Source of the DNA: Promethearchaeota archaeon
GTDB lineage: Archaea > Asgardarchaeota > Lokiarchaeia > Sigyniarchaeales > SOKP01
DNA: 64,000 nucleotides
Assembly (NCBI GenBank): GCA_016839585.1
Contig: JAEOTZ010000021.1
Span: 1-64,000 of the forward strand
Direction of reading: 5' to 3'
Positions 1 through 64,000 of the stretch are shown here, piece after piece. Both the position numbers and the translations under genes were made by a program. The notes beneath the pieces were generated by a model. That model worked only from the letters and a program-made list of their open reading frames with translations, searched no databases and had not been told where the DNA came from. Positions within the stretch are counted from its first letter, which is position 1. Every line of letters starts with the position of its first letter.

Positions 1-248
1 ATTAAATCATCTACAGATTGATGAATATGAGTAAAACGATTGATAATTTCACCAGTTAAATGTGAAGTCGCTGTCAACACATCTTTATATTCCTCTTTTT
101 GAGCTAGTTCATAAATTTTCATAACTGTATTAATTGAAGGTTGGATAATTGGATGATTCCAAAATTCTTTGATTTTTTCTCCAAACATATATAAATTTAC
201 TGGTCTTTTTATGCTTTCCAAATATTCTTCTGGTGTTTTTAATGGCAC
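1..248 (-). CDS. abfD: 4-hydroxybutyryl-CoA dehydratase / vinylacetyl-CoA isomerase family (HpaB-like N-terminus); 5' part only, runs off the window edge
   Basis: Not in the ORF track. Manual translation from GTG at 248: MPLKTPEEYLESIKRPVNLYMFGEKIKEFWNHPIIQPSINTVMKIYELAQKEEYKDVLTATSHLTGEIINRFTHIHQSVDDL. The 'T.EEY.ESL...LY.FGEK...HP...S.LTGE..NRF.HIHQS.DDL' pattern is typical of AbfD. GGTGA RBS at 262-258. Confidence 0.85.
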   Translation of the reverse strand, partial: MPLKTPEEYLESIKRPVNLYMFGEKIKEFWNHPIIQPSINTVMKIYELAQKEEYKDVLTATSHLTGEIINRFTHIHQSVDDL

Positions 249-415
249 TTTTCTTATTCACCAATTTAAAAATATGTGTCTTAATTTAATTTAAGCAGTT
301 AATATTAATTAAAAGTAATCTTAATAAATTTAAGGTTAAAATCAGAAAATACAAAGATTAATTAAGAAGAAATTTAAAACTGTTAATTTTTTCGGGAATC
401 AAGAGTTAAAATCGA

Positions 416-1366
416 TTATTTTTCTTGACCAGATTCTTTATCAATGAATTCGTTAACATCTGGATTTTTTCTCAATACATTTGATTTTTGTTCAATAACA
501 CTTATTCTTTTTTCTAAAATTGTCATTGATTCAATGATATTGTCAATTTTTTTATTAATATTTTTCATTTCATTTTGGATTTCTCCTAATTGATTGAGGG
601 TAAATTTCATCAATTCAGGTTCTTTTACGGGTTCAATTAACCATTTAAATATATTAGTTATTAACAACTGATTATCTAGTTGATTCAAACCAATATTAGA
701 ATCGTTTGTAAATATATCTATATCTCCCAGTGCGATTACTCTACCTTGACCATATTCAGTATATGCTCCTACAATTTTTTCTTCCTCTTCTTCCTCTCTA
801 ATCCATTTTTCATTAGAACTATTATATTTCTCTGACCACACATTTTTTTTATTTGTTAATAATAAAGGTTTAGCATCCCTACTCAAGAATAGGGAACAAG
901 TTCCTCCAATTATAACTTCTCTTAACCCATTTCCTATCTGTTTATTATTAAATCTTTGAATTTGTACTATACTTGTACTATTGTGGTTCACACTATTTAG
1001 TTCTTTTATTAAATTTTTCTGGAAATATATTCCAAAATGCGTTCCTGATATATCATTAAGATTTGTTTTCTGTAAATAATCTGCTCCATATTCACTTAAA
1101 ATTAGCAAGTTACCACCAATTCGGACAAAATCAACAATAGCTTTAATCTCAATATTCGAAAAATAATCATCTATAGGATTTCCTATAATTAAGATATCTA
1201 TATCCTGTAATAATTCCTGAGATAAGTCTCTATTCTCATTTTTCGTAATTTTAGTATTAAATCTCTGGAGAAGCTTAAAAAATTCAGAAAATTCATCCTC
1301 TTCAATATGTAACATCTCATTATGACTCAAATCAATAAGTGTAGTAGTTTTTTTCAGAAAAGGCAT
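416..1366 (-). CDS. GIFT/GldG/IFT52-like (class I GATase-like fold, DUF4350-type) domain protein with C-terminal coiled coil
   Basis: Motifs 'LIDLSHNE', 'DIDILIIGNP..YFS..EIKAIVDFVRIGGNLLIL' and 'GQGRVIALGDIDIFTND...DNQLLITNIFKWL'; heptad-rich last ~60 aa. Confidence 0.65.
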   Translation of the reverse strand: MPFLKKTTTLIDLSHNEMLHIEEDEFSEFFKLLQRFNTKITKNENRDLSQELLQDIDILIIGNPIDDYFSNIEIKAIVDFVRIGGNLLILSEYGADYLQKTNLNDISGTHFGIYFQKNLIKELNSVNHNSTSIVQIQRFNNKQIGNGLREVIIGGTCSLFLSRDAKPLLLTNKKNVWSEKYNSSNEKWIREEEEEEKIVGAYTEYGQGRVIALGDIDIFTNDSNIGLNQLDNQLLITNIFKWLIEPVKEPELMKFTLNQLGEIQNEMKNINKKIDNIIESMTILEKRISVIEQKSNVLRKNPDVNEFIDKESGQEK

Positions 1367-1505
1367 TTTTGATAATAATTTTATTAAAATAAGTCTAAAA
1401 TCTTAAAGAAAATTCTTATATAAAAATTATTACATATAAAGCTACTAACTAAAAACTTTTTAAATCTTAATGAATAATGATTTTTGGAACACACAACTGA
1501 TTTAA

Positions 1506-1524
1506 CAAGTCTTTAGGAGACTTG
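1506..1524. promoter_or_regulatory. Inverted repeat (7-bp arms) upstream of purA
   Basis: CAAGTCT-ttagg-AGACTTG is a perfect 7-bp inverted repeat, ending 54 nt upstream of the likely ATG. Confidence 0.3.
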
Positions 1525-1550
1525 GAATTTATAATTTAGAATATCAAATC

Positions 1551-2888
1551 TTGAAGCAAATTGCTGGAATGAATGTTATGAGTGATATTAATAATACAAT
1601 TGCTTTAATTGGACTTTCTTGGGGGGATGAAGGGAAGGGCAAGATGACGGATTATTTTGCACAGAAAGCAGATATCGTTGTAAGATATAATGGAGGAAGC
1701 AACGCAGGACATACAATTAATGCTAATGGTATTAAGTATAAATTTAAATTAATACCATCAGGAGCTCCATTAGAAAAGGAGGTCATCATTGCTAATGGAT
1801 GCGTCATTGATCCTAAAATATTACTTGAAGAAATTGAAAATTTAAAAAACTTAAACAAAAAAGTTAATCTCAAGTTAAGTTCCACTGCCCATGTAATCTT
1901 TCCTTTCCATAAAACATTGGACGGACTTGAAGAAACTTCTAAAGGTGAATATAGAGCGGGAACCACTAAAAAAGGAATCGGTCCAACATATTCAGATAAA
2001 GTTGCACGTTGGGGAATTAGGGTTTTTGATTTAATTCATCCAGATGTATTAAAACCAAAATTAGAAAGACTATTTAAAATAAGGAAAGAGTTAATTAGAG
2101 TTTATGATCCTAATTGGGATGCTGATTTCGAATCAATATATAATGAATATAAATCTTATGGAGAACAATTAAAATCTTATGTTATCGATACAGCATATTA
2201 TTTGAACAAAGCTATTGATTCTGGAAAAAAAGTCGTGTTTGAGGCTGCACAGGGGAACTTGTTAGGTATAGACCATGGGATGTATCCTTTTGGAACTAGT
2301 TCTAATGCTAATGCTTTAGGTATAAGTGCGGGGACAGGAATTCCCCCTAAAAAAATTAAAAATATGATTGGAATCATCAAAGCCTATACTTCTAGAGTTG
2401 GAGAGGGTAAATTTCCAACTGAATTAACTAATAGAACAGCTGAAAAAATACGAGAACAAGGTCATGAATATGGTACGGTTACCGGACGACCTAGAAGGGT
2501 TGGATGGATTGATCTTTTCAATATAAAATATGGAATAATGATAAACGGAATTGACAAGATTATTATAACACTTTTAGATGCCTTACAAGGTGTGAATCCC
2601 GTTAAAATATGCACTACCTATGAATTAGAAGGCAAAAATCTAGAAAGTTGGCCAATTCAACATGAAATTATTGAAAAATGTGTCCCAATCTATAAAGAAT
2701 TCAAAGGTTGGGATGAAAGAACAAGAGAAGAATGGTCAGAAATAGCGCGAGAGGGATATGATGCCTTACCAGACAATTTAAAAATTTATATTGAAGCAAT
2801 TCAAGAGGAATTGAAAACAGATGCTGCAATGATCTCTATTGGTCCAGATAGAGATGAAACTATAGTTTTAGATAATGTATTGTTTTAA
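1551..2888 (+). CDS. purA: Adenylosuccinate synthetase (true start probably the ATG at 1578)
   Basis: WGDEGKGK, GGSNAGHT, GTTKKGIGPTYSDK, EYGTVTGRPRRVGW and ISIGPDR signature motifs. Confidence 0.97.
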   Translation: MKQIAGMNVMSDINNTIALIGLSWGDEGKGKMTDYFAQKADIVVRYNGGSNAGHTINANGIKYKFKLIPSGAPLEKEVIIANGCVIDPKILLEEIENLKNLNKKVNLKLSSTAHVIFPFHKTLDGLEETSKGEYRAGTTKKGIGPTYSDKVARWGIRVFDLIHPDVLKPKLERLFKIRKELIRVYDPNWDADFESIYNEYKSYGEQLKSYVIDTAYYLNKAIDSGKKVVFEAAQGNLLGIDHGMYPFGTSSNANALGISAGTGIPPKKIKNMIGIIKAYTSRVGEGKFPTELTNRTAEKIREQGHEYGTVTGRPRRVGWIDLFNIKYGIMINGIDKIIITLLDALQGVNPVKICTTYELEGKNLESWPIQHEIIEKCVPIYKEFKGWDERTREEWSEIAREGYDALPDNLKIYIEAIQEELKTDAAMISIGPDRDETIVLDNVLF

Positions 2889-3385
2889 CTATTTCTTTTT
2901 TTCTTTAAAATCTTTTCCAATTCAATTTCATCTCGTATTTCTATATCATTTAATCCTCTTAATGCAATCTCTGGTTTTAATTTTCTTGATTCTTTTATAG
3001 CATCAGTATAAATTGTTTTTATTCTAAAACCTTTCATTTGGTAGAACCGTAATGCATCTGTGTTATCATTCGTTGTAATAACCCATAAACGTTTACACCC
3101 TTTTGAAGTCGCAAAATTTTCAAGTTCTTCCAATAGAGCTGTTCCAATTCCTAAATTTTCCTTTAAGCTGTTTAAAGTAATAATTTCACATTCATCCTTA
3201 GAGATACTAAATGTTATTAATCCTACCTTTTCACTTTCTTGTATAGCCACATATCCAGGTAACTTATCAATATAATGTACTTTTCCTCGAGTTACAACAT
3301 TGATTGAAGCCCATTCACTAATTATTAATCTTTTTAACCACTCTTTATCATTATCATCCAAGGAACGTATTTTAATATCTCCCAT
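2885..3385 (-). CDS. GNAT family N-acetyltransferase
   Basis: 'CEIITLNS..ENLGIGTALL' (motif A) and 'LWVITTNDNTDALRFYQMKGF' (motif B). Confidence 0.9.
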   Translation of the reverse strand: MGDIKIRSLDDNDKEWLKRLIISEWASINVVTRGKVHYIDKLPGYVAIQESEKVGLITFSISKDECEIITLNSLKENLGIGTALLEELENFATSKGCKRLWVITTNDNTDALRFYQMKGFRIKTIYTDAIKESRKLKPEIALRGLNDIEIRDEIELEKILKKKRNS

Positions 3386-3449
3386 CTTCTTTCATATAAT
3401 GAATTCTTAATAAAATATCATAGGTAATTATGGATAATAAATCATAATA

Positions 3450-4010
3450 TCATTTAAGGCAAATTAATCCAAATCTATATAAAAATTTGATTGGAGGCCA
3501 TTCTAAATTAAAATTTAATAAACTTACAGATTTATTTACATCAATCCCTACAGCTTCCATTGAATACCTTATTTTATTAGGATAGCAACATGGTTTACCA
3601 CTGTCGTAAGTACAACCTACACTTTTTTCATTATAACATAATCGGCAAAAACCATCCCATAAAATAAGTTTATCCTCATATTTTTCAGGATAATCCATAA
3701 TAAATCGTAAAATTTCCTCCTCTAAATCATCCCGCAATAAATTTTTCATATAAAGAGCATTTCTTATACTTTTTTCGCTCTTTTTTGGATGTTTAACTTG
3801 AATTTCCTTCACATATTTCTCTAAATCAAATTTCACATATATAAGGAAGAATCTCTGGAATTTGGAAATCTTCTTTTCTAAATAAGGGGCTTCAGGAGGA
3901 CATGCCCATGAATGTGCGTAGCTAGGACATTTAAAATTAGAGTTGACACAATATGAACGCACTTTTGTATCAAAAATTATATCTCTAAATTTTGTTTCTA
4001 TAAAGGGCAA
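3450..4010 (-). CDS. DUF2284-like predicted metal-binding protein
   Basis: 'CPSYAHSWACPP' and 'CRLC...C....GKPCCYP..IRYSMEAVGIDV' Cys pattern. Confidence 0.8.
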   Translation of the reverse strand: MPFIETKFRDIIFDTKVRSYCVNSNFKCPSYAHSWACPPEAPYLEKKISKFQRFFLIYVKFDLEKYVKEIQVKHPKKSEKSIRNALYMKNLLRDDLEEEILRFIMDYPEKYEDKLILWDGFCRLCYNEKSVGCTYDSGKPCCYPNKIRYSMEAVGIDVNKSVSLLNFNLEWPPIKFLYRFGLICLK

Positions 4011-4201
4011 GGTTTAATCTCAAATTAGTGTATGAGTACTTATAACATATTTAAAAGGTTTAATTATAATGAGTTTACTTAGAACATACCAGTTATGAAA
4101 TCTATTGTGTAATTCATAATTTTTAAAAACCTTTTATATAATTAAATCTTAATGGTTAGTATTATATACTTATAGCGAAAAAAAAATAATTAATTCTTGA
4201 T

Positions 4202-4858
4202 GTGAAAAGGATGAAATTTATAAAAGATAAAAGAAGTGAATTACTAAATACCTCAAAAGATTTTTACAGAGAAGTCTTGAAAGGTTCGGACTTACTTCAT
4301 GGTTGTATTAATGATCTTATTGATGGAAAACTAAATAAGAACAAATTAGAAGAAGTAATACAATGTGAACATAAAGCGGATCAAGCAAAAGAAAAATATA
4401 TTAATATCCTTTATAAGGGTAAGCGATCTCTTCCATTTTTAGTTGAAGATCGTTATAGATTGATTAAGTATCTTGATATTGTCTCAGATAACTCAGAAGA
4501 TCTTGCTCATGGTTTGATAGTGTATCCCTTTAAACTATTTGATGATATAAAAGCGGATATGAAAATAATTAACGATTTATATCAAGAATCAATTGAATCT
4601 TTAGTGGAAATGGTAAACTTAATGGAGATGGATTTTAAAACTGCTTATCAGAAAAGTTTCCATATTGAAACTCTAAAAAGAAGTGCTCGTGAAGCAAAAT
4701 ACAAAATTTTAGGGGTGCTGTATCAAAAACCAAAAGAAAAATCTCTAAGAGTATATCTAACATCAAAAATATGCATAAAGGTATATGATATGATTGTAAG
4801 AGCTGAGGAAATTAGTGATTATCTAAGAAGTTTGATTGTAAAATATCCTAGCAAATAA
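4202..4858 (+). CDS. DUF47 / PhoU-like phosphate transport regulator
   Basis: Helical protein with 'EHKAD..K...I..LY....LPF..EDRY.L...LD.V.D..ED'; lies directly upstream of a PiT gene. Confidence 0.85.
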   Translation: MKRMKFIKDKRSELLNTSKDFYREVLKGSDLLHGCINDLIDGKLNKNKLEEVIQCEHKADQAKEKYINILYKGKRSLPFLVEDRYRLIKYLDIVSDNSEDLAHGLIVYPFKLFDDIKADMKIINDLYQESIESLVEMVNLMEMDFKTAYQKSFHIETLKRSAREAKYKILGVLYQKPKEKSLRVYLTSKICIKVYDMIVRAEEISDYLRSLIVKYPSK

Positions 4859-4879
4859 TATAATTAAAGGGGGATCCAA

Positions 4880-5836
4880 ATGGCTTTGTTAGGTATTCTA
4901 GTAGTTTTTTTAGTCATAGTAATTATAATTGCATTTGGAATAGGTGGGAATGACGAGACTTTTGCTGGAATATATGGTTCAAGAATTCTAAACATGAAAC
5001 AAATTATGATCTTGGCTACAATATTCGCAATAACAGGAGCTCTTTTACTGGGTGAAGCTGTAAGTAAAACTGTGGGTAAAGGCATTTTGGTTAATCTTGA
5101 TGATGCTATCGTCATAACAATTTTAATTTCTACTGCTATTTGGTTGATTTTATCATCTGCTTTGCGCTTACCGATATCTACTACCCACGCAACAATTGGA
5201 GCTGTTATAGGGCTTGGAATTGCTCTTAATGAAAAGCTTGACTGGATGAAAATTATCGAGTTAAGTATATGGTGGGTATTATCTCCGATTATAGGCTTTG
5301 TTGTTTCATTTATAGTTTTTAAGCTTATGCGTGCTTATAAAATTAAACATTTGAATGGATTTCAGAGTCTAGAAAAAACCGAAAAAAGTTTCACATATAT
5401 AGTTCTAATAATTATCTGTATTACCGCATTCTCAAGAGCAGGAAATGATTGTTCAAATGCGGTAGGTATTGTAGTTGGTATAGGAGATATAAAAGTTAAT
5501 CTTCTTCTTTTGATAACAGGTTTGAGTTTAGCGGGAGGATTGTTAGTTTTGGGACGAGGTGTTATTAAAAATGTCGGAAGAATAACAGAGTTATATCCAA
5601 GTACTGCTTTTGCTTCACAAATTCCTACAGCTGGGATATTATTTCTAGGTACCACACTAGGAATTCCTTTATCGGGCTCTCATATGTTAGTAGCGTCTCT
5701 AGTTGGATTATCTAAGGCAAGTCATACTCCTGCTAAGAAAGGATTATGGAAAATAGTATTGATATGGTTAGTAACCTTTCCAGCAGCGGCAATACTTTCT
5801 ATAATTATATATTTACCAGTGAATTCATTCTTCTAA
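4880..5836 (+). CDS. Inorganic phosphate transporter, PiT (PHO4) family
   Basis: Duplicated signatures 'GIGGND' and 'RAGNDCSNAVG'; 'LPISTTHATIGAVIG' and 'GIPLSGSH'; multiple TM helices. Confidence 0.9.
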   Translation: MALLGILVVFLVIVIIIAFGIGGNDETFAGIYGSRILNMKQIMILATIFAITGALLLGEAVSKTVGKGILVNLDDAIVITILISTAIWLILSSALRLPISTTHATIGAVIGLGIALNEKLDWMKIIELSIWWVLSPIIGFVVSFIVFKLMRAYKIKHLNGFQSLEKTEKSFTYIVLIIICITAFSRAGNDCSNAVGIVVGIGDIKVNLLLLITGLSLAGGLLVLGRGVIKNVGRITELYPSTAFASQIPTAGILFLGTTLGIPLSGSHMLVASLVGLSKASHTPAKKGLWKIVLIWLVTFPAAAILSIIIYLPVNSFF

Positions 5837-5922
5837 TTTTAATCTCTTACTTTTTATTTGATTTAAATCCAAGTTTTTCTTTTTCTTTGCATAATTTGTA
5901 AAACCTTCTTAATTCTAATTAT

Positions 5923-6846
5923 TTAACTTGAATACTTGAAAATTATTAAATTTGCTAAAAGTATTAACCCTCCTCCCACAATAGTAAAAATTGATAAATT
6001 TTTTAAAAAAATAGCAGTATTTATTGTTGCCATAACTGGTTCAAAATAACTCAAAATAACGATGCTACCTCCCGTATCATTTTTTAAACCTACATTGTAT
6101 AATGTAAATGCTAATGCTGTCGGAAAAAATCCAAGAATTAAGCTAAAAATTATGTCTATTAATGACAATCTCAGCAATTCAGATCCTCCTATCGGTAGAA
6201 ACATAAGTATAAGAAAAATCGTAGACCACCATGAAAGAAATGTATCAAAATTACCTTCGGATTTAAGATTGTGTTGATATTGAATCCTTTTATTATATAT
6301 TTTCTTTTTAGAAAATACTAAAATTGTTAACGCTAATCCTGAAAAAACTCCAACTAAGATTCCTGGAGTAATTAAGTCACCATTCCAAAATTCCATTATG
6401 ATAGCTACTCCTAGGATTGCTAAAGAGAAGCTTATTAAATTCACCTTTGAAACTTTCTCTTCTTTCGTAATAATTAACAGTAATAGGAGATATATCCCGC
6501 TTGTATATAATAAGAAAGCAGCAATTGAATAACCAGAAATCGTAATACTTATAAAATATAAGAGGATCACTATAGGATTAATTATCCCAATAATGATTAA
6601 AAATTTCCAGTGGAATTTAAAAGACTCCTTCAAGAATTCTTTTGAAAAAGATTTTTGAATTACCATAAATAAAGTTAAAAATAGAGTACCAAAAATTCCT
6701 CGTAATAAGGCAATAGTATAAACTGAATAACCCGATAAAAATGTTACTAATAGCCCCACATTCCCCATACAAATACCTGATATAAACATACTTATTTTTG
6801 AGACAAGTGGGTTAGTATTTGTTTTCTTAGATTTTATTGAAACCAT
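5923..6846 (-). CDS. DMT/EamA family transporter
   Basis: About 10 TM helices in two repeats; 'LAFTLYNVGLK' and 'SYFEPVMATI'. Confidence 0.85.
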   Translation of the reverse strand: MVSIKSKKTNTNPLVSKISMFISGICMGNVGLLVTFLSGYSVYTIALLRGIFGTLFLTLFMVIQKSFSKEFLKESFKFHWKFLIIIGIINPIVILLYFISITISGYSIAAFLLYTSGIYLLLLLIITKEEKVSKVNLISFSLAILGVAIIMEFWNGDLITPGILVGVFSGLALTILVFSKKKIYNKRIQYQHNLKSEGNFDTFLSWWSTIFLILMFLPIGGSELLRLSLIDIIFSLILGFFPTALAFTLYNVGLKNDTGGSIVILSYFEPVMATINTAIFLKNLSIFTIVGGGLILLANLIIFKYSS

Positions 6847-6900
6847 TTGTTCTAAAAGTCTTATTATATAATATTTTAAATATTTATAAAAAAAAGGAAA

Positions 6901-7497
6901 TTGTTATTAAAGTTTATATTTGAAGTTAATCAATGTATATTCACAATAATGGTGTCAGATAAAATTGAAATTATAGATTTTTCTGGAGAGAAATTTTCTC
7001 TCATTTCCATACCCTGTTCAGTTAGTTTGCCAATTATTTGTTTGTTAGTAATTTTGAATGGTATTTTTATGGTTGCTTTCCCTATTTATTCTTTTACAAT
7101 TGTTTTAAGCTTAATTTTAATTATTTTATTTGTATTGTATTTTCTAAGTTGGGTAAAAAATCCTGCTAAATTAAGAAAGTTTGCTATTTCAGAAGAGATT
7201 ATTGAAATTGTATTACCTCATGTTTCTCGATTTCATAAATCTTGGTCTCAATTTAATAAAATTGAAGTACGGTTAAAATATTTTGATATTAAGCCGTATA
7301 GAGCATATGAATTACATTTTATACGAAGTAATTCTGAAGATTGTTTTAATATCAGTTTATTTGATTTCCATAAAGAAAAAATAAAAGAAATTTTGGCACT
7401 TTTAAAGGAGTTTTCTCGGAGGAAGAATAAAACTTTTAGCGCAGTAAAGGAAAGAATGATTTCTGGAATTGTTGAGGTTGAAGATTTGAATATTTAA
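6901..7497 (+). CDS. Hypothetical membrane protein (2 TM followed by a soluble beta-rich, possibly PH-like, domain); start may be the ATG at 6949
   Basis: Hydrophobic hairpin, then 'KFAISEEIIEI...SWSQFNKIEV'. Confidence 0.55.
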   Translation: MLLKFIFEVNQCIFTIMVSDKIEIIDFSGEKFSLISIPCSVSLPIICLLVILNGIFMVAFPIYSFTIVLSLILIILFVLYFLSWVKNPAKLRKFAISEEIIEIVLPHVSRFHKSWSQFNKIEVRLKYFDIKPYRAYELHFIRSNSEDCFNISLFDFHKEKIKEILALLKEFSRRKNKTFSAVKERMISGIVEVEDLNI

Positions 7498-7672
7498 AAT
7501 AATAAGCGTAATTTTGAATTCGAGTTAACTATTTTTTTATTACTTCTTATAAACATGTTAAGATTTTTAATAATAAGAAAGAGAATATTTATTCATATCA
7601 ATCATAATTTAATATATCATAACTAATAGCTAAAAATAGTTATAAAAATATTTTCTGAGAAATTGATGGTGG

Positions 7673-10600
7673 ATGGCTGAAATGAAAAAAGACGAAACAC
7701 TATTAGAAAAAGCACAGTTAGAAGAAAATAATTACAATTGGAAAGAAGCTGCATTTTTGTATGAATCAGCTGTCAATTACTTCTTAGAAAAGGATATGAT
7801 TGATAAGGTTGCATTTGCTTATAAAAAACTGGGCTTTACTAATGTAATGGTCTCAGAAACAGTAGATTCAGCTATTGATTTAAGGAATAATTGTAAAAAT
7901 GCTATTAATGCCTATGATAAAGCAATAAAAATATATAATCAGATTGGTTCCAATGAAGAAGAATTGGAGTGTATGGGAGAAAAATTATATGCTCAAATAT
8001 TTATCTCAAAATCTATTGAGGAAATAAAGAATTCGCTTAAAGATGCATTTAATATCTTCCTTGAAGCTAGTAAATTGTACTCTCAAAAAGGAGACAATGA
8101 AAGTAAAGCAAGAACTCTGAGTAGAGCTTTATTCTGCATAGGCTGGCTAGTAAATTATCTATCTGAAGAATCCGAATATGATCTTTTCTATGAAAATTAT
8201 TTAGACTTAATAAATAAATCTTTGAAAATTGCTATAGAAGTTAAAAATATCAGATATATAAGTGAAAATATAAATGGTATAGTACTATTTTATTTCTTTC
8301 AAATCTTTTTTAAGAATTTTAAAAAAGATGATAATTTTAAAAACCTAATGATTAATCTAATGAAAAATGTTAGTGATATCCTAGATCTATTTAGAGATTT
8401 TGAAGATGATAGAGCATTTAGCATGATATATTTTACTTATGGGCAGATATATTGTGCTTATGCCAGTCATTTTATTAAAAAAGAGATAGAACAGAGGGAT
8501 TGGTCAAATAAAGGAATCAATCTACTTGAAAAAGCTTTAGATTACGCAAGAAAAGCTAATAATAAGCCTTTAATAATCGCATCAATATTTTATATCGACT
8601 GGTGGGCTTTTTATTTTCGAAGAGTAAATTATGTTCAAAAAAGAATTTATAGTGATGTCAATGAAATGTTAAAACTAGGAAAGATTTTTTCTGAATTCTT
8701 TAATCACTTAGGTTTCTATGCATATTTTTTCCCAGTTTTCTATTATGGTAATATGTCTCAAAGAAGCTTCTTTACTATTCGCCAAAGAAAAACCTATGCT
8801 AAACAAGGTATAAAATATGCAAAAGAAGCATTAAGGTTAATCCCTGATTTACCTTACTCCGCATGGCCTTATCAGATGTTAACATACTGTTATTCAGAAT
8901 TAACACATCTTTCCAGTTTAAAAGATGAACAGAAGAAATATTCTGATAAAATGTTTAGTTATGCTCAAAAAGCAGTGAAGATAGGTGAAAAATTTGAAGG
9001 TGGACTGGCTCGAGCAGCTGGTTATTCTTCGATGTATAGAGCATATAAAACTCAAGCAGACTTTGCTATTGATAAAGAAAATAAGATAAGCATGTTATCT
9101 TCAGCTGCTAAGGTGGCTAAACAATATTTAGAATATACACCAGAATCTTACACAATAGAGTTGATAGGACAAATACGATTAGGTTTACTGTTAGAAGAAA
9201 TTGGAATAATTTCAGGAAACATAGAACCTTTAGAACAAGCAAAAGATATTTTTTTTAATTTGATTAATGAAAGCACTGCGAGTGGTCAATATTCTTATAC
9301 AGCTGCTACATGTGAATATATTGCACGTATAGAAGATAGATTAGGTAATAATAAATCTTCTGCTGAATTATATAATAAAGCTCAAGATTTTTATTCTAAA
9401 TCATTAAAAAATATCAAATACAAACCTCTTAAGGAACGAACTAAAGAAAAAATATCGTATGCGGAAGCTTGGGCTTTAATAGAGATCGCCAAGTTATATC
9501 ATAAAGAAGAGAACCATATTAATGCCAAAGACAGTTATGAAAAAGCTTGTCAAATCCTAAAAAGTTTACCTAGTTATAATTTCGAGGCTTCATATTATTA
9601 TGCTTGGATTTTTATAGAAGAAGCTGAATCCTTAAGTAAACAAGGAAAACATTCAGATGCTATAGAAAAATATACAGCTAGTAGCAAGTATTTTAATGAT
9701 GCATTAAATGTATTGGATAATGTTACACAGAAATCCAAGGATAAAATGGAAATAGAACGTATTAAAAAACTGATTAATGTAGCTAAAATTAGAATTAATT
9801 ATTGTAATGCTAGAGCAGATGTTGAAAATGCGAGAATTTTAGGGAAAAAGGGAGAGCATCTTGTAGCAGGAGAAAAATTTTCTATAGCGGCTTCGCAATT
9901 CAAATATATATGTACAAAGTTTGAAATAGAAAGGGAACGAAGAGAATTAGAAGCAATATATTACCTTTGCAAAGCTTGGGAAAATATGGAACTCGCAGAG
10001 AACTCTGAGGATTTTCAAAAGTACTCAAATGCCTCATCCTTATTTGATAAAGCCAGTAATCTATTCAGTGAAAATAAATTAAAAATGCTCTCTTTAGGTA
10101 ATTCTGCTTTCTGCCTAGCTTTAGAACTTGGTTGTAAATTTGATGAAACTACAAAAACAGAAGTAAAAGCAGAATTATATCCAAGAATTAAAATAATGAT
10201 TAGAAAAGCGGCTACTTCTTATAGAAAAGGTGGTTTTGAAAGTGGAGCCGAATGGGCATTAGCAACATCAACATATTTTGATGCAAGTTGGCATTTAATT
10301 AAAGCAGACCAAGAAGTAGAACTTGAGGAAAAAAATAAACATTTAGAAGTAGGATCTGGCTTTCTTAAGTCTGCTGCCGAACTTTTCGCTAAAGCAGGTT
10401 ATAAAAATAAAGAAAAAGAGCTCTTAGAAATATTAGATATGGTATTGAAAGAGAAAAAAATAATTGTTTCAGCTTTAAATACGATAATACAACCATCTAT
10501 AACAAAAAGTACTGTTGGTATAATAGCTCCAGCTTGCCCTGTTGAAACCAGTCAATCTCCAAAATTAAGTGATGTACGGAGTTATACACAAGAATATGAT

Positions 10601-11503
10601 TTAGTAGAGACTAAAATAGTAATTAAAGAGAAATATAAATTAATTTATAAAGATTTATTAAAGGAGCAACCTGAAAAACAAATTGATAAATTTAGAGTGG
10701 GAATTGCTCAAATTGGTATTTCTAATACTGTAGATACATTAAATGAGTTTTATGATGAAAAATCTACAGGTCTATTAACTCTTAAAGAAGAGAAAGTTGA
10801 CGAGATTAAATTAATAATAAAGGAAATGATTGATAAGGCTCACAAAGCGAGTGTAGACATTTTACTTTTTCCAGAAATGACAGTAGATCTCAAATATAAG
10901 CAATTTCTTGAAGATCTCTTAAATCTTGCTAAAATATATGAAATGTATATTATCCCTGGCTCATATCACAACATTGATACAAAAAGCAATGTGAGTTCAG
11001 TTATTGGTCCAGAAGGGATTCTCTGGCACCAAGAAAAGCATATCCCTGCCATTATAAGTCTTCAGAAAGGCAAATTTAAGGAGGGAATAGAAACAAGTAA
11101 TCTTCCACGAAACACAATCATATGTAATACTAAATATGGAAGAATAGTAATTGCTATTTGTCGCGATTTTCTTGATATGGATTTAAGAGTAGAGTTAAAA
11201 AACTTCGAGCCTCCTGTTGATATTATATTAAATCCCGCTTTTACACCTGTTACAGCTGATTTCAAAGCTGTTCATTTTGATGCTCGTAGATCAATTTATG
11301 CTTACACTTTCTTTGCAAATGTTGCAGACTATGGGAATTCCCTCATATATACACCAGAAAAAGAACGTATTGAAAGAACAATATCACCTAAAGAAGAAGG
11401 ATTAATTTATAAAGATGTTGATCTCTTTAAACTGCGTTCAGAAAGGAAAAAATGGCAGAAAATAAAAGAGACTGAAAAACGTTTCATTCAGAGTACGAGA
11501 TAG
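7673..11503 (+). CDS. Large alpha-solenoid (TPR/SNAP-like) protein with C-terminal carbon-nitrogen hydrolase (nitrilase) domain
   Basis: About 950 aa of 'A...Y.KA...Y' helical repeats, then 'FRVGIAQI', 'DILLFPE', 'IIPGSY', 'QEKH.P', 'IAICRDF' and 'FFANVA..GNS'. The E-K-C triad is intact. Confidence 0.85.
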   Translation: MAEMKKDETLLEKAQLEENNYNWKEAAFLYESAVNYFLEKDMIDKVAFAYKKLGFTNVMVSETVDSAIDLRNNCKNAINAYDKAIKIYNQIGSNEEELECMGEKLYAQIFISKSIEEIKNSLKDAFNIFLEASKLYSQKGDNESKARTLSRALFCIGWLVNYLSEESEYDLFYENYLDLINKSLKIAIEVKNIRYISENINGIVLFYFFQIFFKNFKKDDNFKNLMINLMKNVSDILDLFRDFEDDRAFSMIYFTYGQIYCAYASHFIKKEIEQRDWSNKGINLLEKALDYARKANNKPLIIASIFYIDWWAFYFRRVNYVQKRIYSDVNEMLKLGKIFSEFFNHLGFYAYFFPVFYYGNMSQRSFFTIRQRKTYAKQGIKYAKEALRLIPDLPYSAWPYQMLTYCYSELTHLSSLKDEQKKYSDKMFSYAQKAVKIGEKFEGGLARAAGYSSMYRAYKTQADFAIDKENKISMLSSAAKVAKQYLEYTPESYTIELIGQIRLGLLLEEIGIISGNIEPLEQAKDIFFNLINESTASGQYSYTAATCEYIARIEDRLGNNKSSAELYNKAQDFYSKSLKNIKYKPLKERTKEKISYAEAWALIEIAKLYHKEENHINAKDSYEKACQILKSLPSYNFEASYYYAWIFIEEAESLSKQGKHSDAIEKYTASSKYFNDALNVLDNVTQKSKDKMEIERIKKLINVAKIRINYCNARADVENARILGKKGEHLVAGEKFSIAASQFKYICTKFEIERERRELEAIYYLCKAWENMELAENSEDFQKYSNASSLFDKASNLFSENKLKMLSLGNSAFCLALELGCKFDETTKTEVKAELYPRIKIMIRKAATSYRKGGFESGAEWALATSTYFDASWHLIKADQEVELEEKNKHLEVGSGFLKSAAELFAKAGYKNKEKELLEILDMVLKEKKIIVSALNTIIQPSITKSTVGIIAPACPVETSQSPKLSDVRSYTQEYDLVETKIVIKEKYKLIYKDLLKEQPEKQIDKFRVGIAQIGISNTVDTLNEFYDEKSTGLLTLKEEKVDEIKLIIKEMIDKAHKASVDILLFPEMTVDLKYKQFLEDLLNLAKIYEMYIIPGSYHNIDTKSNVSSVIGPEGILWHQEKHIPAIISLQKGKFKEGIETSNLPRNTIICNTKYGRIVIAICRDFLDMDLRVELKNFEPPVDIILNPAFTPVTADFKAVHFDARRSIYAYTFFANVADYGNSLIYTPEKERIERTISPKEEGLIYKDVDLFKLRSERKKWQKIKETEKRFIQSTR

Positions 11504-11534
11504 AATAAATCTATTTTGCTTATAATTTTAAAAA

Positions 11535-12836
11535 CTAATCGATTTTTGCACCACATATAGGACAATTTTTTGGATTATGAAGTTGGAGTGTTGCACCACA
11601 AATTTTACATAGTTTTACTGTTCCTCTTTTCTTTGGAGGATTTAACGTTGTAATGGAAATGTGTTCTTCAAATTCAACCGAAGGTGTTAATTTTTCATCT
11701 GAAATCTGAGTTACTGATTCTCTTATCTTATTATTGTTATTAACCTTTACTTCTATCTCCCTACCAAAAAACCCTCCTACTCGCACTTTTTTCGTCATGT
11801 CTTGTCGTGGAATAGAAGGAGGTTTTAAAGATTTTAACTCTATTTCCTCCACTTCTCCATATAGATCTTGCTCTATTTCTTCTTCTACAGCTTGCTCAAT
11901 TATAGGTATTTCTTTTAATTCCTCTTCCAATTCTTCCTCATAGACCATTTTGACAAATTCTTCATCAAGTTTTAGCAATGTATGGCATTGAGGGCAATTA
12001 AAAATATGCATAAAACCAATATTTTTAGCAAGTGAGTACTTTGCTGCACAACAACTATGAAATTTAGTATTACAGTTAAAACATTTATGTATCTCATCAG
12101 AATGGGCTTCACAAATTGGACAAACTTCTTGTTCACAGATTGTACAAATTTCTTCATCATCAGGAGAGAGGGTGATTAAATCTACTGCCAATTTTTCATA
12201 AAAAATCTGATCTTCTACTAATATTTGATCTTCTTCATCGGTGTGAATTATTTTAAATTCTTTTTTGCTTTGAACTAATGATCCAAGAATATTGTGGAAG
12301 AGTTTTTCATCAGTGCAATAAAAAGTCCCACCATGTGTTTCACTTGAAATCACTTTCAGTTTGACATCATCATTATAGAATTTCTTGTCTCCAACTCGAA
12401 TAATATCAATAAAAGCTGAAAATTTTTTTGCTTTAATCAACAAATCATAAAGAGCTAAATGATACTCCTCAGATAATTTACTAGGAGAATCTGAAATAAT
12501 TATAACACGATAGTCTTTTTTAGCTTTTTGACTTCTTCTAAAAATGTAAGCAAGAATTTCATATAAGCCATTTTCTAAATAGCTATGTTCGACTTCGCGA
12601 GTGCCCCACGCGTCATTTATGGTATTTAAAACTGTTTCTGTTTCCTTTAAATCGTAAGCAGTAATAGGATTATCATCTTTCTGAAAAAATACTATACCAT
12701 AAGAGCTTAAAGCGTTAAATTTATTCTTTTCTTTAATAAATGCTCCAATGGCTTTCAGTAGTGGCTTTTTCTTTAGAAAATTCGTCGTTAAATCTATGTA
12801 AAATATGAATTCCTCAGAATTTATGGTCGTTAACAT
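11535..12836 (-). CDS. vWA domain + C4HC3 (PHD/RING-variant-like) zinc finger + C-terminal zinc-ribbon protein, paralog A
   Basis: vWA strands 'FIFYIDLT', 'RVIIISDSP', 'FIDIIRVG', 'SSETHGGTFY'; finger C-x2-C-x9-C-x2-C-x4-H-x2-C-x17-C-x2-C preceded by an extra CxxC; terminal CKIC...CPIC. Confidence 0.75.
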   Translation of the reverse strand: MLTTINSEEFIFYIDLTTNFLKKKPLLKAIGAFIKEKNKFNALSSYGIVFFQKDDNPITAYDLKETETVLNTINDAWGTREVEHSYLENGLYEILAYIFRRSQKAKKDYRVIIISDSPSKLSEEYHLALYDLLIKAKKFSAFIDIIRVGDKKFYNDDVKLKVISSETHGGTFYCTDEKLFHNILGSLVQSKKEFKIIHTDEEDQILVEDQIFYEKLAVDLITLSPDDEEICTICEQEVCPICEAHSDEIHKCFNCNTKFHSCCAAKYSLAKNIGFMHIFNCPQCHTLLKLDEEFVKMVYEEELEEELKEIPIIEQAVEEEIEQDLYGEVEEIELKSLKPPSIPRQDMTKKVRVGGFFGREIEVKVNNNNKIRESVTQISDEKLTPSVEFEEHISITTLNPPKKRGTVKLCKICGATLQLHNPKNCPICGAKID

Positions 12837-12987
12837 TTTATCATCAAAATCAATTCTAATTTAAACGCATATTAAAAAGTTATACAAGAATAATAATTGA
12901 AATTGTATTTATTTTTATTTATATTATTAAAATCTGTATTTTTATATTAAACAAAAGTATTATTAATAAGAATTTAATAATTTCAAG

Positions 12988-14325
12988 TTATAATTTAGTT
13001 CCACAATTCGGACATTTGAATTGTTCATTCGATGTTATCTGTGTTCCACATTCCGGACAAATCCTAAAACGGGGTTCCTTTTTCTTATCATTTAATTGGT
13101 GATTTATTGGTTCTTTAGATTCACTGATTTCTGTTTTTAAAGCAGGTTCTAAAGAAGTTTTAATAGTTTTTTCATATACTATTTTATCTCCTACTTTCTT
13201 CACTGTATAAACCTTTCCAAAGAATCCACCGATCCGAACTTTTCTAGGTTTTTCATCAGATAGTTGGTCTTTTAACGGATACATTTTTTCCTCTTCTGCT
13301 TTTTCTAATTCAAATGAAGGTTCTTTCATCTCTTCGATCTCAAATATTTTCTCTGATTCGCCTATTTCTAGAAAATTTTTTACAGATTTTATTTTAGGGT
13401 CAGATGTAGAAGCTTCAACAATTAAATTTTGATCAATTTGAAGTAGAACATCACAATCTGGATTTGGACATCTAAATATATGGGGTATACCAACATTGTT
13501 ATGAATTGTATAATTAGTAACACAACACTGATGAAAGCTAATGTTGCATGAATCACATAATAAAGGAATATCACTAAGTTCTCCACAGATTGGACAAATT
13601 TCTTCACGACAGAAATGACATTTTAAACCTGTTGCATTAACAGATTCTTTTAGTTTCCGAGCTAATTTATCATAAAAAGCAAAATCTTCTTTACTAATTT
13701 TTATATGATCTGGGCGATCTGCAAAAGTGCTTACTAGTTGTTTAGTTTTTACTAACTTTTTTATAACATCAGAAAACTCTTTTCTATCTTGTACATAAAA
13801 GATTCCTCCCTTAGTATCACTTGCCAATACATTTAATTTTACATCGTCACTAAAAAACCTAGTTCCCTTCTCAGAGATTCTTATTATGTCTATAAAAGTG
13901 GGAAAATATTTTATTTTTGATACTAAATTAAATAGTGCTTCTTGATATTCACTACCAAGATCACTAGGAGTATCTGTAATAATAATTACTCGGTTATATT
14001 TTGATTTTTTCCTTACGGTTTCAGCTATATAAGAGAAAATATAAAATAAACCATTTTCAAAAAAACTTGTCTTTTTGGGTCTAAACTTCCAATTTTCTTC
14101 AATAGCATTAGTAATTATACTAGCTTCTTTTTTATCAGTTATGAAAATAGGATTTCCTCTTTCTTGAAAAATAAGAAGAGAATAATGACCCTTTATATTA
14201 GCTTTATTCTTTTCCTCAATATAATATTTAATAGCTTTTATAAGTTCTTTCTTTCTCAACATCTCCTTAGTTAAATCTAAGTAAAAATAAATATCTTCAG
14301 TCATTATTCTCACATCACAATCCAA
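12988..14325 (-). CDS. vWA domain + C4HC3 zinc finger + C-terminal zinc-ribbon protein, paralog B (start probably the ATG at 14304)
   Basis: Colinear with paralog A: 'IYFYLDLTKEM', 'RVIIITDTP', 'FIDIIRIS', 'ASDTKGGIFY', 'CPIC..CDSC...FHQCC...CPNPDC', terminal CPEC...CPNC. Confidence 0.75.
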   Translation of the reverse strand: MDCDVRIMTEDIYFYLDLTKEMLRKKELIKAIKYYIEEKNKANIKGHYSLLIFQERGNPIFITDKKEASIITNAIEENWKFRPKKTSFFENGLFYIFSYIAETVRKKSKYNRVIIITDTPSDLGSEYQEALFNLVSKIKYFPTFIDIIRISEKGTRFFSDDVKLNVLASDTKGGIFYVQDRKEFSDVIKKLVKTKQLVSTFADRPDHIKISKEDFAFYDKLARKLKESVNATGLKCHFCREEICPICGELSDIPLLCDSCNISFHQCCVTNYTIHNNVGIPHIFRCPNPDCDVLLQIDQNLIVEASTSDPKIKSVKNFLEIGESEKIFEIEEMKEPSFELEKAEEEKMYPLKDQLSDEKPRKVRIGGFFGKVYTVKKVGDKIVYEKTIKTSLEPALKTEISESKEPINHQLNDKKKEPRFRICPECGTQITSNEQFKCPNCGTKL

Positions 14326-14486
14326 ACTTCAGTTAAACTTCACTTAATAATTAATAATCATAAAAATAAAACTTCTTTAAAAACTTTTTATAAAAGATAA
14401 ATAATTAAAAAAATAGTTATTAATAAAAAATCATATGGTTTATAAATTTATTAGTAGATCCCAAAAAAAATGTGTGATATTTCAAT

Positions 14487-16487
14487 ATGGATGAATTTTT
14501 AAAACAAATAGGGCTTTCAGATAATGCTATAGAAATATATATTAAATCATTAGGAAGAACCTCTCTTACGTATTATGAACTCTACTCAATAGTTCCAAAA
14601 ATATCTGAAGAGGAATTTAAAAATTGTATTAATGAGCTTATAGATTCCGACTTAATAATTCAATTGATCCCTCAAAAACCGGAAATCCTTTTAAAATATT
14701 TAACTATTCCTCCTTTTGGACCAATAATTACTTATTACGAAAACATTGATGCGAATTTAACAAACATTAAAAATTCAATTCAGGAATTAATAGCTAATTC
14801 GTTAAAACAAATTTTTAAGAGTAATAGAATAGTTGATATGGATTCGGTTTTCACCGTTTTTCAAGAAATTAAAAAGGATATTGAAGAAGATACTATTATT
14901 CAAAAAAGAGAAATTGAAGATATTTTTGAGGGTATGGAGGATCTGAATAAGCTTAAAAAGGAACTTTCTGAAATTCATCAACAGATTAAAAGTATAACAC
15001 AAACTCAATTTTCAGATCTATTAAAATTAATTTCAAATCTTAAAGATGATTTAACTAAAAAAATTAATTCATTAGAGTTTAAAAAATATAAGAAAGAAAT
15101 TATAGAGATAATTGAAGAATTATTTAAAGCAAGATTAGATGAGATGTTAGGAAATTTTATTAATAAATTACATAATCAAATAGAAGATGAGTTTAGTAAT
15201 ACAAATAAATCTACTGATAATATTATGGAATCTGTTTTTCAATATCGTGAAGATTTTAAAATACTACTCTTAAACATGTTAAATAATTTTGAAACAAAAA
15301 TGAATACTATTTTCGGAATGATTAAAGATAATAAAGAAAATCTTGTAAATGAAATTCAAGCCCTTGAAAGCAAAATCACAGAGAATTTAAATGCTATAGT
15401 TAGAAATTCCATAAATGAAGTCTCAAAATTAAACAAACCTATTGAAAGTGTGATGAAAAATAGTTTTGAGATGTTGATTTCTTCTGATAAGGCATTGATT
15501 AATGATATTTGGATGATAAGGAGTATAACTAATGTTAATGAAGAGATTCAAAAGTTAATAAATAACACAAATAAAACTCTAGTTATTATTATTCCTAATC
15601 TTGAAAATCACCTAGCAATTGAACATTTTGGAAAACAATTTGGAAATTTAAAAATAAAGATCGCCTCTTCAGAAGCACACACTAATAGTCTTGTTAAGAA
15701 ATTAAAAAACATAAAAAATTTAGAGTATAAAACTCTGCAAAATGAAAATATAATTGCTTTGAAAGGGGATGATAATCATATCGTTATAGGTTTAATCCAA
15801 GATAATCAAAAAGAACCTCTAGAAGATTTTATTGGATTTGGGAGTAATTTTAAACCTTTAATAAAAATATTCGAGCCTATTATAGATACTACATGGGCAG
15901 CAGCCTATTCAGATACTTATTATGCGACTCAACAAACAAAAATTCAAACAACAGCCCCAAAGAAAGTTACTGCAATAAAGCCAGCAGTAATTAAGGAAGT
16001 AAAACCTATAACTCCTACAAAAACGAAGCCCATTAAAACTAATGTAGTATCCACTAAAAAAAAACTAGAAAAAGAAATTCCGAAACAGGTTAAAGAACCT
16101 ATTAAAATTCAAGAGAAAACTACTCCAAAACCTCTAGAAGTCACTACTGAAAACTCAACACCTAAGGAGAAAATTACAGATTTAACTCAAAAACTAAAGA
16201 AAAATTTAACTATACTCCCGAAAGCTGGTGATGAAGCAGGTATGTTTATCAATGATGCTTTTAATAGTCTTATTTTGCAATTGAATAATTTAAAGGGAGA
16301 AGACTTTAGTATAGAATTGCAAAAAATAGCGGACTTAATTCTAGAGAAAAAGGGTTTCTCAGTTATTTTACACCAATTAAGAAGTACAATAAATGAATAT
16401 AAAACACATTATAAATTGTTAAATAAAAATGAAAAAAATCAAATAGTCGAATTTATTAATAATTGGAAGCAGAAATTATTTCAATAA
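14487..16487 (+). CDS. TrmB-like N-terminal wHTH + long coiled coil + TrmB/PLD-like alpha/beta domain + Lys/Thr/Pro-rich linker + C-terminal helical domain
   Basis: 'LKQIGLSDNAIEIYIKSL...LTYYEL...ELIDSDLI' fits a TrmB HTH; 'IWMIRSITNVNEEIQKLINNTNKTLVIIIP' fits the start of a TrmB effector-like domain. Confidence 0.6.
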   Translation: MDEFLKQIGLSDNAIEIYIKSLGRTSLTYYELYSIVPKISEEEFKNCINELIDSDLIIQLIPQKPEILLKYLTIPPFGPIITYYENIDANLTNIKNSIQELIANSLKQIFKSNRIVDMDSVFTVFQEIKKDIEEDTIIQKREIEDIFEGMEDLNKLKKELSEIHQQIKSITQTQFSDLLKLISNLKDDLTKKINSLEFKKYKKEIIEIIEELFKARLDEMLGNFINKLHNQIEDEFSNTNKSTDNIMESVFQYREDFKILLLNMLNNFETKMNTIFGMIKDNKENLVNEIQALESKITENLNAIVRNSINEVSKLNKPIESVMKNSFEMLISSDKALINDIWMIRSITNVNEEIQKLINNTNKTLVIIIPNLENHLAIEHFGKQFGNLKIKIASSEAHTNSLVKKLKNIKNLEYKTLQNENIIALKGDDNHIVIGLIQDNQKEPLEDFIGFGSNFKPLIKIFEPIIDTTWAAAYSDTYYATQQTKIQTTAPKKVTAIKPAVIKEVKPITPTKTKPIKTNVVSTKKKLEKEIPKQVKEPIKIQEKTTPKPLEVTTENSTPKEKITDLTQKLKKNLTILPKAGDEAGMFINDAFNSLILQLNNLKGEDFSIELQKIADLILEKKGFSVILHQLRSTINEYKTHYKLLNKNEKNQIVEFINNWKQKLFQ

Positions 16488-16492
16488 TTTTA

Positions 16493-17275
16493 TTATTGGG
16501 AAGTTTTTTCCTTATTTCTAATCGTTATCATATAAATAAGAAATCCTCTGATAAAAAAGATTAATATATATAGAAAACAACCAAGAAAAAATATTGAAAC
16601 AATAAGTGAAATTAATTTCTCTGGATTCAGAATTCCAATAATCCCGAAAATTGGACAAAGGGGGGCAACAATCAAGAAGGTTATATAGACACTCTTATCT
16701 TTTTCAGCAAACCTTATATAAGTAGTTATATTAAACCATCCGATTAATATCATGAAAAAAGGAATCAAATAAGAAGAAAGTGGAAGAAATGGATAATCTA
16801 TGCCTCCCATTGCAAATGCATAAAAGTAATTTGCATAAAAAAAAGTAATTAATGATAAAGCACTTAACGGAGTAGGCACCCCGGTATAACCTGGAATTTT
16901 GGAGATATTAAATCTTGCTAACCTGAGTATTGCTCCTAATGCGAAACAAATAGAACCAATTACTATGAAAATGTCTATATATCCACCTGTTTTAAAAGCT
17001 TGATAAGTTAAAACTGCGGGAGTTATCCCAAAAGTTAAAGAATCGCTTAAAGAATCCAATTCCTTACCCATTTCGTTTATTGTACCCGTTTTACGCGCAA
17101 TATAACCATCAATTAGATCTGTCCCAAGTGTTATGGATATAAGAAAAAATCCTAAAGATAGAAATGGATGAGTTCCTATACATGCACATACTAATGCTAT
17201 AAATCCAAGCGTAGTACCCATAAGCGTTATAAAATCTTTGAATTTCAATAGATTAGGGATACTTGGGGTTGACAT
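16493..17275 (-). CDS. pssA: CDP-alcohol phosphatidyltransferase, PssA / archaetidylserine synthase-like
   Basis: 'DLIDGYIARKTG...MGKELDSLSD' signature plus 'LRLARFN' and 'YTGVPTP', typical of the PssA subfamily. Confidence 0.8.
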   Translation of the reverse strand: MSTPSIPNLLKFKDFITLMGTTLGFIALVCACIGTHPFLSLGFFLISITLGTDLIDGYIARKTGTINEMGKELDSLSDSLTFGITPAVLTYQAFKTGGYIDIFIVIGSICFALGAILRLARFNISKIPGYTGVPTPLSALSLITFFYANYFYAFAMGGIDYPFLPLSSYLIPFFMILIGWFNITTYIRFAEKDKSVYITFLIVAPLCPIFGIIGILNPEKLISLIVSIFFLGCFLYILIFFIRGFLIYMITIRNKEKTSQ

Positions 17276-17419
17276 TCTATTTTCCTAATTAATTTATTAT
17301 GTATTAATTAAGCCTTATTGAATAAAAAGATTTTCTTAAGAAAAATCTAAGTCTCCTTCATTTCCTTAACTTTATAAAAGAGAGTTACCATTTTTAGCAT
17401 AATAATTTATAAAAAAAAT

Positions 17420-18124
17420 ATGATACCAATGTATTGTAATATATGTGGAGTGGAAATAAAAGACCCTGATCAAAAATTTTGTGAAAGTTGTGGAAATAAG
17501 CTTCCACCTAAAGCTATTTCTGAACAAGGATCGGCACAAACAACGGTAACTCCGACTACAACGCCCCAACATCGCCCCAGTGGACTGTTTGACATTAACC
17601 GGAATTATTACATCCTTAAAGAAAAGTATTGGGACTGGGGAAGCGGTGAAATCTTAGATGAGAATAATCAAATAATCGGTAGAATGAAAAGAGTTATCTT
17701 AAGCATAAGACGTAGAGTTGAACTTCAAGAAGTTGATGGTACAATTTCAGCTACAATTCATGCTAAACTTGTATCTGCTCGTGGAGCTCAGGATTTGAAA
17801 ACACCTGATGGACAATTGATAGCAAGAATTAAGAAGAAGATTTTATCGTTATTTCGACCAGTCTTTTATTTGGAGGCCCCTGATGGTACTCAATGGTATA
17901 GAGCACAAGGTAAATTGATGGGATGGTCCTATAAAGTATATGATGTCTCAACAGGAAAAACAATCGCTGAAATCGAGAAAGCTGATAAATGGAGAGACAT
18001 CTTTCTTGGTGGAATGTTAGATTTTAAGGACACTTATGCTTTAAAAATACTAGATAATGAAACTGATCGAAGGATTTTACTTGGCTTTGTCTTATCAATA
18101 GATAATATATTACACGATTATTAA
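17420..18124 (+). CDS. N-terminal zinc ribbon + LURP-one/scramblase (tubby C-terminal-like) domain protein
   Basis: 'YCNICG....DQKFCESCG', then repeated beta motifs 'ILDENNQIIGR', 'PDGQLIARIKKKILS', 'GKTIAEIEK' and the C-terminal helix 'DTYAL.I....DRRILLGFVLSID'. Confidence 0.8.
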   Translation: MIPMYCNICGVEIKDPDQKFCESCGNKLPPKAISEQGSAQTTVTPTTTPQHRPSGLFDINRNYYILKEKYWDWGSGEILDENNQIIGRMKRVILSIRRRVELQEVDGTISATIHAKLVSARGAQDLKTPDGQLIARIKKKILSLFRPVFYLEAPDGTQWYRAQGKLMGWSYKVYDVSTGKTIAEIEKADKWRDIFLGGMLDFKDTYALKILDNETDRRILLGFVLSIDNILHDY

Positions 18125-18284
18125 TTCCTAATAATTTCATTAATTTTTTTTATTCTTTTTTCTAAAACAAGTTTATAATTAAAAAAATTTTTATTAATGT
18201 ATTTCAATATTTTCTTTAAAAGAACTTTATTCCATAGACATAGATTTTTAATTTTTGTAGAATTTCTATAGATGAGAAATCAAT

Positions 18285-19241
18285 ATGACTATAACTTATG
18301 AAGAATTTCTAGTTTTTGATTTAGAGAATGATGGAGAAAAAACGAAGTTAGATATAAAACAAGAAGATCTCCAGAACTATTTGAATCCTGAGCAGGTCTT
18401 AGTTATCATCCGAGAAGATTTAAGAAGAATTTATATTTGGAAGGGAGCGAAATCCGCAGTAAGAAAGAGATTTATTAGTTCAAGAGTTGCACATGATTTA
18501 CAAAAAGAATTGTTAGATGATCCTCGATATCATCGCTGTAAAATAGTATCTATAGATCAAGGTGATGAAATTCAAGAATTTTTAAACGCTTTTCAACTAG
18601 AATCAATGGAAGTTACTGAAAGATTACCTGATATGCGATACATACGAAATATCGAACGAGAAAGTATGAAAGAAGCAGAACAAATTGCTAAAGGAAAAAC
18701 TGAAGTCGATTACTATTCACCAGCGCTTCAAGATATAAGTAGCGATGTTGTTATGTCCTCTATCGTTCAAAAACCAAAATTGACTATTGGATTATCTGAA
18801 GAAGAGCAACATCAGATTAAGAAAAAAATACTTAAAACTGAAGTTCCCCTTGATTATAAGAGACAAAATCTAATTCTTGGCCATACATTATTTGCTGCTG
18901 TAACCAAGATTTCAAAAGTTTTCGATGAAGATATAGAGGAAATTGTATGGGAGCCAGTCATGAAAGTTCCAAAAGAAATAATGAATTTAGATAATCATAA
19001 ATTAAGAGTATATTTAAATAAAAATAAGGGTATTGTTGAGGCTGTAGAAGTATTAAAAAAAGAAGAAAAGCCAAATCAAAACGCTATACCTAAAAAGATA
19101 ACTTCGAAACCATCACCCACTAAGAGTTCTCCTCCTAAGAAGAAGACTTCATTGACACCAATGCCACCAAAACCTGCATCGATGAAAGAAAATTCAAAAG
19201 AAACTGAAACTCAAGAAAAGCAAAACAAACAGGAACCATAA
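18285..19241 (+). CDS. Gelsolin-domain protein (single gelsolin-like domain + unknown domain + Pro/Lys-rich tail)
   Basis: 'LNPEQVLVI....RRIYIWKGAKS....RF.....A..L.......KIVSIDQGDE.QEFLNAF' matches the gelsolin repeat consensus. Confidence 0.85.
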   Translation: MTITYEEFLVFDLENDGEKTKLDIKQEDLQNYLNPEQVLVIIREDLRRIYIWKGAKSAVRKRFISSRVAHDLQKELLDDPRYHRCKIVSIDQGDEIQEFLNAFQLESMEVTERLPDMRYIRNIERESMKEAEQIAKGKTEVDYYSPALQDISSDVVMSSIVQKPKLTIGLSEEEQHQIKKKILKTEVPLDYKRQNLILGHTLFAAVTKISKVFDEDIEEIVWEPVMKVPKEIMNLDNHKLRVYLNKNKGIVEAVEVLKKEEKPNQNAIPKKITSKPSPTKSSPPKKKTSLTPMPPKPASMKENSKETETQEKQNKQEP

Positions 19242-19379
19242 TTTGGGTCATTAGCAAGTTGAAAATTACTAAAAATCCCTGCTAATAAGGAATAAGTAAA
19301 AATTAAAAATTCTCCATTAAATATAAATTTCAAATAAATACAAATTGGAAATCCTTACTCTCATTATATCATTAGATTC

Positions 19380-19922
19380 TTATTCATCCCTATTTTCAGG
19401 TTTTCCCTTATTCTCATCTTCAGGTTTGTTTTTCTTTTTAATCTTCTTTAACCCTTCAATAGCTTCTTTCCTTACAAGAGGATTTACATCTTTAAGAGCT
19501 TTTGTTAGAGCATCTAAACTATATGGATGGTGTAAATCACCTAGCTTGTCAGCGGCTTCCAATCGTACATTCTCATCTGGATCATGTAATAATACATATG
19601 TCAATACTCCTAATACTTTTGTCTCTCCAAAATCACCCAAAGTATCAACAGCTTCTCTCCTTACCCCAGCATCAGGATCTGTTGTTGCTGTTATTGCTAA
19701 CTGTTTTGAAATTTCATCAGAATTCCCAATTGGCTCTATAGCGCTTAGATCAACACCACAATACTTGCAAAAATTATGATGAATTTTAATATCATTTCCA
19801 CAAGCAGGGCATACCCTTCGTGTATTAAAATCTATGAATGATCTTGTTGGTGTTGCTATTACTCTTTTTACTTTATAAGGATTTACATTTGGATCCGGTC
19901 TAATATATTTATCTTTTCCCAT
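19380..19922 (-). CDS. Zinc ribbon + HEAT (PBS-lyase-type) repeat protein
   Basis: 'CPACG...FCKYCG'; three repeats 'DPDAGVRREAVDTLG', 'DPDENVRLEAADKLG' and 'DVNPLVRKEAIEGL'. Confidence 0.85.
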   Translation of the reverse strand: MGKDKYIRPDPNVNPYKVKRVIATPTRSFIDFNTRRVCPACGNDIKIHHNFCKYCGVDLSAIEPIGNSDEISKQLAITATTDPDAGVRREAVDTLGDFGETKVLGVLTYVLLHDPDENVRLEAADKLGDLHHPYSLDALTKALKDVNPLVRKEAIEGLKKIKKKNKPEDENKGKPENRDE

Positions 19923-20037
19923 AATAATCTTATATTAAATTTGATTCTAATAGGATGAATAATGTAATTTAGCCTTTTATTTTTATTTTTTATTTAATAA
20001 AAACAGTCTTATAAAAAAAAAGAAAAAAGGATAATTT

Positions 20038-21099
20038 TTATGCAATAGTAATATAATTACTTAAATAGACATCTTGTACAGCATTAAGAATTTTAACTCC
20101 TTCAGATTTTGATTTTTTAAACGCTTTTCTCCCAAGTATTAGACCCATTCCACCAGATCGCTTATTTATTACTGCGGCTTTAACAGCATCTTGAAGGTCA
20201 TTACCACCAGATTCTCCACCCGAATTAATTAAGCCAATTCGCCCCATATAGCAGTTGGCAACCTGGTATCTATTCCATTCTATAGGGTGATCAGTAGCTA
20301 ATTTTTCATAGACTAATTTATCCGTTTTTCCAAAATTTAAGTCTAGAAACCCCCTATTTAGAGTGGATATTTTTTGTTTTATGATATCAGCTTCAATAGT
20401 AACGCCTAAATGATTTGCCTGAGACTCCAGATCATTAGCAGTATGATAATCTTTTCCATCTTTAATGAATTCTTCTTTATTTCTTAAATAACACCATAGG
20501 ACACAAACTAAGCCTAATTCATGAGCATATCTAAAAGATTCACTAATTTCTTGAATCTGGCGTCTAGATTCTTTAGAACCAAAGTAAATTGTTGCACCTA
20601 CTGCAGCAGCTCCCATAGTCCATGCTTGATCCACATTCGCGAAGAGTGTTTGATCCGAAAGTTCTGGTTTTGTAAGTAATTCGTTATGATTTATTTTTAC
20701 TATAAATGGAATTTTTCTAGCATACCGACGAGAAATTGATCCTAAAACTCCTAGAGTGGAGGCAACACCATTACATCCACCATCTATGGCCAATTTAATA
20801 ATATTTTCAGGATCAAAATATGATGGATTTACAGCAAAACTTGCAGACCCACTATGTTCAATACCTTGATCTACAGGTAATATAGAAAGGTATCCGGTTC
20901 CGGCTAGACGACCACGTTGATTAAATAATCTAATCATATTATTTAAAACCAAATTATTACGGTCTGAATGCTCTATAACTCTTTCAATGAAATCTGGTCC
21001 TGGAACATGAATAAGATCCTTCGTGATTCCTGTACACATATGATTCAGAAGATTTTCAGCTTCAGATCCAAGGAGGTTTTTAATCTCATTAAAATCCAT
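20038..21099 (-). CDS. fbaB: Class I fructose-bisphosphate aldolase (DhnA/FbaB type)
   Basis: '[21 protein letters not shown]', 'KINHNELL', 'VGATIYFGS', 'ADIIKQK' (Schiff-base Lys), 'GLINSGG', 'GLILGRKAF'. Confidence 0.95.
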
Positions 21100-21236
21100 T
21101 TTTTTATATCATCCTCTTTATTATATTTTAAGATTAAAGAAGAAATAATCGTCCTAAAATAAAATATTTTTCCTTCTTAATATTTACTAATCAATAGTTT
21201 TAAGAAGAAGTATGCAAATTGAGCCTTGCAGATATA

Positions 21237-21521
21237 TTATTCTGATTTACCATTTGAATCAAAAAATTCTTTTAATAGTTCTGAAAGGAGATTATAATTA
21301 CTTGAATGAACTTTTGAACTTCCACTTTCTAATTTAAGTAAAATTTTTCTTTTTTCTACACCATTAATCTCTAACTTTAATAATAATCTCTTCTTTTGAT
21401 ATTTTAAATTTCTAACATCAGAAGTTTTTTCCCATAAGTTATCTATCTTTTCTGAAAGAACTTCTTTTTTATTGAAGGGAGGTTTTAATTGATTTCTTTT
21501 TATTGTATCTGTTTTTTCCAT
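21237..21521 (-). CDS. Hypothetical protein
   Basis: 94-aa ATG ORF filling an intergenic gap; no motif recognised. Confidence 0.45.
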   Translation of the reverse strand: MEKTDTIKRNQLKPPFNKKEVLSEKIDNLWEKTSDVRNLKYQKKRLLLKLEINGVEKRKILLKLESGSSKVHSSNYNLLSELLKEFFDSNGKSE

Positions 21522-21670
21522 TTTTCTAAATTTATCTTGTAATTACTTGCTTTATTATTTATGAGATATTTTCATCCCGTATTTAAAAACCCCATCAATA
21601 ATTTCGGTTAGAATTTTACCTTATGAATTTGAACGAGAAACATTAATTTGTATGGGAATTTTTCATAACT

Positions 21671-22000
21671 ATGCCTAATGAATTCGATTTTAAAAACTAC
21701 AAATCAATAGAAGACTATGGTAAGACAATGGAAGGTACAAAATATCTTCATGATTTATATCTAAAGGCAGTAAATCATCCCGTTCGCAGAAAAATATTAA
21801 CTATCGTTAATAATGCTAAAAAAATTTCTAAAGAGAAATTGTTTAGTATTCTTTTGGACGAAAACGTTATCAATGATGAATTTTCACTCAATTATAATAT
21901 AGATTACTTGATTAAAGCTTTTTGCATTGAAAAAATTGAAGAAAAAAGTAAAATTTACTATGAAATCACTCAAAGTGGAAAAGTGGTTGATTATTTATAA
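21671..22000 (+). CDS. ArsR-like winged-helix protein
   Basis: 'KAVNHPVRRKIL', 'LNYNIDYLIKAFCIE', 'YYEITQSG'. Confidence 0.75.
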   Translation: MPNEFDFKNYKSIEDYGKTMEGTKYLHDLYLKAVNHPVRRKILTIVNNAKKISKEKLFSILLDENVINDEFSLNYNIDYLIKAFCIEKIEEKSKIYYEITQSGKVVDYL

Positions 22001-22017
22001 TAAAGTAATTATAATTT

Positions 22018-22470
22018 TTAATCTCCCATCAATTTTTTATAGCAATTACAACAAGGGATTCCAAAACTAAGATTAATTTTATTTAATTTCTTACTTCTTA
22101 GATTCATGAATTTAATTAACTTTTCTTTAAAGAAAGTATCTTCGTCAAAATATAGCTTCTTTAAATTACGATAATGATTGTATTGATAACAGATAGGGCA
22201 AATTTGATAGAATTTTATAAAGCTTGAAAAAAATTCTTTTTCTTCTTTCGAAAGAGCTTTCAGCTTTAAATCAGGATTATTATCGATAAGATTTCTTAAA
22301 TTATTTAGTTCATTTAGCATTTCATCTCTTAATAATGTTGTATTGATTCTCCGATTTTCCAAACTATTTAATTTTTCGCTTATTAGAATTTCTTGAGTGT
22401 CTGATTTATCAAAATATTCTATAGCTTTATAAAAAAGTGGTAAACGTTTATTTTTCTGCTTTTCACTCAT
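22018..22470 (-). CDS. Hypothetical protein with possible Zn-binding Cys pairs
   Basis: 'CPIC' and 'PCCNC' motifs in a 150-aa ORF. Confidence 0.55.
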   Translation of the reverse strand: MSEKQKNKRLPLFYKAIEYFDKSDTQEILISEKLNSLENRRINTTLLRDEMLNELNNLRNLIDNNPDLKLKALSKEEKEFFSSFIKFYQICPICYQYNHYRNLKKLYFDEDTFFKEKLIKFMNLRSKKLNKINLSFGIPCCNCYKKLMGD

Positions 22471-22546
22471 ATAAAAAAATCATTTTTTTTTATTCGTATT
22501 TCTTTTTTTTCATAAAATATCTAGTTTGACAATCTAAAAAATCTTT

Positions 22547-23833
22547 TTAAAGAAATTTCAAATTTTTCTCATTTCGGTTAAAAATATCATTCTTTTGCTC
22601 ACTAGTTAATCTCCTGAATTCAATTACTTTGGAAGGCGCAAAATATTCAAAATTAAACTCAATATCATCACCTGCAAACTTGCCAGGGATTGGCATCAAG
22701 CGTGCTGTTAAAGGTTTATTCAACCTAACAGAAAGTGTACACAAATCTAATAATATATAAAATAATTCTTTTTCTGTAATATCACCAGGTAGAGGAACAA
22801 CATCTAGACCTGTACCACAAATCGTAGAGTATAACAAGAGAGAATCTATGTTGAATTTATTTTCTGATAATCTTTTGGATATAATATAATCTTCTAATAC
22901 AGGTTGCATAAAACCTGAAAATCCGATGATATTCTCCTTATCAATTGGAATGGAATTATTTATTAATGCTATTCCAGTTAAAGTGCCATTAGCTCCAAAA
23001 TATTCAATACCTAGTTTTTCTATTGCTGTTCCTATGCTTTTTTCAATTATAGGATAGGGGGCAGGTGAAAAATCAACTCCTTTAAATTCAATATTGAATT
23101 TTCTTCCCGCTTTTATTGAAATTTTAGTTAATTCATCGTAGATTTCATTAAATTTCATTAACAAATTGTCTTGTACGTCTTTAAATGTAGTAGAAGAATC
23201 AATAACATCAATAATTACATCTGCCATTTCTAAAGCAAGAGAAAAACCTGGTTTTTCAGAAAGGTGATATGCTGCCGGAAAAAAGGGAACGTTTGGTTTA
23301 ACATTAGATGACACACAGAATCTCAAATTATTAAAAGGATCGGGCTCTGAAAGTTTTTTGATTATTTTAGCACTAGACTTTATAGCTGAAATATTAATTC
23401 CAGTTTCTGTAGACGCTAAAGGTAAAGATGTGAAAAAGTTTTCACTATTTTTAATGAACTGAGGTACTTCATTTAATAGTAACTTCTCAAAAATTCCTAG
23501 CTCTTGAATTTGATTTGCTAACATCATGCAGCAAGCAAAATAGTCTATATCATAATCCTTGAATATAGCTTGTAAAAAACCTAATTGTTCACTTATATCG
23601 AATAATGTTTCTTGTAAATTCTTTTCATAGAATAATTTGTTATCATAACTAAAAATTGGTTGTGAACAAACTCGTTTAGTATCAACTAGAATATTACTAT
23701 CATCAAATTGGTTGATAATTTCATTATTAAAGTTAGTAAAATTTTCAAGTTTTTCTTGTAAATAGGATAGTGTTGTTTCATTCCTATTCAAGAAGGGGAT
23801 TACCTGTCCAATCGTAATACTTCGTATTCTCAT
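22547..23833 (-). CDS. DUF711 / UPF0210 family protein
   Basis: 'MRIRSITIG', 'PFFPAAYH', 'GVDFSPAP', 'GFSGFMQPVLED', 'YSTICGTGLDVVPLPGD', 'KPLTARLMPIPG'. Confidence 0.9.
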   Translation of the reverse strand: MRIRSITIGQVIPFLNRNETTLSYLQEKLENFTNFNNEIINQFDDSNILVDTKRVCSQPIFSYDNKLFYEKNLQETLFDISEQLGFLQAIFKDYDIDYFACCMMLANQIQELGIFEKLLLNEVPQFIKNSENFFTSLPLASTETGINISAIKSSAKIIKKLSEPDPFNNLRFCVSSNVKPNVPFFPAAYHLSEKPGFSLALEMADVIIDVIDSSTTFKDVQDNLLMKFNEIYDELTKISIKAGRKFNIEFKGVDFSPAPYPIIEKSIGTAIEKLGIEYFGANGTLTGIALINNSIPIDKENIIGFSGFMQPVLEDYIISKRLSENKFNIDSLLLYSTICGTGLDVVPLPGDITEKELFYILLDLCTLSVRLNKPLTARLMPIPGKFAGDDIEFNFEYFAPSKVIEFRRLTSEQKNDIFNRNEKNLKFL

Positions 23834-23980
23834 AATATTGAATTTAGAATTTTATTCTCATACTATAATAAACAATTTCAATTAATAAGATTTATAGAGA
23901 AATAGCAATAAAACAACAAAATTCTAACTATTATTAATACTAAATTAAAATTTTCTTTTTTAAATAAGATAATAAGAATC

Positions 23981-26395
23981 TTATATTTCATCTAACTTAG
24001 CTTTATCTATTGCTTTTTCTTTTCTTGAAATAGGTTTTGTATATTCTTCCGGACGAATTGGGCCTAAATTTTCTAATTCTTCTTTGAATTCAGTTATTAT
24101 TTGAGCAAATTTTTCTCCTTCTCCAGCAGATATACTCGTAATTTTAACACGATTCTCATTTATGCCTGTTTCCGCTAACATTTGCTTAATACTTTCGTAA
24201 CGTGTTGTTGCTTTTTTAAATCCTTCTTGATAATGACAATCTTGAGGATAACATCCAGCAATTAAAACACCATCCGCACCATAAAAAAAGCTCTCAAACA
24301 CTAAAGAGGGATTCAACATCGCAGTACACATTACATGAATAATTCTTACATTTGTAGGGTAAGTTAATTTACTTATACCGGCAAGATCTGCCCCCAGATA
24401 GGAACACCAATTACAAAGAAAAGCAATAATAAGTGGAAATTCTGATTTATCTTTTAATAATGAATTTATTTGGGCAGAGATCTGATTTTTCGTGAACCCC
24501 GGAATATATAGAGCATCAGTTGGACATTGAGCAGCACACGCTCCACATCCAGTACAATTTGCTTGAATAATATCTAAATGATTCTTTTCAATATTTAGTG
24601 CATTAAACATGCAGATATTTTCACATAAACGGCATAAATCACATTTTTCCTCATCAAAACACACTACATGTGGATCTAATTCTACTTTCTTTTTAGAGAT
24701 TAAACTAATTACTTTAGCGGCTGCGCTTTCTGCTTGAGCAATACTACTTGGAATATCTTTTGGTCCTTGAATTGCCCCAGCTATATATATCCCAAAAATA
24801 GAACTTTCAGAAGGATTTACTTTTAAATGCTTTTCTAATAAAAACCCATAAGAATCTTGAGAAATGCCTAAAATTTGACTTAATTTGTCTGTATTTTCTG
24901 CTGGCTCAATACCTACTGCTAAGACTACTAGATCTGTTTTATTTTCAAATAAAGCATCTTCAGTAACATCTTCTCCTCGAATAATTAACTCTTCAGATGT
25001 ATCACTCTTTAATATTGCTGATATATTACTTCTAATAAACCGTATTCCAAAAACTTCACGTGCCCTGTTATAGAATTCTTCACAATTCTTGCTAATAGAT
25101 CTAATATCTGTGTAATAAATATTAATATTAATATCAGGATATTCTTTTTTTAGTAAAATTGCTTGTTTTATTGCAACATTACAACAAACCTGGCTACAAT
25201 ATTCACGATGAATCTTTTTATTTCGTGATCCAACACATAATACAAATGATACCTTCTTTGGTGGTTGACCGTTGGAAGGTCTTATGATTCTTCCATGGGT
25301 GGGGCCATCATTATTAAATAATCGTTCCATTTGCATTGTTGTAATTACATCAGAATATTTTTGATAATTTAATTCTCCTAGTATGGATGGATCAAATATC
25401 TTTAATCCAGTTGCTACGATTATTGTACCAACTGAAATATCTAAAAATTCCGGTTTTTGGTCAAAATCAATTGCATTTCGATCTCCACATGCAAGTTCAC
25501 ATGCCTTACATCCAATACAATATTCCTCTAAAATATTTGGAAATAGGGGAATAGCCTGTGGATATGGAACATCTATAGCCTTTCTTGGGAAATATGTATT
25601 CTCTATATCGATAGGGCACACATCACGGCAGATATCAACACAACCTACACAAACTTCTTCTTTTATAAACCGAGGATTTTTTCTTATAGATACTTCAAAA
25701 TTACCAACATATCCATCAACTTTTTCTAACTCAGAATAAGTTAATAATTCGATATTAGGATGATCTTTAACTTCCGTCATTAATGGTCCAAGAATGCAGA
25801 TCGAACAATCTAAAGTGGGGAAAGTTTTATCGAATAGAGCCATATGGCCCCCTATAGTAGGTTCCTTTTCTACTAAATACACTTTATAGCCAGCATCAGC
25901 GATAACCATAGCCGCTTTTATCCCCGCAATACCTCCACCGATTATTAAGCAGGATGGTAGTACACTTGAATATTGGACTTCTAAAGGTTTTAAGAGTTTA
26001 ACTTGTTCTATTGCCATATTAATTTGATCAATTGCTTTTTTTGTAGCTTTCTCTGGCTCATTGGCATGGACCCATGAATTTTGTTCCCTTATATTTGCAA
26101 ATGATATTAAAAATCGATTAATTCCTGCTTTTTCGATAGTTTTCCGAAATAACAGTCCATGTAATTTAAATGAACATGCTGCAATAACAACACGATCGAT
26201 TTTTTTTTCTTTAATCTCTTCAATAATTTTGTTTAAACCTAATTCTGAGCATAAGTATTGATCTCCAATAACATGGATCTCTGGATAATTGCTGAAATGT
26301 TCAATTAACCTCTTATTGTCAATAACTCCAGATATGTTTTTCCCACAGTCACATAAAAATAATCCTATTTTCAATTTGAGACCTCTTGTAACCAC
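23981..26395 (-). CDS. hdrA: Heterodisulfide reductase subunit A fused to a C-terminal MvhD (hydrogenase Fe-S delta subunit) domain
   Basis: 'FLCDCG.NI', 'ANIREQNSWVH', 'IGGGIAG', 'DKTFPTLDCSICIL', 'CVGSR...YCSQVCC', 'GIYIAGAIQGPKDIP', ferredoxin motifs; MvhD part 'FLCNWCSY..AD', 'GADGVLIAGC...DCHY'. Confidence 0.95.
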   Translation of the reverse strand: MVTRGLKLKIGLFLCDCGKNISGVIDNKRLIEHFSNYPEIHVIGDQYLCSELGLNKIIEEIKEKKIDRVVIAACSFKLHGLLFRKTIEKAGINRFLISFANIREQNSWVHANEPEKATKKAIDQINMAIEQVKLLKPLEVQYSSVLPSCLIIGGGIAGIKAAMVIADAGYKVYLVEKEPTIGGHMALFDKTFPTLDCSICILGPLMTEVKDHPNIELLTYSELEKVDGYVGNFEVSIRKNPRFIKEEVCVGCVDICRDVCPIDIENTYFPRKAIDVPYPQAIPLFPNILEEYCIGCKACELACGDRNAIDFDQKPEFLDISVGTIIVATGLKIFDPSILGELNYQKYSDVITTMQMERLFNNDGPTHGRIIRPSNGQPPKKVSFVLCVGSRNKKIHREYCSQVCCNVAIKQAILLKKEYPDININIYYTDIRSISKNCEEFYNRAREVFGIRFIRSNISAILKSDTSEELIIRGEDVTEDALFENKTDLVVLAVGIEPAENTDKLSQILGISQDSYGFLLEKHLKVNPSESSIFGIYIAGAIQGPKDIPSSIAQAESAAAKVISLISKKKVELDPHVVCFDEEKCDLCRLCENICMFNALNIEKNHLDIIQANCTGCGACAAQCPTDALYIPGFTKNQISAQINSLLKDKSEFPLIIAFLCNWCSYLGADLAGISKLTYPTNVRIIHVMCTAMLNPSLVFESFFYGADGVLIAGCYPQDCHYQEGFKKATTRYESIKQMLAETGINENRVKITSISAGEGEKFAQIITEFKEELENLGPIRPEEYTKPISRKEKAIDKAKLDEI

Positions 26396-26657
26396 TAAAT
26401 TTTCGCAATCTTATGAATAATATAACTTTAAATTTATATTAATTATACTAATAATTTGTTTAAGTTAATCTTAATTCTTCGCAATTATAATAAAAAACTA
26501 TTCCCTACTTATTAATTATTTATTTAGTAAGAAAGTTATAGGCTTTAAATATATTAAAAATATTTATTCCATATCAATAGTGTATATTTTTAACAGGAAA
26601 TTTTACTTGATTCCTTTTATTCAATAATATTAATATCATAAATTAAGGTTATATAAA

Positions 26658-27305
26658 ATGGCTGATTATCAAATTTTTCTAACATTTTTGAGTTTGGGTG
26701 CATCTATTGCTGTTTTGTTCTTTATTATATGGGATCATATCAAGGACGACCGAATTCTGCTTAGGGAAGTTCAACAATTTTATGAAGATATTGAAATGTT
26801 AATCTTTACACACATCCAAATAAGATATTATAACGCTTTAGGAACTGACGACAAATTAAATGCAAATAAAGATTTATCAGCTTTCATAAAAAATAAAAAT
26901 CGAGATAATATTCAAAATGATTATCTAAAAACAAAAATAAGTCAACATTTTATGGAATTTTCAAAATTTTTAGGACTTAGTTTTAATATTGAGAAGGAAA
27001 ACTACTTAAATGGAACTATTTTCATTTTGAACAAGGATGGACTTCTTTCGAAAAGGAATATTGAAGAATATAAAGACATGCCAATAATAACTAATTATAT
27101 AGAAATTTCAAAAGTCCAAATTAATGAAATATTAAATTATTTAACTACTTTAAGGTTCTTTTGGAAAAAGTGGTATTATAAGTTCATTTTTAGACCTGAA
27201 TTAAAACAAAAAGTAAATTTTTATGACCTATTGGGATATATTAAGCCATTAGAACAAGTAAAACAAAGAAAAAAGTTTTTTCGGTATCGAAAAAATTTAC
27301 AATAA
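26658..27305 (+). CDS. Hypothetical protein with N-terminal TM anchor
   Basis: Hydrophobic segment at about aa 5-25; 215-aa ORF. Confidence 0.6.
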   Translation: MADYQIFLTFLSLGASIAVLFFIIWDHIKDDRILLREVQQFYEDIEMLIFTHIQIRYYNALGTDDKLNANKDLSAFIKNKNRDNIQNDYLKTKISQHFMEFSKFLGLSFNIEKENYLNGTIFILNKDGLLSKRNIEEYKDMPIITNYIEISKVQINEILNYLTTLRFFWKKWYYKFIFRPELKQKVNFYDLLGYIKPLEQVKQRKKFFRYRKNLQ

Positions 27306-27359
27306 TTTTAATTTAAAATTAACTTTAGACTTTTTGTAATTATAAAGAAGAACTATGAA

Positions 27360-27965
27360 TTACTTGTTAGCTATATCATTAGGTAGAAATTTATATACTC
27401 TAAATATATTAAAATCATTTTTCTTCATTTTTATGAAAAAATTCTTCTCCATCTCATATTCTTGTCTTGCCCATTTTATAATCTCATTTTTAGAGTAAAA
27501 ATATCCTTGGTTCTCAAGAGATTTTTGAAGAGCGGGACATCTTTTTGAATAGTCTTTAAAGTTTCTTAAACTATTTATAAGCATATTCCAACCAATAGGA
27601 AAAGCTCTACATTGGAAAGGTCTAGCTTTATGAACAGTACATTTATTATCCTTTAAAAAATGGCAATGTTCATCGTTACCAGTAAATTTAAATCCTAATG
27701 TCTTAAATCGATAAGTTTTACCTTTTTTAGTTTTTGGATTCCTCCAAAAGAAAGTATCATTTATTATTTTCAAATACTTTTTAGTAAATTCTCTCAAACC
27801 AGATTTTCCTTTTAGATTTAAATGATTGGCAAGCGTTTTAATGTCATTTTTATATAAAAATACTTCGCCTTCGCCTAATCCTCTACAACAAGTGCCACAC
27901 ATCTCGCAGGAAAAGAAAATTCCATTCTCAAACTTTTTTGAGATTTTAATCTCAGTTGAGGTCAA
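27360..27965 (-). CDS. YkgJ family cysteine-cluster (CxxCxxCC) protein
   Basis: 'FSCEMCGTCCRG', 'CHFLKDNKCTVHKARPFQCRAFP'. Confidence 0.9.
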   Translation of the reverse strand: MTSTEIKISKKFENGIFFSCEMCGTCCRGLGEGEVFLYKNDIKTLANHLNLKGKSGLREFTKKYLKIINDTFFWRNPKTKKGKTYRFKTLGFKFTGNDEHCHFLKDNKCTVHKARPFQCRAFPIGWNMLINSLRNFKDYSKRCPALQKSLENQGYFYSKNEIIKWARQEYEMEKNFFIKMKKNDFNIFRVYKFLPNDIANK

Positions 27966-28080
27966 AACTATAATTTATCTTTTTGTTGTTGGTTTTTAAA
28001 TAATATACAAATATTTAATTAATATTTAAATATTAATTCATTGATTATTTTAGGCAATAATGAAAGAGGAGTTTTAGTTT

Positions 28081-30330
28081 TTGGTCAGGAATTTAACCAT
28101 AAATGAATATGTAGATCTTGATCTACAAGGTATAAATAAAAAAGTAAAACAGTTTGAAAGAATTTTAATTAAAAATGAGATTCACATCGATAAAAGATTT
28201 AATAAATGGATTACAGACTTTAAAAAGATATATGGGAGTAGATACGCAAATTTACAGTTATACATTGTTTTATCTTTACTTTATTTATTAAGCCTTGAAT
28301 TTATTCATAATTATCTTCTAAAAAATGAAACTCCTTTATTTAAACAAAAAAATACTATAAAAAACTATAAAAGAATAATAGGACAAGTAGAAGCCCTTTA
28401 TAGAAATATTGAAATTTTTGAATTTGATTATTTTGAACCAATCTTATCATTCTCTGTAAGAGAAGATGCTAGTATTTTGTGGGAACTCATTGAAATATTG
28501 TCCAATCACGTGTTAAATTTAAAAATTGACCCTGAATACTTATTTGATTATCTGATACAAAAAATATTATCTCCTATTATAAGGCATAAAATTGGTGAAT
28601 ATTATACTCCTCCTTTTTTAGTTAAAAGAATGGTCCGAGAAGTTTATTCCTTTGGAGATACAGTCCTCGATCCTTGTTGTGGGTCTGGGAATTTTTTAGT
28701 TGAAATCCTAAGATATATAAATTCACAAGATAGGAGTAATGAAGAGAAAATAACCGCAATCAATCGAATATATGGGTATGACATCAATCCAATCTCAATC
28801 TATTTTTCAAAGATTAACTTTTTATATATTTTAAGAGAACAAGGTCCTTTAATTAAATTCCATTTATATATTCTTGATTTTTTATCCCAAGAAGGGAGTA
28901 AGTTGGATACAAAATTTGACTTAGTAATAGGAAATCCTCCATGGTATACATATAGAGACATAGAATCAATATATTATCAAAAACAAATTAAATCTTTGGC
29001 AGAAAATTTAGAAATAAAACCACTTCCTAAAAATGTTTTAAATTTAGAAGTCTCTACTCTCTTTTTTTATAAGGCAAATAAGGTTTTTATGAAAAAAAAT
29101 GCAAAAATTTTTTTTGTAATTACTAAAGGAGTAATCACAGGTTCCCATGCTTCTCAATTTCGTAATTTCAAAGGTTTTTATAATTTAAAGATTTGGACTT
29201 TTGATAAAAAGATTGAAAAGGTTTTTAACATTGATTTTATTTGTTTGTTTGCTCAAAAATCTGAAATTGAATTTGAATATTATGATAAAGAGATTCCTTC
29301 TTTACATTTTAAGATTAATGATAAAGCCAATGATATAAATTATTTTTCTAATATAGAATTAAAACAGGAAAAAATTAATTATTTGATACCCTATTGCGTT
29401 GAAATAAAAGGTGAAAAAAGATATACAAAAAAATTTATTCTAAAAGAAAGATATGAAGAATTATTCTGTATTAGACCTAGCTATTATAAAAAACAATTTC
29501 ACAAGGGTGCTGATTTAAACCCAAGAAATTTAATATTCATTAAATATAAAAAAGTAGATGATAAATTAGTAAGAATTAATCCTGATGAGAGAATTTTTAA
29601 AAGAGCCAAATTCCCTTGGAATAAAAATGAATTTAAAGATGAACTTGTTGAAAAAGAATATCTTTTTAAAGTAATTAAAAGTACAGAATTGGTAAAATTT
29701 TTTGTATGTAATTATTATTATGTTTTTCTACCACTCTCAAAAAAAGATTTTAGTTTTAATTATTCAAGTTTATCTAAAAATGCTAAATGCTTTTATGATA
29801 AAATTAATGAAATTTATTTGAATTATAAGAAGGAAACTACAAAAAACAATTCTTTAATGGATAACTTAAATAGATGGTCAAAATTGATTAATAATAGACA
29901 ACTCTCAGAGATTAAAGTGATCTACAACAATTCAGGTTCAGTATTGAAGTCTGCAGTTGTACAAGGGAATTTCATAATAACAGGAGATTTGAGTTTTTAT
30001 GCTACTCAAAATCTTGATGAGGCATATTATTTATCAACCATATTAAATTCTACGATAATGACAAATCAAGTTCAAATAATGAAAAGTTCAAGACATATCT
30101 TTAAAATTCCATTTGATATCCCTATTAAAACATTCAATCCAAATAACCAGAATCATCAAAAGTTAGTTAAATTAGGAAAAAGAGGAGAAGATATTGCAAA
30201 AAATACAGTCGATAAATTCCTCAAAAATAATAATTTTTCCAAAATAAAAATTCAAAATGTATTGTATGCAGAGTTAGGTAATATTTTAACTCAAATTGAT
30301 GAAATTTTAAAGAATGAATTTGAAGAATAA
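28081..30330 (+). CDS. N6-adenine DNA methyltransferase (gamma class, Eco57I/type IIG-like MTase + target-recognition region)
   Basis: 'GEYYTP', motif I 'VLDPCCGSGNF', 'IYGYDINP', motif IV 'FDLVIGNPPW'; C-terminal 'EAYYLSTILNS' TRD-like segment. Confidence 0.9.
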   Translation: MVRNLTINEYVDLDLQGINKKVKQFERILIKNEIHIDKRFNKWITDFKKIYGSRYANLQLYIVLSLLYLLSLEFIHNYLLKNETPLFKQKNTIKNYKRIIGQVEALYRNIEIFEFDYFEPILSFSVREDASILWELIEILSNHVLNLKIDPEYLFDYLIQKILSPIIRHKIGEYYTPPFLVKRMVREVYSFGDTVLDPCCGSGNFLVEILRYINSQDRSNEEKITAINRIYGYDINPISIYFSKINFLYILREQGPLIKFHLYILDFLSQEGSKLDTKFDLVIGNPPWYTYRDIESIYYQKQIKSLAENLEIKPLPKNVLNLEVSTLFFYKANKVFMKKNAKIFFVITKGVITGSHASQFRNFKGFYNLKIWTFDKKIEKVFNIDFICLFAQKSEIEFEYYDKEIPSLHFKINDKANDINYFSNIELKQEKINYLIPYCVEIKGEKRYTKKFILKERYEELFCIRPSYYKKQFHKGADLNPRNLIFIKYKKVDDKLVRINPDERIFKRAKFPWNKNEFKDELVEKEYLFKVIKSTELVKFFVCNYYYVFLPLSKKDFSFNYSSLSKNAKCFYDKINEIYLNYKKETTKNNSLMDNLNRWSKLINNRQLSEIKVIYNNSGSVLKSAVVQGNFIITGDLSFYATQNLDEAYYLSTILNSTIMTNQVQIMKSSRHIFKIPFDIPIKTFNPNNQNHQKLVKLGKRGEDIAKNTVDKFLKNNNFSKIKIQNVLYAELGNILTQIDEILKNEFEE

Positions 30331-30423
30331 GAATTTTTTAAGATTAAAATAAATAGGTGTATTTATTTCTATCACTTAATTATACCACAGTATAAAATTA
30401 TATGATTTCTTTGGTAAATTCTA

Positions 30424-30942
30424 ATGCGGTCATTTGTTTTTAAGGTCTTAATCGCGGGGAATGGCGGAGTGGGTAAAACTTCATTGCTACGTAGATATGT
30501 AGATGGATTCTTTGATGATTCTACTATTGAAACGGTAGGTGTGGATTTCTTCATTAAAGAAATCGAATTTAACAATACTTATTGCATGTTGCAATTGTGG
30601 GATTTAGGGGGTCAAGAAAGATTTAGACATTTAATAGAAAATTATGTAATGGGTGCTAGGGGAGCCCTCCTTTTATTTGATATGACAAGGATGCCAAAAA
30701 TCGAAAGTATTTTACAATGGGTGAATATTATAAGAATACATGATTTGAATTTACCTATAATACTTGTTGGAACTAAACTTGACCTCGAGGATGCTATTGC
30801 TGTCGATGATGAAAGTGCAAATCATATAAAAAATGCCTTTAATATGATTAAATATGTTAAAACCTCTGCTAAAAATGGTGATGGTGTTAAAGAACCATTT
30901 GAAATATTAGCAAAAACCATAAAGAAAGGAATTAAATACTGA
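30424..30942 (+). CDS. Ras-superfamily small GTPase, Rab-like
   Basis: G1 GNGGVGKT, G2 TVGVDF, G3 WDLGGQERF, G4 TKLD, G5 TSAK; no C-terminal Cys prenylation motif. Confidence 0.95.
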   Translation: MRSFVFKVLIAGNGGVGKTSLLRRYVDGFFDDSTIETVGVDFFIKEIEFNNTYCMLQLWDLGGQERFRHLIENYVMGARGALLLFDMTRMPKIESILQWVNIIRIHDLNLPIILVGTKLDLEDAIAVDDESANHIKNAFNMIKYVKTSAKNGDGVKEPFEILAKTIKKGIKY

Positions 30943-31092
30943 AATTTTTACTCATACATGTTCCATGCTTAAAATACTTATCTCAACTAAATGTTGTTGA
31001 AATAAAAATTCCTTTTATCGAATTATAGAGAAAAAATTATTTGTTTTGTATTATTTAATTTAATAATTATATAGATAGTAAACTTCGACAAG

Positions 31093-31902
31093 ATGCAACA
31101 AGATCAACTTATAATTTTAGGGTCTGGTGGCGGGAGGCATCATATAAGAACTCAACATCGAGCAACTGGAGGCATTCTTTATAAATTTAATGGGATCCAA
31201 TCTCATATAGACCCTGGACCAGGAGCAATTGTGCGAATAAATCAATATAAAGAAGATCCCATTAAAACAGAATTATTTATCACGACTCATGCTCATGTCG
31301 ATCATTTTAATGATTTAAGCGCTTTAATTGAGAGTTCTAGGGAAATATTGCATAATAAAAATTATAATTATTTCAAAAAAGGGACCTTAATTACTACAAA
31401 TGAAGTGCTTAAGTTAATGTCTAATTATCACCTAAACATGCTTGAAAAGATAATCTCTTTTAAAGCTGGAAGCAAATATAATTACAAAGATATTGAAATT
31501 ATAGGGACTAAAGTCGTTCATTCCCTCAATAACGAAGGATTTGGTGTAATTTTTAAACTAAAAAATTATTCATTAGCATTTGCAAGTGATACTATGGTAT
31601 ATGACAGTTTTTCTGAACAATATTCGGGAGTAAATATTCTAATTCTTAACTTATTAAGACCAAATTCCGTTACTTGTAAGAGGCACTTATGTACTGATGA
31701 AGTAATCCCATATTTAAATAAAATTGTCCCTCCTCTTAATGGATTAGTTATAACTCATTTTGGTTCTTATATGGATGGACCAAGATCTCCTAAAAATTTT
31801 GTGCCAAGTCAAGTCAAAAAGCTAAAAGAGAAAACTACCATTAAAAATATTATCGCTGCTGAGGATGGATTAAAAATCAAAATTGCTTCTTTATTAGAAT
31901 AA
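31093..31902 (+). CDS. Metallo-beta-lactamase fold hydrolase
   Basis: 'ILGSGGG', 'IDPGPG', 'THAHVDHFND', 'ASDT', 'ITHFG'. Confidence 0.9.
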   Translation: MQQDQLIILGSGGGRHHIRTQHRATGGILYKFNGIQSHIDPGPGAIVRINQYKEDPIKTELFITTHAHVDHFNDLSALIESSREILHNKNYNYFKKGTLITTNEVLKLMSNYHLNMLEKIISFKAGSKYNYKDIEIIGTKVVHSLNNEGFGVIFKLKNYSLAFASDTMVYDSFSEQYSGVNILILNLLRPNSVTCKRHLCTDEVIPYLNKIVPPLNGLVITHFGSYMDGPRSPKNFVPSQVKKLKEKTTIKNIIAAEDGLKIKIASLLE

Positions 31903-32023
31903 AATTAACTCCTCCTTCTTTAGGTAAAAATACTAATTCTAAATTTAGTATGTTCTCGATATTGAAACATAAATAATTTATAATCGCATTATTTTTATAA
32001 GAGGATATACCTATATATTCTAG

Positions 32024-32145
32024 GAAGGGAAATAAAAAACAAGATAATTTGAGCTAACATTGGATTTCGCCCTCTATTAAACTCTTTGATGAGTTTAATT
32101 CTCTCCCTGATTTTTTTCTAATTGCTCGAATTTCTTCTTCCCTTC
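32024..32145. other. Nested inverted-repeat element; candidate structured RNA or regulatory element
   Basis: GAAGGGA (32024-30) / TCCCTTC (32139-45); AAGAtAATTTGAGC / GCTCGAATTTCTT; inner perfect 9-bp ATTAAACTC-tttgat-GAGTTTAAT (32076-32099). I found no sizeable ORF here. Confidence 0.35.
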
Positions 32146-32263
32146 ACTTCTTTATATTTTTATTAAAAATAAGATAGAAATAAATTTAACAGTGAATTTT
32201 TATAATTGGGTTATTTTTAAAAAGGATCAAATTAATTTATAAAAAGAGCAGAAAAATAAAGAT

Positions 32264-32422
32264 TTATTCTAAAGGAATCCAATACCTACATACAATACAT
32301 TGGAGTACCGTCTCAAATTTTTTCTCTTCAGAATTATTATTGGCAATTTTTCTTGTTATCATTACATTACCGCACTTTTTACAAATATAGAGTTCTTTTG
32401 CTCTTATTTTTTGTGCAGTCAT
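32264..32422 (-). CDS. 52-aa zinc-ribbon microprotein (below the ORF-track cutoff)
   Basis: Manual translation: MTAQKIRAKELYICKKCGNVMITRKIANNNSEEKKFETVLQCIVCRYWIPLE*, with CKKCG and CIVCRY knuckles. Confidence 0.75.
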   Translation of the reverse strand: MTAQKIRAKELYICKKCGNVMITRKIANNNSEEKKFETVLQCIVCRYWIPLE

Positions 32423-32656
32423 GCTCTATTTCACGAAAGTTACATTATTATATTAACATAAATTTTAATCTAAATATTATAAAGGAGAATATTTCTTAAT
32501 ACCAACCCTTTACTTATAATATAGTAAAAATCTATTTATTTAAATTTATTCAAATGGACTTCTAAGCAAAAATTTGTCGGAATTTAACATAAAGTTCAAT
32601 AAATTCAATAATTTAACGAGGTTTTAGGAAAGAAAAATAGCTTCAAAAATACCACA

Positions 32657-33568
32657 TTATCTAATTTCTTTATTCTCTTCGGTTTTTAGAACTGTTATAA
32701 GGATTGCTACAAAAATTAAACCACATCCAAGCCAACCTAAAATAGTCATTGTTTCATTTCCAATTATAAATGAAGCAAAGAGAACAGCAAAAACAGGTTC
32801 AAGAGTAAAAATTATAGCTGTTTGAGCAGGGCCTTGATGTTGTTGCCCCCAATTTTGAAAAATGAAAGTTCCCGTAGTAACAACTATACCCATATAAATA
32901 ATTACCAACCAATAGCCTAAATCAATTGATGAGAAGCTATATGATTCATTTATTAAAAAAGAACTTACAAAACAGAATAAACTAATAATCAATAATTGAA
33001 CAATAGAATATAAGTATACATCTACAAGATTTACAAATTTATCATTCAAAATTATAAATATTGCATATAAAAAAGCACATACTAACACTAAAATGTCACC
33101 AATAATTATACCTGCCTCACCTTCCAATAAAAGAAATGCCATACCAATTATGGATACAAAAACTGCAATCCATATCCTTTTATTTAGTGATCGATTGAAT
33201 CCAAGCCATGCTATAAATGGAACCATTATTGTACTCAACCCTGTAATAAATGCTGCTTTTCCCGCTGTTGTTGTTTGGAGTCCTATTGTTTGAAATACAA
33301 TTGCAACAAAATAAATTAATCCAGTTATACTGCCCCATAATAAAATCCTTTTATTGACTTGGTTTATTTTGATAAAATATGGGAATAAGCCAATTATAGC
33401 AATTGAAAATCTTAAGCCCAAATAAAGAAAAATAGGAACTTCTTGGGTAAGCATCTTAGTTATTATAAAAGAAGTACCCCATAGCAGTGTAGTTAGGATT
33501 AATAATATTGTTGCAATTATCTTAAGTCTATTTGAAGTGAAAGAGTTATCTCGAATGACCATATCCAT
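32657..33568 (-). CDS. DMT/EamA family transporter
   Basis: 'LWGTSFIITK', 'QTIGLQTTTAGKAAFITGL', 'IGDILVL', 'AIIFTLEPVFA'. Confidence 0.92.
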   Translation of the reverse strand: MDMVIRDNSFTSNRLKIIATILLILTTLLWGTSFIITKMLTQEVPIFLYLGLRFSIAIIGLFPYFIKINQVNKRILLWGSITGLIYFVAIVFQTIGLQTTTAGKAAFITGLSTIMVPFIAWLGFNRSLNKRIWIAVFVSIIGMAFLLLEGEAGIIIGDILVLVCAFLYAIFIILNDKFVNLVDVYLYSIVQLLIISLFCFVSSFLINESYSFSSIDLGYWLVIIYMGIVVTTGTFIFQNWGQQHQGPAQTAIIFTLEPVFAVLFASFIIGNETMTILGWLGCGLIFVAILITVLKTEENKEIR

Positions 33569-33846
33569 CTGTTAGATAATTTATTAATTACAGAAATATG
33601 TAAAAGATAAAAACTATTCTTATTTTATTATGAAGATCTAATAACTATAAAAACTTACACAATAGAAGTATTTGGGACCAATTCTTAAAGAATTTTAAAT
33701 CCTTATTTTCATCTCTTATATACTAATCCGATAAGCTTGTAAAATTAAAAAGATCACAAATTTATAAATAAAGGATAATGATCTATTTCTTCATCAATTA
33801 TAAACTTTAAAATTTTTTACTTGAAACAAAAGGGAGTTTTGTAAAG

Positions 33847-34299
33847 TTGGTAAATATAAAAGAAAATTTATGGATATTTGTGTTATTAGCAGGTATTTTA
33901 GGGATAGTTTCAATCTTCACACCAACAATCTATATTAGTAGTGAGGATGCATACATTTGGGTATGGAATTTATATGTTTCCAATGATATTGTCGATTTTG
34001 TTCAGACGGATGAAGCACTATTTGACTTAGGAATTACTGCTACAATAATCATAGCAATTGGCACATTGGTAACTCTCTTCTCAGGGATTGTCTCGAAGGT
34101 TAAAGATAAACATTTAAGCTTATTTACTATAATTGGAGGAATATTATTATTAATTGGACCTATAATTTATTTGGCGGGTATTACAGCTGAAGAAGAAAAC
34201 CTTTGGGAGTATTTTACTGTTAATGTTGGTAGTATTCTACCATTTTTCGCAGGAAGCATAGCTATTTTAGCAGGAGTCATGGGTTTTTTACGTAAATAA
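33847..34299 (+). CDS. Four-TM membrane protein, paralog 1
   Basis: TM1 ends in 'SIFTP'; loop with 'IWVWNLY'; three further hydrophobic helices. Confidence 0.7.
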   Translation: MVNIKENLWIFVLLAGILGIVSIFTPTIYISSEDAYIWVWNLYVSNDIVDFVQTDEALFDLGITATIIIAIGTLVTLFSGIVSKVKDKHLSLFTIIGGILLLIGPIIYLAGITAEEENLWEYFTVNVGSILPFFAGSIAILAGVMGFLRK

Positions 34300-34719
34300 T
34301 CATAAAAGTAAGATAAATTTCATAATTTTTTTTTCCTTATTTTAACACTTATTGAAATATATAAGACTTTTAGAGATGATTATCTATTCTTTTATTTTCA
34401 ATTAAAATGAATTAAAAGAATAAGGGAAAAAATTCTACTATTAATGCTTTAATAATTAACTCCATTTGAAATGTTAATGAGCCTATTAACAGAATGAAGT
34501 ATAATTTACCAAAATATATCTCATTACGACCTAATTGCTTAGATGATTTCTAGATTTCAAATAGATGAATTAAAATAATCTTTTATAAAAAAAATTTTTC
34601 TTTAATTAAAAGATCTTCAAAATTAAAAAAATTTAAATATTTTGGGATTGAAATTATGATTAACACCAATGTATTTAAAAAAAATTATTATAAAAGTATT
34701 TAATGAGAGTTGAAAAAAT

Positions 34720-35181
34720 TTGGTAGATTGGAAAAAAGATACCTGGATGTATGTCTTAATTGCCGCTATATTAGCTCTTATTTCGATTTTCACCCCAGTA
34801 GCTAGTACTGATGATGCTCTAATCTGGTGGACTGGACAAATAAGCCAGTTTACAAAAGATATTATGTATGGACCGTATACTATCTTTGAGTCTGGTGAAT
34901 GGTTCGGATTTAATACAGCAACAATATGGACACTAGGGATTACTTGTATGAGTATCGCTATACTGTTATTTTATGGACTCCATGGTATGAAAGGTATGGA
35001 ATTCAAATGGGATTGGCTAGTTGTCTTATTAGTAGGAATTGCCTTAATCGTTATGCCAATTTTAATGTTTGTTTATGATTCTACTGCGGACACAACGGTT
35101 GGTTTTGCACCTATTGGAATACTTATCTCAGGAATAATATGTGTCGTAGTATTTATACTCGAAAAATTCATGGGCGATTAA
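34720..35181 (+). CDS. Four-TM membrane protein, paralog 2
   Basis: N-terminus 'MVDWKKDTWMYVLIAAILALISIFTP' aligns with 'MVNIKENLWIFVLLAGILGIVSIFTP' of the upstream gene; same topology. Confidence 0.7.
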   Translation: MVDWKKDTWMYVLIAAILALISIFTPVASTDDALIWWTGQISQFTKDIMYGPYTIFESGEWFGFNTATIWTLGITCMSIAILLFYGLHGMKGMEFKWDWLVVLLVGIALIVMPILMFVYDSTADTTVGFAPIGILISGIICVVVFILEKFMGD

Positions 35182-35441
35182 ACCAGAAAAGATATAAAAA
35201 CAATCTAAAAAATCATCACTTTTTTTTTTATTTTTGGACCTTGAGTTGTTAGCTTTTAAGAGATTTAAAAAAGTTCTTAATTTTCTTCTTAAATTCGTTT
35301 TTAGATTAAATGCGTTTTTATGCTATAAATGAATATTTTCAGTATAAAATATTTATAAGCAAGATATATTTTTTAAAATTATTTAAAACACACTAAAAAT
35401 ATCAAATAATACTATAAATTTAACGAATATTAGGTGAAAGT

Positions 35442-36920
35442 TTGATAAAGCCCTATACTGAAATTAATAAAAGAATTAAAAGTGGCGATGTAGTAGTAGT
35501 AAACGCTGAAGAAATGATAGAAATAGTAAAAAATAGAGGAATTAAGGTAGCAGCTGAAGAAATAGACGTGGTAACTACAGGTACTTTTGGTCCTATGTGT
35601 TCAAGTGGAGCATTTTTAAATTTTGGTCATTCTGATCCTCCAATAAAATTTGAACATCTCTGGTTAAATGATGTTCATGCCTATCACGGGAATGCAGCTG
35701 TTGATTGTTATATTGGGGTTACAAGAATGGCAGACATTAGACCATTTGAATATGGTGGAGGTCATGTTATTGAAGATTTAATTGCTGGAAAGTCTATAAG
35801 GTTAAGAGGGAATTCATATACAACAGACTGTTATCCATTAGCTAAAGTAGATACTGAATTTACAATTGATGATTTAAACCAAGCTATTTTATGTAATCCT
35901 AGGAATGCGTACCAAAGGTACGCATGTGCCGTGAACAGTACTGATCGAATTTTATATACTTATATGGGAAAGTTACTACCTAATTATGGGAATGCCCATT
36001 ATTCTGGATCTGGGTGTTTAAATCCGTTATGTAATGATCCTGATTATGAAACTATAGGATTTGGTACGAGGATCTTTCTTGGAGGCGGAGTAGGGTATGT
36101 GATTGGCGAAGGGACTCAGCATAATCCTATAAATAATTATGGATCTCTTTTTGTTAAAGGTGATTTAAAACAAATGATTTCGGAGTATTTAAAAGGAGTA
36201 AATTATGAAAAATATGGAACCTCTATGTTTGTAGGGTTAGGAATTCCAATTCCAATTTTAAATGAGAATTTAGCAAGAAAAACAGCTTCAAAAGATGAAG
36301 AAATTTTCACAGATGTAGTTGATTATGGGGTTCCTAGGAGGGATAGACCCATATTAAAAAAAGTTTCATATAAGGAATTAAAAAGTGGTTATATTGAATT
36401 ATATGATAATAAAATTAAATGTTCTTCATTATCCTCTTTATTTTATGCTAGAAAAATTGCAAATGAGTTGAAGAAATGGATTGAAGATGGTATTTTTTTC
36501 TTAAATCCTCCAGCAGAACCATTACCAAAAGAAACTGAATATAAACCAATGAAACAAACATCTGAATTAAAATTCGTAAAGGATTTAAAAAGAACTGCAG
36601 TCATATGTTATGAAGATTGTGATATTAAAACAGTAGCAGAAAAGATTATAACCCAAAATATGAATCATATTGTCATTACAGATAGAGAAAACCATTTGAA
36701 AGGCATTGTTACTAGTTTTGATGTTACAAAAGCTATTGCTGAAGAAAAAACCAATCTAAAAGAGATTATAACAACGAGAGTTATAATTACGACCGATAAT
36801 GAACCAATTGAAGTTGCAGGAAGAAAAATGAAACTGAATGATATTTCTGCTTTACCTGTTATTGATGAGAATAATAAAGTTATAGGAATAATTACTAGTG
36901 AGGAGTTGATGCAAAATTGA
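35442..36920 (+). CDS. L-aspartate semialdehyde sulfurtransferase (homocysteine biosynthesis; DUF39 + CBS pair, MA1821-like)
   Basis: 'EINKRIKSGDVVVVNAEE', 'DVVTTGTFGPMCSSGA', 'YGGGHVIEDL', 'NPRNAYQ', 'TIGFGTRIFLGG'; C-terminal CBS pair; GGTGA RBS before the TTG start. Confidence 0.9.
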   Translation: MIKPYTEINKRIKSGDVVVVNAEEMIEIVKNRGIKVAAEEIDVVTTGTFGPMCSSGAFLNFGHSDPPIKFEHLWLNDVHAYHGNAAVDCYIGVTRMADIRPFEYGGGHVIEDLIAGKSIRLRGNSYTTDCYPLAKVDTEFTIDDLNQAILCNPRNAYQRYACAVNSTDRILYTYMGKLLPNYGNAHYSGSGCLNPLCNDPDYETIGFGTRIFLGGGVGYVIGEGTQHNPINNYGSLFVKGDLKQMISEYLKGVNYEKYGTSMFVGLGIPIPILNENLARKTASKDEEIFTDVVDYGVPRRDRPILKKVSYKELKSGYIELYDNKIKCSSLSSLFYARKIANELKKWIEDGIFFLNPPAEPLPKETEYKPMKQTSELKFVKDLKRTAVICYEDCDIKTVAEKIITQNMNHIVITDRENHLKGIVTSFDVTKAIAEEKTNLKEIITTRVIITTDNEPIEVAGRKMKLNDISALPVIDENNKVIGIITSEELMQN

Positions 36921-37312
36921 CAATAATAAATGTTACACTTCCTTTTGGAGTAATTAAAGATATTAGTGATTATTCAAGATTTATAAATAAAATTTTGAAA
37001 TATGATATTTCTTTTAATATTCTGAAGTTTTCAACTGGATCAAGTGGAATTAATCTTTTATTAGATATTCCTGAAGGTAAAATAAAGACTATTACTGAAT
37101 CATTAAAAAAGAATAATATAATCGTTAACAAGAAAGGGAGAGTTATAATCGATGATGATAAATGTATTGATTGCGGTGCTTGTATCTCCTTGTGTCCGAC
37201 AGACGCCTTACATTTCAATAGTGAAGATAGATTAGAATTTTCTTATGAAAAATGCATTGGTTGTTTATTATGTTTAGATTCATGTCCGAGGTATGCAATT
37301 GAAGAAATGTAA
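36917..37312 (+). CDS. NIL-domain + 2x[4Fe-4S] ferredoxin (MA1822-like partner)
   Basis: 'FNIL' motif, 'CIDCGACISLCP' and 'CIGCLLCLDSCP'; overlaps the upstream stop by 4 nt. Confidence 0.9.
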   Translation: MTIINVTLPFGVIKDISDYSRFINKILKYDISFNILKFSTGSSGINLLLDIPEGKIKTITESLKKNNIIVNKKGRVIIDDDKCIDCGACISLCPTDALHFNSEDRLEFSYEKCIGCLLCLDSCPRYAIEEM

Positions 37313-37347
37313 AGAGATATACTTAAAATTTTTATAGGGTTTAAATA

Positions 37348-38361
37348 TTATTGTTGAGTTATAATTTCAAAAATCTCATCTAATCTAGGTGATTTTCTTC
37401 TTAAAGTAATACAGCGGTCTTCTTCACACCCTCTCAATATCGCGATTAATTCATTAAGATGAATTGTAGGAATATCTAATCTTTCTCCGTACCATTTCTT
37501 CATTTTTTCTCTATACTCTGGTTTACTTAAAGTGTATAAACATGTGGGGCAGGGCATTAACATAAAATCAGCATTAACACTCTCTGCACTTTTTAATTTC
37601 TTAAGGGTTACCTTTAAAGCTTCTTTAGGATGTATTACTAATTGACTAGCACCCCAACCACAACAACATTCTTTTTCTTGATAATCTACAGGATTTCCAC
37701 CAAAAAGAGTAACAAGTTCATCTAATTTCGTTTTATCTTTTAAGTAAGTTTCAGCAGTTCTTTTATCTCGGCTTAAATTTAAATAGTGACATCCATAATG
37801 AACAGCAACTTTAAGATTTTTTAAATCAAACTTTAATGAATTAAGAACTTCATTTCTAATTAAATATAAAAAATCCAAATCGTGAACTAGTCTTAGGTTT
37901 AGATTTTCTAAAATCTCATACTTACCCGGATAATTTTCAGTGTTATCTTTTTCTTTTAACTGATTTAAAATTTCTTGTGTTTTTTTTCTTACTTCATGAT
38001 TATTTAAAAATTCTCGCCCTCTTAAGAGACTATTGTAGCATCCATTACAACTAAATAAAACTAAATCTGCTAATTGGTTCATTTCATTTAGATTTCTTTC
38101 ATTTATTGCGGCAAATTGAGCTCTTGTTATTAGATTTCGTTGAAAGAAAGTTCCACTACAACAAGATTGATTAATACAAGTCTCTACTTTTAATTGAAGT
38201 TCTTCTAATAAATCTTGGATTCCCCATCTTACACCAGGAAAATATTTTTCTAGACAAGCTTTAAATAAGCATAATTTCTTATCTTTGAAAAATTCTATAG
38301 CATTATCAGGGAACTTTTTTTCTATTTCATCTAAATTTAAAGCTAAATTGCTAAATTCCAT
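37348..38361 (-). CDS. hdrB: Heterodisulfide reductase subunit B-like (two CCG domains)
   Basis: 'QSCCSG', 'CNGCYNSL', 'KVAVHYGCH', 'CCGWG', 'CPTC', 'IPTIHLNEL'. Confidence 0.85.
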   Translation of the reverse strand: MEFSNLALNLDEIEKKFPDNAIEFFKDKKLCLFKACLEKYFPGVRWGIQDLLEELQLKVETCINQSCCSGTFFQRNLITRAQFAAINERNLNEMNQLADLVLFSCNGCYNSLLRGREFLNNHEVRKKTQEILNQLKEKDNTENYPGKYEILENLNLRLVHDLDFLYLIRNEVLNSLKFDLKNLKVAVHYGCHYLNLSRDKRTAETYLKDKTKLDELVTLFGGNPVDYQEKECCCGWGASQLVIHPKEALKVTLKKLKSAESVNADFMLMPCPTCLYTLSKPEYREKMKKWYGERLDIPTIHLNELIAILRGCEEDRCITLRRKSPRLDEIFEIITQQ

Positions 38362-38376
38362 CTTAATTATCCTATA

Positions 38377-38898
38377 CTATTTTTTCCTTTTAGCTCTATT
38401 TTTATTTGATCTACTTGCTTTAAACACATATTTTATACGTGCAAAATTACATATTTCATCTAATTCCTCAATTCTTTCTTGTGGGAGTTTATCTCCTAAA
38501 GGTTCTTCAACGACTACACCACTTGTTAGAAATCTTTTAGACATTTCCACATATTTTCTTAAATCATTATATTGGGGGCCATATCCCTTTTTGAAACTCT
38601 CATTCCTAAGATTGATAATTAATAATGGAATATTGATGTTATCTTTTGGGCATACACGGGTACATCTTTCACATAAATAGCAATACCAAATATCAGATTC
38701 TTTTAATACACTTTTATCTCCTCGAAGAACTTTTGTAATTATCTTTCTTATATTAAAATTCGTAACTTTAGATGCAGGACAATCTCCAACACATTTTCCG
38801 CAAGATATACATTGAATCATATTTTTATTTTCATCTACATCATCTACAAGTTCTTCATAAAAGTCCCAATTCCAGTCTGAATCAGAATATTCGTCCAT
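38377..38898 (-). CDS. hdrC: Heterodisulfide reductase subunit C-like
   Basis: 'CISCGKCVGDCP' and 'IWYCYLCERCTRVCP'; co-directional, with hdrB 15 nt downstream. Confidence 0.85.
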   Translation of the reverse strand: MDEYSDSDWNWDFYEELVDDVDENKNMIQCISCGKCVGDCPASKVTNFNIRKIITKVLRGDKSVLKESDIWYCYLCERCTRVCPKDNINIPLLIINLRNESFKKGYGPQYNDLRKYVEMSKRFLTSGVVVEEPLGDKLPQERIEELDEICNFARIKYVFKASRSNKNRAKRKK

Positions 38899-39102
38899 TA
38901 TTTTAAATTTTAATGATTTAATATTTTGTAATACCTCTTTCTATGAGAGATTCATAATTCATTGTAAAAAAATGTAAGGTTTTTTGTTCATAAAACAAGA
39001 CTAGAAATTAATTACTAAAATTAACTTTTAGATTTATTTTTTTATTTCATAATCCCGAAGAGGAAAAAATACAAATTTAATAATAAAAAAAAAATAAATA
39101 GT

Positions 39103-39861
39103 TTATTCACTTTTTAAAAAGATTTCCTTCATCCATCTTGGTAAAAGAAAACCTCCATAAAATTCAATCGCACTTGTTATTAACAGTAACCGAACAATAA
39201 CGACCAATATCGATAGAAGGAGGTCAGCAGGATCTTCAAAAACTGCTCCAAGGGAAGAATCTAAAACTGCAGCGACTGTAAAAGTAATGAAAGCAGCACG
39301 GAGTAGTTTTCCTTTCAATCGTACTTCCCGATCATCGGATTTAACCGATTTTTGAGCGAAAATAACTCCAGTAATTAACATTATTAGGATAATAAGTATT
39401 AGATAGATTGTTATAAAAATGCCAAAATCTACTGTGAAGGGTCGTGTAGGATTAATTATTCCTATTAAATCAATATCTATGAAAAATAAAATGAAGAACG
39501 TTACTTCAAATACTAAAGAAAAAATATAAGTTAAAATTACTGCCATTAATTGAAGATTTTTATTGATCATATCTGTATATGCGACGATCCAGCATAGAAG
39601 TGCTATTGGAATAAATACATTACCGATAATAAAGTACCATCCTGCTGGTAAGGACTCCCCAACAATTAAATTCATTAAGAAACTAATAGAATCAGGCCAC
39701 CAAGGTAAAGAAACTCCCACCCAAGATAAACCCACTAAAAAATATAACCGAGATTTATATTTAGGATATTTTGATAAAATTGCAAATCCTAATATCAATG
39801 AAATGATAACAAAGATTAAACTAAAACTACCTTGTAAAATATCTACTGGTTCGAGCGTCAA
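39103..39861 (-). CDS. Seven-TM membrane protein of unknown function (receptor/sensor-like)
   Basis: About 7 hydrophobic helices; C-terminal 'YGGFLLPRWMK'; GGTGA RBS before the TTG start. Confidence 0.7.
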   Translation of the reverse strand: MTLEPVDILQGSFSLIFVIISLILGFAILSKYPKYKSRLYFLVGLSWVGVSLPWWPDSISFLMNLIVGESLPAGWYFIIGNVFIPIALLCWIVAYTDMINKNLQLMAVILTYIFSLVFEVTFFILFFIDIDLIGIINPTRPFTVDFGIFITIYLILIILIMLITGVIFAQKSVKSDDREVRLKGKLLRAAFITFTVAAVLDSSLGAVFEDPADLLLSILVVIVRLLLITSAIEFYGGFLLPRWMKEIFLKSE

Positions 39862-39944
39862 TAAATTTCACCAAATTTTTAAAAAATTGCATATAAATTT
39901 ATTGAATTAAAATTAACTTTTTAACATAAATAATTTTGCTTAAA

Positions 39945-41033
39945 TTATATTATTTCATAATTTATATATGATGGGTGCCTCTCTAATTGATCTGTTAACA
40001 ACTTAAGATGAGTTAGATATTCATCCGAGGAGATACTCCCCTCCTTATACCTCTTAGTTAATCTTTCAAATATATAAAAAGGTGTAAATTTAATGAAATG
40101 GACATCCGAAAAACTATAAACAAAACCCTTTGCTTCATAAATAAATTTTTTCTCAATTAGTTCCGTAAATAGATCTTCCTTATTATTTAAAATATTTAAG
40201 GATTCATCTACAGAAAGCCTCTTTTCTCTTAATGTTTTTAACAATGAAAAAACATCTTTATCTAATATTACCGTTTGTAGAATTGTTTTATTCTCAATGT
40301 CTGCTACAGAATCATAGTTTATAAAAAACTTTATCAACGCTTTCTTATACTTTCTTAAAACTTTCTCTTCTATTTGATCATTTGACAAACTTTTAGGAGG
40401 AATTCGTGTACAAGAAAGATCCTTTATTAAGAAATAACATTCTTTGATTCCAGGGATATTATCTTTAATAATTAAGTTCTCTTGTATGAAAGAAATTAGT
40501 AATAAATCAATATTAATAGTTGAGAATCCATATTCTTGCCTTAAAATATTGGTTAATTCCAATTTAGATATTACTCCATTTCTTAGAATCTCTAGAATAG
40601 TGAATTTTATTCTATCTTGGAAAAAGCTAATTAAGTTTTCTTCTTCATCTAATTTAGAATAATTAATTATAGTATTAAATGCCTCAGAAATAGCACGAGT
40701 AATTTTATTAGTATTGATCAGTTCTACTAAATTCCTACTCATAATTGCTAATATGTCAGGAGAATCTTTTATAATATTTTCAAACATATTTTTTTTATTA
40801 TAAACTAACACTAGAAAGTATATTTCACCTTCAAATTTTTGTATAATTGAAGTAAAATGGTAAATACCCTCTTCATGAAGGAATTCTATTATTGAATTTT
40901 CTTTATTTAATTCATGCTTAGCCCAAATTTTCAAGAATACATCTTTTGGAGGAAAAGACTTTTCTGGTGGATATTGGATTATAGGTTCTGGACCTGTGCT
41001 TTTATTCCAATAAACCAAAATAATTCGCTCCAT
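39945..41033 (-). CDS. Longin/uDENN-like N-terminal domain + winged-helix-like segments
   Basis: 'IILVYWNKSTGPEPIIQYP' fits the longin/uDENN beta-hairpin 'F...GP....YP'; 'ILEILRNGVISKLELTNILRQEYG....IDLLLISFIQENLI' is wH-like. Confidence 0.6.
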   Translation of the reverse strand: MERIILVYWNKSTGPEPIIQYPPEKSFPPKDVFLKIWAKHELNKENSIIEFLHEEGIYHFTSIIQKFEGEIYFLVLVYNKKNMFENIIKDSPDILAIMSRNLVELINTNKITRAISEAFNTIINYSKLDEEENLISFFQDRIKFTILEILRNGVISKLELTNILRQEYGFSTINIDLLLISFIQENLIIKDNIPGIKECYFLIKDLSCTRIPPKSLSNDQIEEKVLRKYKKALIKFFINYDSVADIENKTILQTVILDKDVFSLLKTLREKRLSVDESLNILNNKEDLFTELIEKKFIYEAKGFVYSFSDVHFIKFTPFYIFERLTKRYKEGSISSDEYLTHLKLLTDQLERHPSYINYEII

Positions 41034-41183
41034 ATTTAAATTCTAACAATTATTCTATTAATTTTTATGTAATATACTTAAGATTACAAAGTAATATAGT
41101 TTTGAATTAAATTAACTATTATATTCGAAATTATATGTTTCCAATATTTTAAAAATAGATATGGTTTTCAAATAGAAATGAAT

Positions 41184-41435
41184 TTAAAAAAATTGAGGAT
41201 AAGTTTGCTCTATTTTATCTAAAGTCAAAGTTAAGAAATTGAGTAAGTCCTTATTATTAGAAATGTTGATATTATCAATAACATTGTTTAATATTTGATT
41301 TCCCATTTTAATGTCATTCTCAGTAAATCGTTCTTTTTTATTACTGAATAAATAATTGAATTCTTGTTCTAACCATATGAGTTCTTCTTTTAAGGTATCT
41401 TCCAAAATTCTATTATAATTTTCATTAACACTCAT
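41184..41435 (-). CDS. Small helical hypothetical protein
   Basis: 83-aa ATG ORF with amphipathic helices. Confidence 0.6.
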   Translation of the reverse strand: MSVNENYNRILEDTLKEELIWLEQEFNYLFSNKKERFTENDIKMGNQILNNVIDNINISNNKDLLNFLTLTLDKIEQTYPQFF

Positions 41436-41634
41436 TCTAAATCCATTCTGAAATTATATAATTATTCATTCTTATTACTTTATGAATTAAATAGTCTTCT
41501 AACTTATAAAATTTCCATGAATAACGTTTTTTTATAATAATGAAACGAACAATTATGAAAACTCATGAATTATTTATATATGAGATTTAATTCTTTAGTT
41601 TTTAATCATTACTGATAAAAATTACTTTATTTTC

Positions 41635-41808
41635 CTAATCTTCTAATTCTTTAAAATAGTATCTCGTGATTATCTTTGAAAGTTCATAGATAGATTGCAA
41701 ATTATTTGTATTTATTGCATTTTTCAGTTTTTCATATGCATCAGATAAACTCATAACAAAATTTTCCCTTAGATTATTAAATATTATTATTTTTTCTTTT
41801 TCATTCAT
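41635..41808 (-). CDS. 57-aa small helical protein (below the ORF-track cutoff)
   Basis: Manual translation: MNEKEKIIIFNNLRENFVMSLSDAYEKLKNAINTNNLQSIYELSKIITRYYFKELED*; co-directional with both neighbours. Confidence 0.5.
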   Translation of the reverse strand: MNEKEKIIIFNNLRENFVMSLSDAYEKLKNAINTNNLQSIYELSKIITRYYFKELED

Positions 41809-41930
41809 ACGCTACGAATTATGATTAAAAATAAAAAATGGAGATAATATCTCAGTAATATGATATATGTTAAAATATCTAAAAATTACAATTATTAGTT
41901 CTTGAATTTTTTTTGAAATTCAAGGATAAT

Positions 41931-41998
41931 AAAAAAAAAATAAACAGTTGTAAGTAATTTATAACTAATAATATAGTAAAAATTCTTAATAACTGTTT
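41931..41998 (-). terminator. Hairpin followed by a U-tract downstream of the cold-shock gene
   Basis: AAACAGTT (41942-49) / AACTGTTT (41991-98) arms with further inner pairing, followed on the minus strand by a T10 run (A-run 41931-40). Confidence 0.4.
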
Positions 41999-42024
41999 TC
42001 AACTTAGTTTGATACTTTAAAATA

Positions 42025-42267
42025 TTACCTGAAGGTATTTCTCTTCATACGTGGTCCCTTTTCAGTAATTCGTACATCTTTTGCTTGTTTGCCTTTTTGA
42101 CCCTCAACTATTTCAAAATCAACTTTATCTCCTTCGTATAATGTTCTAAAACCACTTTCATCATCAAGAATGCCACTAAAATGGACAAAAATATCTTCCC
42201 CTTTATCGGTAGTAATAAAACCATATCCTTTCCGGCTATTAAACCATTTTACAATTCCATTAACCAT
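42025..42267 (-). CDS. csp: Cold-shock domain protein
   Basis: '[15 protein letters not shown]' (RNP1), 'DIFVHFS' (RNP2), '[22 protein letters not shown]'. Confidence 0.96.
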
Positions 42268-42430
42268 TATTTAGACCTATTAGAGTACATAATACATAGT
42301 AATTATTGCTTCAAATTGAAACAACTAAACCCATATCATTTTTCATTATAAATAACTTTATTCTTTCATGCATTGATTTTTTAATTTAATTTTAGAATAA
42401 AGAGAGCTAATAAATGATTTCTCGCTTAAC

Positions 42431-43273
42431 TTATCTTTTTTTCTCTAAATATTTTATAAGAAGATAATAAGCAATAACCATTAATAGTAGTGCTCCTAAA
42501 ATAATTAACAGTATCGTATTAAAATAAAGAGATTGTGCTTCTATAGCATTAATCGGTAAATCATCTATTGGAATGGGAAGATCAAGATTATATTTGTTGA
42601 ATAATAAAGCACCTAAAGTAGCATAAAAGAATGCTCTAAAAATTGATCCTATCAATGTTCCAATTAAATACTTTTTTATATCTATTTCAACTAATCCTGA
42701 TGTGTAAGAGATAACGTCAAATGGGATAAATGGTACAAATCTAGTAATGATAATTGCTGTTGTACCATGTTTTTTAATAAATTCATCTGCGATATTTATA
42801 GCTTTTTCTCCTACAAATTTTTCTGCTAAAGGTCTTCCACCTTTTTTACTTATATAGAAACATAATATACCGGCTGCCATTGAGCCAATAATACCCATAA
42901 GACCTCCCAAGTAAATACCCCAAATCATTCCAGTTGCTAATAAGACAACTTCTGACGGAATTGGAACTATAAGACCCTGAAATGCCATAATTACAATGAA
43001 TAAGAAAATCCCTATAACTTGCAATTTATAAATTGGATTTACAAAATATTTTACAACAAATTTATATAAAATAGTTTCATCAATGAAAAAAATGTAATAT
43101 AGAAGAAATAGAGATATAGCTAATAAAAATATAAATATGATAATATAAATTATCGTTTTAGTGTCATACTGAGAAAACTTAATTAAGTTTTTGAAATAGC
43201 TTTTTATTCTAGCTGAAAAAGATTGTTTTTCTTTAAAATCATTCTCATTATCTCTTTTTTCCATTCTACTCAA
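42431..43273 (-). CDS. DedA/TVP38/TMEM64 (VTT domain) membrane protein
   Basis: 'PIPSEVVLLATGMIWG', 'FYISKKGGRP', 'RFVPFIPFDVISYTSGL'. Confidence 0.92.
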   Translation of the reverse strand: MSRMEKRDNENDFKEKQSFSARIKSYFKNLIKFSQYDTKTIIYIIIFIFLLAISLFLLYYIFFIDETILYKFVVKYFVNPIYKLQVIGIFLFIVIMAFQGLIVPIPSEVVLLATGMIWGIYLGGLMGIIGSMAAGILCFYISKKGGRPLAEKFVGEKAINIADEFIKKHGTTAIIITRFVPFIPFDVISYTSGLVEIDIKKYLIGTLIGSIFRAFFYATLGALLFNKYNLDLPIPIDDLPINAIEAQSLYFNTILLIILGALLLMVIAYYLLIKYLEKKR

Positions 43274-43413
43274 AACATAAAGTAAAAATTAAGTAATATA
43301 GGTAATTTAGATTTGAATAAAAATTATTTTTTTTCTTTAATTCAAAACAAATTTATTAGTTTGCTTATCTATCTCTTATTATGTATTGATATATTTATTC
43401 AAAGTGCTTAAAA

Positions 43414-44058
43414 ATGAAAGAAATTTTTAAGGATATTTACCATATCGGAAATTCTGGCTGTTCTGTTTACTTGGTGGATACAAAAAGCAATAATGGTTTA
43501 GTGTTAATTGATTGTGGTATGAGTCTTAGTTTAATAAAAAAAATAAGTAAAAGAGCTTTAAATCCTATGAATATTAAACATTGTATTTTAACTCATTTCC
43601 ATATAGATCATATCGGTGCATGCCATGATCTTAAGCAATTTAATAAAAACGTAAAATTTTACGCTCATGAGTTAGATGCTGTCGCTATTGAAGAGAAAGG
43701 GCATGATAAGGAAACAGCAGCTAAGTGGTATGGGGTAAATTATAAACCTATAAAACTTTCGAAAAGATTAAAAGGAGAACTAGAAATTTTAAAATTTGGA
43801 TCATACGAATTTAAATGTATTCACACTCCAGGGCATACACCAGGATCTATATCAATATTACTGGAGTTAGACGAAAAAATCTTATTTGGTCAAGATATAC
43901 ATGGTCCAATAATTCCAGGTGTAAGTGATTTTGAGGAATATCAGGATTCTCTCAAAAAGCTTTTAGATTTAGAAGTAGATATTCTATGTGAAGGTCATTT
44001 TGGTATCTTTCAACCCGCTGAAGAAGTACAAAAATATATTAAACAATATATAGAATAA
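43414..44058 (+). CDS. MBL-fold metallo-hydrolase (glyoxalase II-like)
   Basis: 'LIDCG', 'THFHIDHIG', 'HTPGHTPGSI', 'LFGQD', 'LCEGH'. Confidence 0.92.
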   Translation: MKEIFKDIYHIGNSGCSVYLVDTKSNNGLVLIDCGMSLSLIKKISKRALNPMNIKHCILTHFHIDHIGACHDLKQFNKNVKFYAHELDAVAIEEKGHDKETAAKWYGVNYKPIKLSKRLKGELEILKFGSYEFKCIHTPGHTPGSISILLELDEKILFGQDIHGPIIPGVSDFEEYQDSLKKLLDLEVDILCEGHFGIFQPAEEVQKYIKQYIE

Positions 44059-44086
44059 ATAAATAAAAAAAATAAAAATTTTCTTC

Positions 44087-47000
44087 TTATTTTAATTGAC
44101 TCTTAAGAGTATCTGCATTCTTTTTTATTATACCAGCTAAACTTGACTTGCTAGCACCTATCTTCTCTAAAACTTTTAATGCCTCATCAAATTGCTTTAA
44201 TGCTTTAGGTTTTTTACCTTGATTTTTATAAATTAAACCAATACTGTGTAAAACTTCCGCTCGACCCTCTAGATCTCCGAGTATACTAAAATCTTCTATT
44301 GCTTCTTCAAAATATTTTAAGGATTTTCGATAAATCTCTTGATCCATATAGAGAGATCCGATTTTATTGAGGAAATTTGCTTTTGCCTTAATATCATTTT
44401 GATTTTCAGATAGATTAAGCCCCTCTTCATAATATCTCAATGCTTCTTCATATGATTTCTGTTCACTCATAATTAATCCTAAATTCTCAAGTGCCTCAAT
44501 CAGTCCTTCAATATTCTCAAGATGTTCAAATATTCGAAATGCCTCTTCAGATCTTTCCAAAGCCTCATCAAACCTTCTCTGATTAAAGTAAATCATACCG
44601 ATATTTTTTATTGAATTAGCCTTATCTTTCAAGTTACCAACTTGTTCATTGATTTTTAATGCTGCTTCATATTGAGTTAATGCTCTTGAATATCTTTTTT
44701 GTATTTGATAAATTTCTCCTATATTTACTAATCGTTTTGCTCTTCCCGGTAGATTACCTAATTCATCATCTATTTCTAATCCTTTTTCATATTGGTTTAG
44801 TGCATCATCATATTTTTCTTGATATTGATAAATATTTCCTATAGTTTCAAGGATATTAGCTTTCATTTCAAGATTTCCTAGTTTTTCAGCAACTTGAAGT
44901 ATATTTTCATATTGTTTTAGAGCTTCATCATACCTCTCTTGATATTGATAAACATTTCCGATAACTTCTAAGATTTTGGCTTTTTCTTCGAAGTTTTCTA
45001 ATTCTTCAGTAATAAAGAGTGCTTCATCAAACCATCTTAGGGCTTCGGGGTAATTAACTTGATCTAGATACACATTGCCAATAGTTTTAAGAATTTTCGC
45101 TTTCATTGATAAATCCTCCAACTGTTCAGAAATTAATAGTACTTCTTTAAAATTTTTTATAGCCATATCATAATTTACTTGATAAAGATAATTAAGCCCA
45201 ATATTAGTAATTGCTATGGTTTTTCCTTCGAGATTTCTCATTTTTTCATAAATATTTAAGGTTTCTTCGAATTTTTTGAAAGCATCAGAATAATTTCCTT
45301 GGTCTTGATCAATCAAGCCAAGATTTATAAGAGCTTTGGCCTTTCCCTTAAGATTTCCTTGTTGTTCATACACATTTAAGGCTTCTTCAAACCGACTCAA
45401 AGCTTCAGGGTAATTTCCTTGATCAAGATAAATTACTCCAATATGATTGATGCTATCTGCATATCCAACATCATTCTTTAAATCCAAATAGATGGTTACT
45501 GCATCTTCAAATTTTTTTAAAGCTTCCTTATAACTAGCCTGTTCACGATAAATTAATCCTATCTTGTTGAGATAAGCAGCTTTATCTCCCAATCTGCTTA
45601 GTTTTTCAGAGATCTCTAATATTTTTTCATATCTCCTAATTGCCTTGGGATACGCTTTTTGTTTAACATAAATGCTTCCACTCTTTTTAAGAATACTTGC
45701 CTTTCCTTCAATGATGCCCAATTCATCTATAATCTGTAAGGTATTTTCATATTGTTCTAATGCAGCTGGAAAATTTTTTTGTTTCTTATAAATATTTCCA
45801 ATATTGAATAATAATCGTGCTTTATCCTCCAAATTACCTGTTTGTACAATGATATTTAGAGCTTCTTGAAATTGGTTTAAAGCTTTAGTTAAATTCCATT
45901 GATTTGTATAAATTAAGCCATTGTTAAACAGACATTCAGCTTTTCCTTCTAAATTTCCTAATTTTTCAAAAAGAGGAAGCGCTTCTCCAAACTCTTTTAA
46001 AGCTTTTCTATGGTAACCTTGCCTTCTAAAGATTGTACCTATTTTTAATTTGGAATTTGATTTCCCTATTAAATCTCCTAACTCATCATAAATCTTCAAC
46101 CCCTCTTGAAAAACATCTAGAGAATCAGAATATCTGTGTTGAATATTAAGTATATTTCCAATTTTTCTTAGAGTATTAGCTTTTTCTCTTAAATTACCCA
46201 GTTTATTATATATCTTAATTAAATCTTCATATTTTAATATTGCTTCATTAAAATTCCCTTGTTCTTGATAAATTTGCCCTAAATTATTAAGATCATATGC
46301 TATCCTTGCAAGATTTTTTAACTTTTCATCAATCTTTAAAGCTTCATTAAAATATTCTAATGCTTTAGTATAATTTCTTTGACTATGATAAATTACTCCG
46401 ATATTACCCTTGTTCATTGCTTTGTCTTTAAAATTCTTTGTGGTTTCTACAATTTGAAGTGCTTCTTCAAAAGAATTTAGTGCTTCCGGGAATTTTTCTT
46501 GATCCTTATAAATTAATCCTATTTTATTTAGTAATGTTGCTCTTAGGCTTAAATTACCTGATTCTTCAGAAACACTAATCAATTCCTTAAGACATCCTAA
46601 TGCTTCATCATATTCATTAAGAAAAAAATAAATTTTGTAAGAAATAGTATTTTTGATAATATCATCAATAGCTTTAAGATTATCTTTAAACCAATCTGAA
46701 ATATTTATAGAGAAGTTTTCTTTACTAATCTCTGGCTTAATATCTAATAAGTCTTCAAATAATTTTGTTGTATTCGTATTTACGCGATATATATTTACAT
46801 CGTAATTTATTTGTTTTATGTCATTTAGTATGTAATCAAAATTATCCAATTTTTCTAAGGATTGAATTCGCTTAGCATCAACTTCATAAATTTCTTCCTT
46901 TCCTTCGTCTTCAATATGATTAATCCAAATGATATTTCTAAGGTTCTTTAAGATTTTAAGTGTAGGAATAATATCATTATCATTCTGACCAGAATAGCCT

Positions 47001-47677
47001 ACAATAATAAGTGAACGTTCATTTGTGATATTATCAAATAAAGGACGTTTATATGGTTCTAATTGAAATATATTTAATCCTTCTTTATTAGAACCTAATA
47101 ACTTGATTGTATCAATTAAAGAATCGCTAGTATCTTCCTCAAAAATAATATTTTTAGCTGAGCCATGGATCTTATGTAGTGAAAATCTTCCACTTTTCAA
47201 CAATTTGATAGGATCACTAAATTTTTTAAAATCTTTTTCAGTAATGGCAGTAACTATCCTTTTTTTCATCACATTAGATTGTAATAGAGCATATTCGATT
47301 AAAAAATCGAAATTCGTAGTTATAACAAAAGCCCCTTTCTTAATCATTTCTGCAATAAAATAGTGCTGAATATTTGGTTTATCGCATAATCCATAATAGT
47401 CAAAAATCATTATTGCCTCATCTAAGCAATCACGAATAATATCTAAAATTGTTTCAAGTCTTAAGTTTTTTAATTTTAGGATTTTCTCTATCTCTGATTT
47501 AGCACAACTATACTTAATGATGTTTTTTATCATTTCATTGCTGGCTGGTAGACATGATGGTGGGTCGACAGAACAACCAGCACCTACTAGAAATGTTAAA
47601 TCTTCACCTTTTTTCAATAAATCACGTATATTGAGCTTCGATTCATTATTTATAGACGTCATTTTTTTCGCACTCAT
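44087..47677 (-). CDS. SIR2-like (SIR2_2) domain + about 20 TPR repeats
   Basis: 'FLVGAGCS', 'ITTNFD', 'KIHGS', 'IIVGYSG..D.DI'; then ~40-aa repeats 'KA..L.NIG.IY..Q..Y.EAL..FEEAL.I.E.LGN' from about aa 345 to the end. Confidence 0.9.
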   Translation of the reverse strand: MSAKKMTSINNESKLNIRDLLKKGEDLTFLVGAGCSVDPPSCLPASNEMIKNIIKYSCAKSEIEKILKLKNLRLETILDIIRDCLDEAIMIFDYYGLCDKPNIQHYFIAEMIKKGAFVITTNFDFLIEYALLQSNVMKKRIVTAITEKDFKKFSDPIKLLKSGRFSLHKIHGSAKNIIFEEDTSDSLIDTIKLLGSNKEGLNIFQLEPYKRPLFDNITNERSLIIVGYSGQNDNDIIPTLKILKNLRNIIWINHIEDEGKEEIYEVDAKRIQSLEKLDNFDYILNDIKQINYDVNIYRVNTNTTKLFEDLLDIKPEISKENFSINISDWFKDNLKAIDDIIKNTISYKIYFFLNEYDEALGCLKELISVSEESGNLSLRATLLNKIGLIYKDQEKFPEALNSFEEALQIVETTKNFKDKAMNKGNIGVIYHSQRNYTKALEYFNEALKIDEKLKNLARIAYDLNNLGQIYQEQGNFNEAILKYEDLIKIYNKLGNLREKANTLRKIGNILNIQHRYSDSLDVFQEGLKIYDELGDLIGKSNSKLKIGTIFRRQGYHRKALKEFGEALPLFEKLGNLEGKAECLFNNGLIYTNQWNLTKALNQFQEALNIIVQTGNLEDKARLLFNIGNIYKKQKNFPAALEQYENTLQIIDELGIIEGKASILKKSGSIYVKQKAYPKAIRRYEKILEISEKLSRLGDKAAYLNKIGLIYREQASYKEALKKFEDAVTIYLDLKNDVGYADSINHIGVIYLDQGNYPEALSRFEEALNVYEQQGNLKGKAKALINLGLIDQDQGNYSDAFKKFEETLNIYEKMRNLEGKTIAITNIGLNYLYQVNYDMAIKNFKEVLLISEQLEDLSMKAKILKTIGNVYLDQVNYPEALRWFDEALFITEELENFEEKAKILEVIGNVYQYQERYDEALKQYENILQVAEKLGNLEMKANILETIGNIYQYQEKYDDALNQYEKGLEIDDELGNLPGRAKRLVNIGEIYQIQKRYSRALTQYEAALKINEQVGNLKDKANSIKNIGMIYFNQRRFDEALERSEEAFRIFEHLENIEGLIEALENLGLIMSEQKSYEEALRYYEEGLNLSENQNDIKAKANFLNKIGSLYMDQEIYRKSLKYFEEAIEDFSILGDLEGRAEVLHSIGLIYKNQGKKPKALKQFDEALKVLEKIGASKSSLAGIIKKNADTLKSQLK

Positions 47678-47881
47678 TAAAAATATAAATTTTTAGTTGA
47701 ATTAAGTTAGATGATTCTTTTTATTCTTAAAAAGTTTATTTTAAAACTTATATCCTAATTTTTTGAAAGGATTTTGCACAAGTATCCATCTTATTATATT
47801 AATTTTGTTGTTTAAAAAAGTAAAATTTAAAGAAATTACAAAATTTTTTGAGACAATAAAACCAAAAAATGAGTATGTTAA

Positions 47882-48115
47882 ATGGAAAATAAAAAATTCC
47901 TCCAAATAGGGTTATCAGGTAGTATAATCACTATCTTTTGCCTTATAATATCTCTGATGGTATCCTTAGCGACTAATTATTGGATTTGGGAGCTGGGTAA
48001 TCTTCCATTACCAACGGCAGAAATATTTATAATAATCTTTGGAATTATTATTGGAATTAGTGGAATTTTTTCTGGTGTTTTTATTGCTATATGGATTATT
48101 AAAAGTAAAACTTAA
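47882..48115 (+). CDS. Small two-TM membrane protein
   Basis: 77 aa with two hydrophobic helices. Confidence 0.55.
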   Translation: MENKKFLQIGLSGSIITIFCLIISLMVSLATNYWIWELGNLPLPTAEIFIIIFGIIIGISGIFSGVFIAIWIIKSKT

Positions 48116-48213
48116 AACAATCTAAAAAATTTCTTAATTTCATAATTTAAATTCTACAACTTCTAATATAAAAAGTAAAATTTTACTTCTTTCTTGTATT
48201 TCACAATTTTAGA

Positions 48214-49065
48214 ATGAAATTAGAGGATTGGCATACGCACAATGCTCTTTGTCACCATGCGGTTGGTTCAATTGAAGATTACATAAGAAAAGCTATTGAA
48301 CTTGAATTAAATACGATTGGTATATGTGATCATTTTCCCTTTGAATTTTTAAAGAACATTGAACGAATTCCATATGAAGATTATGCAATAACTTTAGATG
48401 AGATTAAGGATTATTTATCATTAGCAGAATCTTTAAAAGATAAATATAAAAATATTATAAATGTAAGAATCGCTTTTGAAATAGATTTTTTTGAGAATCA
48501 AGAGTCTGCTCTTAATACCCCCCTTTACAAGTATAAAAATCATTTAGATTACATCTTAGGTTCCATTCATATTTTAGATTTTCATGATGGAAGAGGAGCA
48601 TGGGGATTTGATGATAGTAGATTTAGAATTGATTATAACTATTATGGTCCTGATAAAGTATATATGGAGTATTACAAGACGGCACAAAAAATGATAAATT
48701 CCAATGAATTCGATTTTGATATCATAGCTCATTTTGATTTACCTAAGAAATTCAACAATATCCCTAATAATAAAGAAATAATAAATAATGAGGTAATGAA
48801 AACCTTACAACTTATTAAAAAAAGAGATGTTGTAATGGAAATAAATTCAGGTGGATTGAGGAAGGATGCAAAAGAGCAATACCCAAGTAAAGAAATTATT
48901 CAAGAAATGTATGATCTTGATATTTCAATATTATTAGGCTCTGATGCCCATGATCCTAATTATATCGCTTGGGAATTTGAAAAAATTATTAATATGTTAA
49001 AAAAGATAGGATATAATCACCTTGTTCACTTTAAGAAAAGAGATAAATCATATATGGAAATATAA
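48214..49065 (+). CDS. hisK: Histidinol-phosphatase, PHP family (HisJ/HisK type)
   Basis: 'DWHTHNALCHHA', 'ICDHFP', 'DYILGSIH', 'IAHFDLPK', 'MEINSGG', 'GSDAHDP'. Confidence 0.85.
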   Translation: MKLEDWHTHNALCHHAVGSIEDYIRKAIELELNTIGICDHFPFEFLKNIERIPYEDYAITLDEIKDYLSLAESLKDKYKNIINVRIAFEIDFFENQESALNTPLYKYKNHLDYILGSIHILDFHDGRGAWGFDDSRFRIDYNYYGPDKVYMEYYKTAQKMINSNEFDFDIIAHFDLPKKFNNIPNNKEIINNEVMKTLQLIKKRDVVMEINSGGLRKDAKEQYPSKEIIQEMYDLDISILLGSDAHDPNYIAWEFEKIINMLKKIGYNHLVHFKKRDKSYMEI

Positions 49066-49089
49066 TCAAGGGAAAAAATACCCTATTTT

Positions 49090-50013
49090 TTAAATCCCTC
49101 TACTCTGTAGCCATCCCTCCATCGTTAGGGAGTTAAAAAGACGAATATGTTTTGAATCTTTAGTATGAATTGCTAAATGATTATTCTCAGAATTTCCTTT
49201 AACAGCAATGAACATTTCCTCGCCATCTCTCACTAAAACATATCTATCCTCACGTTCATAACTTCTTAGAGTAATGTTATCAAGACTAGTAAATTCTTCT
49301 AATAATTCAGAATGTTCATCTATTCCAGGATTAATTAAACAAGAGATCCTCATACTTACAGATGACTTCACTTCATAAAGATATAACTCTTGTAAATCAA
49401 GAATAGTAGGAACGACAATCATGACATTGTGCAAACCTTTTTCTAGAATTTCTCTCATTTTTTTAAGAATTTCAGATTTTGTAATTTCAGTTTTGGTGAA
49501 ATCAATGATTTTTAAACCTGATAAGCTTGATTGTGTTTGTCTTAATTTCTTATTTTCTAATTCTAACGTCTCTAAATCGACATCTGCCTTAGATAATTCA
49601 TCATTTAAAATTTCTATCTCTTTTTGGAGTTTGTTGATTTTTTCATCTTTTTCTTTAAGAAGATTTTCATCAGTTACAGATGATGCCAGTGCTTTCAACT
49701 CCTCCTCTTTTAATTTAATTGTTTTTCCTAATGTTGCTATTTTTTCATCTTTAGCTTTTATTGAATTTTCAATATTTTTAATTTGCTGATCTTTTAATTC
49801 TAATGAATCACGAATAGTCTTTATTTGATCATCCTTTAACTTTATTGAATCTTTAAGAGAATTTATAAGGCTATCTTGAGTTTGAAATTTTTCATTTAAT
49901 TTATTTATAGATTCTTCAACTTTTCTTAATGTCTCGTCTTTTTTTTCATTTTCAGCTTGTAGCTTATTGATGAGTGCGTCTTTAGATTCATCATTTACCA
50001 TTATGATATTCAC
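49090..50013 (-). CDS. Long coiled coil + C-terminal TrmB/PLD-like alpha/beta domain
   Basis: Repetitive 'IKLKDDQI / LELKDQQI / IKAKDEKI' 14-aa units; then 'EILKKMREILEKGLHNVMIVVPTI...YVLVRDGEEMFIA', similar to the central domain of 14487..16487. Confidence 0.6.
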   Translation of the reverse strand: MNIIMVNDESKDALINKLQAENEKKDETLRKVEESINKLNEKFQTQDSLINSLKDSIKLKDDQIKTIRDSLELKDQQIKNIENSIKAKDEKIATLGKTIKLKEEELKALASSVTDENLLKEKDEKINKLQKEIEILNDELSKADVDLETLELENKKLRQTQSSLSGLKIIDFTKTEITKSEILKKMREILEKGLHNVMIVVPTILDLQELYLYEVKSSVSMRISCLINPGIDEHSELLEEFTSLDNITLRSYEREDRYVLVRDGEEMFIAVKGNSENNHLAIHTKDSKHIRLFNSLTMEGWLQSRGI

Positions 50014-50233
50014 AAAATCTTTTATATATATTAATAAAAAAGTTCAGCTTAAAATATATTCTTAAAGTATATAAAATCTTAAATAAAAATTGAACTATAT
50101 TTTTCATTTTTAATATAAAACTCTATTAATAAGATAATCCTAGAATATTCAGATAATATCCTATCATAAAGTTTTAAGATTATTACTTGATTATTAGAAT
50201 ATCTTTTTATTTTTATAAGAAGAAGATAACATT

Positions 50234-50971
50234 ATGGAAAAACACGATAATATGATAAAAGTATTAAAATCGGATGTCTCTGAACTGATAGAAAAAGAAC
50301 TTCAATCGGCACCAGCCATTCTAGGTATTAATGTTGGAACGCCTGAAGGAACTAGAATTGCGAGTAAATTCAAAAAAGAGACAAGAATGTCGATGAGTGA
50401 AGTAACGGCCGCTAGTAGTAGCCTCGTTTTTCTATCATCAAAAATTTTGAAGGATTCATTAAACCAAAAGATTTCTTATCATTTAATTACTGGAAAAGAA
50501 AAAATAATCCATTCTATTTTAACAGAAAACATTACGATGATTTCCTATCTGAATCGAGAATTAGCAGAACTCGAAGGACTAAGTACTTACATAAATAATT
50601 TATATAAGTTAAGTCTACAGATATCAGCAATTATTGAAACTTCTGATATCCTCAAAGAACAAGTTTTTGTAGCTATAAAGAGAGCAATTCCTAACGCACT
50701 TGTTATAGCTATTATTACAAAAGACGGTTTACCCATTAAAATTCAAGCAACTATGCCTGAACCTATACTATCAGCTATTACTTCCGCAATATATAATTTA
50801 GCTGGTGTTTTATTAGAAGAAGGGTTAGAGTTTTCGATAATTGGAGGAGAAAATGGTTCAATTATTATTCATGAAATAGATGAGAATCGTATATTGGCAA
50901 TAGCGGTTCCAGAGGCAGACGAAAGGAAATTAGGTTCTTACATTGCTAAAATAAAAGCAATTATTCAATAA
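50234..50971 (+). CDS. Tandem (double) Roadblock/LC7/MglB domain protein
   Basis: Two repeats: 'GINVGTPEGTRIAS...VTAASSSL...LITGKEKII' and 'VIAIITKDGLPI...LSAITSAI...IIGGENGSIII'. Confidence 0.8.
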   Translation: MEKHDNMIKVLKSDVSELIEKELQSAPAILGINVGTPEGTRIASKFKKETRMSMSEVTAASSSLVFLSSKILKDSLNQKISYHLITGKEKIIHSILTENITMISYLNRELAELEGLSTYINNLYKLSLQISAIIETSDILKEQVFVAIKRAIPNALVIAIITKDGLPIKIQATMPEPILSAITSAIYNLAGVLLEEGLEFSIIGGENGSIIIHEIDENRILAIAVPEADERKLGSYIAKIKAIIQ

Positions 50972-50981
50972 CATTTAAAAT

Positions 50982-52235
50982 TTAATGAATAATATTTTTA
51001 ATTTTATCTATTATCTTTAAAGCACCAAAATAAGATTCTGAGAAATTTTTTCCCTTAAATAAGATCGTACATAAAGGTTCTTCTTTTAAGATCTTCTTAA
51101 TGGGTTCAGTTTTATCATGAACAAATTCAATATTATTAATTTTATTCAATAATTCTTTATCTATTTCTTTTGGAGGAGCAAAAAATATAAATTTTGTAGC
51201 AAATCCAGTTGCTTGTGCTGATCTAATTTTATTTTTTACAATATCCCATCTTTTCGGATCAAAACTTTGAACGTGTAAATCTAAAAGGTTTAAATCTAAA
51301 ACTTTTTCAGAAGCTCTAATACTACCTGGAATTCGTGGATTTATTTCCATTAAATATGGATAATGGTTTTTTAACACAAAATCAAATCCATTAATACCTT
51401 TTAAACCTAGTTTTTTTGTTAAAATTAATGAAATTTCAGAAATTAGTTTGTTATCCTCTTTTAATAAATTTGCTGGCACAATATTTCCACAATATACAAA
51501 ATCTCCTGGTGGATTAAGAAATTTTTCTCCAATTATTTGACGGTTAATGGAAATAATTTCGCATTCAGCACCATTGGATATAATAGTGCAACTTACATGT
51601 ATTCCTTCAACAAATTCTTGAATTAACCAATCAGATGGATTAAATCCTTTTACTTTTAATATTTTTAATTGAAATGTTAGGTTTTCTACACTTTCAATTT
51701 TAAAAACATTTAATCCTCCTGCACTCCTCTTCTTTTTTAAAATAAAAGGAAATTCAATTCCTATCTTGTTTTTACCCTTAAATTTTTCATAAGAAACAGA
51801 TAAGGGCACAATAATTTTCTTAGATTTGAGATATTCATATATTTTCTCAATATCTCGAGCTTTTTTAATGATTTCTAAATTATTATTAACATTTTTAACT
51901 TTTAACCCTTTTTCTTTAATCTTTTTTAAAATAAATTCCCTTCCTTCATAATTATTATCTAAACCACTCCCAATTAATAAATAATTGATGTTTTTATGTT
52001 TTCTAAGCATTTCTATTGTAAAATGGACTAAAAATTTACCATACTGATCTTTTAGAAATTCATAATTAGATTCTAACTCTTTTGTAATAATTAAACTATC
52101 TTTAACATGCGGAAATAAGTCCAGATCTCCAAAGAAATCTACTGCATATACCTCATACCCCGCTTTATTTAAAGAATGAGCTAAAGGTCGAGTATTAAAT
52201 CCTACTGCTAAAATTGAATTTAATTTTATTGCCAT
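50982..52235 (-). CDS. ATP-grasp carboligase (COG2232-like)
   Basis: 'GFNTRPLAHS...AGYEVYAVDFFGDLD', 'PFILKK..SAGG', 'LIQEFVEG', 'GINGFDF', 'MEINPR'. Confidence 0.85.
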   Translation of the reverse strand: MAIKLNSILAVGFNTRPLAHSLNKAGYEVYAVDFFGDLDLFPHVKDSLIITKELESNYEFLKDQYGKFLVHFTIEMLRKHKNINYLLIGSGLDNNYEGREFILKKIKEKGLKVKNVNNNLEIIKKARDIEKIYEYLKSKKIIVPLSVSYEKFKGKNKIGIEFPFILKKKRSAGGLNVFKIESVENLTFQLKILKVKGFNPSDWLIQEFVEGIHVSCTIISNGAECEIISINRQIIGEKFLNPPGDFVYCGNIVPANLLKEDNKLISEISLILTKKLGLKGINGFDFVLKNHYPYLMEINPRIPGSIRASEKVLDLNLLDLHVQSFDPKRWDIVKNKIRSAQATGFATKFIFFAPPKEIDKELLNKINNIEFVHDKTEPIKKILKEEPLCTILFKGKNFSESYFGALKIIDKIKNIIH

Positions 52236-52278
52236 TAACTAGAGTTAGTAATAAAATTTAATTGAAATGTATTTCGGT

Positions 52279-54483
52279 TTAAAGAATTTTCTTCAATTCT
52301 AATATCAAAGAAGATGGATTATACTTATCAAATTTATATACTTCTGCATTACCAAATTTTTTAAAGTTCTTTTTAATGTTATCTGCTGAATAAGTATGTA
52401 CTCCTAAAGCCTGAGTAGCGTAAGATTTTTTTGGTTCTAATACAACTATATGGACTTTTTGTTTTGATAATTTTTTTGTTAAATCCTTCAATTCTTCAGT
52501 TACTAAGGCATAATCATTCTCAACTTGTGCAATTAAATCAGGATATTTTACTGAAATATTGGCTCCACAGTCAGAAAATATAAAGATTACCGGGATAATA
52601 TTTCGATTCTTTAGTTTCTCTGCTTTTATTAAATCTGAACATTTCTTTAATGCTGCTGCCATTGGAGTATAAGATTTTCCCTCTATTTTTTTCAATTTAT
52701 TTACAGCGCTTTTAAAATTTACTGTAGGTTTTTGGAGAACAATTGCTTCTTTACCTCTAAAAATAATTAAAGCAATTTTATCCTTTTTACGATACCCTTC
52801 TTTATGGAGAGATAATATAACATCAGTCATTTGCTTTATTACATAATACATTGACGCAGAACTATCGAGAACGAAAAAGAGAATTAAAGGAGCACGGTAT
52901 TCATAAATTTTGTCCATTAAATCATATTTGTTAAAGTGTATTGGAAATTCAACGTCAGTTTGATTATATACTTTGTTTTTCAAATAATTTCTTATAGTTG
53001 CATCTAAAGCAATACTTTTTGGAAGTAGATTGATTGGTCTCCTATATGAGACATATCTCCCTTTTTGTGAAGATGATATTTTAATCCGTCTTCCTATACC
53101 TCTTCCTCCATAATCAGAAATTTTTCGATCTTTTCTAATATTATCCAATATTGAGGTCATTTTTTTTTCCATTTTATAAATGAATGTCCTATTACTCAAT
53201 TTGTCCTCAAAAAATCGAATTTCCTCTTTTTCTCTAGGAATATTTTTTACTTTCCATCCTCCTGCAGGTTTAGGACTCCTTTTTTTGTTATCAGGGTATT
53301 TAGGAGGGGGTAGTTTCTGTTCCTTTGTTTCAGGTATATCAACTTTTTTAGGATCTACCGACTGACGTTTAAATTCCTTTTGTGGAGTATCGTCATGTTT
53401 TAAAGGACCTTCTGTGTCTTTACTAGGACGGTATGCTTCTGGGTCCTCATAGGCTTTCTGAATTTTACCATAGACTTCCGCAATTTTAGCCTTCACCTCC
53501 TTAGGGGTCATTTCGTAATGAAGTGATAGAATTCTATGCTCAAACACTAAATCCATTGCCACATCTAAGTCTTCTTCAGTAATGATTTTCCTATCACTAA
53601 ATGCGGCATGAGCTCTAGCACACCGGATGAATGTTATATCTGCTCTTTGAGAAAAGATTTCTAACTCATTAACTATTTTAGAAACAAACTCGTAAACAGA
53701 AGCGGGAATCTGGACTTCGTGAAGAATTTCTCGTGCTCTTACAATTTTGTGTTTTAAAATCTCTTGTTCACTTTTATAGCGTTTAATAAATTCTTTAGGA
53801 TTATCATCAAAGTCAATGACTTTTTTTGTTATTTCAGCTCGAAGTTTATTATCTCGAGGAGCTTTTATTCTAACTTCTAATCCAAGCCGATCTGCAATTT
53901 GAGGTCTTAATTCCCCTTCTTCAGGATTCATACTACCTACTAAAACAAATCGGGAAGGATGTGTAACAGATATTCCTTCACGTTCAATTATATTAATACC
54001 TGAAGCTGAAGCATCTAGAAGCGTATCGACAATATGATCTTGTAATAAATTAATTTCATCAATATATAATATTCCTCTATTTGCTTTAGCTAATAATCCA
54101 GGATGAAGTTCTGATGTTCCCTCTGTTAATACACGATCAATTGATAAGGAACCGCAAACCATATCTTCTGTTACACCAAGAGGGAGGTTAACCAATCGCA
54201 TCTCTCGAAATTCAGTTTCAATTTCCTTTTTCTTTTTCAATCTACAATCTTCACAAAGATCATCAATATTAGACTTAGGATCACAGGAAAACTGACAATC
54301 TTTAACAACTTCGATATCTGGCATTACCTCAACCAAAGATCTTACAGCAGTGGATTTTCCCGTACCTTGATGTCCCGTTAAAAGCACTCCTGCTATTTGG
54401 GGATCGATGACATTTAGTATTAGTGCCAACTTCATCTTATCTTGTCCTAATATAGCAGTGAAAGGATAGTTAATTTTTTTCAT
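52279..54483 (-). CDS. Chelatase ChlI/ChlD-type AAA+ ATPase fused to a vWA domain
   Basis: 'YPFTAILGQDKMKLAL', Walker A 'GHQGTGKS', 'PGLLAKANRGILYIDE', 'MNPEEGELRPQ'; Pro-rich linker; MIDAS 'LDSSASM', 'TPMA', 'FSD'. Confidence 0.9.
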   Translation of the reverse strand: MKKINYPFTAILGQDKMKLALILNVIDPQIAGVLLTGHQGTGKSTAVRSLVEVMPDIEVVKDCQFSCDPKSNIDDLCEDCRLKKKKEIETEFREMRLVNLPLGVTEDMVCGSLSIDRVLTEGTSELHPGLLAKANRGILYIDEINLLQDHIVDTLLDASASGINIIEREGISVTHPSRFVLVGSMNPEEGELRPQIADRLGLEVRIKAPRDNKLRAEITKKVIDFDDNPKEFIKRYKSEQEILKHKIVRAREILHEVQIPASVYEFVSKIVNELEIFSQRADITFIRCARAHAAFSDRKIITEEDLDVAMDLVFEHRILSLHYEMTPKEVKAKIAEVYGKIQKAYEDPEAYRPSKDTEGPLKHDDTPQKEFKRQSVDPKKVDIPETKEQKLPPPKYPDNKKRSPKPAGGWKVKNIPREKEEIRFFEDKLSNRTFIYKMEKKMTSILDNIRKDRKISDYGGRGIGRRIKISSSQKGRYVSYRRPINLLPKSIALDATIRNYLKNKVYNQTDVEFPIHFNKYDLMDKIYEYRAPLILFFVLDSSASMYYVIKQMTDVILSLHKEGYRKKDKIALIIFRGKEAIVLQKPTVNFKSAVNKLKKIEGKSYTPMAAALKKCSDLIKAEKLKNRNIIPVIFIFSDCGANISVKYPDLIAQVENDYALVTEELKDLTKKLSKQKVHIVVLEPKKSYATQALGVHTYSADNIKKNFKKFGNAEVYKFDKYNPSSLILELKKIL

Positions 54484-54636
54484 GAGTATAACTGTTAGTT
54501 CAATTGATTTAGTTTATTACTTAAATACTCTTCTAATTAAAGATAATATCAAAATAAATAAAGATTTTCCTATAAACAATAGATTAATGTTAGGTTTAGG
54601 TTTATCTTAAAATAGAACTATCATTAAATAAACCAT

Positions 54637-55584
54637 CTAAAACTTTGATAACTCATCAATTCTCTGATCTAATTTAGATATAACCTCATCCCATTTAGAT
54701 AAAATTTCTTCTACTTTAGGAATAACTATATCTCTTTCCTTATATTCTAAATAACCCAAAAATTCTTTAATATTTTCAATCTTCATGAAAGTTTCTGCAA
54801 CATACTTACGAATTTCGGATTTTTGGTTATCTAGAACTTCAGGAACTCTGTTGTGTTCCCCACGTCGTATTAATGTCGCTATATATTCTTCTGTTCCTTG
54901 CAAAAGGGAATTTAATTGATTTATCCTTTCCATAATAAAGTTTTCATAGGTCTCAAAAATACTATCTTTTGGAAAGAAATTAGTGATATCAATAATAAAT
55001 TTCTGGGTTAGCTTAACTAATTGCTCCATATTTTCATATCCCTCAATTCTATATTCAACTATATGATAAGATGCTTCGATACCTTTATTAACATCATTCA
55101 ATCTAAAAATTTTGAAACCAGGATCATTTTTTAATCGCTTTTCGGGATCCCCTTTTTTGTCTGCTACTTCAATTTGACGTATTAACCTTGTTGGATTAAA
55201 TACGAGAGAAACTGCTAATGGGTTATTGGTTTGATAAGACAATGTGGTTTTAATATCTATGTGGCTCATCATTACTTTAAAACCGGGATGAGAATGCCAC
55301 CAGCCTACTGTAAATTCTTCTCGAGAAAACGCCTTATCATCAATAATATATAAAGCTTCATAATCTTCATCTGACCATTTATATTGGTCGATAACTGCAT
55401 CCTTATCGAGTTTTTGATGCATAATGGGATAGGCTGCAGCAATCATTACGTCATCACCTTCATTTTTACCAATAAAAACACCACTTACTTCAAGCCAATC
55501 ATCTTTTGGGATTTTCTGGTTCGCAAATCTCACAGAGGCAGCAACTATTGTCAAATAAACCTTCTTCGGAATAATAACAGTCAT
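54637..55584 (-). CDS. MPN/JAB1 metalloprotease with intact JAMM motif + C-terminal helices (Rpn11/CSN5-like size)
   Basis: 'LEVSG' Glu; 'VGWWHSHPGFKVMMSHID' = H-x-H-x7-S-x2-D; 'SLVFNP'. Confidence 0.92.
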   Translation of the reverse strand: MTVIIPKKVYLTIVAASVRFANQKIPKDDWLEVSGVFIGKNEGDDVMIAAAYPIMHQKLDKDAVIDQYKWSDEDYEALYIIDDKAFSREEFTVGWWHSHPGFKVMMSHIDIKTTLSYQTNNPLAVSLVFNPTRLIRQIEVADKKGDPEKRLKNDPGFKIFRLNDVNKGIEASYHIVEYRIEGYENMEQLVKLTQKFIIDITNFFPKDSIFETYENFIMERINQLNSLLQGTEEYIATLIRRGEHNRVPEVLDNQKSEIRKYVAETFMKIENIKEFLGYLEYKERDIVIPKVEEILSKWDEVISKLDQRIDELSKF

Positions 55585-55750
55585 GTTCTTAAATCATTTT
55601 TCTAATTATTCAAATGGAATTATATTGATTAATACAAATTTTACTATTTATGTTTTAGTTTGAATATAAAATTATATAACTATGAAATTTATATTATAAT
55701 ATTATTACAATATTCAATTCTCAAAATTATATGCAATTTTATAGATAATT

Positions 55751-56404
55751 ATGTCATTAGATTTCGAAGTTCTTACAAGTCAATTAGGTGTTCCTGGCAC
55801 TTCCTATAGACTTCAATTGGGATTAATTAATGGGAAATGGGCTTGTAGATTATTGAAGGGAAAAGACGTAATTGATTCATATGTATTCAAAGATGTAGAT
55901 GTGCATGATGATATTCCTAATCAAAATCGAATTGTCTCGTGGGTCTTAATGACTGTAGCTATTCCAAATATAAACCCTCATCAAATTATGAAAACAACCC
56001 AGGCCTTGGTCAAACAAGCACTCAAAAAGAAGGAAGAAAGAAAAGCAGTAGCACCCATATCTGAAACAAAAAAAGTAGAGTTAGAGAGAGTTCCCGAAAG
56101 TGAATTGAAACGATCTAAAGTGGCAGGATGGGTTAAAGAAGAGGGAATGAAAACAGTTCAGGAATTAGAAGTTGAAAAACGACAAGCATTTAAAGAAAGG
56201 ATGATAACTAAAAGGGAAGAAGAAAGAACTCGAGAGGCTTCTACTTTAAAAACCTCAAGAGAATTACCATCTATTCCAACAGGTGCAGGTGGATCAAATG
56301 TATCTGCTGGTGCTGAGGTATCAAAATTTTGTCCATTTTGTGGAAAAGATTTAGACTGGAAATTCTGCCCTTATTGTGGGAAACCTCTACCACATGAAGA
56401 TTAA
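55751..56404 (+). CDS. Hypothetical protein with charged helical middle and C-terminal zinc ribbon
   Basis: 'FCPFCGKDLDWKFCPYCGKPL' at the C-terminus. Confidence 0.75.
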   Translation: MSLDFEVLTSQLGVPGTSYRLQLGLINGKWACRLLKGKDVIDSYVFKDVDVHDDIPNQNRIVSWVLMTVAIPNINPHQIMKTTQALVKQALKKKEERKAVAPISETKKVELERVPESELKRSKVAGWVKEEGMKTVQELEVEKRQAFKERMITKREEERTREASTLKTSRELPSIPTGAGGSNVSAGAEVSKFCPFCGKDLDWKFCPYCGKPLPHED

Positions 56405-56545
56405 TTTATTTTTATTTTAATAAAATCTATTTTTGAAAAAAATTATTTTTAATTTCTAAAATTCAATTCAAAAATTTAAAACATTTAAATTATATATAGA
56501 TAAAAAATTAACTATATCTAAAACTCATAAAAATCGTGATTAAAT

Positions 56546-58021
56546 TTGATATCTGATAAAACTGTCATCATTAAACCACTCGCGTATTATAAAATGCTCA
56601 TTCATGTTTTACGTTTTGGTTCTAAAGTAAGAGATCGCAAACAATATAAAGAGGTAATGGGGATCTTAATTGGTCGTCTTGAGTCAGGAGAACCTGATAA
56701 AAAAGGGATCAATGATGTAATTGTGGAAGATGCAGTACCAATTTCCCATGGCGGCTCAATAGAGGTTGCTTTTGCCCCAGAAGATTATGTAACATTCTCC
56801 ATGGTTGATGCAGAATTTGCAGAAAAAGGATGGTTTAGTGTAGGGTGGTATCATTCACACCCTGGTTTGAAGATATTCTTTTCGAGTACGGATATAAAAA
56901 ATATGCTTGGTTGGCAAACTCCTAACCCAAGCGCTATTGGAATTGTTTTCGATCATACTTTCTTAGAAAAACCTGGAGATATGGGATTTCGCGCATTTAG
57001 ATTAGATGATCCTTCTAAAGGTCAAACAACAGGTTATCATGAAGTAAAAACTGTAGTTGCACCTCCAGATAGTCTTGAATATTACCTAAAACTTATGGAA
57101 TTGATTAACAGTGTTCACTCTAAAGAACCAACAATCTTAGAAATTAATGAAATGCCTGATTTATTTGGTGATATTGCTATTCCTAGTCAAGATCAATTAA
57201 TAGCTAAGAAACCAGAATTAGAATTAACTAAAATATTTTCTGCTATACAGAATGGAATATCAAGTTTTTTAGAGTTTACAATTGAACCATTTGTAACATT
57301 TCTTAATGTATGGAGTCAAGAAATGATTAGAAAAACAATTGAATCTAATTTAGAAATGAGAAATAATATTTTAGCTATAAAGGAAAAGATTGGAAATGGT
57401 ATCTCTAATATACAAAAAGATTTTAAATTTTCCTTAAAAGATAAATTGAATCAATTAGATACGTATATCGATGATAAATTTGATGAATTTGATAATAACA
57501 ATGAAAGTCTTAAAGAAATTATAAGTCAATTTAAAATTGAACTTAATGATAAATTGAAGGTTATATTTGAAGAAAAGCTAAAGGTTTCTCTAGATCAAGG
57601 TATAAACTCGTTTAAAGAAACTCTAGAAAATTTAACAAAAATAAATCAAGAAAGTTCTAATGTTTTTGAAAAATTAGAGAGTGAAAAAAATTCTCTAAAT
57701 AGTATATCAGAGAAAATTAATTCTATTGAAGATTCAATCAACAATAAATTAAAGAATCTACAAGACGAAGTTATAAATAAACTATCCAAAAACACCAATA
57801 AAATTGTAGGAAATTTTATTAATTTAAATAAAGACACAAAGAGTTTCTTATCAGATTTAAAAGCCGCAATTATATTACTGGAAAGTTCAAAGAATCCTAT
57901 ACAGAATAAAATAAAAACCCTAGAAATGGAAAATAAGACCCTCCAAAAAGATTTATTAGAGTTGAAAAATGAAAATCAAGATTTAATGAATAAATTAAAA
58001 AAATTAGAAGGAGGAGAATAA
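56546..58021 (+). CDS. MPN/JAB1 protein with intact JAMM motif + long coiled coil
   Basis: 'KEVMGILIG', 'DAVPI', 'VGWYHSHPGLKIFFSSTD', 'GIVFDH'; about 270 aa of heptad-rich C-terminus. Confidence 0.92.
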   Translation: MISDKTVIIKPLAYYKMLIHVLRFGSKVRDRKQYKEVMGILIGRLESGEPDKKGINDVIVEDAVPISHGGSIEVAFAPEDYVTFSMVDAEFAEKGWFSVGWYHSHPGLKIFFSSTDIKNMLGWQTPNPSAIGIVFDHTFLEKPGDMGFRAFRLDDPSKGQTTGYHEVKTVVAPPDSLEYYLKLMELINSVHSKEPTILEINEMPDLFGDIAIPSQDQLIAKKPELELTKIFSAIQNGISSFLEFTIEPFVTFLNVWSQEMIRKTIESNLEMRNNILAIKEKIGNGISNIQKDFKFSLKDKLNQLDTYIDDKFDEFDNNNESLKEIISQFKIELNDKLKVIFEEKLKVSLDQGINSFKETLENLTKINQESSNVFEKLESEKNSLNSISEKINSIEDSINNKLKNLQDEVINKLSKNTNKIVGNFINLNKDTKSFLSDLKAAIILLESSKNPIQNKIKTLEMENKTLQKDLLELKNENQDLMNKLKKLEGGE

Positions 58022-59431
58022 TTGAAAATGCCCGAAAATGAATTAAACAACAATCAAGACAAAAATGAGAAAGATCAAACCATTTCAACGAAAAAAGGCA
58101 AAATTATAATAAAAAAAGAAGCTTTCAGGAATATGATAACCCATGTTTTAAGATTTGGAAGCATTGTATTAGAAAAGAGTGTAGAGGTTATGGGGATTTG
58201 TTTAGGAGAATTAACTGAAAATGAGAAAGACATTGTTTTAATTAATGCTATTCCGATCACTCATGGAAAAAAGGTATCAGCAGGTTTCACTAAAGAAGAT
58301 TATGATTTATTAACACAACTCGAAAAACAATATCAAAAGAAGAATCTCAATATCGTAGGATGGTATAGTTCTCACCCCGGGTGGGGTCTTTATTTTTCTG
58401 ACATAGAAATAAAAACTCATCAATTTTTTCAAAAGGAAAGTAATCCTAACGGATTTTGTATTGTTTTTGATCATACTTTAATGGATAAAGATAAGTCTTT
58501 TGGTTTTGAGATTTATAGATTTGATGATTTTAAAAAAGCAGATAAATATCATAATGTAGTATTTGAAATTGAAGAACCAGCAGACCTAGATTACTTTAAA
58601 TGGGTTCAGAAATTTGTAGAAGATTTTCAAAAACAGACACCTATCTTAATTAAAGAGATTAGTGAATCAAAAGAATCAATTCCGGGTGAATTACAAGAAA
58701 TACCTATATCAGAAGAGATATCACCAGCAGAAGAATTAGATGACTATTCACATATTTTACCGATAATTTCAGGATTTCAAAAAGGAGTGTCTAAATTTTC
58801 TGAATTGATAATAGATACCTTCAAGGCTCAATTTGGAGATTGGACTAATAATCTTAAAGAAGGATCTTCGAAAGGTTCAGAATATTTACGTAATAGCATA
58901 AATAAAATGAAAGAAGCAGCCTCTCAAAGTCTTATTAAAGTAGAGAATTGGTTTAACAAAAATATGGATAGTATGTTAAATGGATTTAAAGAAACTGTCG
59001 TTAATTATGTAGACAAAAGAGTTGAAGCTCAGACTCAGTTAAGAAATGAACTAAACAATATAAAAGAAGATCTATTTAATGATTTAAATATTATTGTTGA
59101 TGAAAATTTAAAATATATTAAAAGTGAAATAGCATCTGTCGTTAAATTAACAACAGTCAAAGTAAATAATAGCGTTCAAATAAATTCTAAGATTGAAGAG
59201 ATGACAGGCAGCATTTCTAAAGTAATTTTAGCAATTGAAAATGAATCAAGTGATCTTGGTAGTAAAATAGAAAAAAATATTGAAACAACGATCGATCAAT
59301 TTGAAACAAGTATTAATGAAAAAATTGAAAAAATGAGTTCAGAATTACAACCATTTAAAGAATATTACTCAGAAATTAGTGAATTGTTAGAAAAGTTACA
59401 AAAAATAATCACAGATTTTCGCAATATTTAA
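58022..59431 (+). CDS. MPN domain protein with degenerate JAMM motif (predicted inactive, MPN-) + long coiled coil; start at TTG 58022 or ATG 58028
   Basis: 'HVLRFGS', 'EVMG' and 'IVFDHT' are shared with the upstream paralog, but the motif reads 'VGWYSSHPGWGLYFSDIE' (first His>Ser, Asp>Glu). A GGAGG RBS lies inside the end of the upstream gene. Confidence 0.9.
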   Translation: MKMPENELNNNQDKNEKDQTISTKKGKIIIKKEAFRNMITHVLRFGSIVLEKSVEVMGICLGELTENEKDIVLINAIPITHGKKVSAGFTKEDYDLLTQLEKQYQKKNLNIVGWYSSHPGWGLYFSDIEIKTHQFFQKESNPNGFCIVFDHTLMDKDKSFGFEIYRFDDFKKADKYHNVVFEIEEPADLDYFKWVQKFVEDFQKQTPILIKEISESKESIPGELQEIPISEEISPAEELDDYSHILPIISGFQKGVSKFSELIIDTFKAQFGDWTNNLKEGSSKGSEYLRNSINKMKEAASQSLIKVENWFNKNMDSMLNGFKETVVNYVDKRVEAQTQLRNELNNIKEDLFNDLNIIVDENLKYIKSEIASVVKLTTVKVNNSVQINSKIEEMTGSISKVILAIENESSDLGSKIEKNIETTIDQFETSINEKIEKMSSELQPFKEYYSEISELLEKLQKIITDFRNI

Positions 59432-59491
59432 CCATATAAAACTATTACTTTTTTCCTAAAAACTTATTATTAATTATAATCTAAAAATGGT

Positions 59492-59776
59492 TTAGAAAAA
59501 CTGTAAACTTGAAACTCTAGAAATATGTAATCTATATTTAGGAATGTTAGTACTCAATCGCTTTAATTGATTCAATTTAGCAATTTTACCTAAAACTCTT
59601 CCTATTTTATCAACTTTAATGTCAACTCCAAAATTTTCCTTTAGAACTGAATTAATTTTATAGGATGATAAAATAACTACGCTTGAGATATTTTTTTCGC
59701 ATAGCAACTCAATTGCTTTTTTTACTAAGCGAATCAGAGTTTCTTTATTATCTATCTTAGTTTTTTCCATTCTCAA
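59492..59776 (-). CDS. Small basic hypothetical protein, possibly winged-helix
   Basis: 'LSSYKINSVLKENFGVDIKVDKIGRVLGKIAK...LKRL....PKYRL' fits a helix-turn-helix-wing pattern. Confidence 0.5.
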   Translation of the reverse strand: MRMEKTKIDNKETLIRLVKKAIELLCEKNISSVVILSSYKINSVLKENFGVDIKVDKIGRVLGKIAKLNQLKRLSTNIPKYRLHISRVSSLQFF

Positions 59777-60056
59777 GAATTTTAAAAAAATTTGCTATAA
59801 TTAAATTTATTATTAACTATTTTTAAAACTTTCATCTAAGTTTGATTCTTATTTTGGTTTTAACATTATAATTAGGTTTAAATTTAAAAAAATGATTTAT
59901 TAATATAATGTCTATTAAGCAATCTAATTCTGTTATTTCTCTAAAAAATTTGAGCTCATTTAGAGTACAAAAAAGTTCAGAAGCAGAAATAAAATTACTG
60001 AAATTAAGGCGTTACATTTATCACATAATTCAAATATAGGGAAAGGTAGGTTCAGA

Positions 60057-62405
60057 ATGAAAAAAAAAGAGTTTATATCAAACCTTCGAACAAAGATTGC
60101 AGCCTTTAAGTCAAGAACAGGTGAAAAATTAAAGGATTATACTGATAAACTTGTTCACAAGGAAGTTTATGTTGATGGACAAGAACCTCCAAAATTTTAT
60201 TCATTTGAAAAAAAATTTCTTGGCTTGTATATTATTTTTATAATATCATCTTTAGTTTTAATAATAGCAATTAACTTTTCACAAAATAATTTTATTGATA
60301 CAATAATTTTTACTGTTTCAAATGCAATTGTTGCATTCTTCCTGCTACTATCTGCATTATTAAGTGTAGATAAGTTTAGATTATTTTTATTTGAAGAAAG
60401 AACTTTTATTAAACAAATTATTTTGTATTTAGCTTTATTTACTTTACTTATTCCAATTTCTTTTTATATCTCAACAGACATTAACTTCATAACTTATTTA
60501 TCGATTTTTGCAATGATTTGGTTATTTCTTCTAAGCAGCAGATTCTATATTTATTCTAGGAAATTTGCTACAAAAATTGAAGCAAGATTTATTAAAAAAT
60601 ATTCCATCCCTAGATATCTTGTCGCCATTATTATTCCCTTTTTAATATTAGTTGTTCTTGTTATTCTTTCACTATTTTATAGGAGTTTCTTAGTGTTTCT
60701 TTCATTAGATATTTTTGGCAAGATTGATCCTAGTGCCGCTGTTAAAGTGTATAATCTAGAAATGCGTGTTGTTATGCCGCTAATTTATTTTAGTTTGGTA
60801 TTGACCTTGGTATTTATAATTTTTGAATTCGTTTTTACTAGAAGGCGTGCAGAAACAAAAAGAGCTGGAACCTTTGACAATTTTACTTTTTCTTTAATTG
60901 TTTTATTCATCTTTTTCTTTCAAATTTTAGAAATCAGTATCTTTATGTTATTAAGACCAGAAACAATAGATGCATTTAAAGCAACGGTAGGAGCTACTGT
61001 CTCGCCTGTTGGCATTATTTTAATTTTTGAGTTTATTATATCTATGTATTTTCTATATAGGGTTGTCAAAAAAACTGGTAGAACATTAGGATGGCGTATT
61101 TTTATATTTAAGAAAGACGGATTAGTTTTATTCTTTTTAGCATGTGTACTCGCTCAAACTATGACACGTTTTGCACTAACAAATGAAATAACAAATCAAG
61201 AAGTAACTCCAATTGGGATTTGGTTAATGGCGGATAAATATGTAATTTCAGTATTGATGATTTTTCTCTTAGGTAGTACTTTATTAGTCTATTATATAAA
61301 ACCTCATGAGACTTCAATGTTTATGAGACTTCAAAAAGAATTAGTATATGATGAAGAAAAGAATATTGAAAAAATTTATAAGATTATAAGAAGTGAATAC
61401 ATCCGGAGGGGAGAGGCTTTTCCAATTGAAATACTTGAGCGTGAATTAATTAAAGCAACTCGACTATCAAAAAGTAATGTTTACTCTCTAGTTGAGCAAT
61501 TAGCGACTAAAGATATGGATATTCTTATAAATGAGAGAAAAGAAGAATTTGGTACACCCGTAAAATTTATAGATTTCACCTCTGTTACCGAACGATTTGA
61601 TAGAAAAGGAAAAGCACAAGAAAAAGCTAAAAAATATTTAGCTAAAAGATTATATGAAACTAGTTTAGCGGAAAAGAGTGAAAAAAGCAGATTAAGAGCT
61701 GTCAGCGAATCAGAAAAAGCTTCAGATCAACTTATTGCCTCTCTTACTACAAACTATGCAAAAAAGCAAGTAGACGAACAAGAAATGAAAAAAGTAAAAG
61801 AAGATGCAAAAATAACCAAAGATTTGAAAGTAAAATTAACAGATGCTTTAAAAAATCAGCTGTTACAAATGATTAAGGATGAATATTTTTATAGGATTGA
61901 AAACAATGAAAAGTTTCTTGACTTATATATCCCTATTTCTGAAATATCAGATCAAATTGAATTAAATACAAGAATAACTCCTGGAGAATTATATCCTATC
62001 TTAGAGAGGCTCAGTAGCGCTGATTTGGAATTGGTTCTAATAGAGAATCCCGATGAACCTGAGGATAAAAAAATCAAATTCTTACCTTTTTCTGATGATA
62101 GTATGAACTTCTCTTTAGCTAATTTTAGACCGGAAGAGTATGCTAAATTTAGAGTTCATGTAACTAAAAATTTTCATAGAGCTCTTAAAACCAAGAGAGA
62201 AAAAAGAGTTATATATCAATTGAAAAAAGAGGTTTCAGATAAAAATGAAGATCAAAAATCGTGGTTTAATCTATTAGATAATTTATATAAATACTATCCT
62301 TTATATGCTGAAAAATTATCATCTGTTCCTAATACAACAAAACTTAGAAATCAATTGAGGAAAATGGAAGAATTTTATGAGAGAAAACGTACCTTAAACA
62401 GCTAA
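60057..62405 (+). CDS. Polytopic membrane protein (about 10 TM) with a cytoplasmic C-terminal region containing two related wH-like repeats
   Basis: Hydrophobic helices at about aa 55-415; internal repeat 'IIRSEY.RR..FPIE.LERELIKATRLSKSNVYSLVEQL' vs 'MIKDEY.YR..IPISEISDQIELNTRITPGELYPILERL'. Confidence 0.7.
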   Translation: MKKKEFISNLRTKIAAFKSRTGEKLKDYTDKLVHKEVYVDGQEPPKFYSFEKKFLGLYIIFIISSLVLIIAINFSQNNFIDTIIFTVSNAIVAFFLLLSALLSVDKFRLFLFEERTFIKQIILYLALFTLLIPISFYISTDINFITYLSIFAMIWLFLLSSRFYIYSRKFATKIEARFIKKYSIPRYLVAIIIPFLILVVLVILSLFYRSFLVFLSLDIFGKIDPSAAVKVYNLEMRVVMPLIYFSLVLTLVFIIFEFVFTRRRAETKRAGTFDNFTFSLIVLFIFFFQILEISIFMLLRPETIDAFKATVGATVSPVGIILIFEFIISMYFLYRVVKKTGRTLGWRIFIFKKDGLVLFFLACVLAQTMTRFALTNEITNQEVTPIGIWLMADKYVISVLMIFLLGSTLLVYYIKPHETSMFMRLQKELVYDEEKNIEKIYKIIRSEYIRRGEAFPIEILERELIKATRLSKSNVYSLVEQLATKDMDILINERKEEFGTPVKFIDFTSVTERFDRKGKAQEKAKKYLAKRLYETSLAEKSEKSRLRAVSESEKASDQLIASLTTNYAKKQVDEQEMKKVKEDAKITKDLKVKLTDALKNQLLQMIKDEYFYRIENNEKFLDLYIPISEISDQIELNTRITPGELYPILERLSSADLELVLIENPDEPEDKKIKFLPFSDDSMNFSLANFRPEEYAKFRVHVTKNFHRALKTKREKRVIYQLKKEVSDKNEDQKSWFNLLDNLYKYYPLYAEKLSSVPNTTKLRNQLRKMEEFYERKRTLNS

Positions 62406-62453
62406 AAAAAATAAAATAATTTTAATTCTATTTTTAATATTTAAAGATAAGAT

Positions 62454-63767
62454 TTGCTGACTCAAAAAATTCAAGAATCAAATTTTAAAGTATTCATTGG
62501 ATTATCATCTTTCCAAATTCTCGCTATGTTTAGGCGAGGATTATTTTATACATATCTATCAATTTATTTAAGATTCTATCTAAAATTATCAGTTACAGAA
62601 ACGACTTTATACGCCACTCTACCAATGATAATGAGTGTATTGTTTCAAAATCTAGTTTGGGGTCCCATAAGTGATAAATTTCAACGTCGACGTTTGTTAA
62701 TTATTTTAGGTGAATTAATCGCGGGGATTGGAACAATGCTAGTATGGGGCGTTCATTTTATTTTCGAGGAATTATATCTAGCTGGATACGTAATAATAAT
62801 TGGTTTAACGATTGTAGAAATGTTTTGGTCAATGTCAAACATTGGATGGAGTGCTCTAGTGAGTGATGTATACCCTTCTAAAAAGCGTGGTAAAATTATG
62901 GGCTATTTAACTAGTATTGGAGGATCAGGACGTATTATAGGAATCTTTATCGGTGGATTTCTGTATGATGGAGGCTTGGGGTTTCGAAACGGAACATTAT
63001 TTTTTATAGCATCATTTACTATGTTTATTTCAACTATTCCAATGCTCCTCTTTGTTCCTGAAGGTGGTGTCACCTTAAGAAAGAAGCAAGAAGGGAATTC
63101 TGATATAGAATTAGATGATGAGCAAAATAACATTTTTATATTTGTCATATTCATTATTGCCTTAACTTTTATAAATCTTGGAAGAGGTTCTATTACTGTT
63201 CCTTTCCCACAATTTTTAAAATTGGAATCTGGTTTTGCAGTTGATGATATAATGCTCAGTTTTATTGCGAATACACGTTCAATTTCTGTTGTTTTAATTG
63301 GACTTTTAGCAGGAATATTAAGTAAAAAATTAGGCTATGCAAGGACCTTAATATTTGGATCAATTATTGGGATCATCGCTCTAATCATTATAGCAACTGC
63401 AGCCAATCTACTAACCATTTTCCTTGGAAATTTCTTAATAGGTGCGGCTGAAGTAATTATATACGCCTCATCATACGCTTTTGCTTCAACTTTAATGACA
63501 GCAAGAATTCGAGCAAAATTATTTGGGGTATATAATACTACATTCTTCTTATCTTGGGGTTTAGCTTGTACTCTTGTATCTGGACCTTTAATAGATCTCT
63601 TAATAAACAAGGGAAAGAGTGATATTTTTGCGTATCAAATGGCATTTCTAGTAGGTGCGTTAACCTGCTTAATTGGTCTATTAATGTTCACTTTTTTAGA
63701 AATTTGGCTGAATATAAAAAAGAAAAAGTCAAAAGAAGCTTTAAACGACTCTAATATATTAATTTAA
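62454..63767 (+). CDS. MFS transporter
   Basis: Motif A 'WGPISDKFQRRR' and its repeat 'GILSKKLGYAR'; 'ALVSDVYP.KKRGKIMG'; about 12 TM. Confidence 0.92.
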   Translation: MLTQKIQESNFKVFIGLSSFQILAMFRRGLFYTYLSIYLRFYLKLSVTETTLYATLPMIMSVLFQNLVWGPISDKFQRRRLLIILGELIAGIGTMLVWGVHFIFEELYLAGYVIIIGLTIVEMFWSMSNIGWSALVSDVYPSKKRGKIMGYLTSIGGSGRIIGIFIGGFLYDGGLGFRNGTLFFIASFTMFISTIPMLLFVPEGGVTLRKKQEGNSDIELDDEQNNIFIFVIFIIALTFINLGRGSITVPFPQFLKLESGFAVDDIMLSFIANTRSISVVLIGLLAGILSKKLGYARTLIFGSIIGIIALIIIATAANLLTIFLGNFLIGAAEVIIYASSYAFASTLMTARIRAKLFGVYNTTFFLSWGLACTLVSGPLIDLLINKGKSDIFAYQMAFLVGALTCLIGLLMFTFLEIWLNIKKKKSKEALNDSNILI

Positions 63768-63777
63768 ATCAAATTAC

Positions 63778-63933
63778 TTATTTATTATTTATTTTTTTCT
63801 TTTTTAGCTGAAATTCACTGCATACATTTATGGCTTTAGTATCATTACAATTATAATTCTTAGGTAAAATACAAGAATGATAAAAAGGACAAATAATTCT
63901 TATTTTTGATTTTTGATTTGATTGTTCACTCAT
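63778..63933 (-). CDS. 51-aa Cys-rich microprotein (below the ORF-track cutoff)
   Basis: Manual translation: MSEQSNQKSKIRIICPFYHSCILPKNYNCNDTKAINVCSEFQLKKKKINNK*; GGTGA RBS just upstream of the ATG. Confidence 0.65.
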   Translation of the reverse strand: MSEQSNQKSKIRIICPFYHSCILPKNYNCNDTKAINVCSEFQLKKKKINNK

Positions 63934-64000
63934 ATTCTCACCTAAACCCTTAAAGATGTTAATAAACAGATTCGTTGATTTATCTTTTTATTTACCAGTT

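Follow-up and report, generated by a model that had tools for sequence, protein, structure and literature searches.

Two adjacent minus-strand genes, A and B, of a Lokiarchaeial genome encode paralogous proteins in which a vWA domain is followed by a RING/PHD-type zinc finger, a linker, a GGFFG beta-meander and, at the C-terminus, a zinc ribbon. Conservation of the tandem pair extends through one archaeal family, in which a young duplication gave rise to it. Tentatively, and at somewhat less than even chances, we read A and B as sister components of a vWA-RING scaffold peculiar to Lokiarchaeia, i.e. a heteromeric adaptor resembling a ubiquitin ligase that would serve the Ub-like/E1/E2/JAB system of the archaeon. 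The features of the pair within the window (the whole stretch of 64,000 nucleotides that was analysed) are as follows.

12988..14325, minus strand: gene A, an ORF of 445 aa from a TTG, with a probable true start at the ATG at 14304 (438 aa)
11535..12836, minus strand: gene B, an ORF of 433 aa, colinear paralogue of A
12837..12987, minus strand: A-B spacer, 151 bp, AT-rich
13747..14298, minus strand: vWA domain of A, residues 10-193, first strand YLDLTKE without DxSxS (from AF2 pLDDT and VIA)
12267..12815, minus strand: vWA domain of B, about residues 8-190, first strand YIDLTTN (from alignment to A)
13438..13692, minus strand: linker helix and putative RING/PHD-type cross-brace finger of A, residues 212-296 (from invariant columns and the domain model)
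11970..12215, minus strand: linker helix and finger of B, about residues 208-289 (from invariant columns of the B family)
13252..13410, minus strand: acidic linker of A, residues 306-358, poorly conserved and predicted to be disordered
13168..13245, minus strand: GGFFG three-stranded beta-meander of A, residues 361-386
11715..11792, minus strand: GGFFG beta-meander of B, about residues 349-374 (from alignment to A)
12991..13068, minus strand: C-terminal zinc ribbon of A, residues 420-445, with C423, C426, C438 and C441
11538..11615, minus strand: C-terminal zinc ribbon of B, with C410, C413, C425 and C428 (from alignment to A and invariant columns)

An earlier note, made from the DNA letters, had described two co-directional, colinear paralogues, and both ORFs were recovered as described. 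The two products aligned end to end at 37% identity (E 5e-84), far beyond chance, and the homologue search with B returned 453 homologues. Zinc ligands, the GGFFG motif and the loops of the MIDAS face are invariant in 86 aligned members of both families, indicating that both copies are under constraint.

In the adaptor reading, the vWA face of A and of B, remodelled and devoid of the metal motif, would dock proteins, and each subunit would present its RING/PHD-type finger together with the GGFFG hairpin and the zinc ribbon, the latter two beyond a flexible acidic tether. By analogy with the p34 vWA, which sits on the p44 RING, A and B might assemble head to tail into a heteromer, and the single-copy ancestor would have formed a homomer. 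The finger could recruit one of the genome's E2 enzymes, and the pair would in this way serve the Ub-like/E1/E2/JAB system on a presumed protein substrate.

The vWA domain of A was predicted with an AF2 pLDDT of about 90 across residues 10-193. In the model it is a Rossmann-like beta-alpha-beta sandwich with a six-stranded sheet, composed of strand 10-17, helix 25-42, strands 48-53 and 59-65 and helices 68-81 and 89-106 in its first half, and of strand 110-117, helix 125-138, strand 143-150, helix 161-170, strand 175-178 and helix 181-193 in its second half. Pfam searches with A and B themselves did not detect the vWA fold at E<=1; PF00092 was matched by 40 of the 86 family members at E<=0.01, and a precomputed match to it was found for about 20 orthologues of B. 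Comparison of the A model with solved chains by VIA gave 661 chains at Z>=8 with vWA domains at the top. The best match was TFIIH p44 (Z 19.9, rmsd 2.6 over 178 residues), and ranks 1-13 were all p44 chains (Z 19.9-18.4). A group at Z 16-18 followed, comprising Ssl1 (17.8), Rpn10 (17.6, rmsd 2.8 over 178 residues), an ArnAB chain (17.6), Sec23a (16.8) and a BRCA1-A chain. On the model, p44 is the closest structural neighbour of the A vWA, by a modest margin of about 2 Z units. The top rows obtained with Foldseek were likewise p44/Ssl1 and p34/Tfb4, at E 9e-10 to 4e-9 (best 8.7e-10; Tfb4 4e-9). When A and its family profile were compared with solved structures by sequence, the vWA part had no significant match, and the best matches were those of the zinc modules (E about 0.01-0.03).

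The metal face of the vWA fold is lined by three loops. As the earlier note had pointed out, the MIDAS is degenerate: DxSxS is absent from both first strands, which read D-L-T-K-E in A and D-L-T-T-N in B at the positions that hhalign placed on D-T-S-R-S of two further paralogues, D and E. The face is nevertheless conserved, since D17, S87, E90-L93, D118, P120 and S121, which we take to be the three metal-face loops, are invariant in the 86 aligned members, indicating that it was remodelled and has not decayed. With D17 and D118 kept, the vWA domains of A and B may bind metal in another way.

Other vWA proteins were compared with the pair. Rpn10/S5a shares an intracellular vWA with A and B. Rpn10 carries UIM helices after its vWA and no zinc finger, whereas A and B carry fingers and no UIM by Pfam. 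In Sulfolobus ArnB (with ArnA) and in the Sec23/24 trunk a vWA also works with a zinc finger, but there the finger precedes the vWA or belongs to a partner protein. We rejected a Sec23/24-like reading, as the architecture of A and B is vWA, finger, linker and ribbon, the beta-barrel, helical and gelsolin domains of Sec23/24 are absent and only the trunk aligned.

The genome holds three more paralogues besides A and B, which makes a five-member family. Two of these, D and E (393-400 aa; domain order vWA, finger, RING), have kept the metal site and end in a RING-H2 finger. They are homologous to A and B over the vWA and the finger (hhalign 99.5%, E 3.7e-22). D (46.7 bits) and E (35.7 bits) both passed the Pfam Ssl1 cut-off of 27, with the general vWA model scoring higher for both, while Ssl1 (PF04056) had no match in A or B at E<=1, nor in the 86 members at E<=0.01. 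The D/E profile matched S. pombe Rpn10 (1.4e-12) and human p44 (1.3e-11), and its best match was 4rck, a bacterial BatA-like chain (3.1e-14). Assignment of the A and B vWA to a p44/Rpn10/MERIT40 class, proposed in the earlier note, was thus borne out in part: structurally, Foldseek and VIA group it with p44/Ssl1, p34/Tfb4, Rpn10 and BRCA1-A (MERIT40), but the 4rck match means that this class is not exclusively eukaryote-like. The length of D and E, their domain order, their passing of the Ssl1 cut-off and their matches to human p44 and Rpn10 would fit a Lokiarchaeial vWA-finger family from which the vWA modules of eukaryotic p44/p34 and Rpn10 descended, or with which they were exchanged very early, with A and B as an independent replay of the step from homomer to heterodimer; we regard this as a long shot. 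To our knowledge, Rpn10 and the TFIIH core subunits other than the helicases are held to have originated in eukaryotes. A specific relationship of the MIDAS-bearing paralogues to p44 or Rpn10, if established, would extend the list of eukaryotic signature proteins, a significance that is tempered by the distribution of the family, which was found in one class (Lokiarchaeia) and in none of the other 224 sampled genomes of the phylum.

The top structural matches of the vWA, p44/Ssl1 and p34/Tfb4, are structural subunits, and this speaks for a different role, in which A and B form a non-catalytic scaffold of the p44/p34 kind whose vWA and zinc modules hold or regulate another machine without ubiquitin-type chemistry. 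That machine could be a helicase or ATPase, or a 666-aa coiled-coil protein encoded divergently at 14487-16487 next to the pair. The p44 RING works as a structural domain, so that a RING fold beside a vWA need not be a ligase. Many active RINGs have an Arg/Lys 'linchpin' after the last Cys; in the finger of A this residue is Asp and in B His/Glu, in favour of the structural role. Similarly, the coiled-coil gene divergently adjoins the pair or the single copy in five of the seven fetched loci (L030, L032-L035), but this synteny is lost in both loci from the second family of the order (L029 and L031). As in TFIIH, two paralogous proteins each have zinc fingers behind a vWA that lacks a working metal motif, and a contact between RING and vWA joins p44 to p34 (PMC5737387). 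A and B differ from them in having no Ssl1, Tfb4 or p44 sequence matches and in having the GGFFG meander and zinc ribbon where p44 has its second finger. The A/B family was, moreover, not found outside its one class, whereas XPB/XPD-type helicases are widespread in archaea, and the RING-H2 finger of D and E resembles active E3 RINGs in sequence, with matches to Arkadia and RNF165 at 3.5e-7. On balance, a purely structural role of this kind is unlikely, though it deserves serious weight.

The surroundings of the pair were also inspected. Three E2 genes above the Pfam cut-off were found in the genome, on contigs C61, C5 and C89, and E1 and Ub-like genes are present elsewhere than at the pair. 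On contig C61 there is a Ub-like/E1/E2/JAB operon with no RING among the 11 ORFs scanned, and no ubiquitin-system gene was found next to A and B. A MIT/TPR/CN-hydrolase gene at 7673-11503 was rejected as a partner, being beside the pair in none of the seven fetched loci. NCBIfam gave nothing useful, and a defence-system reading was dropped because PADLOC gave no defence-family match for A-E. No publication describing an Asgard family of the vWA-RING or p44-like kind came up in the literature search, and an older survey of prokaryotic RINGs may cover vWA-RING fusions; PMC6222260 mentions Asgard, TFIIH and p44 in unrelated passages only.

Within one Asgard order, almost all genomes have the family. 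Among the matches listed (150 of 202), adjacent same-strand pairs occur in at least 20 of the 22 genomes of the window's genus and in at least 24 of the 28 genomes of a further genus, g4. By coordinates, A and B of relatives are spaced by about 150-190 bp, the order A then B recurs in loci L032, L033 and L034, and adjacent NCBI locus tags join A- and B-type orthologues in eight pairs. Among the matches listed and the fetched loci, genus g3 and family f2, which is the second of the order, have one copy. The conserved adjacency lends indirect support to the putative A-B heteromer. In quick trees with SH-aLRT support only, the g3 singles fell into a clade with A and B (SH-aLRT 99), separate from the f2 singles. 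A and B are co-orthologues of the single gene of the sister family and do not trace to the p44/p34 duplication. Because their own duplication took place within one archaeal family, independently of the p44/p34 split, the pair as a pair is neither a homologue nor an ancestor of the p44/p34 pair.

Genes duplicated in tandem start out side by side, and a single copy suffices in g3 and in the second family. A and B could accordingly act independently and with partial redundancy, without binding each other, their adjacency being a trace of the duplication. Each gene may own a promoter in the AT-rich spacer, and with a spacer of 151 bp the genes may or may not be cotranscribed. Such independence is nonetheless improbable. 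At least seven genera have kept the two genes adjacent and in order, conservation is about equal in the two families (mean column identity 71% and 72%), and the deep divergence of A and B (37% identity) together with invariant residues specific to each family fits subfunctionalised partners better than redundancy.

The finger of A comprises C236-x2-C239 and then C244-x2-C247-x9-C257-x2-C260-x4-H265-x2-C268-x17-C286-x4-C291; its 11 Cys/His residues, including C267, and D252 are invariant in the 86 aligned family members. The corresponding residues of B are C231, C234, C239, C242, D247, C252, C255, H260, C262, C263, C281 and C284, so that the last knuckle is x4 in A and x2 in B. In both proteins the spacing is exactly that given in the earlier note, C-x2-C-x9-C-x2-C-x4-H-x2-C-x17-C-x2/4-C with a preceding CxxC. 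This CxxC, which the note called extra, is present and invariant, but in the alignment C236/C239 fell on the leading two ligands of the paralogues, and the added knuckle may rather be CPIC (C244/C247) with C267. A third zinc site is suggested by three further invariant Cys, those of one CxxC and C267.

The domain model of the A finger had a pLDDT of 91.8. An unbiased VIA scan of 48,161 chains with this finger gave mostly RING domains of E3 ligases, namely FANCL (Z 6.3 and 6.2), an E2-E3 complex (6.2), Ltn1 (5.9), Deltex (5.4) and Nse1 (5.1), with the p44 RING lower than FANCL and the others (4.5); none reached Z 8, and at such values likeness can reflect a common arrangement. Foldseek with the finger alone gave no match at E<=0.001. 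On the confident model and these weak RING matches (Z at most 6.3), the finger is an eight-ligand binuclear cross-brace zinc fold of the RING type, in agreement with the expected RING/PHD-type fold. The cross-brace fold and the C4HC3 ligand order are shared with FANCL, the RING-CH of Doa10/MARCH and Nse1, all at weak scores, but the A/B finger has its three further invariant Cys in addition. A CPIC in the first knuckle and a CP-x-C in the last, as found here, are typical of E2-binding RINGs. In plant RGLG-type ligases a copine-like vWA and a C-terminal RING are joined in one polypeptide. A and B share the order of vWA then RING with them, a likeness by description only, as none appeared in the PDB match lists, and differ in that the RGLG vWA is of the copine type. 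RGLG proteins are established E3 ligases (PMC12647413).

By sequence, the finger profile matched the MTF2 PHD first among solved structures (E 0.0013), followed by RAF C1 domains, other PHD fingers and, weakly, Doa10 (0.031) and Nse1 (0.024). An aromatic residue two positions before the seventh ligand (F-R-C), a PHD hallmark, is also present. It is very doubtful that the finger acts on chromatin or transcription proteins as a PHD-type reader or adaptor, binding a peptide tail or nucleic acid and not an E2: the C4HC3 spacing, the MTF2 match and a Pfam PHD match of paralogue-type relatives (8.9e-6) would fit, but VIA, a search independent of Foldseek, was dominated by RING E3 domains and not by PHD fingers, and C1 domains matched equally weakly, so that the sequence signal is that of the whole treble-clef superfamily. 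A wHTH at the start of the neighbouring coiled-coil protein would also fit, but was not supported by Pfam.

We know of few E3-type partners for the Asgard ubiquitin-like system, and the A-E family, which joins a p44/Rpn10-class vWA to RING-type fingers and has expanded to five paralogues in one Asgard order, offers concrete, clonable candidates for archaeal E3 ligases or adaptors. A and B are also a candidate natural case of a homomer turning heteromer.

Beyond the finger of A, most of linker 306-358 had an AF2 pLDDT below 50, and its alignment columns are variable. The meander that follows was modelled with strands 361-365, 371-378 and 381-386, and G366, G367, F369 and G370 do not vary in either paralogue family. 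No usable ESM Atlas match was obtained for the C-terminal module of A (residues 355-445). The terminal zinc ribbon claimed earlier was found as CxxC-x11-CxxC, with weak Pfam matches of A to Zn_ribbon_3 (E 3.8e-5, below the cut-off) and Zn_Ribbon_1; it was modelled in A at a pLDDT of about 85, and the ribbon of B gave a weak rubredoxin-like match. At the other end of A, orthologues begin with MTED and a database protein of 438 aa (P0001) is 100% identical to the gene A product, indicating that translation probably starts at the internal ATG listed above.

Two neighbouring genes, A and B, each encoding a vWA domain, a finger and a zinc ribbon, were located on the minus strand of the window:

12988..14325, minus strand: gene A, ORF of 445 aa counted from TTG
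11535..12836, minus strand: gene B, ORF of 433 aa
Between both minus-strand ORFs: AT-rich A-B spacer, 151 bp

Because the 100% identical database protein of A (P0001) comprises 438 aa and the N-termini of its orthologues read MTED, the true start of A is probably the ATG at 14304. The two proteins were 37% identical across their full length (E 5e-84). All sequence elements listed in the earlier note could be recovered, i.e. the first strands (YLDLTKE in A, YIDLTTN in B), the finger (C244-x2-C247-x9-C257-x2-C260-x4-H265-x2-C268-x17-C286-x4-C in A; the same pattern with x2 in the last knuckle in B), an extra C236-x2-C239 preceding it (A numbering) and a CxxC-x11-CxxC at the end of both proteins. 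Across 86 aligned members from the A and B families the listed Cys and His residues were invariant, as were C267, D252 and a GGFFG motif, which the earlier note does not mention. The feature is real and conserved: two paralogues of identical architecture are under constraint, with an invariant multi-zinc finger, a flexible acidic tether and an invariant GGFFG hairpin and zinc ribbon.

A Pfam search of A and B themselves yielded no vWA domain at E<=1, although 40 proteins in the 86-member alignment matched PF00092 at E<=0.01 (best 1.7e-6). The model that AlphaFold2 gave for A with this alignment (mean pLDDT 73.6, pTM 0.56) showed a confident vWA fold at residues 10-193, a helix at 212-221, the finger extending to about residue 300 (block pLDDT ~78-91), a three-stranded meander around GGFFG at 361-386 and the zinc ribbon at 420-445, with disorder at 306-358 and 389-416. 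When this model was compared with the PDB by Foldseek, TFIIH chains led (9pd4_E, 8.7e-10; 8ebu_E; 7egb_2; 7o4k_4, 4e-9), followed by complement factor B, a bacterial vWA domain, a BRCA1-A chain (5.7e-7), which we take to be MERIT40, ArnAB (8e-7) and Rpn10 (~1e-6). The Foldseek matches were realigned with VIA-align.

VIA-align realignment of the model of A
Human p44: Z 19.9-18.2, 2.6 Å over 178 residues
Yeast Ssl1: Z 17.8
Rpn10: Z 17.6
ArnAB chain: Z 17.6
Entamoeba lectin vWA: Z 17.6
Sec23a: Z 16.8
BRCA1-A chain: Z 16.4

Chains 6nmi_E, 8ebs_E and 8ebt_E are GTF2H2/p44, 4wfq is Ssl1, and 5oqj_4, 7ml0_4 and 7k01_4 are Tfb4. The lead of p44 over the other matches, about 2 Z units, is real and modest. 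The resemblance to p44, Rpn10 and MERIT40 proposed in the earlier note was borne out by the structure search; as modelled, the vWA domain of A is a member of the intracellular p44/Rpn10-like structural class, and not thereby of the p44 family. Its conservation was highest at D17, S87-L93 and D118-S121, presumably the three metal-face loops, as judged from vWA anatomy and in agreement with the profile register described below.

For the finger by itself, 34 sequences obtained by translating fetched loci gave a confident model (pLDDT 91.8, pTM 0.83). Foldseek with the finger alone returned no match at E<=0.001, the weak rows being a mixture of RING, C1, PHD and p44/Ssl1. A VIA-align scan of 48,161 representative chains, made independently of Foldseek, yielded 7 chains at Z>=5 and 0 at Z>=8. 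At the top stood FANCL of the Fanconi core complex (6.3), the E2-E3 complex 4ccg_Y (6.2), the Ltn1/listerin RING (5.9, 5.5), Deltex (5.4), Nse1 (5.1) and HOIL-1 (5.1); the C-terminal RING of p44 reached Z 4.5. Judged by titles, RING-type domains were the large majority among the best 50 rows. By sequence, the best solved chains for the finger profile were the MTF2 PHD finger (0.0013), RAF C1 (0.014), Nse1 (0.024) and Doa10 (0.031). The C4HC3 pattern noted earlier therefore corresponds, in the model, to a binuclear cross-brace treble clef of RING/PHD type, which does not admit finer placement, with structural matches that are mostly RING-type and weak (Z<=6.3).

In the wider collections, homologues at E<=0.001 numbered 408 for A and 453 for B among 5.8 billion proteins, and all organism names supplied with them were Asgard labels. 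A profile search at the same threshold against 1.84 billion representatives retrieved 210 proteins only; no A-B fusion was present among the 150 of these 210 matches listed. Full-length matches comprised 384-527 aa, and one subgroup of ~1,100 aa combined a single unit with a long coiled coil. Three paralogues, C, D and E, were encoded elsewhere in the same genome:

Contig C26:35456-36400 (locus L003:1477-2631): paralogue C, 384 aa, no DxSxS (NGLTPE), zinc ribbon at the end
Contig C37:6106-7284 (locus L036:1465-2646): paralogue D, 393 aa, DTSRSM, MIDAS intact
Contig C17:1100-2269 (locus L037:1079-2281): paralogue E, 400 aa, DTSRSM, MIDAS intact

The C4HC3 finger of C lacks the extra knuckle and carries a Trp-rich helix (HKTCWAQW); its ~1,100-aa relatives have, in addition, the long coiled coil and, at the C-terminus, a beta-rich domain. 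The first finger of D and E resembles that of A/B and is followed by a second, C-terminal RING-H2 finger; both proteins are nearer to p44 than A/B in length and domain order. Pfam Ssl1 matched their vWA domains above the cut-off of 27 (D 46.7 bits, E 35.7 bits), but was outscored by the general VWA_2/VWA models (66.1 and 52.4 bits), and Tfb4 matches were weak in both. A 13-sequence profile of D/E-type paralogues best matched, among solved chains, the bacterial BatA-like vWA 4rck (3.1e-14), then S. pombe Rpn10 (1.4e-12), human p44 (1.3e-11), human S5a (5.9e-11) and an ArnAB chain (1.4e-7); the last finger of D/E matched Arkadia (3.5e-7) and RNF165 (2e-5) by sequence. In hhalign, the A/B and D/E profiles aligned over 284 columns, i.e. 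vWA plus first finger, with 99.5% probability (E 3.7e-22). Since the first CxxC of D/E fell on C236/C239 of A, and CPIC faced a Cys-free stretch, C236/C239 are probably the ancestral first ligand pair; an added third zinc site made up of C244, C247 and C267, and perhaps D252, is then suggested by the alignment.

Distribution was determined in 301 genomes sampled from the phylum, where absence means not found in those searched.

Genomes with matches, by family (f1, family of the window; f2, second family of the order; f4, a further family)
A/B profile at E<=1e-10: 74/301; f1 66/68, f2 6/7, f4 1/1 (weak, 1e-12), other 27 families 0/224
Protein D: 77/301; f1 68/68, f2 7/7, f4 1/1, rest 0/224
Pfam Ssl1 at E<=1e-5: 75/301; f1 67/68, f2 6/7, f4 1/1, rest 0/224

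Pfam Ssl1 had no match at E<=1e-5 in 14 control genomes. The family is restricted to Lokiarchaeia among the genomes searched; paralogues of both the D and the E type were present in almost all Lokiarchaeia sampled and in none of the other sampled families. Pair counts were read from 150 of the 202 A/B profile matches. Among these listed matches, the window's genus had adjacent same-strand pairs in 20 of its 22 genomes, the exceptions being G252 (C-type match only) and G225 (no match), and genus g4 had them in 24 of 28, with both copies on separate short contigs in 2 more; such pairs were also present in genera g2, g5, g6, g7 and g8; one match per genome was found in genus g3 (4/4) and a single match in all but one of six matching f2 genomes (G282 had two). 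In eight cases an A-type and a B-type orthologue carried adjacent NCBI locus tags, and the A-then-B order was kept in the fetched neighbourhoods. Loci L032, L033 and L034 shared a divergent block encoding a 666-aa coiled-coil protein, a CDP-alcohol phosphatidyltransferase, a LOR/scramblase-like protein and gelsolin; the same block, with two genes inserted, accompanied the single-copy loci L030 and L035. Synteny, proposed earlier as a check across Lokiarchaeia, was seen in these five loci, and the block was absent from the f2 loci L029 and L031.

A quick maximum-likelihood tree of 38 rows, a subset of many available sequences in which 13 came from the window and loci, 20 were representatives and 5 were C-type representatives, was rooted on the C-type paralogues and placed A, B and the g3 singles in one clade (SH-aLRT 99), with support of 100 for the A clade and 99 for the B clade; g3 grouped with B at weak support (80). 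When g3 was omitted, a tree of 50 rows, likewise from a quick search, was compatible, and its single-copy sequences formed a clade (96). This topology places the A/B duplication within f1, after the f1-f2 split, and g3 either predates the duplication or lost A. With the duplication inside f1, A/B and p44/p34 cannot be orthologous pairs. By sequence (Pfam; 86 members) and by the origin of the pair, A/B fall outside the p44 family, into which structure alone would place them.

Typical of E2-binding RINGs are a CPIC first knuckle and a CP-x-C last knuckle, both of which the finger of A/B has. Against E2 binding, Asp (A) or His/Glu (B) occupies the position of the linchpin Arg/Lys of many RINGs, and a PHD-like aromatic residue lies two before the seventh ligand. 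In the window's genome, three proteins pass the Pfam cut-off for E2, and one ubiquitin-type operon is present:

Contig C61:133000-146000 (locus L048): Ub-like protein of 110 aa, E1 (ThiF), E2 (UQ_con), JAB peptidase

Two more proteins with Ub-like C-termini were encoded nearby. No RING was found in the 11 ORFs scanned at this operon; the vWA-RING family would be an obvious place to look for the E3-type partners missing from the genome's E2/Ub-like system. Neither the operon nor any E2 gene adjoins the A/B pair. A TFIIH study (PMC5737387) describes binding of the p34 vWA to the p44 RING, with a further interface located in the zinc domain of p34. By analogy with that contact, A and B might assemble head to tail as a heteromer, the vWA domain of each subunit serving as docking site for its partner's finger or C-terminal zinc module.

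A heteromeric E3-like adaptor is tentatively preferred, at somewhat less than even chances. A purely structural p44-like scaffold, for which the p44-led vWA ranking and the linchpin substitution speak, is rather unlikely. It is improbable that A and B are independent paralogues, a reading to be set beside the single-copy g3 and f2 genomes on one side and the conserved adjacency on the other. A PHD-type reader, for which the MTF2 match and the aromatic residue would speak and the RING majority among structural matches would not, is the poorest candidate.

The known systems nearest to A/B are p44/Ssl1 with p34/Tfb4, Rpn10, C4HC3 RING domains and ArnAB/Sec23-24, and presumably also the plant RGLG ligases. 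No paper on the A/B family was found in the literature searched, which included part of that on prokaryotic RING fingers. The vWA-plus-RING theme is known, and A/B is a variant of it not described so far; its interest is moderate, and would rise should D/E turn out to be specific relatives of p44 or Rpn10.

Among the neighbouring genes, that of the 666-aa coiled-coil protein (14487-16487, plus strand) is divergent from A, and 5 of the 7 loci fetched had it next to the pair or the single copy; the protein gave weak coiled-coil-type matches only (ZorA tail, LeoBC, MotA-family chain) and no wHTH by Pfam at E<=1. The gene at 7673-11503 (plus strand), whose adjacency to the pair was not conserved in the seven fetched loci, encodes a protein of 1,276 aa that combines a weak MIT match at the N-terminus with TPR repeats and, at the C-terminus, a carbon-nitrogen hydrolase domain; this domain matches the nitrilase that PADLOC lists for DRT systems (4.3e-13). 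A zinc ribbon plus LURP-one/scramblase-like protein (17420-18124, plus strand) and a gelsolin-repeat protein (18285-19241, plus strand) belong to the same block as the pair across f1. The G+C content of the window was 24-33%, and its Asgard hallmarks comprised the gelsolin-repeat protein and two typical Asgard eukaryote-like genes, encoding an IFT52 GIFT/OST48-like domain protein (416-1366, minus strand) and a Ras-family small GTPase (30424-30942, plus strand).

Follow-up and report, generated by a model that had tools for sequence, protein, structure and literature searches.

An abutting pair of JAMM paralogs in one order of Lokiarchaeia, with repeated loss of the zinc site in a single partner

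The region from 54637 to 59431 of the window (the whole 64,000-nt stretch of DNA analyzed, from a Promethearchaeota archaeon) raises the question of whether an archaeon pairs an MPN enzyme with a dead paralog as eukaryotes do, and whether the two arrangements share an origin. Dimers of an enzyme and a dead paralog have been described as eukaryotic and are not known in archaea (PMC6043591). A sequence-only reading of this DNA had proposed a three-MPN cluster containing an obligate MPN+/MPN− pair, a candidate forerunner of Rpn11-Rpn8, CSN5-CSN6, or BRCC36-Abraxas. The three open reading frames are as that reading gave them, and all three products (A, B, and C) match the Pfam JAB family (PF01398) above its cut-off. 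Its coordinates were right, but the minus strand and divergence of gene A went unmentioned. The locus is laid out as follows.

54637..55584, minus strand: gene A, 315 aa, intact JAMM and a C-terminal three-helix bundle, divergent from B/C
55751..56404, plus strand: gene Z, C-terminal zinc ribbon, upstream of B and co-oriented with it, Promethearchaeota-specific
56546..58021, plus strand: gene B, 491 aa, active-type JAMM/MPN+, with the MPN domain at aa 5-191, a linker, and a helical tail
57260..57976, plus strand: helical tail of B, hydrophobic repeat of 3.67 residues (11/3, hendecad) over the first 80 positions
58010..58024, plus strand: B-C junction, with GGAGG in the last codons of B, TAA, and a TTG start (putative coupling)
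58022..59431, plus strand: gene C, 469 aa, B paralog, pseudo-JAMM, long helical tail with a conserved C-terminal helix
58367..58369, plus strand: first Zn-ligand position of C, AGT (Ser) by codon reading
58406..58408, plus strand: Asp Zn-ligand position of C, GAA (Glu) by codon reading
58739..59428, plus strand: helical tail of C, repeat of 3.67 over the first 80 positions, drifting to ~3.6
59492..59776, minus strand: gene W, 94 aa, conserved and convergent, weak DUF5797 match only
60057-62405: neighboring gene for a ~10-TM protein, with a convergent gene between it and C

The JAMM/MPN+ signature, ExnHxHx7Sx2D on an MPN fold (PMC9313428), is present in A (E32, H97, H99, S107, and D110) and B (E36, H103, H105, S113, and D116), both intact as first read. 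The site of C reads E-S-H-S-E (E55, S116, H118, S126, and E129) in place of E-H-H-S-D; residue 116 has changed from His to Ser, residue 129 from Asp to Glu, and Ins-1 residue 86 from Glu to Ser, with E55 kept. C of this genome is thus an MPN− protein, missing the Zn-ligand set from a conserved domain. The Ser and Glu codons reported for C were confirmed, and sequencing error is rejected as their source because S...E recurs in independent close relatives (L003 and L004) and others have different dead motifs (I...E and S...S among L001 and L002). The paralogy of B and C and their long helical tails were also borne out: the two proteins are colinear across the MPN domain and the tail (hhalign 100%, E 8e-78, 407 columns), and each tail is predicted to be helical, that of B a single helix of ~240 residues and that of C ~230. 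As had been noted, the TTG start of C (58022) directly follows the TAA stop of B (58019-21), with GGAGG at 58010-14 inside B. Shine-Dalgarno-like words precede starts in this genome 142 times versus 28 at a control position (1449 ORFs), and an SD-like 4-mer is found at 69 of 82 orthologous B-C junctions (raw count). Atlas searches with Z and the TM gene returned only nameless Promethearchaeota clusters, and an NCBIfam search gave no match above cut-off.

A three-MPN complex found no support when A was compared with its neighbors. A is syntenic, but it is divergently oriented, has nothing beyond the MPN domain in common with B, carries a different tail, and is not the sister of B/C in the MPN tree. 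Its model superimposes on Rpn11 (4o8x_B; Z 17.1, rmsd 2.8, 147 aligned), and its tail bundle resembles spectrin and BAG domains at Z ~10, a chance level for helical bundles. With a generic tail and an MPN-only overlap, A was rejected both as a third subunit and as the Rpn11 of the locus. Separately, nine orthologs of A have their active-site motif interrupted by a predicted bulge-helix-bulge mRNA intron, at the site corresponding to the F/K junction 55278/55279 of the window's copy, which is intron-free. Like the cbf5 pre-mRNA intron of Crenarchaeota (PMC2738675), the insert is short, interrupts a coding sequence, is patchily distributed, and combines a central helix of 4 bp with 3-nt bulges, but it lies in another gene in another phylum and is predicted from sequence.

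The B-C pair is conserved among relatives. In 82 of 83 distinct orthologous pairs the two genes lie side by side in the same orientation, −35 to +57 nt apart, and C is present at all 84 full-length B loci; over 83 loci, A is found at 65 (some cut by locus ends), Z at 72, W at 73, and the TM gene at 69. Of the two features that the sequence-only reading wanted compared across orthologs, gene order is conserved and JAMM loss in C is not. The B motif is intact in every copy in which it could be read (82/82). In C, 36 sites are intact, 7 have lost only the catalytic Glu, and 40 have lost Zn ligands, so no inactive site is fixed across the family. Parsimony, which is blind to loss versus regain, requires at least eight state changes on the tree, every one of them in C. 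A single ancient loss is rejected, as a single clade of Zn-less C has p ~1e-67 in a test that omitted the columns of the catalytic Glu and the JAMM motif. The distinct dead motifs are each conserved inside their own clades, and in one g1 subclade the dead segment was apparently imported through recombination. Because the 36 C proteins with a full JAMM include the earliest-branching ones, the pair started out as MPN+/MPN+ and acquired the dead state repeatedly. Since 43% of pairs retain both sites, that state is optional and an obligate MPN+/MPN− pairing fails; retention of the site by C orthologs, which the sequence-only reading had itself named as evidence against its proposal, is partly what was found. 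Of that proposal, the tight coupling of C to a paralog that is always intact holds, and a B-C heterodimer has weak model support. The Ins-1 Glu86 is kept in 41 of 43 Zn-intact versus 10 of 40 Zn-less C proteins, a covariation with the Zn site that is suggestive and not significant over independent pairs (p 0.25).

We think it somewhat probable that B and C form a JAMM heterodimer specific to this lineage, raised on a coiled-coil stalk, and that the pair has converged repeatedly on an enzyme/pseudo-enzyme state and is not the ancestor of the eukaryotic dimers. A Lokiarchaeia gene that joined a JAMM domain to a coiled coil would have been duplicated in tandem in the ancestor of the window's order, giving two active copies, whose products would be translated together 1:1 and most likely heterodimerize. 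The MPN domains may meet at their alpha1 and alpha4 helices in the manner of Rpn11-Rpn8, and the colinear tails may wind into an 11/3-type stalk of ~30-35 nm if straight. B would be the indispensable, predicted Zn-isopeptidase and C a required structural partner; the catalysis of C itself would be dispensable, which would be why C turned pseudo-enzyme many times and B never. The substrates are probably conjugates of ubiquitin or a Ubl, produced by Ub/E1/E2 operons that lie outside this region, a guess because the locus neighborhood contains no ubiquitin-system gene; the Ub, E1, and E2 genes sit at two other loci. ESMFold2 scored the B-C complex at 0.55, a weak value, against 0.00 for the best control, with at least 60% of contacts in agreement between runs and partner pLDDT of at least 66. 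Of 80 solved complexes, 58 reached this mark, as did 2 of 110 mismatches, yet scores of ≤0.60 comprised only 7 of the 80 solved complexes and both passing mismatches, and the B-C score may reflect memory of, or likeness to, solved MPN dimers. Whether the pair is the first archaeal MPN+/MPN− heterodimeric deubiquitinase, on a ~30-nm hendecad stalk and with a partner that switches between enzyme and pseudo-enzyme, including by active-site recombination, we regard as evenly balanced.

MPN− domains without catalysis occur in Npl4 and EMC8/9, and by analogy C could serve as a Ub/Ubl-binding protein or scaffold, with B and C apart as homodimers or homo-oligomers on their own coiled coils and the genes merely co-expressed. 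We consider this unlikely, though a serious contender. The long amphipathic tails of tandem paralogs can self-pair, the JAMM of Caldiarchaeum subterraneum forms a crystal homodimer through H1/H4 (PMC6043591), and clade-conserved dead motifs fit a new binding role, but separate assemblies sit poorly with strict 1:1 co-occurrence of abutting genes over 83 pairs and with a heterodimer score that is weak but clean against controls. It is improbable that the pair is chiefly a structural fiber, tether, or membrane-binding assembly, perhaps with the ~10-TM protein, in which proteolysis is secondary. The 3.67 period of the tails recalls apolipoproteins or the ZorA tail, with weak profile matches to apolipoprotein A-IV (E 5e-10) and a ZorA model, and synteny of the TM gene points the same way; however, coiled-coil matches of this kind are generic, a convergent gene separates the TM gene from C, and the catalytic site of B is invariant, which makes catalysis indispensable to one subunit at least.

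Compared with the heterodimer that we favor, an obligate MPN+/MPN− forerunner, orthologous to Rpn11-Rpn8, CSN5-CSN6, or BRCC36-Abraxas, has very little left to recommend it. In its favor are the shared logic of an active and an inactive MPN subunit ending in C-terminal helices, PDB comparisons by sequence and by fold that rank Rpn11, CSN5, and BRCC36 best, and the weak B-C complex score. Yet full-length B/C was found only in the window's Lokiarchaeia order; outside the class (~220 genomes) the best match, at E 2e-32, is at the level of MPN-domain-only matches, and 45 genomes of other Asgard classes contain no abutting JAB pair of the B-C kind. The ancestral C was intact and its losses recent and repeated. 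In an MPN domain tree of 159 columns with long branches, built without eukaryotic MPN− sequences, B and C are mutual sisters in a clade (support 99/97) nested in the Lokiarchaeia MPN expansion and not with Rpn11, far from the Asgard Ub-operon JAMMs. Orthology of B with Rpn11 is rejected by AU tests on the 159 columns, which exclude eukaryotic Rpn11 grouping with B (p 0.004) or with B+C (p 0.013). The best 60 PDB matches of the C profile (to E 4e-4) include Rpn11, CSN5, BRCC36, and AMSH and none of Rpn8, CSN6, or Abraxas, and the locus proteins match no eukaryotic MPN C-terminal Pfam family. The PCI family (PF01399) has three marginal matches in this genome (E 2-4e-4), none near the locus, and control genomes match too. 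On these sequence comparisons, the forerunner reading appears largely refuted.

That C is a decaying duplicate or early pseudogene in this lineage is scarcely credible: two Zn ligands are gone and C evolves faster than B, but its ORF is intact, an identical dead motif is retained across species, and its MPN dN/dS against four close relatives is 0.10-0.17. Pairs of Zn-less C give 0.10-0.21; B from those genome pairs gives 0.07-0.14, and intact C 0.11-0.14. Conservation in Zn-less C is among the highest in alpha1 (0.76) and alpha4 (0.70) and relaxed in Ins-1 (0.55) and the JAMM segment (0.60). In this genome, C is a pseudo-JAMM that purifying selection has preserved.

The literature searched, which covered few subscription papers and included PMC10936438 and PMC11237513, holds no description of the B-C pair, in keeping with the original impression that it was undescribed in archaea. 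The proteasome lid and the signalosome gain no archaeal origin from B-C. Rather, an Asgard lineage appears to have reached the combination of enzyme and dead partner independently and repeatedly, disabling the same subunit each time. If the heterodimer is real, living relatives would supply the same complex in both MPN+/MPN+ and MPN+/MPN− form, a model for the origins of Rpn8-, CSN6-, and Abraxas-type subunits, and these natural variants make it testable whether a pseudo-enzyme partner arises because duplicates become neutrally entrenched or because a regulatory role is selected.

Among known systems, CsRpn11 of C. subterraneum shares with B-C an archaeal Rpn11-like JAMM domain (E 2e-8). CsRpn11 is small, monomeric in solution, and encoded in a Ub operon (PMC6043591). 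Unlike it and the Asgard Ub-operon JAMMs, the B and C proteins measure 470-490 aa and are encoded outside Ub operons, and this genome has its own Ub-E1-E2-JAMM operons elsewhere. Rpn11-Rpn8 of the 26S lid and CSN5-CSN6 of the COP9 signalosome share the ExnHxHx7Sx2D motif with B and A and give the best PDB sequence matches, and the conserved alpha1 and alpha4 helices of B-C could make a similar interface; in contrast, the Rpn11 clades are rejected and the only PCI matches in the genome are marginal and off-locus. BRCC36-Abraxas and BRCC36-ABRO1 (KIAA0157), the cores of BRCA1-A and BRISC, resemble B-C in having an MPN+ protein and an MPN− paralog that both extend into C-terminal helices. Foldseek ranks 6gvw_B first for the B model (E 2e-12), a match that the MPN domain accounts for. 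B-C differs in having no match to the BRCC36 C-terminal family, in a C subunit that is dead in only about half of lineages, and in tails (~230-240 residues, 11/3 helix) far longer than the eukaryotic helical bundle.

The locus holds three genes with Pfam JAB (MPN) matches, A, B and C, the first of which is divergent from the other two and from gene Z upstream of B:

50234-50971, tandem Roadblock/LC7 protein (Pfam PF03259, two stretches)
52279-54483, ChlI/ChlD-like AAA+ plus vWA fusion, downstream of A and co-oriented with it
54637-55584, minus strand, gene A, JAB match
55751-56404, gene Z, same orientation as B and C
56546-58021, gene B, JAB match
58022-59431, gene C, JAB match
60057-62405, 782-aa protein, about 10 predicted TM helices plus a C-terminal half that is soluble

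The sequence-only reading of the three ORFs was borne out, as was its reading of the active site of C. Both A and B have a complete E...HxH-x7-S-x2-D site, and C retains catalytic Glu55, His118 and Ser126 and carries Ser at position 116 (AGT, 58367-69) and Glu at position 129 (GAA, 58406-08). The TTG start of C directly follows the stop codon of B and has GGAGG 7 nt upstream of it; SD-like words are enriched about five-fold ahead of starts in this genome. Seven JAB genes are present in the genome, of which two belong to Ub/Ubl-E1-E2 operons outside this contig.

The B-C pair is real and conserved; our literature searches turned up no paper on it, and it appears to be unpublished. Among about 100 loci sampled at ranks from genus up to class, which yielded 83 distinct B-C pairs, the two genes are adjacent and co-oriented in 82, the remaining pair being split by a 6-kb insertion, and C is present at all 84 full-length B loci. 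The site of B is intact in 82/82 readable copies. That of C is intact in 36 pairs, has lost the catalytic Glu alone in 7 and Zn ligands in 40, and its dead motifs are of many different kinds. The pairing of enzyme with pseudo-enzyme, which the earlier proposal took to be obligate, is seen in the window, where B is intact and C dead, but is optional across the orthologous pairs. On a C tree from which the catalytic Glu and JAMM columns were left out, parsimony needs 8 changes, or up to 13 losses if regain is disallowed; the earliest-branching C copies of two families are intact, and a single group of all Zn-less copies was rejected (p 1e-67).

The hhalign match between B and C covers their whole length, tail as well as MPN domain (E 8e-78); the MPN domain is the sole part they have in common with A. 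The B model (pLDDT 76) places the MPN domain in the residues up to 191 and, after a loose linker, a single helix at residues 239-477, and the first third of the tail in both B and C has a hydrophobic period of 3.67 residues (11/3 repeat). Gene A is predicted to encode an MPN domain with a three-helix bundle (pLDDT 92). Complex modelling, confined to B with C, gave an ESMFold2 score of 0.55 against 0.00 for the best control, in a range (<=0.60) where only 7/80 solved complexes and both mismatches reached the mark attained overall by 58/80 solved complexes and 2/110 mismatches. At least 60% of contacts agreed between runs, with a partner pLDDT of at least 66. The model thus weakly suggests a B-C complex, and resemblance to MPN dimers of solved structure may account for its score. 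We consider it probable that B and C are co-translated into a heterodimer whose MPN heads would pack together atop a long coiled-coil stalk, with B as the essential isopeptidase, probably acting on Ub or Ubl conjugates, and C as a structural partner whose own catalysis is dispensable. Separate homo-oligomers of B and C, with C acting as a binder, are an appreciably less likely arrangement, and that the pair is mainly structural or a membrane tether is unlikely. The TM gene at 60057-62405 is syntenic at 69/83 loci and matches no known family, and the AAA+ plus vWA fusion gene is syntenic at 55/83.

The sequence-only reading had also cast the pair as a forerunner of Rpn11-Rpn8, CSN5-CSN6 and BRCC36-Abraxas. 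PDB sequence and fold matches of A, B and C (Rpn11, CSN5, BRCC36, CsRpn11 and AMSH) run through the MPN domain only, and neither Rpn8, CSN6 nor Abraxas is among the best 60 PDB matches of the C profile. In the sampled genomes, full-length matches to the B profile occur within the window's order only. Across about 220 genomes outside the class its best E-value was 2e-32, the level of the MPN domain alone, and 45 such genomes yielded no comparable pair of abutting JAB genes; both results come from samples and mean "not found", not "absent". A tree of MPN domains, in which eukaryotes were represented by 11 Rpn11 sequences and by no MPN- rows, unites B and C in a single clade (99/97) that is nested within the Lokiarchaeia MPNs. 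Several supported branches separate it from Rpn11, which groups with the small JAMMs found in other Asgard classes. The topology joining B to Rpn11, as the forerunner idea requires, was rejected (p 0.004), as was that joining B and C to Rpn11 (p 0.013), both on 159 columns with long branches. True ancestry of the eukaryotic pairs is thus very improbable, and B-C appears to be a convergent, optional enzyme/pseudo-enzyme pair. The Lokiarchaeia MPN expansion also includes two further large JAMM proteins of this genome with helical C-terminal parts (520 and 373 aa; contigs C60:27058-28620 and C43:23793-24914).

Decay of C, the least credible alternative, conflicts with the MPN dN/dS of Zn-less copies (0.10-0.21), which is near the values for B and for intact C and shows that these copies are still under purifying selection. 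Their alpha1 and alpha4 helices stay conserved, and Ins-1 and the JAMM loop relax. The case for a noncatalytic role of C is drawn mainly from the repeated, one-sided loss of the site combined with selection that has persisted.

The C genes of L019, L023, L025 and L026 have a dead motif identical to that of the distant L036-L041 group, and over residues 81-145 they are closer to that group than to their sister copies. This suggests that a dead JAMM segment entered an active clade by recombination, or else that convergence was strong. Two genomes of another family carry a second, shorter-tailed pair (about 370 + 333 aa; L048:531-2634 and L049:4195-6271) whose second gene is dead both times, and the long pair there is MPN+/MPN+. 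At one locus in each of two families (L080:946-2163 and L044:4447-5839), B is immediately preceded by two extra tandem MPN genes, tail-less, fully degenerate, about 200-246 aa and homologous between the loci, which may form a four-MPN operon; no ortholog of them turned up in the window's genome, only weak matches to its known MPN genes.

An insert of 30-32 nt splits the JAMM motif in 9/66 distinct gene A ortholog segments, at a site equivalent to 55278/55279 in the window, whose own gene A is without it:

L003, 4159-4189, minus strand, gene A insert
L018, 7160-7189, gene A insert
L021, 6370-6400, gene A insert
L027, 3040-3070, minus strand, gene A insert
L031, 2897-2928, minus strand, gene A insert
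L041, 7354-7384, gene A insert
L070, 7036-7065, gene A insert
L073, 7063-7093, gene A insert
L075, 7229-7259, gene A insert

Their carriers are dispersed across the genus tree. A 4-bp central helix with 3-nt bulges is common to all nine inserts, compensatory changes occur in 5/11 pairs, and cutting at the EndA positions is predicted to restore a protein of 316-322 aa. From its sequence, the insert looks like a candidate EndA-spliced BHB mRNA intron, of the same kind as that of cbf5 (PMC2738675). In L085, L087, L088, L089 and L105, gene A has a JAMM loop one residue longer (VMLSGFGD), at some loci beside C variants with an H-to-R change.

Archaea have been described as having no known Rpn11-Rpn8 organization (Fuchs et al., PMC6043591). 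In pairs of the BRCC36-Abraxas and Rpn11-Rpn8 type, MPN- subunits act as scaffolds (PMC9313428); the B-C pair would work alike, although by descent it is probably no member of these families.
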